Source of the DNA: Bugula neritina
Taxonomy: Eukaryota > Animalia > Bryozoa
Reading direction: 5' to 3'
Assembly (NCBI GenBank): GCA_964035545.1
Contig: OZ037765.1
Span: 8,256,698-8,320,697 of the forward strand
Length of the DNA stretch: 64,000 nt
In this document: one piece after another, positions 1 to 64,000 of the stretch
Layout: every line of letters begins with the position of its first letter
How positions within the stretch are numbered: position 1 is the stretch's first letter
Program-made: the position numbers and the translations under genes
The notes under the pieces: model-generated
What the model was told of the DNA's origin: nothing
Database searches by the model: none
Seen by the model: the letters and a program-made list of their open reading frames with translations, nothing else

Positions 1-2253
1 AGACCATACCTATATGGCAGGAAGTTCCGGCTGCGTACGGATCATGCCTCGCTGATCTGGTTGTGCAGGAGAGCAGAGCCCTCTAGTCAGGTCGCCCGGT
101 GGCTCGAAATCCTAGCTGAATTCTCGTACCGGATCGAACACCGACCGGGCAAAAGACACAGCAATGCGGATGGGTTGAGTCGCCGACCTGACGGAGGTTG
201 CAAACAGTGTCTCAACATCGAAAGGAGGGATGGAGGTCCCCCACGATGCGAGTTGGAGACGCTGGCTCATCACGGAGCACCGTTTGATTGGGATCAAGGT
301 CAACTCAGGCAAAGAGTTGATGAGTCCCCGGAGGATGTACAAAACCTCCGCGCCAACCCTGTACTGGCCGGTAATGTTCGAGAGCTGAAGAAGCTCCAAG
401 AAGAGCTGCCTGGAGTCGTGGCAGACATATACCGGGCCAAAAGGGAAGGGCGACGACCCAGCGAGGAACGCATACGACAGGGATGCGCCGAGTTCCGGCT
501 ATACTGTCAGCGTTGGGACTCGCTGCGGATCGGGCAGGATGGGTTGCTAACCATCTCTCTAGCTGCCAGCGGCAGACATCCGGAAAGGAAGAGGGTAGTC
601 TGCCCCACAGCCATCCGCCGTGAGTTGATTTGGGATACTCACAAGCAGACCCACGCAGGGGTCAAGCGAGTGATGTCCAAATTACGACTTCGGTGGTATT
701 GGCCACAAATGGAGCGTGATGTCCGGCTCAGAGTCAAACAGTGTGAGATCTGCCAGGCCAGTAAGCATAGCCGCCCCCCTGGTGAAGCAGGACGGCGGAG
801 GCTATACGCTGGTAGGCCCTGGCAAGTAGTCGCTGTAGACCTGGTCGGACCCATGCCCCTGACCCCCAGAGGCAATAATTGGATCCTAGTACTAACCGAC
901 CACTTTACTAGGTGGGCGGATGCTCTGGCTATCCCAGACGCATCAGCCCCAACAGTGGCCAGGGCACTAGACCAACACGTATTCTGTTATTTTGGGCTCC
1001 CCGAACAGATACACTCTGATCAAGGCGCTCAATTCCAGTCTCAACTGATGAGCGACCTTTGCCGCCTCTGGGGAGTAAATCAGAGCAGGACCACCCCCTA
1101 CCACCCTCAAGGTAACGGGGTGGTGGAGCGCAACAACCGGATGCTAGGTGATGCACTCCGGAGTCTCCTCCTTGGACGAGGTCAAGAGGAATGGGATACG
1201 GTGTTGCCGCAAGTCATGCGTGCATACCGTAGCACCCCACACACCAGTACTGGTGAGACCCCAAACCTCTTGATGCTCGGGAGAGAGACTCGTGTCCCCG
1301 ACCATCTCACCTATCACGTTCCAGAGCAAGATAACTCAGTCCACGAGTATACCAGTGAACTAGTGGAACGGATGAAGGCCGCACACGAGATACTGCGCCA
1401 ACAGCAGTGGAAGGTGCGGCACGAAGATTCCGATGAACCACCCCTCTATCAAAAGGGAGATAAGGTGTGGATGGTCAATTACCGTAGGCGCCGCGGACAG
1501 GCTGATAAGCTGAAGCCTAAGTTCGTAGGCCCCTACGTGGTTGTCGAGGCTATGCCCAATCATACGTACAAGATTGAGCGCTCAGGAAAGGTATCTATCC
1601 AGAATGAGTCTCGCTTGAAACCGTATTGGGCTAGCCCCGGCGGAGTGGGAGAAGCCCCCCCGTTGTTAGAGCCCAGGAGGCAGACAACAACGCGCGGGCG
1701 ACGGCGGCATGGACCTGAATACGAAGTGGTCATACCGCGGGAAGAAAACTTGGTGAGAGAGGAGCGGCAGCTTCTACCAACAGAAGCGTGTCCGCCACCG
1801 CCAAGTCTAATTCCATCACTTCCAGAAACCGAGCCGGTTCCGGAAGTGCAAACCCCCACGGAGGGAGGGGCTCCATCCGGAGAACAAGAAGAGGTGACGG
1901 CTGACGGTGAAGTAGAGACGCCATTAGAGGCCCCTACTAACGAACCGGCAAGCGTGTCACCCCCCCTAGAAAGGGGACAGCGTACGAGGCAACCCCCCGC
2001 ATACTTGAAGGACTTCGTATGTGACTGCGTTAAAAGCGGCACGCATGAAAGTCTAGGGGAAAACCGTACGAGAAAAGAATCGAGCAAATGTGGGAGTTGT
2101 CAACACCACGGGAATATCAACTTTTACATTGGCGGAAATAGAAATAAAATTCATCCGCCGGGTGCACAAAGTCTTAATCACGCACCCCAACCACGTTGCT
2201 CGATCTTTTCATACGCTGATGCAGTCAGGAGTAGACGTGTTTCTAAGCAGTAG
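1..2253 (+). CDS. pol: Gypsy Pol C-terminal part: RNase H end, integrase (HHCC zinc-binding, DDE core, GPY/F), long Pro/Glu-rich tail
   Basis: Frame is open from base 1 (RPYLYGRKFRLRTDHASLIWL...ARWLEIL...HRPGKRHSNADGLSR). Motifs: H(KQT)H...C(EI)C; VAVDLVGP, HSDQGAQF, YHPQGNGVVERNNR; KLKPKFVGPYVV. No stops or frameshifts. Confidence 0.96.
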   Translation, partial: RPYLYGRKFRLRTDHASLIWLCRRAEPSSQVARWLEILAEFSYRIEHRPGKRHSNADGLSRRPDGGCKQCLNIERRDGGPPRCELETLAHHGAPFDWDQGQLRQRVDESPEDVQNLRANPVLAGNVRELKKLQEELPGVVADIYRAKREGRRPSEERIRQGCAEFRLYCQRWDSLRIGQDGLLTISLAASGRHPERKRVVCPTAIRRELIWDTHKQTHAGVKRVMSKLRLRWYWPQMERDVRLRVKQCEICQASKHSRPPGEAGRRRLYAGRPWQVVAVDLVGPMPLTPRGNNWILVLTDHFTRWADALAIPDASAPTVARALDQHVFCYFGLPEQIHSDQGAQFQSQLMSDLCRLWGVNQSRTTPYHPQGNGVVERNNRMLGDALRSLLLGRGQEEWDTVLPQVMRAYRSTPHTSTGETPNLLMLGRETRVPDHLTYHVPEQDNSVHEYTSELVERMKAAHEILRQQQWKVRHEDSDEPPLYQKGDKVWMVNYRRRRGQADKLKPKFVGPYVVVEAMPNHTYKIERSGKVSIQNESRLKPYWASPGGVGEAPPLLEPRRQTTTRGRRRHGPEYEVVIPREENLVREERQLLPTEACPPPPSLIPSLPETEPVPEVQTPTEGGAPSGEQEEVTADGEVETPLEAPTNEPASVSPPLERGQRTRQPPAYLKDFVCDCVKSGTHESLGENRTRKESSKCGSCQHHGNINFYIGGNRNKIHPPGAQSLNHAPQPRCSIFSYADAVRSRRVSKQ

Positions 2254-2277
2254 TTCAAACCATTTCACACATTCAGT

Positions 2278-3349
2278 ATGTCTTACGACAACAGATCGTG
2301 GGGTGAGTTAACTATATCTTAATACGAAACTAGATTGCATCGCTCAGCTCTGGCTCACCGAGTCAATCGAGCTGGAGATAGGTTAGTGAAATACCGTAGT
2401 AAGAACTCAGTTTGACTTAGAGATTTTTATAATCTCATTGCAATACGTGTTCTATCTGACTATTCACTACCATAAATCTCTACGAGGTAACTGAAGTAGG
2501 AGTTGCCAAGCTGTTCAAGCTGACAACACAGCAGTGTACTGTATTAACACTGTTGAAACTTTTTCAGATTACACTCGACCCGCTACAACCAGGGTACGGG
2601 ATAGAACACTTCCCGCTCCGTATCCGGAGAAGTATGCTAGTGGTGACCGGCCTGAGCCACTACGCCGCCGTTGGCGGTGGGTGTCTCCACAAACAGAGGA
2701 AGAAATAGAAACGGCCTGGGGGTCCAGAGGACGGACGAGATGCCAGATCTGTGGTGAAGATTGCGCCTCTCACCGCTCCCTTAAACTACACGTCAATGCT
2801 CATCTCCTCCTAACATTCTGCCCCTGCGGGTACAATGATGTGTATCCCTACCCCGTCACCAGACACCGAGCGGCGGGCTGTTTCCCTGGAGAAAACTACG
2901 TGGTCGACGTTAAGCTATACCCGGAGTTTCTCACACTTATACGACCTCTGGTGAAGAAGGCCATGCTGTTAGCCGTTCTGTCCTCGGGGTTCCAACGTGT
3001 GTTAGACAACGCCCGCCAACAATCCCCGTTGGTGTCTGACCGTCCGCAAATTACATACACCCCCGAGGAAATTACATATCCAGAAGAAGGAGAGATCTCC
3101 CCTACCCCGACGAAGAGACGAACCAGGTCCCCCAGTCCACCCCTGCGCCGCAGACGGACACCGTCCCCCGACCCAGTCCGCCTGGCCACAGTAGAAGAAC
3201 GCCTCCTGCGATTACAAGAAAAGTTCACCCAGCTGGCACCAGATCTACTTAACACTACAACAGGACTCTTCCAGCTAAAGGGATCCGTATGCCGCATGAA
3301 ACGGAAACTGCGTACATGCCAAGCCAAGCACCGGCGTGCCCAACAATGA
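2278..3349 (+). CDS. Retrotransposon accessory ORF, predicted spliced (2278-2302 + 2568-3349), ~268 aa zinc-finger / Arg-Ser-Pro / coiled-coil protein
   Basis: ATG 2278 (MSYDNRSW+G) followed by donor GTGAGT at 2303; acceptor CTTTTTCAG ending 2567; G+AT restores the frame of ORF 2534..3349, which has no usable N-terminal ATG. Contains C-x2-C-x12-H-x3-H followed by C-x-C-x12-H-x4-C. Confidence 0.72.
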
Positions 3350-3646
3350 CTCTGGTTCTGCTGCCGGAATAATCTGCAATTTCATCCTCTTGGGGGAACC
3401 CAGGACTTCGTGTAAATGCTTAACTGCTGGACAGGTTATTCCTTGCCTAATACCACAGCTAGCTAGTATTCCTCGTCTATCGGCAGCTGGCCAATTGTAT
3501 GCAACGGATCGTTACGATGACTCTGTATTATTATTATGTCTCTTCCTGTATATTATGTGTTATTTTTGTCCACTGATGTATGTAGTTATTAATGAATGTT
3601 TTTTTTTATATATATCAGAAAGATGGCTTTCTGCTGGTGGGGGCGG

Positions 3647-3952
3647 TGTGGTGGTTCGTGGAACTACCAGCAGCACAACATGTAGGGTCGCGTAATTGAC
3701 CCGGAACAATGGATAGCCAATTAGCGTAGTTGATAGTTAGCAGCAATTGTAGTTTCCCGCTGCTAACTCAGTCGAAGCTAGAGTGTGAAATAGATTAGAT
3801 GTATAACTTGTTGGAAATAATGTATCGTGTTTTTATAATGTATAGTTGTGTATAAAATATACTCGTTCACTCGACTTATCCTGGTGCAGTTCTATAGTAG
3901 ATAAATAGACTCTCTGGATAGCACATCAACCCTAAATCTGAAAATCTTAACA
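3647..3952 (+). repeat. Probable 3' LTR (~306 bp)
   Basis: Starts TGTGG immediately after the PPT, ends ...TAACA, and has TATAAAA at 3851. The 5' LTR is not in the window, so the edges are unconfirmed. Confidence 0.65.
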
Positions 3953-4663
3953 CTACTACTAGTACTACTCTAAGTACAAGGTCAAGTGGAAGTTTAATTT
4001 TGTTTTAATGCGATTCGAATGCTATTGCTACCTACTTGTACTAGAAGTAGAAGTAAAACAATCACTTGTACTTTTTTATTAATTTTTACTATAGCTAAGA
4101 CTAAGACTAAGATACTAAGATTAAGATAACCATCAGTATTACATTTACTGTATTTTACTACGTTTCCATTATGCGAATGGATTTTTTTCATTCGGCTAAT
4201 GGAAATAGTTACATCGAATGCAAACCACAAACCACAATTAATCTGTACAGGCATTTATTCGCATAATGCTCAGTCATGGAAACGCAGTGATTGTTTTAGT
4301 GTGTGTTACTATTCTCAAGGCTATAAATAAGTGTTAATGTTAGTTAGTAAGTTAGTGTTAGTAAATACTCAGTTTTATATTTAGTATTTACTAATACTAA
4401 TTTATTTGCTATAAAACTAATTTTGGTATTAATATAAGTAAAACCAACAGTAATATTAATAGTAACTATACTAATAGTAATACCTAATATTATAATTACA
4501 GTACTAATAATAGTTATACTAATACTGTCTCTAACAGTAATACTTATTGTAAATTCACTAATTTTTTATAGTAATAATAACACTAACATTAATAAGTAAT
4601 GACCATACTAATACTTTTATTGATATTCACACTCAAGGTATTGGTAAGACTAAATATTTCAAT

Positions 4664-7600
4664 ATGGTTAAGCTAACAGAGGACCTTGTTCTTGCTAGAT
4701 GTAGATCAAAAGAGCTAGAAAGTGTCAGAAAAATAAACTACTGGTAAGTTATAAGACTAATACAAATATTAATAAATGTAGAGTTTATTTCTAGTCTAGT
4801 TTTGATGCAATGGCAATCATTAGGTTTAGTGACAATGTGGAAGAAGAGCTTAATTAATAAAATAAAACTGTTGTAATCAACTTAAAGTTAATATTGATAA
4901 ATACGTTTATTACCAATTACCATTAGGTAATAGTATTCCTTATGGTCATAGAACTAAATACTTGAATATTTAACTTATTTTTTGTTGTGTTGAGTGATTT
5001 ACCTAAATCTGGAGTATGAAAAATTTTAAAGTAACTGGTAAATATTCACAGGAAACTAGTAGTGGTACCAGTACTGCAAGTACAGACTAGTTCTGGTCTA
5101 GTACTACTACTGCTACTACTACTACTAGCAGTAGTATTAAACAAGAACTACTTTCACCTTGTGCTTGTAGTACTAGTACCACCACTAATTATTCTAACTA
5201 TGCACATACATTTCAAATTTTAATGTGTCGGTAAAGTTCTACTGGTTTACACTTTGTTTTATATTGTATCTTTTTTATTGCTAAGAATAATATTACTAAA
5301 AAGTATTGTTAAGATTAGTTTGCAACAAACTCTTAAATATTTTAGCTAAGGAACTTGATTACTAACTAAGTTTTTGTGTGATTTTCTCTACTTACCAAGA
5401 ATATCAAAATATTATATAGGTCTCTCAATCAAACATATGTTGTATCCTGTAAAACAATCAAAGTTACCTGTTTACTGTACTCTTCCATTGATGACAGGGG
5501 AAATGAATTAGATGACATCAGCATTATGCGAAAGCTGGTCAATGTAGAAGTTGTCAGTCTCAGGTACTTAATATATATGATGTGATAAGATGTTATTTTA
5601 TTATCTAGTCTAGAGATAAAGTTTAGCTCAAACATTTTGTATAATTTTACCATTTTTGCCTGTTTAGGTTTTTTTTACGTTTTTATGTCAGTTGAGGAAC
5701 AATTATTTGCATTTGCTGCAACTCTTTGCCACTTTTTAAAGTTGAGCATCTATTCTAAATTTAAAATTCTTAAAAATAACCTTATTTGCATGAAACTGAC
5801 AATACTATCTTTATTATAATAGTTGAAAACAATTTTTGCTTGCAAACTTCCCCACAAAATACATGTCACAATCAGGTTGCCCTGTTGATGAATTAATTGA
5901 AACATACATGAACAAAATGTACTAAAAATTAATCTGGTCAAGTATACAACTCTAATGCAGCATTTTGTAGCCAAAATATCTGTGCAGATTTAAACATTAC
6001 ATAAGATACTAAAATTAGGAGCTAATGTAGTCTTACACTAAAATTTTACAGATTTTATACCCCAACCTTGCCTATAGTATATATTATAGTTACTTTTCTA
6101 GTGAGTTAATTATTTTTCATATTAGACCCTGTGTGATAAATAAGGAATTCATTTTATTTTTAGTGTCAATGATATCACTTCGCTAGAAGACTTTCAAAAC
6201 TGTAGAAATTTGCAAGAGCTGTACATCAGAAAAAATAAAATCAGCAATTTAAATGAAATATACTACTTGAAAAAGCTTCCAAAACTTCGAACCTTGTGGC
6301 TTGCCGATAATCCATGTGCAACTGGTACTCTGTATAGAATGACAGTTTTGAAGAATTTACCTAATTTGACTAAACTAGATAATGCAGGTAAGTGAACTTT
6401 CCCAAAAGCTAAATCTGTGCAGCTTTTATTTTGTACTTCTAGGTACCTAAAACCTTATGTCAAATTGTTTGGTACAGTCTCAGTGTAAATAAAACTTTCT
6501 ATTAAAATCCACTGTGCAAGTTTGACATTGTCAAATCCATTTGTAGCAGTAAGCAGTGCCATACATATTCAGCTTGTATACTGGCGGGTTAGAATTGTGC
6601 TGGTATTACAAAGCTGCTGGAGTAAACGATGCAGTAATAAATAAGATTTTCAAATATGCCTGTTGAATCTGGAAGCAACTGGTCAACTTTATTAGGCGTT
6701 ACATACTAGTATTGTTATTATATTGTTAGCCATTTGCCAATCATTTTTTATTTTAACATCAATTAATTTGCTAACAATTTGCAATTTTATTAATTGATAT
6801 TATTGTTACTTTCACCGTTTTGACATCTAAGCCCATGACAGTTGAACTGTTTAGGTATTGTAGAAGGCAGGCTCTAGATGTCTTTCATTAATTTTTTGCT
6901 TCCTAAATTTATAATTTCAAAAGTTGAACTTGTTGAATAATTAATTTCACTCCATTTACTAGTTTTGAGTAATTGTTTTCTTGTTGCCTGCGTGCTAATT
7001 TGATAGAAACTTAGTTTTTTTTGGGAAATATTATTTTTACTAAATATTGTGGTTTCAACAAATATATGCTCTATATAAAGTAATCTGCTTCATTTCAGTT
7101 GTTGAAACAGATGAGCTTAATGTTGCCATTGATCAAGGAGCAGATTTGGTAATTCCGGAGGGTGCCGAAAAGTTTTCGGAAGTTCAAAGTGAAGACTCGG
7201 CCGAAAATATTGGGAAAGTTACAACTCTTGGCGACAGCAAGTTAGTTCATTATGTAATATATTATATATAATATATTATGTAATATATTATATATAATAT
7301 ATTATGCCATAGTTAATCTCCAGAACTCTACACTTTTTTTAATCTATAATCACAAAGATATATTATTATATCTCTATATAGTATATGTGTTACACAAGAA
7401 CACCATAATTGTTTACATTATGTTTGATGTATTTACTCTCTAATTAAGTACAATATACTTTGAGACTTTTATGTGATTTAGTGAACTTAGTGCAAAGCTT
7501 GAGTGTCAACCATTACCAGAAGAAAAAGTGGCCGAGCCATCAAAATCCGGTGGTCCAACAAAATTCAGGGTAAGAATGTAGACGATTCATAGCAAGTTCC

Positions 7601-7816
7601 TTTACAAATATAGTTTGAATAAGTTAAACTCTACTAGTATCCAAATGAACGCTGATATCTATTACAAGCTTTCCATATTGCTCCTCAATAATTAATCTAG
7701 TTGAATTTTAGGATGAAAATATTCTACATGCAGTGCTAACTCTGGTGAAGGAGCTCAATGCAGAAAGTTTAGAATCTGTAGTGAAAGCTTGCCAAGATCA
7801 ATTGCAAACATTGTAG
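4664..7816 (+). CDS. CFAP410: Cilia- and flagella-associated protein 410 (C21orf2/LRRC76), 6 coding exons: 4664-4743, 5498-5563, 6164-6387, 7099-7240, 7482-7569, 7712-7816
   Basis: [56 protein letters not shown]...[11 protein letters not shown]...[17 protein letters not shown] and C-terminal [21 protein letters not shown] match the recalled C21orf2 LRR and C-terminal motif. All junctions are GT-AG and in phase. Confidence 0.93.
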
Positions 7817-8189
7817 AAGGTCTGATGTTTATTTTTTAAAATCTCTTTTGCTTACTGAACAATTAAGCTTGAATACTCTTTTGTATTATCTATGTACAAA
7901 GATATTTGTAAACTGTGGCACTAAACTAATTAATTATCCGTCCTTAGCTTTTTTTGAGACTTGAAATGATATATTTTCAACTTCATACATGTGACATACT
8001 ACTATGCTTTTCATATATTTTCACAGGAAGCAATTTTATTATTTCTACAATAAAATGCGTAATAAAAATAAAACAAATGCATGGTTTTGAAAATTGAAAA
8101 CAAAAGTAAAAACATAGGAATCAGTATATAAACCTTTAAAAATGAATTGAGATTTCTAATATTATAAGTAATATGAACGTTGAAGCCAG

Positions 8190-10576
8190 TCATATAATGT
8201 TTTGGGCTGGTATAGTGTACTGCAGAGATAGCTGGTCATTGATAACAAACATTTGGATGGCTTCATTTGCTATTATGTCTAAAAGATAGAGAATATATTA
8301 GCAGAATATAGTGTTGAATATGGATGAACTTAGCATGCAGAGCTGAATGCATTTTACCAGTGAACTTCATTATCGTCAAATTAATACTTTCAGCAAATCG
8401 TTTTTCACATGCTAGCATATTTTCACACTCTGGACTAGTATTTAAGACGAGATATTTCTACAGCAGTAATTAAGTGACATCAATAAACAGATAAACCTTT
8501 AGCTTTCATTATGAAAGAAGAATTTTAGATAAATATGTGGTTTTTCCTAAATAATATCATTATTGTTGTCACATTAGCATTATTATTTCAATTACAACTA
8601 TGCTAACACAACACAGTTATAAATGTTTATTTGCTTAAACATTTTTGTGACAATCTTTAAATAAAAATGTATGAATTAAAATGATAAACAATAAATGTAG
8701 ATCTAAAAATTGATGAAGCTGCTATGAAATTTCAAGCATTATTGAGAAGACAACTCCCTTGTTTATCCAAACTGATCAATAATGATGAAATGGTAACTTA
8801 CTGCAAACTACTTTGTCGACAGGGATTTGAATCGATGAGAGAAAAGCATGCAATCTTTTATTATCTATTGTTACTTCAAAAAACTTGGACGCATTCCTAT
8901 TTGAAGAAGGCTGAATCATCGTGCCTTGAGACTGTGAAGAGCTAGTTTCTTCTATAACAAATAAAACCATATTACATAATATTATTTACTTTGTTTTTAA
9001 GTTTTTACCAATCTTTAATTCTTATAAACAAACATAAGCTGAGAACATTTTAAAAATGAACTCACTCCAGTTTGCTTGCATGAGATCCTTAAATGAAACA
9101 CTCACAGCAGCCATCTCTGATTTAATTTTCAAGACCAGATCTCCTTTTTGGTTAGCACTAAGACACTTGAAATACAATGATACAAAACTATGAACAAATT
9201 ATACCAGTTGAAACGGGTATTCATTATACGGCAGCAGGAAAATCGTAAAAAAAACAAAGCAAAACTATATATGTGAATTTGATCAACCATTGGCCATACA
9301 ATGACTGCCCTTCCTTTCTCGAAGTTTTAGAGATCCGAGTAGATGTTTTGATGACTTATTGCAGAATATATGAGCTTTAGCATAATACAGTAAATTACCA
9401 AGTAGATATTTTTAACTAAAGTACAGAAAAAATGTTTTCTGCTTACCAGTGCATTGCTAATATTTTTCAGTCGCTCAATCACAGTCTTCATAATTTTAAG
9501 AGGTGGCAAATATAAGCTGACTTCAAATTCAGGAATATCTGGTTCCTTATATTCATCCCAAAGTCTGCTAGGAATTATTTTTATTGGAATGTCATGTATT
9601 ACTGTTCTACTACTGCTGTTGATACTGAGTGTAGGCTGCAATTGAACACAGAGAATGCAAAATAGTTTTATGAAACTAACAAAAACTGTTGGAGCAAATT
9701 AATCTGAATGTATCATTGTAACAGTCATCCCACCGGTAGTAACCCTACACGAAATTACCAATTATAACACACTTTGGCAAATTGTACTCTTGCTAAAAGT
9801 TTTTACCACAAGCTTCCAATTTTCATTTAGCCCTGAAAGCAGCAGTTCTAACCTGAACCACCTCTAAAGTTAGGCAGGCAGTAGCCTTCTGTGTCAACTT
9901 TATTCTAAGTGTTTGAGCTTGATGAGCAGACTTGAGAGCATGACCAAACAAGTCCATAGCCACTTCCATGTAAGTCTCATTTCGATCAGTGTGCCCGGAG
10001 AACTCATAGCCTGAGCAAAAGTTTATCTGCAAAAATACTGTAGAGCAGAAGTATGCAACCAGAAATACTCAATTAAACGTTTTTTTTAGATGGGTAGTCA
10101 ATTTACACTATAATGCCTTGCACATTATGACACAATGCTTGTAAACTGATAAGAAAACTAATTTTAGTCCTTTGTAAACATTATCGTAAGCAGAGCGCAA
10201 AACACACAAGCTTTGATACGCATGTATGAAAGCAGAGAAGTTTTTGGAGGATCTTACCTGAGGTAACTCACACCAGAGATTTGTCCCCCCATGCAACTGA
10301 TTTTGTGTGAGTATGAAATAAATTTTTGTAGCTGTGAGTCGGATTACACACGACTTAGAGAGTTTGGCAACACCCAGTACAACTTCTACAAACAGTTAGA
10401 GTTACTTACTACAAAATATACTTGTAAGTTATGTAATAGTTAAAAGCTACGTACAAAATTTCATAATATTTAATTCAAGTTTATAATTTAAAAAAATAAA
10501 TTATCATCTATGCTTTCCACTTACTTGACAGAAATGATATAGAGTTAATGTCAACCAGAGTTGCTTTAAAACGCAT
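8190..10576 (-). CDS. HUS1: Checkpoint protein HUS1 (9-1-1 clamp), 7 coding exons: 10525-10576, 10258-10385, 9853-10026, 9447-9635, 9066-9165, 8802-8951, 8190-8278
   Basis: MRFKATLVD...VAKLSKSCVIRLT...GGTNLWCELPQ...ALKSAHQAQTLRIKLT...SRTVIHDIPIKIIPSRLW...VSLYLPPLKIMKTVIERLKNISN...SLQYTIPA; colinear with recalled HUS1; splice phases consistent. Confidence 0.95.
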
Positions 10577-11904
10577 TTGTGCCTATAAACATCAACACAG
10601 CTAGCATTACACCAGTATCAGAACCTCATCATGTTTTTCAGTACAAATGTACCGAATCAAGTAGCACACATTAAGCCAGAGTGATGCATATATGGCCATT
10701 AACCATTTGTATCCAGCACTTGTCTATTACAATGAATATTGGATTATCACACAAAAACTGAAATTTATTTAGCTAAATATATGCTACAGGGATAATACTA
10801 TAGAAGATTAAACACACATTGACTAAATACAACAGATTGATAAAGATATGAAGTTTATTAAAAATAAACAAATAAAAATTTACAGCTATGAACTATGTAT
10901 GCTTAGTCTGTGTAAGTGAGAAGTAGAAGCTGAAAAAAATGGCAAGCCTTTAGCAATATGGCAGAGTAAATATGAGTTTAATTTGGTGTATTAGTATGAC
11001 TCACTCAGCAGTGACAAACCCTCTCACACTTCCATTTTGACTCAATTTTAAAGTTTATGAATGACTAAAGAGCATAAATATTATAATACTAATAGTAATA
11101 GTTTAGTAATATATTAAATTTATTATTATTATTAATAATATTCATACAGACTTATAGTCATTGTGAGTGTAACTGTATGGCCATGGTGATTTAAATAGAC
11201 AAAATGATAATTACAATTATATTATTAATCATAGTGAAAGTCAATTATTCATCATTATCATTGTGATAAAGAATTTAATGATAAATGTTGATGATGCAGA
11301 AACATGAACTTAAAAGCTAAAACTTAAACTTTAAACTTAATTATTAATCTTAATGTGTTCTGAGAGCAATTACTGTTAGCACCGTTAGACTTACTATTAC
11401 TTTTAGTAGCTGTAACACCAAATGTAAGACTCTACAGTTAATTACTTTCACTTTGACTTTGTACAGTAAAGCTTACAGTTAGCCTACTGTTACTGTTAGT
11501 GTTACTTTTAGTGTAACTGTAAGTGTTACATTTAAAATAGCATTTACTGATTTAGTTTTACTTTTAGTTTTAGTATTTTTAGTTTTACTAAAAGTAAAAG
11601 TAAAAGTAAGTGATTTACTGTACAAATTTAAATACATGTTGAATTTGATGTTATTTACAGCTCACTTACTGAATAACTGCTCTAGAGTTGCAACAATGCA
11701 TTAAATTGAATTATAAAAACTAATTTGGTTGCTGTATTTGATGGAGTAGAAGCAAATAATTGAAGTGATAATTGTTTGAAGTGTGATTTTTATTTTAGTT
11801 TGAATTGACTTAGGGCGCCAAAAATTAAAAAACATACTACTATAAGACCGAAGGCAAGCGAAAGCGAGTAATAAATTCAATACGCATCGGTTGATTTAGT
11901 GGTG

Positions 11905-11977
11905 GATCTTGTGGCCTAATGGATAAGGCGTCGGCCTCCGGAGCCGAAGATTGTGGGTTCGAGTCCCATCAAGGTCG
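11905..11977 (+). tRNA. tRNA-Arg (anticodon CCG)
   Basis: 73 nt cloverleaf: acceptor GATCTTG/CAAGGTC, D arm TGGCCTAATGGATAAGGC, anticodon arm TCGGC-CTCCGGA-GCCGA, T arm GTGGG-TTCGAGT-CCCAT; T-run terminator just downstream. Confidence 0.96.
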
Positions 11978-14900
11978 TAAATTTTACCAATTTTTACTAT
12001 TCACATAAGTCCTAAACTATATAAAATTTAAATTAAAAGAAATGCTCAGAAATATTGTTGACAAATAATTTGGAACAGATTGTTTTCCTTATTGAGTGTG
12101 AGGAAAGACACCATATGGCATATGTGTTTGCACCAACTTCAGTTTAGCTTTGCATTCATGCATTTTTATGTTCAGATTATTTAGTGCAACAAATATATCT
12201 ACATCCTACCAGGTATGCAGTATATAGTTCATAGAAAAGAATTAGCTTGCATGGCAGCTAAAATTTCCTATCGGTTTTTGCTTTTGATTGACACTTCTTA
12301 ACCTTCATGGAACGCAGGTGGCAATTAGAATAGAGTGATTTATAGACACATGCATGTAGAAGTAGATTTAGATTGCCAAGTGTAGTGTATACATGTGGAA
12401 AAATAAATGAATACTAAGATGACGGCATATACTTACAGATAAACATGTACATACTATATAACTTGGAAACAAGGCAAGAACTTAAAAACTGTTCACGAAC
12501 TGCATGAAGTTATTAGAAATGAAATTCCACCCAAAAAACCCAAATTTCCACCAGGTTGGAAACCACTGGCATAGAGGCTGCAAAACAGCCTAAAAGTGCT
12601 TTTAGATTCAGAATTTAATTGAGCAGATGCAGGCTACAGCTTATTTATTTTAATTTGATCAAATATGTCTAGTTAGACTAGAAGAAAAGCTACAAAATCA
12701 TATATACAATAAGATGGTATTATTTTGAATTAAGTTAAAAAATCTAGTTTAGCAACAAAAATCGGTAGGGTGTCGATATTTACATACGTGCATAGCTACG
12801 GGATACTGAACTTGCACAAGTTCATAAAGAAAAACAACTCCATATGCAAAACCATGTACGATCTACGAGGAAGTGCCCTCCGAAGCCTAGCTTTGCTGAT
12901 TGCTTTTCGCAACACACTTCCGGCTCTCCTAGTCCTTGTATGTACTGCTACTTATACTTACATTATGAGCAACATTTACTTTTAGTGTTACTGTAGTGAT
13001 TTTCTACGTCTACTTGGGCTTTTAATTCTACTGCAACTAAAAGTTGATCAGTCTAAAAAGTTTACCATTAAAACATGCATTTGATTCATTCTTAGTATTT
13101 TAGTTTTTGGTCAGTAATACTAATGTAATTGTAAATTAAATAATTATTATAAAATTAAATGGTAATTATTATTAACTAATTTAAATTATTATTATATTTT
13201 AATTTATAAAATTAAATGTAATTATCATTATGGTTTTTTTCTGAAGACCATAACCATTATGATTATGATGATCATTATGATTAATTGTAAAAATAAGTTT
13301 AATTAACTTTACTTTCAAGTTTAAGCTTTAAGTTTATGATTGTCAATTAAATTTTAATTCAATATTATTAATATTATGTTTATTAAATATTATTGATAAT
13401 TATGATATTATCATTATCATAATAATAAATTCAAATTGATTATCATTATGGTTATCATTGTAATTAAATTTATTTTTCTTTCAAGTTTTAGTTAAAGTTT
13501 TATATTCAATAACATTCACATTGAGACTCAGTTTGAGTATCATTAAATAGCCATTGCCATTGGGCTTGGCATACTCAGACTCGGACTGTGACATTCATTT
13601 TCAATTGAAATGTGTTACTTTGACTTATGGTTAATGTTAATGTTATGCCAATACTTATACCAAATGTAATAGTAATGTACAATATAATTCAAATTGTCAA
13701 TTGATACTAATACTTATACTATAAGTAAAATAATACCTGTAGCTATAAGAGTTGGGGACTTCCGTAGGCTTAGACTTCTGATTACCATTATGTCAAATAA
13801 ATTCAATATGAATGTTATAGTAATTTAATACATATATGAATTTATAATAAATTGTACGAATAAGTATTGGCATAGATTTAAAAAGTTAATGCAATATTAT
13901 CAATGTTAAGATTTGAATTAAGGTTTTGTTAAGTAATTATGACAATTATTATGGCAAAAACATTTAAACATTATGGCAAAAACATTTGAACAAACAGTTA
14001 GTGAGTCACGATGAGTATTATGGTAATAAATATAGTAGCAAGTTGTTCTCTCAAAATTCTTGTACTATCATAGTTTGGTGAAATTTGTATTTTTTAAATT
14101 CATTTTAATAAAATTTTTATAAGGCAATAGCTAATCATTTTTTAAAAATGGATTTTTAACTTATTAAAATAAAAATAATAAGCATAGTCAACAAAAGTTT
14201 TTTTAAAGATGTAAAATTCAATTTTTAGCCAATCTGTATAGTAATTGAATGTTGCCTTTATTATAAGTTCTTTTTTTTCATAAAAATTCTTTTGGTATTT
14301 AAATTTAATAAAAGATGCTATGGTTAATTTAGAGCAATAGCTAAGGTATCATTTTGCTATGGCAATTTATATATATAAATATGTTTTTTTATTATTCTCA
14401 TTTGATGTCAAATGAAATTATAGATTAAAACAGCAATAAAAATCAAAAGCTGACAAGTTTCAGCATATTGCCATGATATTTATTTTTAGTTCCTAGGACA
14501 TAGGCTAATCTTTTATTTCAAATCCTTTTCTAGATGAAAGGTAATACTTATTTAAAATATTATAGCAATCTAATAGAAGTGTTTTAGCCATATCAAGTGG
14601 TATTTAAATATTCTGTTTTACAAAATTATGTGATGGGGTATTTCATAAAGAATGAAACTTGTAGTAACTGCGTTGTGTCGAAATTTTAGTTTGTCAAATC
14701 TCTGTTTTGTTTTATCACAGTGATATTAATTTACAGACCTTTATTATTTTGATTTCAGAGTATCATCTAACCTGATTTTTCCTATCAAATTTTCATTAAA
14801 AATATTTATTATATTTATAACAAAGCTGGGGAAGGGAAGATGGAAGTACTGTAATATTAGAGTTAAGGCTGTAAAGTAAATTGGCAAAATAATGCTTTAT

Positions 14901-15640
14901 GTTGATTACCGTTTTATAAATTTTCAGTGATGTCTTTTTGGGTAGTTAAGCATCTAAATAACCATTAAACTAAAAACTTAGATTATGGAGTAAATGTAGA
15001 TATTTGTAGCAATAGTTACTCCTTTGTCCACTAGAGTGTAAATACCTAAAAATTGTAATGCTTTTGGAAAAGTGATTCTAAAAAGTTGGACTTCATCATA
15101 AATTCTGTTTTGTGATAAGTTATTAGATACAATAGTCACATTGCTCATTAAATTGTGATGATGAAACATTATTTAGCCTTGTTTGGCTGACTATAACTTT
15201 CTGAAAATTAAAATTTTGTTGAATGCTTAATTATTATTTCACAATAAAATACTTTTTTCAATGTTGACATTAATTGAGCCTTATACTTTTGCTTGTTACC
15301 TTTTATGAATCTCTATTCATAATTTAAGGAATATTAGGAAAATCTGATGTTATTGAATTTATAGCATCTAATGAGATTTTTTGGGCAAATAACTAAAAGC
15401 AGCATAGGATACATGTTGACTGTGGCTGGGGACTAGATAATACAGCAGCACTATCTCAGCAGATAAACTTTTGCATAGCAGACCTGCTCTAGACTTTACC
15501 CTCTGAAATTAATAATTTGATAAACTATTTTGCCATAACCTTGACTTAAGTAGATTTATGGACTTATTTGGTAGTTTCATGATTTGTTTTTAGTGCAAGT
15601 TTAACTGAGCTGCCTCGACTATCTCAGTTATTATGATATG

Positions 15641-15681
15641 AATTTTAGACATAAAAATATTTTATTTTTATGTCTAAAATT
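15641..15681. repeat. Perfect hairpin, 19-bp arms and 3-nt loop
   Basis: AATTTTAGACATAAAAATA (15641-15659) pairs with TATTTTTATGTCTAAAATT (15663-15681). Confidence 0.85.
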
Positions 15682-15966
15682 TTAACTGCTTGTGTAATAG
15701 ATTCTAAAATTTATGCCAATGTATACAAATATATTGAATTGCGTTTTTGTCTAAATAATTTATTATACATGGTATTTTTTTATTTTACCTAGGGAGCTAT
15801 CTCCCTTTCCCAAGTTTCTCATTGTTCTAGAGCAGGGGTGTCTAGACACTACGTATGTTTATATCACTGCCAATTGATAGAATGTTTTGTACTGTTTCAG
15901 AGTTTATAGGCTGTTTGCCCAAAGTTCAACTACAGTGAATGACTTCAGGTTACAGTTGAAGCTATC

Positions 15967-18900
15967 ATGGCCGCAAATAGGTTCAACTTAGGAGGGTTTA
16001 TCAAATCAATTCAGCAAAGTGGGATGGCGCCTCAGAAAATTGTGGTTGATAAAAAATTGATGGAGAAGTCTTGGAGGTTCATGGACAAAGTTGTGAAATT
16101 ATGTCAGCATCCTAAAATGAACTTGAAAAACAGCCCTCCGTTTATTTTAGACATACTACCTGATACATACCAACACCTGAAACTGGTTTACAACAAGTAT
16201 GAAGATAATATAGCTTTTCTTAATGATTGCGAATATTTTCGAGTTTTTATTGAAAACTTGATCGCTAAATGCAAAAATGCAATAAAACTGTTTAAAGAAG
16301 ACAAGGAGAAAATTTATGAAGAAAATTCCAACTGCCGACGTAATCTTACCAAGCTATCACTTGTGTTCTCACATATGCTGTCAGAGTTGAAGGCGTTGTT
16401 TCCCTCAGGTATATATTGTGGAGAAACCTTTCGAATAACCAAGACGGATGCTAGTGATTGGTGGAAAAAGACATTTCCAGGAAGGTTGGTGGTTCTAATT
16501 TTTAAATTTTGTAAAAATAAATTGTTTTTTATTGCTACTCAGTTATTCAGTGTCAATTGTTGTTTACATTTTAAATAGTTGAATACATTGACTTGGCAAT
16601 TTTCATTTATTCAATAGTTAACATCTGTCTCATACAGTGGTCCTTCACATATTATAGGGCTTTAGTACTACGGTGTATCAAAGTTCATCATAAGAGTTTT
16701 GTGCAACTGATTTTCTATATGCCTAATTGCACAGTCATTGTAAAGCATAAATACATGAGCAATAGTTGCAGTAGTTTATATTGTTGTATATCCTGTTTTA
16801 AAACAACTATACTTTTTTGGTATAATTTGTAGGCAAATAGCTCCATGGAGAGATTTCCAAACAAGTATCACAGAAGTTCACAAAATATCTACCCAGATGG
16901 AATCAATGGCTCTGAAGACTACCATTGATTTGACGTGCAATGACTACATATCCTGCTTTGAATTTGATGTCTTCACTAGGTAATGGTATCTTCACTAGGT
17001 ATTGATGTCTTCACTAGGTAATGATGTCTTCACCAGGTAATGATGTCTTCACTAGGTAATGATGTCTTCACTTGATATTGAAGTTTTCTAACTTCTAGTG
17101 AATTGACAACTACTATTCATAGCTAATAGTAATGACCATTGTAATGCCCACAGTAATAATGGTTTTCAAGCAAAGGGTTTCAAAGTATTCAGAGAGTTCA
17201 AAAGTATTGAAGTACATCAGTATTTGCCTTCAAATATTAGCATATTACAAACTACAACAGTATATGTTAGCAACTTGTAATGTGTGTTCAACAGCAGCTA
17301 ATGGAAATAATTTCACAGTTTGTAGGCTACTATGCTTACAATTATTTATTAGTTTATGGTAGTAGTCTTAATATAGTCTGTAAAATATCTTATCTGCTTT
17401 TTATCAATATAGCAACATGCTCTTCGTGGTCCAATCTGCTATTGTAGCTTTTATTACATTCTGCTTATCATGATAAACTTTTTTGGCATATGGTTGAGCG
17501 ATTTTAAATAAAAAACCAATTGTTAAATGCTAATGCTTTCGATAGAATATAGAGTGTAGTTGATGATGATATTTGACGATAATAGGCAGTAGTGTGATGG
17601 TATACTAACAGATTGTAAATGATTGACGCAGGGAGTATGGGGCACATTGAGCTATCCAAATGTTAACTCCATGGTTAGAAACGGTGATATTTGGTTAGAG
17701 GAGGCACGGTGATATTTGGTTAGAGGAGGCGTAAAGGTTCAGTTCTTGTGTTTTGTTAAATGAACTCAAATGTCACGGTCAAGTCTGGGGTTGACTTGTT
17801 GGTTTAGCTAGCTTACACGCTGCAGCTTATCTTGTACATACAGAGCATTGATGCTGTGTTGTCATGTTTCACAAGCATACATTCTGTCACCAATATTGAA
17901 AGCAACTTAGATCTGAAATAATATCTGGGCTGATTTGGCTTTAAATTTCAGTGTGTTTTTATTTTCTTTCCAATACATAATTTTGGCAGATACACATGCT
18001 TCCCTTAACAACTGAGTTACCGAGTAATGTTTAACTCAACACCTGAAAGTAGCTCAACACTATGATCAGAATGACGTAATCTAAATGCACCCTTTAAGTT
18101 CCAGTGGCTGATAAACAAATTACTTGCGTAAAATATGTACAATAAACCAAATATTTTAGTGGTTATTATTTTTGTTAGGCTCTTCCAACCATGGTGCAAT
18201 TTATTGGTCAACTGGAGTGCCCTGTCTGTAGCACATCCTGGTTACGCAGCTTTTCTAACTTATGATGAGGTGAAAGCCAAGCTAACTCAATATATTGACA
18301 TCCCAGGAAGGTAAGTGTATGCTTGATTGTTTCATATTATTTAGTAGAAGTGATTCAAATGTAGGGATTTCATCACTTGTCTATGCAAATCACAAAGAAG
18401 AGCTGTGAATTATTCATGGCTGCTTATAAGATATAATTGCTTAACTGTTCGTTGTTGTAATTTGATTAAGTTTTTATGGACAGAAGTATGCTGCAGAAAT
18501 AGGATAAGTTGTGTTTGTCTTCCCAATGTCACCCTTGTGTTTTTTGTGGGTAAGTAATGGTAATTATTATTGTTGTTTTTTAGTTATGTATTTCGTTTGA
18601 GTTGTACAAAACTTGGACAGTGGGCTATAGGATACGTCACCCATGACAAACAGATATTACAAACAATACCACAGAACAAGTCTCTAGCCCAAGCGTTACT
18701 TGACGGGCAGAGGGAAGGCTTGTGAGTATACATGCTTACAGTTTATGTTATAATGTTTATAGTTTATGTTATTATGTTTATGAGTCTAGGCCCTTGGTCT
18801 GTACTTGTGTATTGATCTCAGATAAGACTCTGGTAATTTCTTTTGTTTCTGTAGCTACTTGTTTCCAAATGGAGGCGGCGAGAACCCAGACCTCACGTCG

Positions 18901-21900
18901 TTGTTAGGGGAGACAAGTGAAGGACTCATTCAGGTCACGGAAGAACAGTATGAACTCTACTGTGAAATGAACACCACCTTTGAACTTTGTAAAATATGCG
19001 CTGAAAACAACAAGGATATTAGACTGGAGCCGTGCGGCCATCTTCTTTGTTCTCCGTGTCTCAACTCGTGGAGTGTAAGAACTGTGAGATTCACTATAGC
19101 TGATATTGTTGAAGCCTGCTGCTACAGTGTTAGTTTGCACGCTATTTCAATCTGATTGATTGGTTTTGACATCTTGTTCTTTTATATTTCTCTTGTTTAA
19201 AGGAAGTAGATGGCGGTAGCTGTCCGTTTTGTCGAACTGAAATAAAAGGCACAGAAGTTGTAAAAATATACCCATTTGATCCGGCAGCCGATCCTAAGCC
19301 ATTGGAGGAGGCAAGGAGACATATTGGCAGCATATCAGCTGCTAGTGGTGTTAGTGCTGCTGATGCAGATGAGATAGGAGTGTACAACTTAGAGGCATCC
19401 AGTTCCGAACACTCTTCATCTGAGGTAAGTGATTGTTAACCTGAATTACAGCTAGCCATTGCCACATTCTGTCAGACTCTGTATTCACAGCATGCAGTTA
19501 TGTAATTTGTAACATTCCACAAGTGTAAGGATTTGAGAACATGTTGAAGACATTTATTATGACTTCCTTGTATTACTTATCATCTTCATCCTTCTTCTCT
19601 GCAAAGCTGTCAAGTCTTAATAGCTTACTACGTAAATCCCTTTATATAAATTAGTTATAAATATGAATAGCAGTTACAGTCCTTGTGAATAGATTTCAAA
19701 TGTTTTTATCTTGCAGAGTATACCGGGTGGAGGCAACCACCACAACTTTCCAAAAGAGTCTCCAAGGATTCCCAGGTCGGCCCCGCCTATTCCACCAAGG
19801 TCACCCATGTGTTCACCAAAGCTTCCCAGGTATGGCTATGAATAAGCTGTAGCAAACAAATGCTCATTCGAGAATTTAGTGGTGGCTTTTTTTATAAATT
19901 TGTTAGAGTTCATGGCGACTAGTCAATATTCCGAAGGCCCATTGCTCCAAAGGTTCATTGGTCCAAAATTAGTAGATACAGGATAGTTAAGAGCATTTTC
20001 ACTGAGAATATCTTAAATTTCACTCACAATCTTGTTTAAGTTTTTGCTATATTATTTCTTTGTGGGTGGCATGCGTGTTGTCTACTTGTGATTGTTTAGC
20101 CTGTCAGCTAGCAAGCCTGTTATTATTAAAGTACGCATCAGTATGTCTTCGGAATATTGCTCAGTCCCCAGAGTTTATTGGTAAAAGTGGCTCTGTTAGA
20201 TAAGCTAGGGCAGAAAGTCATGAACTGTTATACTTATCTTCTTAGTGATAATGAGGAAGAACTGCCTACTCTGCCATCTCGCAACGGTTTGGGTAGTGAG
20301 TTTCTACACTTCCTGATTTGTTATCTGTATTGTAAATTATTTTCATTATGCTTGGTTGTAGTTCAAGTTAGTTTTGGCATTCACTATTGCCCTAATATAT
20401 TATTGTATGCTGCATGTGCAGGCACCTAGTGAAGTTTTAATCATGTAAAGGTATTTGTCTTATGAGTTATGTAACAATACTCTCATCTTCATTCAAACTC
20501 TCCCTACAACCTTCAACTCATTATGCTATCATTCAACTTTTGAATCTATCAGAATAGTTTTCCAACTTTACACCAATTTAAAACAAACAATACTGTTTGC
20601 ATTTTAAGCTAAGCACCATAACAATGTTTGGAGATTGGGCAATGAATTTTCATGACACGGAGGATATTTTAGCTTTTTGATGAATTGATCTCAACGTTTT
20701 TCAAACATGTTCATTTTAAATATTGTTTATGTTTTCTTTTCGTATTTTATAATTTACTATCTCTGAATGTATTGTACATGTACTATCGTAGATGCAGCTT
20801 AATTCCTGTAGTATTATTTGGCCACCTGCTTTGCTTTTTTAGACACCCACTTTCTACTGGTGGCCCACCAGCATTATTGAATTCAGACCATCACAGTTCT
20901 CATAGCAATAACCACAATGGTCACAACCACTTAATGTCCATTAGACAGCATGGTATGATTTACTTACCGTATCCAACATTGCATTTTGTGTAAGTGCTGG
21001 TCCAGCTCTCATTAGGAATTGTGCTGGTAATCAGGTATATAGTTTAGTGCCTGTTCCATGACTGTCCACATTTACTGGCACCATTACACAAGTAGTTGGT
21101 ATTTGCCATTTTGGTTTTTTGAAATTATGCCACTTGGCTCCAAAGTACACAAAATAAGTAAAGCTTTTTCTACTATCAAGTAGAAACATCTACCTGGTTA
21201 CTATTATTAGTAAATTGTGTCAATATTACTTGGTAACTACACAAAATTAATGTCCACTGTTTGTTCTGCATTATTGAAAGCTTGCATAAAATTACTATAA
21301 CATAAAGACCTGAAAAAGTGTATTAAGATCATAGAAAAATAATATTTTTTTATGATAATATCATTAATACTGTTATTTTTCTAACATATTTTTGCTGTTA
21401 GTTTTACTGTTATGATCGTGATTAGTACTACTAGAGCCATTACTATTATAAACTATGTATATATTACTGATTAGTATACCAAAAAACCAAGCACTGAGAA
21501 TACCATATAACCAATTTACTCAACCAATTAATTTCAGTATATTTGGTACCAGCTTGAGCAGCTCAGCACTACAAAGTGCGGCTTTTGTTGTCAATGGTCT
21601 GTGTAACTTTTTTTAAATCATTGTTTTCATTACTCCATATTTATTCAGTAGTTTTGTCCTCTTGTTTTTTATTATCCTTTTGTCCTTCTGCCCTTACGGT
21701 TTAAATATGTTTAATATAAATTTTAGTCTTCATTTTTGCTACTAGAAATGGGAATAATAAAGTCACTGTGAAGGTGATAGTGTTTCAAATCTCAGTACAG
21801 TTGCAGCACTAAACATGGCTAAAACAAGTAAAACTCTGCTTAATTGTTTGTCATGATTACTGATGGTCTAACTAACTATCACTGTATAAAATAAGTTTCT

Positions 21901-22599
21901 TCTGTCTTTGTGTTAGCCAATCACATGGGGTATGTTCTGTAACATGTTTATATTGACAGGAGGACCACATCTGCTCACACCAGACTGTGATCAATCAGAC
22001 GATATCCCTCCTCCTTTGCCGACATCTCGGCACAAGTCGTCAGACTCTAGGTAGACATTAGTTATATGTCCATAGACTATAACATGTGCATGTAAATTAG
22101 TATCTAACTATGGTTTAAAAGTCTTCTGACATATATTTTGTACCGTCGGTCAATTTAAGAGTTACTAAATCTGCCTGTAGTAAATATATATATACACATT
22201 AGAGAAATAATTCCAAACCCTTGTATGATCACATTTGTACATTTTATTGGTGCAATGAGTCCCCGTTATATTAGTGTAGCCTTGTTATCTGTAAACAATC
22301 TGATTTCTTTCTGAACTCTCTTCAGTTTGAGAGATCTGGATAGGTTTTGTTTGCTAATCTTTATCATCATCGCTTTTAACACTGTTTGTAGAGCGAATAC
22401 TTTAGATAGAAATCACGGCTTCTCAGCACATGCCGGCCACTCTTCAAGACAGAATGCGGGTGACAGTCACTTCAGCCATGAGATGGAGGTGCTGCTGAAA
22501 GAAGGCCATTCCTATGAGTCTGTCACGAAAGCTTTAGCCATCGTAGACAATGATATTGATAAGGCCAGACAGATTCTGCAGCAGTTTTCTTTGAGATAA
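15967..22599 (+). CDS. CBL: E3 ubiquitin ligase Cbl (TKB, RING, Pro-rich, UBA). Exons: 15967-16484, 16833-16979, 18179-18310, 18584-18721, 18855-19074, 19203-19424, 19717-19829, [20246-20295 or 20843-20952], 21960-22050, 22392-22599
   Basis: [33 protein letters not shown]; [25 protein letters not shown]; [18 protein letters not shown]; [40 protein letters not shown]...[10 protein letters not shown]; [36 protein letters not shown]. Confidence 0.97.
16965..17072 (+). repeat. 19-bp tandem repeat (5.7 copies) of the CBL exon 2 / intron 2 junction
   Basis: Unit TGATGTCTTCACTAG|GTAA at 16965, 16984, 17003, 17022, 17041 and partially at 17060. Confidence 0.95.
17681..17730 (+). repeat. Perfect 25-bp tandem duplication in a CBL intron
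   Basis: ACGGTGATATTTGGTTAGAGGAGGC x2. Confidence 0.9.
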
Positions 22600-23940
22600 T
22601 CATCTTTCTTAGATACCACTTTTTGTTATTCTTAACCCAAATATTTCCATTTTTGTTCCGTGAGAAAACTTATTTCACAATGGTTCCATACCAATTAATC
22701 CAGCATCGTATACTTATTACTGTTGAGTAAAAGTGTAGAGTTGATATTTCATGCTGAACTTGTGCAACGTAGGCGGAAAATTTTTTCACCAAGCTCTACA
22801 TTGTTTTGTGTAAGTTTTTTTAAAGTAATCGATATATACTAAAATATTTTTATAGTTAGTGCTAATGTTATTGTATTAAGTAACTGTGTTATCTACCTTT
22901 TTTCATGGTTCACACGTTAATATTATATTTTTAACCAACTTTTTGTTACATTTGATAGGTAAAATTCAGACAGATTTAGTAAATGCCTTAGTTTGCTGGA
23001 CAAACAAATGTATAATCAACTAACTTGTCAAATAACCAATGCCATGTTTACATTTAATTTTGTAGCACTCACATTTTAAGAGAGGGTGTTTTCTACATTT
23101 CACTCCACAATTCTAGATAAACAATACATTTTGTATACTAAAATTATTAAGCTATGATGCTTTATCAGTTGTTATTTTATTTTATAATTTCATATCATAG
23201 TAAGAAACAGTCATGCCAGAGTGGTGATAACCAGTACTTCCTCATCTAACATGACACTCTGTTGTGGACGTTGCTAACATCTGATCTGGTATCTGCTTGT
23301 AATTGCTCCTTTGTTATATAGCCTGCTTAATCTTAATCTTCAGTAAACTTTGTAGCTGTCTGCGATCCCCTTGTTGCTGGGGTTCTCGCAGGGTTTGCTA
23401 TTGTTTGTCAATAATTATAATGACTGACATTATAATGCAATATGACATTTTGTGTGCCTTGATTTTATAGTGAATTAGTCATCAAATAAGATGACTCTGG
23501 GTTGAGTAATTTTTTAAATTGGCCAAGTTTGAGGCATTTTTATGGAGATGCTCTAGGTTTTTATTGAGGAGGCAACTCCCTAATTAGGCATTTCTTCAAA
23601 TAATGAGGCGCAGCCAAAGAATATTACCAACTTATTTTAACTGCATTATGACAGAGAAACTATTAAAATAAAACGACTAAATAATAATACTGTATAGAAA
23701 GCAATTTTTATTCTCTCAACCACTCCATCTCATGGAAGCAATGATCCCGGTTCCGAATCAACATAAGCATTTTGTACTTGCAGTAGAATGAAGTAGCGTA
23801 GGTTGGAGTTAAGTGCCCTTGAAGCGAAAAACTGGCTCTAGAGTATCGTACCGTATCGAAGCAAATATTGCTTTGCATTTATATAGAACTAATACGAACT
23901 ACCACTTCGTCTATTTTATTGATTTTTCTAAATATTCTAA

Positions 23941-24084
23941 GAACTGCTAGAAACAGCACTAAGTTGGGGGTGACTAAGTACAGTATTTGTATATACATAA
24001 TTGCCCGATCTTCAAACCCCCAACTCTAAACTTGAGACCCCCGAACAACTGCTTTCGGGGACTACAAAGTCAGTGCTGCTTCAA
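23941..24084 (+). mobile_element. ~145-bp TIR-bounded (MITE-like) element, copy 1
   Basis: Imperfect TIRs TAGAAACAGCACTAAGTT / AAGTCAGTGCTGCTTCAA; aligns along its length with the reverse complement of 60312-60462. Confidence 0.6.
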
Positions 24085-24258
24085 CCCAATTGCTGTTCTA
24101 GACGCAATAATCTTCTTCAGCTTGAGTTGTGCATTTACTGATTTAGAAATTCAAAGCTAAGTGATAACGATATTCATAATTCAGTAAGAACTTGGTACCA
24201 TTTTATCGTCTGAAACCTTTTCTATTGGAATAGCATAAATCTCGATCTGTGAGTCATA

Positions 24259-26304
24259 ATGTCATCTGCGACTTTACAGTTCCAAAAACAAGTAGGCCAG
24301 CTTCAAGCTGAAGCAGCTTTGAATCGTATGAAATTATCTGATTCTTTGAAAGAGTGAGTTTGACTTGATATTTAATATTTATTCACCCTAGAAGTTGTAA
24401 ATAATAACTCAACAAGGTTATACTTATATGATTGTATTCATACTCACTATCAGTATGACCTTACTACACTATTAGTACTACTATTAGTATTACTATTAGT
24501 ATTAGAATTAGTAAAACTAAATCACTAAATGTAATGTTAATACTAACAGCAATAGTAATACTAATACTAATAGTAATAGTAATACTCATATTGTTAGTGT
24601 TAGTATTACTATTAGTATAAGTAAATTTAACACTAATAGTTATAGTATTACTAATAGTAATACTATTAGTATTAGTATTACTAATAGTAATACTTTAAAT
24701 ACTAATACTATTAGTATTACTATTAGTATTACTCTATTAGTATTGCTATTACTATAACTATTAGTATTAGTATTATTAAATACTAAATATAATACTAATA
24801 GTTACACTCTTATAGTGATAGTAGAGCTAAATACAATACTAATAGTAATGGTAATACTAATAGTGATAGTATTACACTATTACAGTATTAGTATTCCATT
24901 TACTATCACTATGACTATGTCTGTTAGCATTACATTTACTATCAGTATCAGTGTTGCTTTGAAATTGATGGTAAAATTATAATTGTAAATTGTTTAAGTT
25001 ATATTTAATTTTATAGTAATACTAATAATAATTTACTAATACTAATACTAATAGGAATACTAATACTATTAGTGTATTACTAATAGTATCAGTAATGCAT
25101 GATGATAATAAATATTTATATTTAATTATTGTTATTATCTAAGAGTAAGTGGTAGTCTATCACTGTGATTATAAACTCAAAAAACTCTTGCAATTTTATA
25201 GTCTCTATCCCTTGAGAGACCCCTGATAGAAATGTTTTTTTTAAAGCGGGCTAAAGACTTATTCATATGTGGCACAGAAGCAATAATGACTCGATTCTCT
25301 TCTTTACATCGTCAATGGCCTTTACTGGGTTTCGAACCCATGACTACATGTTTATTAAGCCAGTGTTCTAACCCCTAGACCACGGTTGCTCCCTGTGATT
25401 ATGAACTCAGTACTATAGCTATTTACTTGTAGTTTTAGTAATATTTATATTGGTAATGCCAATGCCCGATGATCTTACTATTCTTATCAATAGCTCAAGT
25501 TGGTGTTGTAGCCATATTGATATTCGTACTCGTACTGTTTCTGATACTGATCATCATATTCAGTAAGAGTATGAGTGCACACTGAGTAAGCACAACCCAA
25601 TATCATAGTGATAGTCATAGTTATAGAGCTTATCAAGTTCAACAATCAATATTTTGCATTTAATTTTTGTTGTTTTGCTTTTACACAGCATTCACACATA
25701 CACAAATTTGCATATCAGTAAAATGTGCTAATGCCACTTTTTACCATTGAGTCTTGTTATATGACTGTCAGCCCATTAGATACTTCAAAGTAAATAAACA
25801 GAGGAACATCACCTCTACAACTCATATAGAATGAACTTGATAAGCGCTAGAACTATGACTATCACTATATATTGGGTTGGGCATACTCAGTGTGCACTCA
25901 TACTCTTACTGAATATGATGTGCTTACTTTTTCCACTCCAGTTTAGAATAAGATATTAGGCCTATGCATAGTTTAGTTAATCTGGCTTGAAATATTTGCA
26001 TGCTATTTTCTTTTTAATTTTATAGCTACAGGTTAAAGGAAAAACTTAATTTACTAGATTTAGGTTATGTTGGTATGATTAAGTTTTAGCTGAATAACCG
26101 GTTATTGGTATTATGCTACTTACCAGTATGGCGCTGTCCTTTCAGCTTTGTTTAATTTCTGTTATCAACTAGTAGTATAATTTATATAATTGCTGCAGAA
26201 TGATGGACCATATTCAAAAATATGAAGCGGCTGATCCTTTTGTTGCTGGAATTGCCCAAAATGACAACCCATTCAAAGATCAGAAGGGATGCCTAATTCT
26301 CTAA
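24259..26304 (+). CDS. Heterotrimeric G-protein gamma subunit, 66 aa, 2 coding exons (24259-24353, 26199-26304)
   Basis: MSSATLQFQKQVGQLQAEAALNRMKLSDSLKE-MMDHIQKYEAADPFVAGIAQNDNPFKDQKGCLIL*. Shows the GGL pattern (QL..EA...R.K.S; DP...G....NPFK) and CaaX box CLIL; GA|GTGAGT...TGCAG|A in phase. Confidence 0.92.
25180..25393 (-). mobile_element. tRNA-derived SINE, copy A (in G-gamma intron, antisense)
   Basis: Minus strand has A box TGGTCTAGGGG and B box GGTTCGAAAC; 16-bp TSD TGTGATTAT(A/G)AACTCA at 25164-25179 and 25394-25409; homologous to 41067-41268. Confidence 0.88.
25552..25920. repeat. Fold-back element: ~90-bp inverted repeats (25552-25641 / 25832-25920) with ~190-bp spacer
   Basis: CATCATATTCAGTAAGAGTATGAGTGCACACTGAGTA...TTATCAAGTTCA matches the reverse complement of the right arm with few mismatches. 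Confidence 0.85.
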
Positions 26305-27088
26305 AGGAGGTATGACATAAATTTCGTCTTCAGTTTTTGAAATTCTTTGTATATGCTAAATTATCTTGAAAACATTTATGTATCGACATGAAATTTCTTT
26401 TTTAGATCATCTGTTTTCAATCTAGTCCTAAATTTGAACACATTGTAACCCTGTAGTAAATGGTGAATCTCGAAGTGTCGCTAGCAGCTCTAAAGTGGGA
26501 AACTGTAATCATTTCATGTTTACAGAAGCTCTATATTGCTTTACAATTGCTTTATAAGTAATAGTCATCTTGTTTTACTGTTATAACATGTTTTATTTAA
26601 AAATATAAATGTTGATTTATTTATAATAGAAGTATTACAATAATAGAATGAATATTATACGGCTTTTAGAATGCCAGCTTTTTATTGCCACATAAGTCAG
26701 CAAGATTTTATGTATTAAATATATTCTGATTGTTGTCAATTCATCAGATGCTTCAATTAAATAATGAAAAATAAAAAATGAATGTTAAGAAAAAAAAACC
26801 TCTACTCCGATTGTTTTAAAATATTAAGCTGCTGTAGCTGAGAAATGTCTATGAATTTTGGTTTAGAGTGCAAGATTTAGATTTTGCAAAAACATCATTT
26901 ACGGGAGATTTTACTATCTACAACATAGGCCTCTTCAAATTTTTCTAACCTGCACTTACATTTGTTTAAAAAAAATCTAAATTCCAAAAAAGCTCAAATA
27001 CGAGTAATAAAGATAGTGAATGAATATGAAGTTTATAAATCACTAAAAAACAATATAAAATATACAGAATATCAAACTGGGAATGATA

Positions 27089-34395
<7,307 letters not shown>

Positions 34396-36976
34396 TCATA
34401 CAATAAAAATGGTTGCATCATCAACATATCTAAACTTCTATAATATCTTGTTACGATTCTGTTTATAGGACCGACTGGTAACAACTGGTTTTAAGAATCT
34501 CGTTTTATTTAAAACAAAGAATAAAGATAACCGTATTTGTGGAATTTATAATTATACTCTTTCAAGGTCAATGTATCAAAAAATTTATATAAAAATATGT
34601 AGTATTTTTACAAATCCTGCTATAATTCAATAAAGAAAAAGGTAAACATTTACAAGTGTGATGCTATAATAGTAAACTTTTAAGCGCCTGAACTAAGTTG
34701 AGATAGAAAAATGTTAGTTCAACTGCACAACTCTGTTTATATCTTCATCTTTCATTTCAACAGAAATGGTTTTACAAAAAGCATAACTTAAAAATCACCA
34801 ATTCAATAAAATAGCTACATGCAACATTATTTTATAAACAAGATTCATACTTACTAGTCTACGAAATGACAAGCAACAATATAAAGCTACTACCAACTAA
34901 ATCAACATATATCCACTAAACTGTATGCAATCAATTGGTGAGATAATGCTCTAATCATAATTTGGTATATGCTATCACCATATTGTCAAACAATAAACTT
35001 ATGGAATCCTCATAGATGTGTTAATAGGGTTGTTACAGAATAATCAAGAAGATAAAGAGCTTAGGAGATAATATTTAAGGTCAAATGATAAACTTGCACT
35101 AATAATTTTGAAGATTTACCCGAGAGTTACACTTTAACCAAAAACTTTGGATTCAAACGGAATGTAAAATTAAACATTTTACATGGCATAGTATAACATT
35201 ACCATATTATAAAATTTTCTGAATATTGAAAAATAATTCTAGTAGGCAACTAGTATATAAAACTATCCAGATTTAGTAAGAAGCTAATAAAGAACTGGAT
35301 TTATGAGTTATAATTAACTGTATTACAATTATTAACTTAATAAAAACCATTGCTCAAGCATAAAACTTAAAGTATGCCTTAATAACAAACTAAATGTCAA
35401 ATTAGCAACACATATCAACTTTATTAAAAAACAGGACAGTAATTTTGTAGCGTTTACCAAATTTGGCAATAATCATGATAATTCTCAATTTTGATAATAA
35501 ATTTGTAATAATATGCACAAAGTAGTTTTTAAAATTTTATCTTGCTTATGCTAAAACTTAGTGCACTAGTTGAATGGATATGCTACCTTTGTCTTTTTAT
35601 CACCTCTTTATTTACCAATTAGACTAACTTCAACTTGAGTTCAAATTCTGAGGCAAGAGCAAATAATTGATCTATCTCAATTTTAAATCTATATTTTTAC
35701 TATAACCTGCATCAAATGCAATGATACTGGTTATGATTAAAATAGCTATAATTATAGTAATACTACGATTGATTTCATGATTAGGATTATGGTACACAAT
35801 ATAAGAATGAATATATAAACTATTGCACTCAAAATTATAGTGATAGTCACTTAATAATAATAATGTATCAGTAAAATCACTTATTATTAAACTTGAACTT
35901 ATTAAAAATTAAATAAGCTAGTACTAGGCAATATGAGTATGACTACCATAATCACTATAAGTATCAGTCTGAGTATGATAGTGAGTGAGTATGGCCATCA
36001 ATATTAGTGAGGGTATTACTTTACTACAGTAAAATAAAAACTAATTTCATGACCATAGTTAGCCATTTGCATAGGATCTGGTCTAGATGTAAGCCATTGA
36101 CTACTGTGATTTTCATTGTCACTATCAGTATGAGTATCATTGTTATTACACCTTCACTTTGACATACTGTTGATAATCATAATTGTGATAGTATTAATGA
36201 TTGTAAAGTTGTAAATTGTTAAAGCTGAGTCTGTTATAATAAATGATTAACATTTTGAATCATATAGTTATTCTTACAATTACTGAGTAGCGAGTAACAC
36301 TAACTGCAACTAATCCTACACATACTGAAAGTGTAACTCTACTTATAGTTGTAAGCATAGCCACAGCTAGGAAAAGCATGTTCCACACTAGTTTTTTTGC
36401 CACAAACAATTCATGAGATGTGAGGAGAATATAATGACTAATTACCAAACAGCAAGTGCTGTTACAAATGCTAACCCTGGTCTAATATAAGTTGTTACTA
36501 GAGGCTTCCCTATGGCTATAGCCATTCCAGCTGCTGCGGAAGTTCTACCTCAACTAAGGTAAAGCCCATAAGTCATAACTTCAAGTTGAAGCGTTGAATT
36601 AAAATAAAAATAAAAATACATAGCCTACTCATTCTCATAGTCATACGACTACTCTGACTCTGAGTAATAGTAGGCATACACTTAGAGTTAGTCTTACTCT
36701 TACTCTTAGAGTTACACTTACTGTGTATGTTGGTGACTTACTGTTAGTGTTACACTTACACTTGCAGTAACTGTAATACTAATACTAATAGTAATACTCA
36801 CACCATTAAACTTAAAGTAAGTGACAGTGACATTGTAAGTCTAAGTTGCTGTTACTGCTAGTAACACTTACACTGTGCTAGACTTAGTGCTAGTGTTCAA
36901 GACTAAGAGTAAGAGTTAGCTTTAGATTAGGAGTAAGACTAACTGAGAGTGAGTAACAGTAACTCTACTTCTAGTC

Positions 36977-37136
36977 TAGGAGCAAATAGTAATTATATTT
37001 ATAGTATATTGACCTTACTGGCTTACACCTTGACTTGCTCTAACTCTAAGACCTGAGTAAGTCAAAGTCAAAGTGTAACTGTAACTCAAACTGTAAGCCA
37101 GTAAGGTCAATTTACTATAATCACTATTTGCTCCTA
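36977..37136. repeat. Inverted repeat, ~50-bp arms
   Basis: TAGGAGCAAATAGTAATTAT...ATTGACCTTACTGGCTTACA versus TGTAAGCCAGTAAGGTCAAT...ACTATTTGCTCCTA. Confidence 0.8.
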
Positions 37137-37659
37137 TTACCTATGATAATATTAAACAATGTTTAATAATTTATAATGATATTTACATTAAAAGTAATTA
37201 TATTGGTAAGCATTTTAATAATTAACACTATCTAAATCTTCGTATTTAATTTTATGTTTAATATGCCATGATAATGCCCATGATGATCATCCTACTACTC
37301 GGATGATTATTGCTCTGTGTTCCGGCTTGTAAATACTATATAGCACGTCCGTTCAAGAAAACTGTTATCCGAATATATCTATAGATTTAAAAATATTGTC
37401 ATCTGTGGTACACAGTTTAACTGAGACAACTCAAATATTTATTTTTTGTTCAGCGACAGCGTTTGCTTATTTATAGAGTAGATAACCCCATAATAATATT
37501 CAGTTCATCCTAAAACATTCTTAGCCATTGAACTATAATACCTTTATAGTTTATAGGTTATAGTTTCAGTTCAGTGTTCTTAGCTTTGTGGAAAGCCGAT
37601 AAGAGTTATCAATAGCGATGCACTATTCCGGAGGTAGACAACTTCTTTTGCCTGATGCC

Positions 37660-37850
37660 AAGTTCAGAAGTCAGCCAAAACAAAGGGCCACATGACTGTA
37701 CACATATTAATTTTTATTATCATAAAGTAATTTGTCACCAAACTTATACTGTGCTTATAACAGCTTTTACTCATTTTAGCATTAAAAGGGCCACTGAAAA
37801 ATGGACAAAGGGCCACAGGTGGCCCTGGTATTCCCAGTTGCCCACCCCTG
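37660..37850. mobile_element. Probable hAT-type non-autonomous transposon remnant
   Basis: Ends in GTTGCCCACCCCTG (reverse complement CAGGGGTGGGCAAC, a hAT-like TIR) with repeated AAGGGCCAC subterminal motifs. The other end is not evident. Confidence 0.4.
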
Positions 37851-39157
37851 CACTATATTGTTACATTGCACTTATATTGGCTACACAGCATAGTATATAA
37901 GTTTAGCTGCAATTTATATTTGTTGGGCAGCATGAATGCAACAGATAAAAATAACTCTATTAATAGTTTTTATTATAGATACTCATACAGCAAAAGCTAA
38001 AGTGTAATGTGAAATACTAATGACCAAGCATGGCCATCTGGTTTTAGTTGTTGAAGGTTTTAAAGTTGATAAAAAAAGTAAGTAGAGTTATAAAAATTTT
38101 ACGGTCAATTTACATGCACAGCTACATTTTTAGCTTACGTCTCACTAAAAGAAATATTAGTTCTAAATATAATTGGGAATGTATATTTTAAGCTAGAATA
38201 TACTTAAATTCTAATAAATTGAATGTCAAAATTATGAAAATGTTGCATGTTCAAAGAGTCCACTTTATTTGTAAGAAAACAACTATAATTAAAGTAATTG
38301 AGTTTTTTGAAATTATAACTTGATTATACTTGACTTTTTTATAACATCGCAAAAGTGAATGAAATAACACAAGCTTGTGTACTAAAGTACGAAAGATAAC
38401 TAAAAAACCATTGAAAAACTAACAAACGAGATTGTCCCATTTTGCTATATTAACTGCTGAACAAAATTTGTACGAAAACTTTTGTACACAAAATACGATG
38501 TTTTGGAAACATAAGTAAAAGTCTAAATAACTTGTATTTTGACTTTTGCTTTTTAACACAGCATTCTAACTTATTCACATGTATTCTAAACCATTTTCAT
38601 GCATAAGTAAAAAGTATTTAGTATATCCAGTCGAATATTTATACTATAAATAAGTATGCATTACTGCATCAGTATTCAATTACTCTATGCGCCCAAACTA
38701 CTATTTCATAGGATAACAAAAAATGTAATTATTTTTTGTAGCTGCTGCTGTTCAAGGTGATCTTTAACTTCACTTTTTAAAGATTTATTAAAGCTTTTAA
38801 AAAATGATTCATAATAATTATTTCGTAAAATATAATCTACAGTTATACAAAACTGGAAGTGCATGTGTTGAAAAATATAAGAAAAATATTGACAATAAGA
38901 AAATATAATATTATGCAAAAATATAACACTTTAATGTACAGCAAAGTTATGCTAAGTTATTTTTTGATGGCTTTGATTCAATTACTGCTAAGACTGCATA
39001 TTATTTTTATTTGCTGTTAAATTGTCAGAATTTAAATTTTACTATATCTGTAACATTTTGTGTTGTCCACATGACACACAATTTTCAACCATCAGTGCTA
39101 TAGACTAAGAGTTTAAATTAAACGATTTGCTCTTGAATAAAGCTTATTTCTGAAACT

Positions 39158-53342
<14,185 letters not shown>

Positions 53343-55814
53343 ATCTGCGATTATACACTTTCATCACTATATGCTGTATACAGTCTGGCTCATCTTATCT
53401 TCAAAATATAAACAGGATTTTAAACATGCATTATTAATATAAAATCCATTGGCCCAATCATTTCTTAGATAAAAAGGTGTTTGCTCAAGTATTAAAACTT
53501 TTAGCTCTATGAAACAAACAAATAATACTTTGTGAACAGGATGCAGCAAGTTGGTAACCCCGCCGACAGGGTTTACAGTCTGGATAAGTCTAGACTACAA
53601 TATTCTTTCATAAGTTTATAAAATTATAATCCTTATTTGGGATACTTATGGCGTAATGAGACACAATTACAATAAATGACATAGTAATAATTGATGAAAT
53701 TTTGATAAAAGCATATCTATTTATTTTAAATGCACTATATATAATGCAAAAAAACTCTGCCACCCGATTAGAACGTGGTGATGAACGGTGAACAAAGGTG
53801 AGCATATGCAAAACAATGCATTTGCCAAGAGAGTCAAGATATTGCACTGTTAAAGAATCCCTGACACACTTTGCTTATATAGTATGAAAATATCCATCTA
53901 TATCTTAGCTATCATCTCAACATCACTGTGAGGGTGGATGGCCAGACTGTGGTTGAAAAAGTTGTAAGTATTATGTTAAATAAGATAGGTAAGTATTATC
54001 TATGGGTGCAATGAAAAAATTGATATCCATCAATTTTTGTTGTCTCGGAATAGTATCACTCAATATAATAGTCTGCTATGTCAAAGTTTCATCATTACTA
54101 TTATGTAATATTTGACTGAAACTTGCTGATGTAGCTAGTTGTATAAATAATTGCTTACCTCAGCACATTTGCTCATGATTATGATTGAAGCTTGTAAAAC
54201 ACATCCATTTGACACTGTGATTTGGCTTCTGTGACATGCATTGTATAGTAATACAATCTAGCAATTGCAATCAATCACTATATACTATACGTTACAGCGT
54301 ATTGATTATAGACAGCAACATTCTTTTATGCAACTTTATTGTATTAGGTATATCCTTTCAACTGCACAATGGAGCAGAACATAAACAATTACAATAACTA
54401 TGTATGCATTATGTAATCATTAAAAAACCTGTATACCTCAATGTGCTTGAAATGCATGTAATTGATGAATATACTAGGTGAATTATGAAAACTCAAATTT
54501 TATTGTTAGCTAATATATAATGTAATGTAATCTTGTATTTTGTTGACCAGTCAATATCTATTGGTGCAAAGTAAGGTAAACAAAGATCAGTAGGCAATGA
54601 GTGCTTGTGTGTGACTTGTATAAACAGACTGCATGTTAAAATTTGTGTGTAACTCGTTACTACAGAAAAACTGTATTGAAAATCAGTAAGCAGAACCTCT
54701 TGATAAATTTAAAAACATATTTTTTATTTTCCGGCAAAAGTGACATGAGTTTTGATTGCCTGGTTGTTTACAAATAGAATGTTTGATATGTGTCGGTGAG
54801 GATATGATTCTACCAGCACTTATGACCCAGCTACTGTAGTTACTAGGGTACAATATTTTAGTTTAATGATATCAAATTAAAAGCTTACAAGGTGCGTTTA
54901 TACCTTAAAGCTTTTTATTAAACACTTTTTGTGTCCCAGGGTGACCAATATTGCAAGTTCTAGGCTCAGGAAGTAGTAATATTATTATAACTTAAACCAT
55001 CACTCTAAACTTCAGATATCAAACATTATTAGTAACCACTAAATCAAAGACTACAAGTGTGGCCTCAATATTCAGTGATAAACTATATGATTGTCAGTTA
55101 ATTAGCTTTGGGTCATAATTTTTTTTACAAACTTAGCTGAAACTTTTCAATCAAATAAACAAAGAAAGTATGGCGATATATAATAAAACATGCCTCACTA
55201 TTTCTGAAGCTATAATCTATAAATTTAATAATCATGTATAAACAACTTGTCAGGAACAGAAACAATACTGATCTGAGAAATTATTGTCACTACCCAAATA
55301 ATAAATTATACCACTACAGACATTTTGCAGTTTGCAATAATATAATATTGGTAGAATTATAAATAATGAACAAATACAAATATATCAAGATAGCGTATAC
55401 TGTATATAAAATTAATAAAGCTAAACAACAGTATGATGTAACATAATTCCAGTGCCATTTGTTACCTACTGGCAACATTCATGGTGTTATTTGTTGAATT
55501 CTCATCAAAATATACAACATAGGTGTTGAAATAATTAATTAATACAATAAAATACAATAATATAATTTATAGAAAATTGTTTTCAGCTTAAAAACATTAC
55601 AATTTTCAACAGTGAATAGTTATGAATTTTGTCTATACTTTCACAAACTAATACATTATAAGTATACAAGAAATAGTAGACATAACATAGCAATGTGATG
55701 ATTAGAATGGTGAGGTTATGCATTTCAAAAATGAATATAATTACTGTAACACTTCATGTCAGCAAAAACAACAAATATATAAACTTCCAATAAATGACTA
55801 GAGATTTCAGATTT

Positions 55815-58440
55815 CTAATTAGACTTTCCAGTGTTCCGCTGCTGAGCATCAAGAGAGGTGAGGTTGAATGAGGCAGCAGCCAGGTGAATCCCACTTATGA
55901 TACTCTTTACCGCCGCAATCGGCGTGGAAACAATCGTCAGTAGCTTTATCAGACTCATTCCTAAAACTAAAATATTAAACTACATTAAACAGACGAGTAA
56001 ACTCAGTATAAATCTTACTTACAACTATTCAATAGATGCTCAATCTAATAGAAATTTGTGATGCAAAATGTCTTCTAAAATTATATTTAGTTAAAAGAAT
56101 GTGAGCTAAAAAAACGGTTAACAGATGTCATAATTTTTCATAAAATTTGAAAAATAACCCTTTCAGACAATAACAAATAGTTAGCTAATTTTATAGAAGT
56201 AATTGCAAAAAAATTTAAAATTGATGAAAGATATATGATGGTAAAACGTTGATGAGGAGATAACTAGTTTGATACGAGTTATCTAGAGGAGAGAACACAA
56301 CTCAGTACACAACAAGGAAAACCATAGGAAATTGTACCAAACATACCTGTAGGTCCGGCAGTGAAGTGTAGGAGATACAGCCCCACATAGAACAGCTCAT
56401 TACCAGCACACATGAAGAAGAGAAACAACTACAACATAATATCAGAGACATATTTAAAGAGCCAGATAAACATTTGAACAATTACTAACTGGGATTAAGT
56501 ATCATTCATTATATTCTATTTTACTAGACTATGAAAGAAATGTAGTATATAAAATTGATAAACTAAACAACAGTATGATGTAACATTACTTCAGTACCAT
56601 TTATTACCTATTGGACAGACAACTCTTTGGAATTGTAATAAAAATGACTTTCACTGAAGTTTTTAAAACATATTGGAATAAATGACCAATACAAAAATAT
56701 GCTAATGCTAGGAGCATTACAAATGTCAAATAAATGTAAATGTTAAACGTTACCCTGTTGGTGTAATAAAAATGAAGAATTGGGTTTTCAGACAAATCTA
56801 TAGCTTTGTGACTTGTTCTTCCAGAAATGATAGTTCTAAAGATATACACATGCATTAATATACATGCCAGTATAGACAAACAAATACTTTGTTTAACCAG
56901 AACTTTTCAAGTTCGGTTATTAGAAAGGAAAAGTTAATTCCATTAGCATTGGTTCTGTGCCACATCAACATAAATCTGTATACAGCTTATTAAAGGTTTT
57001 CTGTTACCCAACCTGCTTTTGTACCATTAAAATGCTCTAGCATAAGTACAGAGTTTGTACCAAGTAAAAATATACTCTACCATGTATTAAGACAAAATAC
57101 CCAAAGGTCTCAAATAAACTCAAACAAAACATTAATTAAATATGTTTGTCCTTCTAGTTTTGGAATTTATATTTCAGAAGCACATGATATCTTTGTGTTG
57201 AGTATATTTAGTATAACTCAAACATTCCAATGACATAAAAAGAGGTAGGCAGCACAAAGCCTTTAATGTAGTAGTTTATACAAAGAAATAAAAAATTCTG
57301 CTATATCTTTATGGACAAAACTCTCCGAATCACCTTATAAAAACTAACAAATGTATTACTTCCATGTAGAAATATCAACAAGTATACATTACTATGATAA
57401 TATTCACATACAATGGTAACTCACGTATGAAGATGCAGCCAATGGCTAGCAATATCCAGTGCAGTGCTCATTTGAAACCAGAAAGCGTATTCAGGGTAAA
57501 ACATAGCTAGAGTCATGAGCAGGCATGCAGTAGCACATCTGTCGGTTAACATGTCCAACATTGCTCCAAAAAGAGAAGCTGAAAGCATAAAGTACAACTT
57601 ATTCAGTCTACAATCATTATTAATATAAAGTGACAAGAACACTTTATTAGATGTAGTAAATGAGGTTGATACAAATTACCACTCAATATGCATGTATGCT
57701 TGCTAGCCACCTACAGACTTGGAGCTGCACAAACTGTGAAAATATCCAATGTTAAAAACTGCCTTATATTATGACAAATTAAAATTGATGTTCCCATGTT
57801 TTGTGCCTGCAATAGAAAGTAAATGGTCACGGAGAAGCTGACTTGGACATTTTCGAAAGATCTTTTGACATCTAGTACTTATTAGAAAGCTAAAGCTTGG
57901 CACTATAACCCAAACTTAATTCAAACACTTTTCGTATGTTATAAATTTAGTAAATCCAAAGCATTGACTACGGCCAAAATTCTAGCTTAGATATAAAAAC
58001 CTGAACAAAAAGTAAAATAAAATAGTGCATACTTTGGTTAAGGTATCTTGCAGCGTGTCCATCTAAAGCGTCCAGCAATCCACTAACCACATAGCATGCT
58101 CCTGCAGCCACATAGTTGTGGGGCATATAATAGCAGGACAGAATGGCCAGTATAATCCTGCCATAACCTAACAATAGAAGTTATAGCAAAAGATTTAGTA
58201 ATGCTATAAAAATGAGTGGTGTAACAGCTTAGACGATTTTTGTTTCAAGAGTCCCTAGAAAAAAACTTCCCCTGATGATGACCAGGTGCCCAGTTACATG
58301 TGAACCAAATCAATTCTGAGCCTGAATTACTGACAAGATTTTAGTTGGCTCATAACAAACAAGAGAAAATCAAAACAAACCTACTCACCAATCAAATTAG
58401 GCACGTACAAGAGGACATCTTTTGCTGTGGTTTGAGACAT
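55815..58440 (-). CDS. CDIPT: Phosphatidylinositol synthase, 6 coding exons approx. 58389-58440, 58033-58167, 57425-57578, 56754-56835, 56347-56427, 55815-55960
   Basis: VLLYVPNLIGYGRIILAI...SGLLDALDGHAARYLNQ...FGAMLDMLTDRC (CDP-alcohol phosphotransferase motif)...LDIASHWLHLH...SHKAIDLSENPILHFYYTNR...CAGNELFY. Confidence 0.96.
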
Positions 58441-60311
58441 TTCAACACAGTAGTTTGAACTGAAGGTAATCAATACTTACTTCTACCTTGAATTATAAGA
58501 AGCAAAACATGTCAATCTTACTATTCAATCTAGTTCAGGCTAAGTAAATGCAAATACAATTATATAATTTCTGTTTTTAATTCATTATTTGAATTAACAA
58601 AAATTTCTAAGTATTATGAAATTCTGAGCTCATATATTAGCAGATTCTGAATCATGAAGTAAATTTATTTCATTATTGCGCATAATTTGGATTTAGTTGT
58701 TATTAAGTCAGCAAGGGTGGCTTGAAACTCATAATAAATTTGCGGAAATTTTAAAATTTCAAATAGTCAATAGCATACAGGCACATAAAAATTAATAGCA
58801 TGTATGAAATTTAATTACACAATTTACCAATAAAATAACATAGTTTATATTGAAATTTTACAATGATTTTAAATTATATATTATATATTAATTATGTTTT
58901 TGTGTAATTTTTTGTGTTTGCATTTGAGTCAACATTTACCGATAATAAAGTAATTCTTAAAACTCTTTTAACTATTTACAGACCTGTGGAGTATGGGATT
59001 AAATAATCAGATATGACAAAGAGTTGCATAGGTTCATTCACTCATTGCGGACAAAACTGTTTTCCAAAAGTTGAAGCATGATAATACCATATATTTATAC
59101 TCTAATGTCTGAAGTAAAAGTCTAAAGGTAAAGTTTAAAGGTACATGGTTTTTCTGCTCACTCTCACAAACTCAGAGTACAGTACAAGATTGATCATGCA
59201 CACCTTTTTTTTATTATAACCGCTTACTTTCATAGTTGATATTAAAATTATAACTAAAAGATATTTATGATAACCACTGCCATGTTGATAGTGATGCTTC
59301 CTCCTCAGTTTAAATTTCACTTTTAGTTTGACATTTACTTATATTATTTCAACTTCGAGTTTTTTTATTTATATTCACTCATTTGCAAGATCCAGAGAGT
59401 AATACTAATACTAATAAGTAATAGACATTGTCAATCTAAGAGTAACTCTGTAATACTAATACTAATAGCAATACTTGACCTAATCGCAGATTCAGATATA
59501 CTTATAATGATAGTCATACTATTACTCATACTTATAACGGTATCCATATTATTATTATACTTCTAGTGATACTGATGACTGATGAGTGACTGTGATGTCT
59601 CATTATTCATCAGTCATCACTGGCCAGCAATTAACTCTAAGAGTAAGAGTAAGATTAAGAATAATATAAGAGTAAGAGTGAGACTGAGTGTAACTGTTAG
59701 TGTTACACTTACTTAGTACTTGTGCACAAACTTTCATAACTACCTACTCTAACTCTAAGAGTAAGTCTAAGACTAAGAGTAAAGTAGGACTAGCTGTAAC
59801 ACTAACTTGTAAAAGTGAGTAACAGTCTTAGTACTACTACTAGATTTAGTAACAACTATTTATATTACTAACACAAACAGCATCAGTATGACTATGAGTA
59901 ACACCAACAGACAACAGTAACACCAAATCTAAGAGTAAGTCTAAATGAAAGTCTAACAGTAACTCAGACACTAACGCAGACACTAACTCAGACATCAACC
60001 CAGACACTAAGAGTAAGTCTAACAGTAATAGCAAGTGATACTAAATCTAATAGTAATAATAATTATAATATTTATATTGATATTCATATTGAGAGCAAAT
60101 CTAACGAATTTTCTTGTTAAATAATTTAAACTAATATAATTTTAAAAATATATATAAAGTATCAAATAAAGTTTGATGGAAATAAACCCTTTGGTACCGT
60201 TTAGTCTTTAGATTCAGAATGAAAATTATGGAATTTTTCCAAGTTGAACAGTCTCTCTAGTGTCTCTCTATGACTAGTCTCTTATTGTTAAGCGAAGTAA
60301 GGGAAAAACGC

Positions 60312-60462
60312 TTGAAGCAGCATGAACTTGGGGGTGACCAAGTGTTGCGCTTCAAATGTATTAATTTTAGAATCGGGGGTTTAGAGTTCAGACGAAGATA
60401 ATTATATTGTCTACAAACACTGGCTTCAGTCAACCTAACTCGGTGCTGCCTCTAGCAAGTTC
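60312..60462 (-). mobile_element. ~150-bp TIR-bounded (MITE-like) element, copy 2
   Basis: TIRs TTGAAGCAGCATGAACTTGGGGGTGAC / GTCAACCTAACTCGGTGCTGCCTCTA; homologous to 23941-24084. Confidence 0.6.
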
Positions 60463-61279
60463 CCTTGTAAGTAGTAACAGTCTAAGGGTTAAAGTTTAAT
60501 AGATCACACTGGTAACAGTTGTAGTCCAATGAATTAAAACTTTGTAAGTTATGTTTCAATGGTAATTGGTTTTGTGGATGACCAACACCCCATACTTCAA
60601 GCCTCATACGTTGAAACCCAAACTATTGACATCAAACTAATTAACCGCCATGACTTTTCTCAACCTAATGCCTGGTTACCATTATTTGAAACAATGTATA
60701 AATGTAATATAATTATATTGTATTATCACTTTTATCGTTGCCAGTGCTTATATTCAGTGTGCTTAGGTGTCTTTTCTGTAATAGATAAAAAGATCTTTTT
60801 GCTAAATACCTATAGCTCTTATAATGTTACATTATACTTAGATATACTTATGTGTTATGATATGCTTTCTAAAATATAGCTTCTGTTTGGTGCTATATCA
60901 AAAGTTTTTTTTATAGCTGATCCTGAAAACTTGGAATCTATTTAACATAAATATTATTTATTGCAGTCATAATATTTCTATATAACATCTTGCAGCATTA
61001 TGCCACATGCATTATAATATAATATTAGTATATAATATAATTGAGTAAAAAGTTATAAGTAAAAAGATGCACTTGCACATCGTATTAATCTATGTTACAT
61101 TATAGCTAAATTCATTTTTCACATTTACAAATTTGTAACTATAATATATGATTAATAACAGGGCATATCATTTCAATATCAGACAGAAATAGGACAGCCA
61201 TGAACGTTTCCATTGTTGTGCGACATCTGCTGCCTACATTGTAAGACTTATCTGCGACTTTGCTTCTAAGAACTTCATA

Positions 61280-64000
61280 TTAGGGCTTCCTTATAGGGTC
61301 CAGTTTGGGAGAACGGAAGCCTCTATGACTTAATCTCAAGTCTTGCGGGTGCTTATAAGGGTCATTTGGATAATCATGTAGCACCATGGTGTTTGTACGA
61401 GCAAATCCATGTTCGGCTTCTCTTAACCTAGTTTGCAAATCTTGCCTTTCTCGAGCCCACACCCGGGAGTTGTCTGCCAATGTTCTTTCTAATGTAATAA
61501 CTCGGCTCTCTGCTTTTTCCAATTGTTCAAATAGCTGTAACTTTTCAGTTTCACTTGTTCCACTTTCCTGCAATTGTAAGTTAGGTAGGTCTGTAAACAT
61601 GCATGCAACATCTTCAACATTATTTTTATATTGAAAGAAGATGCAGCAACTGTTTTGCCTTTTCTCCCTATACAACTGTGGTGCACAAATATTAGACTTA
61701 GCTGGCTTTAGGTTCAAAGTGAAGTTCTGAAGTTATTTGTATGTCCTTACTCTTGCTTGCTGTAAATCTTTTCTGAGCCGTTGGTTTTCTTCATTTAGTG
61801 CCTTGGAAGCATCATCAACATTAAACTTTTTGCTTTTCAAGACTTTTTCCATATTTTCTATAACCTTTTCTTGTTGGAAGCATGCTTTTTCTAACCTCTG
61901 CGCTTTTTCAGCTTTGTCCTAAAAGCAAATAATGAGAAATAAAAACCTTATCCAAAGATCTGAATTTTCTTAGATGTCATTTTTATCATTAGCATATTTT
62001 GAAGAAACAATATGTATTATATAATATGTAGTTCAGTAAATTCTAGCTTAACTAGTCAATTTTAACTAGACGCAGTTGATTATTGATATATGCAGCAGTT
62101 GGTGCTATTTGCTTGCTAACATTTGTGACACATTAAACTTTTATTAAAATTCTAAGTTACATACATCATATATGCTGAAAAATTGTAGCTTACCTGAAGC
62201 TTATGCACAACCTGCAACTGTGCAACATGGGCTCTTTTCAACTCATCATACTTTTTTTCCCTTTCATCTCTTTTTAAAATCTCTGCTTGTAACTTTTGTA
62301 TCTTGCTTTTCAGTTCAATGTTTTCATTAGATTGTGTTTGTACTCTCTGTTTCAAGGTCATATATCTCACTATCAATTCATTTTTGTCTATTGCATCAAA
62401 ATCCGCTGCAGAGGTAGCCATCAATTCTTTTCTTGTTTCATCAAACCTGGAGAATATGCATTGAGTAAATGACCAAACTTACTATGCAGCTGTATCATAA
62501 TATTATAACACAAGGTGTATTTAATTTTTAAATGGCTTGAGTCTTCAATTGTTACCCATGAACGTTTTCAACTGAACACCATATACAAGCATGCTCAAAG
62601 TTTTATTATAGATAAGTAATAGAATGATAACAACATTAGGATTGTGTTTATTTTTTGCCCCTATAAGCAGAGTAACTGACCAAACACAAATATAAATTCA
62701 TATATAGCTGATAAAAATATGTCAACCTTATTGATAATGTACCCACACGCAACATATTATATTGTAGCTAGAGCTGTAATAGTATGTGTTATATCTTTCA
62801 GATATGGGAGTTACCTGTTCAACTGGCGACGTAAAGAGGAGTTGTCATCCTCCAAGTCGTGTATATGATCTCTCAGCATAAGAATATCTTTGCCCATTTT
62901 GTGCACTGCTTGTCTGTAGTTCTCTAATTCTCTCATCTGGGAGTAAATAACAGAGCTACATTTTTTTAATCAAATCAAAACCAAAGCTGGTGCATTTTCT
63001 CTCAATTGAAACGCATGATGTTTAAAACATTCTAAATCAAGAATCCCAAGTGTATGATAGTACTTATTTCTTGATATATAGTTATTAGTAAAATAAATGA
63101 TGCATATAAACATATAAATCTAACCTAACAAAAGTATCCAAGCAATTCTAATTATTTACAAGTGTTTATATACAGGTAACTATAAAATGAAATATACAGA
63201 TTTCTACTTTAGTAGCGTGTAACATTTACTTAGTGAGTTGAATTTAAATACTTAAATGCAAAATAATTGCATTTTTGCTGCTTGGCTGGATGTGCAGTTT
63301 ATAATAAGTTATCATTGAAGCTTTACCTGATAGTCTAGTAATCCCATCTGACTTTCCTCTAATGTTGGTTTGACATTTGCCTTGACATTGCTGGGATTAA
63401 CAGCTGGAGTCTCAACAGGCTCTTCAACTCTCTTACTAGGCTTGGGAGTTGCCACTGGACTATCTTCTTCTATTTTTTCCTCAGGTTGAGTCTCTGCTGG
63501 CTTATCTTTCTTCTTACGATTGGGATCATAGAAGATGTACTTGTAGTCAGGTAGGATATTCTCAATTGCATCAGGAGACGGCAGTTCACCTGGGTCATCT
63601 TTCTGTTAATAAAATTAGTTTCTATATATAAATTTTAGTTCTGAGTTTCAAGAGATAGAAAATTTACATATTGCTCGTATAGTTGTACATCTTGCTAGTT
63701 AAACAGCAATAAGAAAATTTGCAAGCATTATTATTTGCTGAGTCACTAAACACATTTCATATCTAAAAACCTGCTTTTAGAAGTACAAATAATCACTTTG
63801 GAGATCTATACATGTTCCTTTGAAGAGGTTTGTTTTATTAAAACAATAACTATTTTTTCCAACTTCTGTTTAAAGTTTCTTGATGAAATAGATTCACTGA
63901 AATCAATAAGGTAAACACACACACACACGCACACAAGCACGCACGCACCTGTATTCTGAACATTTTAAGTGTAATGCAGCTCACAGTTGAATAAATTTGT
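61280..64000 (-). CDS. CCDC33: Coiled-coil protein CCDC33-like, 3' exons only (approx. 63327-63602, 62816-62937, 62194-62446, 61751-61918, 61280-61568); gene continues past the window
   Basis: ELENYRQAVHKMGKDILMLR; KIQKLQAEILKRDEREK; QQEKVIENMEKVL; EKLQLFEQLEKAESRVITLERTLADNSRVWARERQDLQTRLREAEHGF resemble the recalled CCDC33 C-terminus in the same order. Confidence 0.78.

Follow-up and report, generated by a model that had tools for sequence, protein, structure and literature searches.

Retroviral genes of the Rev and Tat type have a short first coding exon and a main exon, are expressed from multiply spliced RNA, and encode a basic stretch and an oligomerisation helix. The retrotransposon systems compared with our locus are those described in PMC10309623, PMC7264820, PMC2774666, PMC7459421 and 10.1101/2025.03.14.642691. 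In the Cer1 element of C. elegans, the ORF in the env position is part of a spliced mRNA, and its product, CERV, is required for genomic RNA export; CERV has 517 aa, is encoded by five exons, three of them in the gag frame, and carries a C4 finger and a G-protein-like domain (PMC10309623). Other extra ORFs in the env slot are conserved, and some (Bagy2) are spliced; those in sense orientation are env-like with transmembrane segments, others are antisense, and their origin is mostly unknown. Accessory ORFs also occur in env-less Gypsy elements of the MDG1 group, where sORF1 and sORF2 lie upstream of gag, their transcripts show no sign of splicing, and sORF2 is likened to FAST-type membrane proteins (10.1101/2025.03.14.642691). 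At the end of Pol, finally, chromoviruses carry a chromodomain and Ty5 a targeting domain (excerpts of PMC2774666 and PMC7459421).

The gene considered here, ORF3, follows pol in a retrotransposon at the start of a 64,000-nt stretch of Bugula neritina DNA (assembly GCA_964035545.1, contig OZ037765.1, positions 8,256,698 to 8,320,697; hereafter the window). It resembles the Cer1 gene in being a non-Env gene in the env slot that is, by prediction, spliced. The "complex" retrotransposon proposed in a sequence-only reading of this locus has a precedent in CERV (PMC10309623). In their features the two differ: ORF3 would encode 268 aa and start from a predicted mini-exon of its own downstream of pol, its product combines a C2H2-like finger pair with a coil at the end, and some of its homologues are fused to Pol. 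The private ATG mini-exon argues for a design unlike that of CERV, whose 5′ exons are shared with gag. In contrast to the other env-slot ORFs, the origin of ORF3, most likely a Pol tail, can be traced. When fused, its module occupies the same slot as the chromodomain and the Ty5 targeting domain; it differs from them in its fold, its long linker, its terminal coiled coil and its presence as a separate gene in this element. The predicted short first exon and main exon, the basic stretch and the helix also recall Rev and Tat by analogy, although PDB/BFVD-type fold searches gave no sequence or fold link to genes of that type.

The first 3.9 kb of the window are the 3′ half of a Ty3/Gypsy LTR retrotransposon (Table 1), with a GC content of 0.57 across the first 2 kb against about 0.3 past 4 kb, where the AT-rich genome of the host animal continues. 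The pol part encodes the end of RNase H, integrase H2C2, core and SH3-like domains and a proline-rich tail, in that order, and stops with a TAG at 2251-2253; RNase H thus precedes integrase, as in the Ty3/Gypsy order RT-RNase H-integrase, and the closest relative, P0056, carries PR-RT-RH-IN. Further downstream, a polypurine-tract-like run directly precedes a TG...CA LTR whose ends are presumed, and depth in sequencing run X2, in which the family is very abundant (3230 contigs on 1-4200), drops past about 3920. No chromodomain was among the Pfam hits for the pol of the window or of P0056, P0058 and P0059. The element is Ty3/Gypsy, and neither env-bearing nor a chromovirus.

Table 1. Features of the element at the start of the window
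Feature	Position	Strand	Basis and remarks
pol, 3′ part, 5′-open at window edge	1..2253	+	Pfam: rve 5.5e-16, Integrase_H2C2 1.2e-14, RT_RNaseH 2.6e-7
Acceptor-like site ending ATTCAG	2263..2276	+	Predicted 3′ splice site of a leader intron with its donor outside the window; use presumed
Start-codon mini-exon, 25 nt, phase 1, pol frame	2278..2302	+	Sequence
Predicted GT-AG intron, 265 nt	2303..2567	+	Sequence; GC 0.39, four stops in exon-2 frame
ORF3 exon 2, 260 codons including split first codon	2568..3349	+	Homologues; stop 3347-3349
Double zinc-finger domain	2648..3034	+	C-x2-C-x12-H-x3-H, then C-x-C-x12-H; flanking W-V-S helix, V-D strand
Arg/Ser/Pro-rich basic stretch, subfamily-specific	3101..3175	+	Alignment; putative role as NLS or phospho-switch
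C-terminal coiled-coil helix, basic end	3191..3343	+	Helix 209-259 in model, heptad scan
Polypurine-tract-like run, precedes LTR	3636..3646	+	Purine run in sequence
3′ LTR, TG...CA, TATA-like at 3851	3647..3928	+	Presumed boundaries; 5′ LTR lies outside the window

The surroundings of the element hold host sequence. Exons of a leucine-rich-repeat gene with Pfam LRR matches, which we take to resemble CFAP410/C21orf2, lie at 4664-6390 (+); since this gene starts about 0.7 kb downstream of the 3′ LTR, the LTR lies in its promoter region and in the same orientation. Exons of a Hus1-like gene (PF04005) follow at 9327-10395 (-), an array of 28-bp tandem repeats occupies 44091-44773, and 43793-43909 is a long run of TA. 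Run X2 also contains rare joints at 2685-3613 and 3216-3613, at a depth below 100 against about 35,000-40,000, which skip most or the end of ORF3 and suggest internally deleted copies; locus L001, of another family, has a similar deletion.

The sequence-only reading had described an upstream acceptor, an ATG, a phase-1 donor, an intron and a 3′ exon lacking a start codon, and all of these were recovered where it had placed them. The acceptor-like ATTCAG ends 23 nt past the pol stop, with its AG at 2275-2276, and the ATG at 2278 lies 25 nt past that stop. The mini-exon ends at G/GTGAGT; from the pol stop to the LTR, GTGAGT occurs nowhere else. The predicted intron has a GC content of 0.39 compared with 0.56 in pol and exon 2, contains a branch-like TATTAAC at 2542-2548, in the loop of a predicted hairpin, and terminates in TTTTCAG at 2567. 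The predicted join yields an open frame of 268 aa. In this copy the first in-frame ATG of exon 2, at 2963, lies past the zinc fingers, and the exon is therefore without a usable start of its own. When 2254-2540 was resampled 20,000 times under a Markov model, 8.2% of the resamples contained an ATG followed by an uninterrupted frame up to a phase-1 GT[AG]AG donor, and 2.65% did so when a YAG just upstream of the ATG was also required; start and donor of this single copy are thus only moderately beyond chance. RNA run X1 (11 contigs) has no cover over 2242-2715 and showed no joint.

The mini-exon and intron appear to draw stronger support from comparison than from the signals of the single copy. 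Metagenome and viral contigs yielded no DNA locus to the ORF3 profile, nor did viral contigs to pol queries; the splice signals of relatives were instead deduced back from gene-caller proteins translated across them, with no DNA link from pol tails to ORF3 proteins. Thirteen family proteins reach the first codon of exon 2 in frame, and 12 of them have [FL]S[DG][YH]T there, which fits YTTCAG/RY, and P0188 has the same acceptor site in another frame. The exception is P0022, with a non-acceptor-like peptide before the conserved D. P0021 (48% identical) begins V-S exactly 88 codons before the conserved D of exon 2, a position that fits a GTGAG..CAG intron of 265 nt, and agrees with P0024 near the acceptor, with an apparent frameshift farther up inside the intron. 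P0022 instead has an N-terminus of its own, 14 residues long, that meets exon 2 precisely at its first codon, and possibly derives from an intron-less (spliced or processed) copy.

The 5′ side of the gene was approached through 17 pol-tail homologues. P0300-P0302 stop at the position of the window, whereas six diverged tails (P0305-07, P0309-11) run on and end in IQ-x-x-NV-x9-R and a stop, a peptide compatible with a CAG, an ATG 7 nt later and a phase-1 G/GT donor 34 nt on. In these six the mini-exon would lie in a frame other than that of pol, whereas the mini-exon of the window is in the pol frame. P0304 ends just past IQ, and the remaining seven of the 17 end earlier or diverge. All seven diverged tails that read through the spot (7/7) have [ST][RNH]IQ, compatible with ATTCAG. 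Start, phase and sites appear to be kept in diverged relatives but the mini-exon peptide is not, as expected if the mini-exon only supplies an ATG. Most other subfamilies have in-frame ATGs within exon 2, and a mini-exon would therefore not be needed there.

Within the family, the 146 X2 contigs on 2190-2720 have 28 variable sites, none of them listed in the six signals, and the listed indels of this region are confined to the intron; for 28 signal nt, given 28 variable sites per 531 nt, we estimate the chance of zero variants at about one in five. The mini-exon itself has two synonymous variants and one non-synonymous variant. Predicted RNA hairpins cover both splice regions (z -3.4 and -3.6, picked from 50 windows); copy variants show no covariation in them, and three of five paired variant sites break the first hairpin. 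Another hairpin is predicted inside the pol end at 2075-2135 (z -2.7). Only one of 12 listed X2 intron variants falls in the 3′ two thirds of the intron (2396-2567), a segment that the translations of relatives still resemble and that possibly holds a conserved cis element. From these comparisons it is very probable that the mini-exon supplies the ATG and that the 265-nt intron is spliced out. It is somewhat favoured that the LTR leader is spliced to 2276 as well, which would make the mRNA doubly spliced.

Exon 2 is a real gene: of 2844 candidates, 55 are homologues with identities of 44-97%, and the ORF3 profile matches 131 cluster representatives at E<=0.001. Within the family the signal is weaker: counted on 40 of 165 variant rows, the listed X2 variants comprise 5 synonymous and 8 non-synonymous changes in exon 2, mostly in the variable N-terminus, and 19 and 8, respectively, in pol. 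An AlphaFold model of the zinc-finger domain from a 74-sequence alignment reached a pLDDT of 95.4 and a pTM of 0.87. In that alignment C58 is invariant and C32, C35, H48, H52, C60 and H73 are at least 90% conserved (numbering from 2648). Finger 1 is a C2H2 finger (C-x2-C-x12-H-x3-H) with PDB C2H2 sequence matches down to E 6e-6; finger 2 is an atypical C-x-C-x12-H in which the last ligand varies, and its linker is hydrophobic. Classical tandem C2H2 fingers are joined by the canonical TGEKP linker, and ORF3 lacks such a beads-on-a-string arrangement. In Pfam the domain of the window remained below thresholds, with no family covering it. Searches by fold returned nothing at E<=0.001 from PDB or BFVD and nothing at Z>=5, which does not imply a new fold, and an Atlas search gave only matches under 0.9. 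The weak fold matches were mostly C2H2 proteins (best VIA Z 3.7 over 58 residues), together with unrelated generic helical folds.

A model of the whole protein from a shallow alignment was poor (pLDDT 58). By our own heptad score, 86 of 100 domain-bearing proteins whose tail has at least 70 aa have their best window within the last 45 aa, and this score exceeds that of shuffles by 0.2 in 70 of the 100, about a third of which are ORF3-family rows. No transmembrane segment was found in ORF3 (maximum KD19 1.5), and its N-terminus is not hydrophobic. The product is not an Env but a double C2H2-like zinc-finger and coiled-coil protein, and the combination of finger pair, basic patch and coil suggests a dimeric nuclear nucleic-acid binder. 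Two further proteins, P0190 and P0231, each have two tandem double-finger copies and a terminal coil, and BLAST finds no similarity between them and the window pol; they could have arisen by duplication of an element gene or be host genes that were domesticated. Of the spliced non-Env gene that the sequence-only reading had proposed, the conserved non-Env gene is upheld and relatives appear to keep its mini-exon and intron, while spliced RNA was not seen.

What that reading had missed is that many relatives within the clade carry the ORF3 module fused to the C-terminus of Pol. We examined the best 120 of 583 Pol relatives, all proteins of at least 1314 aa, a length filter that inflates the fused share. 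A profile built from the ORF3 family only matches the C-terminal extension of 22 of the 120 at E<0.001, and after profile iteration the module is found in frame in 31 of them, 191-715 aa behind integrase; the spacing from integrase to fingers in the window, about 350 codons, is within this range. All fusions fall inside the clade of the window element (31/86, against 0/34 outside). In the integrase tree (95 rows, 9 of them outgroup, with P0140 left out as incomplete and 25 distant rows unused), the sister of the window element, P0056, has no fingers, whereas in P0058 and P0059, the pair that branches next, they are fused to Pol. Finger and integrase distances are correlated (Mantel rho 0.667, 0 of 2000 permutations, n=32), which indicates that the clade has long inherited the module. 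The nearest relatives of the window by finger identity (27-31%) differ from its integrase-tree sisters. Four members of a clade subgroup (P0120, P0127, P0131, P0140) have PF00692, which we take to be dUTPase, inside Pol.

On DNA, the ORF3 profile matches 4 of 80 loci. The module is fused to Pol in L005, lies behind stops or frameshifts with no clear intron in L004 and L006, and at L001 is present in one copy and deleted in another; in L007 and L012 it is absent and pol runs straight to the LTR. An origin of the intron by intronisation of a former coding linker was rejected as unsupported: none of five intron-derived queries scored above shuffles against four linkers (best p 0.16). Fusion to Pol in clade relatives, together with co-divergence with integrase, makes a detached Pol tail the most likely source of the accessory gene. 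Given that the length filter inflates the fused share and that the tree has 20 state changes, the direction is one that we infer, and on these comparisons fission from pol, rather than fusion to pol, is probable.

Several other accounts of ORF3 must be set against these data. Because the ancestral place of the module, C-terminal to integrase, is the slot of chromodomains and of the Ty5 targeting domain, the main rival keeps the same spliced gene but makes its product an integration-targeting tether acting in trans, with the fingers gripping chromatin or DNA and the coil gripping the integration complex. Integrase targeting domains do direct site choice (excerpts of PMC7459421), the module sits downstream of integrase in 31 of 86 clade polyproteins and co-diverges with integrase, and about 0.7 kb separate the copy in the window from the start codon of a host gene downstream, a single anecdotal site. 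The simplest advantage of a tether would, however, be lost once it is detached, and the linker of the fused forms is long (191-715 aa) and could allow release by protease; we regard this account as rather unlikely. Still less likely is a singly spliced RNA in which the mini-exon is the first exon, transcribed from an internal promoter in the pol end, and ATTCAG is not an acceptor. Competing AGs at 2246-2253 and the want of a clear branch site near the upstream acceptor would fit such an RNA, but ATTCAG-compatible residues are kept in the seven diverged pol tails that cover the spot, even though this spot lies beyond pol in the window and is read there in a different frame.

It could also be argued that there is no real intron and that ORF3 is a remnant Pol extension, either silent or expressed through stop read-through, frameshifting or re-initiation as the fused protein known from the relatives. 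The ATG of the mini-exon is in the pol frame, eight codons past a single TAG; in P0195, which the finger tree places near the family, pol-tail motif and fingers share one frame; and no junction read was seen, with run X1 lacking cover over the region concerned. Against this, the stop position is common to P0300-P0302, the exon-2 frame meets four stops in the intron, where copies also differ by frameshifts, the intron has no protein similarity to the coding linkers of four relatives, and exon 2 is open and conserved down to 44% identity. In P0305-P0311, moreover, pol ends inside the donor and in another frame, so that splicing would not fuse Pol to exon 2 there. We consider an intron-less remnant quite improbable. 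A combination of read-through and splicing into a Pol-ORF3 fusion was rejected as unlikely, because the frame of pol relative to the mini-exon differs between subfamilies. As for a divergent Env or fusogen, position and predicted splicing are all that would speak for it, and a maximum KD19 of 1.5, an N-terminus that is not hydrophobic, a single sequon and a zinc-finger fold make it scarcely credible.

The reading that we favour, at a probability of roughly 45% and by analogy with described systems, is that ORF3 is a spliced accessory gene split off pol whose product would act in the nucleus to regulate how the element itself is expressed. In a subgenomic RNA, the LTR leader would be joined to 2277 and the mini-exon to exon 2; translation from the ATG of the mini-exon would then yield a protein of about 30 kDa that is separate from Pol. 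This protein would dimerise through the coil and enter the nucleus via its basic end, where the finger pair would bind the LTR or the unspliced RNA of the element and raise the output of full-length genomic RNA, like CERV or Rev. With its splice sites little used and masked by the predicted hairpins, most of the RNA would stay unspliced. We give the step from coil dimerisation through nuclear entry and LTR or RNA binding to raised genomic RNA output, modelled on those systems, slightly less than an even chance. Regulation of transcription or RNA export is preferred because separation from Pol is easiest to understand for a factor working early and in trans. More speculatively, and improbable as it stands, the lineage may have been caught turning an undescribed Pol-end double-zinc-finger/coiled-coil module of a widespread animal clade into a Rev-like feedback accessory gene: after fission from pol, a start mini-exon and an intron would have been gained, and the ORF3 protein would bind the hairpins over its own splice sites and free unspliced genomic RNA.

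The in-frame fusion of the ORF3 module to the Pol end in 31 of 86 long clade polyproteins is new here. Among literature titles and the beginnings of abstracts, none describes the domain, the gene, its fusion to Pol or its fission, although supplements, Repbase/GyDB entries or subscription journals may; the main text of PMC8556966 and PMC6238403, in the parts available, has no occurrence of "zinc", "ORF" or "intron", and their supplements may differ. These observations bear on the open question of how simple retroelements acquire separately expressed accessory genes. One clade contains the module in three states, fused to Pol, absent, and as a (predicted) stand-alone spliced gene, so that fission as the way in which an accessory gene is born can be tested directly. 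The module also defines a zinc-finger family of more than 100 members, well folded as modelled and outside Pfam, that may regulate or target many animal retrotransposons.

Follow-up and report, generated by a model that had tools for sequence, protein, structure and literature searches.

The window analysed here, 64,000 nucleotides of Bugula neritina DNA (contig OZ037765.1), begins inside a Gypsy retrotransposon that carries a further open reading frame beyond pol. Gypsy elements are usually drawn as gag and pol with or without env, and the only regulatory protein of an animal Gypsy element that we found in the literature is CERV, from the C. elegans element Cer1. What, then, is this third gene, and what does its product do for the element? 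An earlier note had read the product as a nuclear regulator encoded by the element, and had offered four functions for it: trans-activator, RNA export or splicing modulator, anti-silencing factor, or integration-targeting tether.

The element and its surroundings

Bases 1 to about 3925 of the window make up the 3′ half of a Gypsy LTR retrotransposon. The 3′ part of pol (1..2253, forward strand) extends beyond the left edge of the window and encodes the end of RNase H, the zinc finger and core of integrase, an SH3-like domain, and a tail rich in Pro and Glu. RT_RNaseH, Integrase_H2C2, and rve were found in it above the Pfam cut-offs, and SH3_Tf2-1 below. RNase H precedes integrase, as is the Ty3/Gypsy order, and the full order protease-RT-RNase H-integrase was seen in the relatives L013 and L010. 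A polypurine-tract-like G run (3636..3646, forward strand), in an arrangement similar to that at the end of L013, is followed by a probable 3′ LTR of the form TG...CA (3647..3925, forward strand). Its ends are inferred, the right one being 3925 or 3928, and the 5′ LTR would lie outside the window. An Rfam scan of positions 1–4300 gave zero matches.

The GC and GC3 values of the accessory frame (0.56 and 0.55) equal those of pol (0.56 and 0.56), unlike the host flank, whose GC is 0.28. In run X1, the summed contig depth was about 24,000–41,000 over the accessory frame, against about 130 in unique flank; this depth is not a copy number, and it points to a high-copy element family. Runs X2 and X4, which contain small pieces only, were left out of the evidence.

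Several features of the neighborhood may be recorded here. At about 2020–2110 the Pol frame extends past the point where the integrase tail usually ends and encodes a short stretch rich in Cys and His, which is missing from P0201, a related protein described below. The region at about 3930–4340 shows high depth, with loose ends at 4167 and 4220 in both X1 and X2, which suggests a second small repeat element adjoining the LTR. Beyond base 4000 the DNA is AT-rich (GC about 0.22–0.40), and the window contains intron-containing host genes: an LRR gene from 4664 onward on the forward strand, a Hus1-like gene (exons at 9327–9698, reverse strand), and a Cbl-like gene (exons at 15943–16578, forward strand). 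The LRR gene, in which Pfam shows LRR only and which resembles CFAP410/C21orf2, begins about 740 bases past the LTR on the same strand, and the LTR could affect its promoter. A tandem array with a 28-base period occupies 44091–44773.

The accessory frame and its start

From stop to stop, the accessory frame covers 2495–3349 (284 aa), its stop codon ending at 3349. The product of 268 aa given in the earlier note would need a start at the ATT at 2543; the earliest in-frame ATG is at 2963, after the zinc fingers. A candidate branch point with a 3′ splice acceptor was found at 2542..2567 on the forward strand (TTTTTCAG, ending at 2567, in phase 1 of the accessory frame). TTT[CT]AG occurs only once in bases 1–3650, ending at 2567, just 5′ of the conserved part, and residues matching the acceptor region are present in 16 of the 19 close homologues that reach so far. 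Because the sole TTT[CT]AG lies there, no ATG precedes the fingers, and the residues are matched in homologues, the sequence suggests that 2567 is a 3′ splice acceptor served by an upstream exon outside the window. The coding exon, drawn from homologues and the pattern of variants, would extend over 2568..3349 (forward strand), with 259 codons from 2570 to the stop.

With a score of 8, the site at 2567 falls below a 9-pyrimidine filter; the seven other sites that this filter picked out lie in pol. No splice junction appeared in the assembled contigs of one RNA run. One RNA-library contig spans 2716–2934, where DNA carry-over is possible. In L003, L005, and L013, the stretch preceding the zinc-finger module held no acceptor passing the pyrimidine filter. 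Many close homologues have a Met shortly past the acceptor point; the branch of the window is without it.

Conservation of the protein

Two zinc fingers are present on the forward strand just as they had been read: finger 1, of the C2H2 type, at 2741..2803 (C-x2-C-x12-H-x3-H), and finger 2 at 2819..2881 (C-x-C-x12-H-x4-C). A protein search returned 65 homologues of the accessory frame with 44–97% identity, and a profile search returned 121 proteins at E values up to 0.001, distant ones with the same layout included. The closest named homologue, P0210, is a Bugula neritina protein (57% identity over half of the query). Close relatives were aligned as 46 of the 65 homologues, shorter fragments being omitted; a wide alignment of 46 rows comprised the window, 8 close, and 37 distant proteins. 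In the latter, the ligands of finger 1 were kept in 42/44, 44/45, 45/45, and 45/45 rows, and those of finger 2 in 45/45, 45/45, 43/45, and 36/43 rows. Hence seven of the eight are kept in at least 95% of the residue-bearing rows, the last Cys being the exception, and the ligands are conserved down to about 20% identity. The conservation of Cys and His ligands, on which the earlier note had made its reading depend, is thereby established.

Variants among copies were counted in X1 after three variant rows outside the exon had been dropped. Of 28 listed variants in the exon, 15 were silent (p 0.02; expected silent fraction about 0.26–0.31), and there was no stop and no indel. From the module onward, a boundary chosen by the analyst, 13 of 21 were silent (p 0.006). 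Since the ligands are kept across homologues and the copy variants lean silent, the motifs are not due to chance.

The Arg-rich Ser/Thr-Pro stretch is also real, and spans 3098..3169 (forward strand) instead of the 3095–3175 given before. It is specific to a small branch: an RRRTPSP-like repeat occurs in 3 of the 65 close homologues, and only a loosely basic Pro/Ser-rich linker recurs. With 31% identity and 61% occupancy in the close family, this region is the least conserved after the N terminus and the linker. In hepadnaviruses, the core tail has conserved SPRRR-type repeats behind a capsid domain. The likeness to that tail and to SR-type proteins, proposed in the earlier note, was abandoned in view of this narrow distribution, and PDB sequence searches and viral fold searches gave no core-protein match.

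At the C terminus, a heptad stretch and a basic tail were confirmed, the coil proving longer than had been described. The predicted coiled coil, taken from the heptad count and a long model helix, lies with its tail at 3182..3337 on the forward strand. About seven heptads are contained in 3182–3331, with 12 of 16 a/d positions hydrophobic and a helix at residues 206–258 of the full model; the basic tail is at 3293–3337. In the close family, identity is 81% for the coil (residues 203–240) and 61–65% for the fingers, and conservation of the tail falls to 34% in the wide set. A homodimer prediction for the coil, in which the alignment was not used, scored 0.04 and speaks neither for nor against a dimer.

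No signal peptide or membrane segment was detected. The best 19-residue hydropathy was 1.5, with R/K inside that stretch, and AlphaFold modelled the most hydrophobic stretch as helices of the folded domain. As Pfam scans of the protein and its close homologues also showed no Env family, the earlier exclusion of Env stands.

A predicted folded module without a catalogued family

AlphaFold2 predicted a compact folded module at 2645..3031 (forward strand), consisting of a Trp helix, the two fingers, a V-D strand, and three helices (129 residues; pLDDT 95.8, pTM 0.88, 88 sequences, one domain). Conservation agrees that the unit exceeds two fingers, extending to the Trp-containing helix before them and the V-D strand and helices after them.

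Neither the window protein nor any of the 46 close homologues in the alignment reached the cut-off of a Pfam family, the homologues giving only weak matches; the zf-C2H2-type score of the window protein was 13 bits against a cut-off of 25–27. Among 52 distant members, only P0140, which has two copies of the module, passes one finger cut-off (zf-C2H2_4). With the domain alone, fold searches reached a best Z of 3.9 and returned neither a Foldseek match at E 0.001 nor a PDB structure matching the whole domain; this is no proof that the fold is new. Fold searches with the full model were dominated by generic long helices, and PDB sequence searches gave only weak matches, to designed coils and C2H2 proteins. 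In an Atlas search with the Watersipora homologue P0202, unnamed clusters came at 0.90–0.91, followed by C2H2 clusters below 0.9. Thus the view that the frame belongs to no described family is upheld as far as Pfam is concerned. The open-access literature searched contained no description of the accessory frame, which Repbase, Dfam, or GyDB entries may already note. In the main text, as available, of mollusc and annelid LTR surveys (PMC6238403, PMC8556966) the word 'ORF' does not appear, and the accessible part of the Flustra genome paper mentions neither gypsy nor zinc fingers.

Zero matches to the accessory gene were found in viral contigs and in metagenome contigs, and zero to the integrase in viral contigs. 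A search for longer proteins (971–2770 aa) was empty, a weak result given that P0201 (1460 aa) surfaced by another route.

Linkage of the module to a Gypsy lineage

In P0201, RNase H, integrase, and SH3 are followed in frame by the same module, then by a linker rich in Pro, and finally by a coil, and the protein shares 50% identity with the Pol of the window over 694 residues. For an unbiased test, 28 loci were chosen by integrase likeness alone and then scanned with the module profile. Twelve of them had at least 1.4 kb of downstream DNA, and the module was found in 8 of the 12, on the same strand and 0.64–1.05 kb past the integrase match. When only loci with near-full integrase matches at 50% or more and enough downstream DNA were counted, the figure was 8 of 9. 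The misses were L010 and the weak or partial integrase matches L023 (30%), L024 (43%), and L025 (70 residues); the module profile matched none of the 16 loci in which the downstream DNA was 1.06 kb or less. With so many copies and relatives, the claim that the gene is encoded by the element is borne out, and no sign was found of a captured fragment confined to this copy, there being 65 homologues and integrase-linked relatives.

Three of the loci merit separate mention. L010 (1125–7628) encodes a related Gypsy Pol in which a dUTPase separates RNase H from integrase and whose C terminus carries a divergent zinc-finger pair and a coil; the pair looks different, the module profile did not match it, hhalign gave 7% probability, and the locus was counted as a miss. 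In L026 (1758–2096), a frame past a distant integrase (24% identity) has a basic cleavage-like site and then a Gly-rich hydrophobic stretch, env-like by eye. Frames at 2413–4406 of L025 are presumably a Polinton-type packaging ATPase and its neighbors, unrelated to the accessory gene.

The eight module loci reduce to four families, namely L003, L013/L015, L011, and L005/7/9/21, in which the gene is arranged differently. In L003 and L013/L015, as in P0201, the Pol frame runs on into the module. A separate frame with its own ATG was found in L005/7/9/21, where, as in the window, a spacer of about 0.2–0.3 kb follows the Pol stop and the accessory frame is another one. In L011, Pol and the accessory gene share a frame and are parted by a lone stop codon (3765–3769), which may be read through or may be peculiar to this copy. 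Where the module is fused to Pol, an acidic N-terminal part is preceded by an internal Met, whose context is good in L003, and translation on its own is also possible. All four families end in a predicted helix of heptad character, mostly behind a basic Ser/Pro-rich stretch. At least six families have the module in the same position, the modules being less than 45–50% alike. We consider it almost certain that the accessory frame is a real gene belonging to the whole Gypsy lineage. An uncatalogued gene marks the lineage, in three expression modes: fused, one stop away, or separate. In several divergent families it is located between integrase and the 3′ LTR, the site at which env would be expected.

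As far as context is visible, the module is confined to one Gypsy lineage and a few host-annotated bryozoan genes. Watersipora subatra XP_067940963.1/964.1 (two modules) and XP_067944745.1 hold it, and so do Bugula neritina KAF6040922.1 and KAF6040923.1, which have adjacent locus tags. An extra N-terminal motif is common to XP_067944745.1, KAF6040922.1, and KAF6040923.1, in one of the three by eye. In the rows P0142, P0203, and P0216, which are bryozoan host-annotated proteins, an N-terminal motif accompanies the module, and two Bugula genes are neighbors. Judged by its sequences, this group looks like a host gene family and a candidate for domestication. In a module tree, unrooted and built on few columns, element-linked rows are dispersed and host-annotated rows stand in three places. 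This would fit repeated domestication, the tree leaving host-to-element and element-to-host transfer undecided. The module gives a handle on unannotated bryozoan genes.

An ARS2-type motif in part of the lineage

The earlier note had missed the sequence EEGEI (3083..3097, forward strand), which matches the pattern [ED][ED]GE[ILV] of the motif that recruits ARS2 (PMC9402713; also ELM class LIG_ARS2_EDGEI_1). The match was spotted by eye before testing, as were similar words in relatives; the definition of the motif and its function come from published work independent of the present data. It is located in a low-confidence linker that is likely disordered (pLDDT below 50 at residues 172–184 of the model).

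When all six frames of the 28 loci and the whole window were scanned (381,262 residues), the pattern was matched 8 times, and 8/8 matches were in the frame and strand of the accessory gene. The 24,249 residues of gag/pol gave 0 matches. The motif was present in 3 of 5 integrase-selected families (shuffles of 10-residue blocks, P at most 5e-5), and in 4 of 7 when the window and P0201 were included (P 1.4e-6). Among 147 module-bearing proteins 8 carried it, with 0.26 expected; by cluster, the figures were 7/33, and 6/24 outside two large clusters for those with at least 50 residues before the module. Outside the same two clusters, 6 of 50 proteins had it, with 0.21 expected, and three scrambled control patterns gave 0.

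Its distribution is patchy. In the subfamily of the window, it occurs in 2 of 65 module-bearing members and in the fragment P0006; it is rare in this clade even with a relaxed pattern, and the next cluster gave 0/32. L010 and L011 lack it, and P0201 has only a near match. It is placed after the fingers in the window versus before them in the other families, and the chance of finding it in the window copy was 0.1–0.5% per shuffle. The window copy may have regained the motif or show it by chance, and a single inheritance could account for its presence in the three integrase-selected families. As far as sequence can tell, the ARS2-type motif has been under selection in part of the lineage and is present in the window copy, without being a constant of the family.

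Together with the cap-binding complex, ARS2 decides whether new transcripts are processed and exported or decay, through partners that bear the motif and bind in a mutually exclusive way (PMC9402713, bioRxiv 10.1101/2023.07.25.550453), and nuclear exosome adaptors act on the RNA of LTR elements (PMC11760258). Searches of the open-access literature turned up no mobile-element protein for which an ARS2 motif had been described.

Proposed role of the accessory protein

Taken together, it is very probable that the accessory protein is a nuclear regulator of the element. As to what it regulates, the motif favors the RNA-fate branch among the four functions proposed at the outset. Our main reading, to which we give a probability of about 0.4, is that the protein may protect the full-length RNA of the element and help to export it by docking on the host cap-binding/ARS2 complex.

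The steps would be as follows. The third gene would encode a spliced, Rev/CERV-like nuclear protein. In the window copy, the mRNA would be spliced and translation would begin in the upstream exon outside the window; relatives would use their own ATG or make the protein together with Pol. The finger module and the basic tracts would bind the nascent RNA of the element or its chromatin, and the coil would oligomerise the protein. The acidic motif could then compete with host ARS2 partners such as ZC3H18, ZFC3H1, and ZC3H4, which direct capped RNAs to be terminated early or degraded by the exosome. Thereby intron-retaining genomic RNA would survive and exit the nucleus. Phosphorylation of the Ser/Thr-Pro stretch may tune the protein, as for CERV. 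An element with an internal splice acceptor needs to export unspliced RNA, which is the problem that CERV solves for Cer1, and a protein that joins an ARS2 motif to a module for binding nucleic acid and a coil for oligomerisation would fit such a job. If true, the ARS2 link would be a counter-measure of a mobile element against nuclear RNA surveillance, of which we found none in the literature searched. A wider proposal, that in a lineage of invertebrate Gypsy elements a mimic of host RNA-surveillance scaffolds, made up of an ARS2-docking motif, a new double zinc-finger domain, and a coiled coil, replaced env and hijacks CBC/ARS2 sorting to spare retroelement RNA from premature termination and exosome decay, and that bryozoans made its domain into host genes more than once, is doubtful.

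Four other readings were weighed against RNA docking. The first is a DNA-binding regulator or anti-silencer of the LTR, whose fingers read DNA, whose coil dimerises, and whose acidic patches recruit activators. The best finger-level structure matches are indeed DNA-bound tandem C2H2 pairs (Kaiso, SALL4, CTCF), the alignments being weak (Z 3.0–3.7 over 50–58 residues). Many distant members have acidic N-terminal stretches and a basic first helix, and they begin the helix of finger 2 with an R-D pair, versus prolines in the subfamily of the window; bryozoan host-annotated genes also carry the module. Besides these prolines, the lack of a TGEKP-type linker and the low net charge of the module in the window (+2) speak against DNA reading. 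VANC-type anti-silencers rely on a short cognate word of DNA scattered over the element. In 6/6 elements no 7–9-mer was over-represented above a Markov null, the window contributing its 3′ half only, which speaks against a VANC-type system. The ARS2-type motif is also left unexplained, and a regulator of this kind is rather unlikely.

The protein might instead be a tether that targets integrase, or a particle component, comparable to the chromodomain that ends Pol in other elements. The in-frame modules of L003, L013/L015, and P0201, the divergent finger pair ending Pol in L010, and the single stop of L011 all agree with it. It is made improbable by the window and L005/7/9/21, where the gene is in another frame past the Pol stop and has either a candidate splice acceptor or an ATG of its own, and by the internal Met of the fused forms, through which separate translation is possible. 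To an equal degree improbable is a Rev/CERV-type RNA regulator that would act through its basic tail and a putative leucine-rich export signal, the acidic motif being optional. Conservation in the close family is highest in the coil and basic tail, and most of its members lack the motif; beyond the close clade the tail is not conserved, and the heptad accounts for the leucine spacing. Finally, a host gene fragment captured once and useless to the element is very improbable and, as a 'useless' passenger, largely refuted, for although XP_067940963.1, XP_067944745.1, KAF6040922.1, and KAF6040923.1 hold the module and the tree leaves the direction of transfer unfixed, the constant place of divergent modules across families, the excess of silent changes, and a base composition equal to that of pol all oppose it.

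Comparison with known systems

As a regulatory accessory gene of an LTR element, the gene would be of a known kind; its domain is uncatalogued. Classical tandem C2H2 proteins (Pfam zf-C2H2) share with it the canonical spacing of finger 1 and a weak superposition of DNA-binding pairs, and differ from its C-x-C second finger, its five-residue link, and the joining of Trp helix, strand, and helices into one predicted domain.

Rev, Rex, Rec, and Tas are spliced regulators of complex retroviruses, encoded by a small ORF near the 3′ LTR and having an Arg-rich stretch and an oligomerisation helix. A small ORF near the 3′ LTR, an Arg-rich stretch, and a helix are found here too, but there is no sequence or fold link, and the present gene belongs to an env-less invertebrate Gypsy element and has a double C2H2-type module. 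Chromoviruses carry a chromodomain at the C terminus of integrase. Like it, our module is downstream of integrase and, in some relatives, in frame with Pol; the domain differs, and the gene is a separate ORF in the window and L005. The chromodomain is a named accessory domain in the available text of PMC6338049.

Among the ARS2 effectors, Red1/ZFC3H1 are the most comparable, having the motif in a disordered region, zinc finger(s), and a C-terminal coiled coil, as far as the accessible text of PMC9402713 describes them. Other effectors with the motif, named in the available parts of the sources, are ZC3H18, ZC3H4, FLASH, and NCBP3 (PMC9402713, PMC10767929, bioRxiv 10.1101/2023.07.25.550453). 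They are host proteins, for which PDB sequence and fold searches found no homology to the accessory protein, and in the accessory frame the motif is single and in part of the family only, and docking on ARS2 is putative.

CERV is a close parallel. The accessible part of PMC10309623 describes CERV of the Gypsy element Cer1 as a spliced protein that has a leucine zipper and a putative, Cys-rich zinc finger, is phosphorylated in a proline-directed manner, and is required to export unspliced Cer1 genomic RNA. The same text gives it 517 aa, exons shared with gag, H, M, and G-protein-like domains, a C4-type loop, and no obvious homologue outside nematodes, and discusses no ARS2 motif in it. The accessory protein, whose putative upstream exon would be outside the window, showed no G-like fold in models or fold searches. 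Like CERV, it is an extra Gypsy protein with candidate splicing, zinc fingers, a heptad coil, and a Ser/Thr-Pro stretch.
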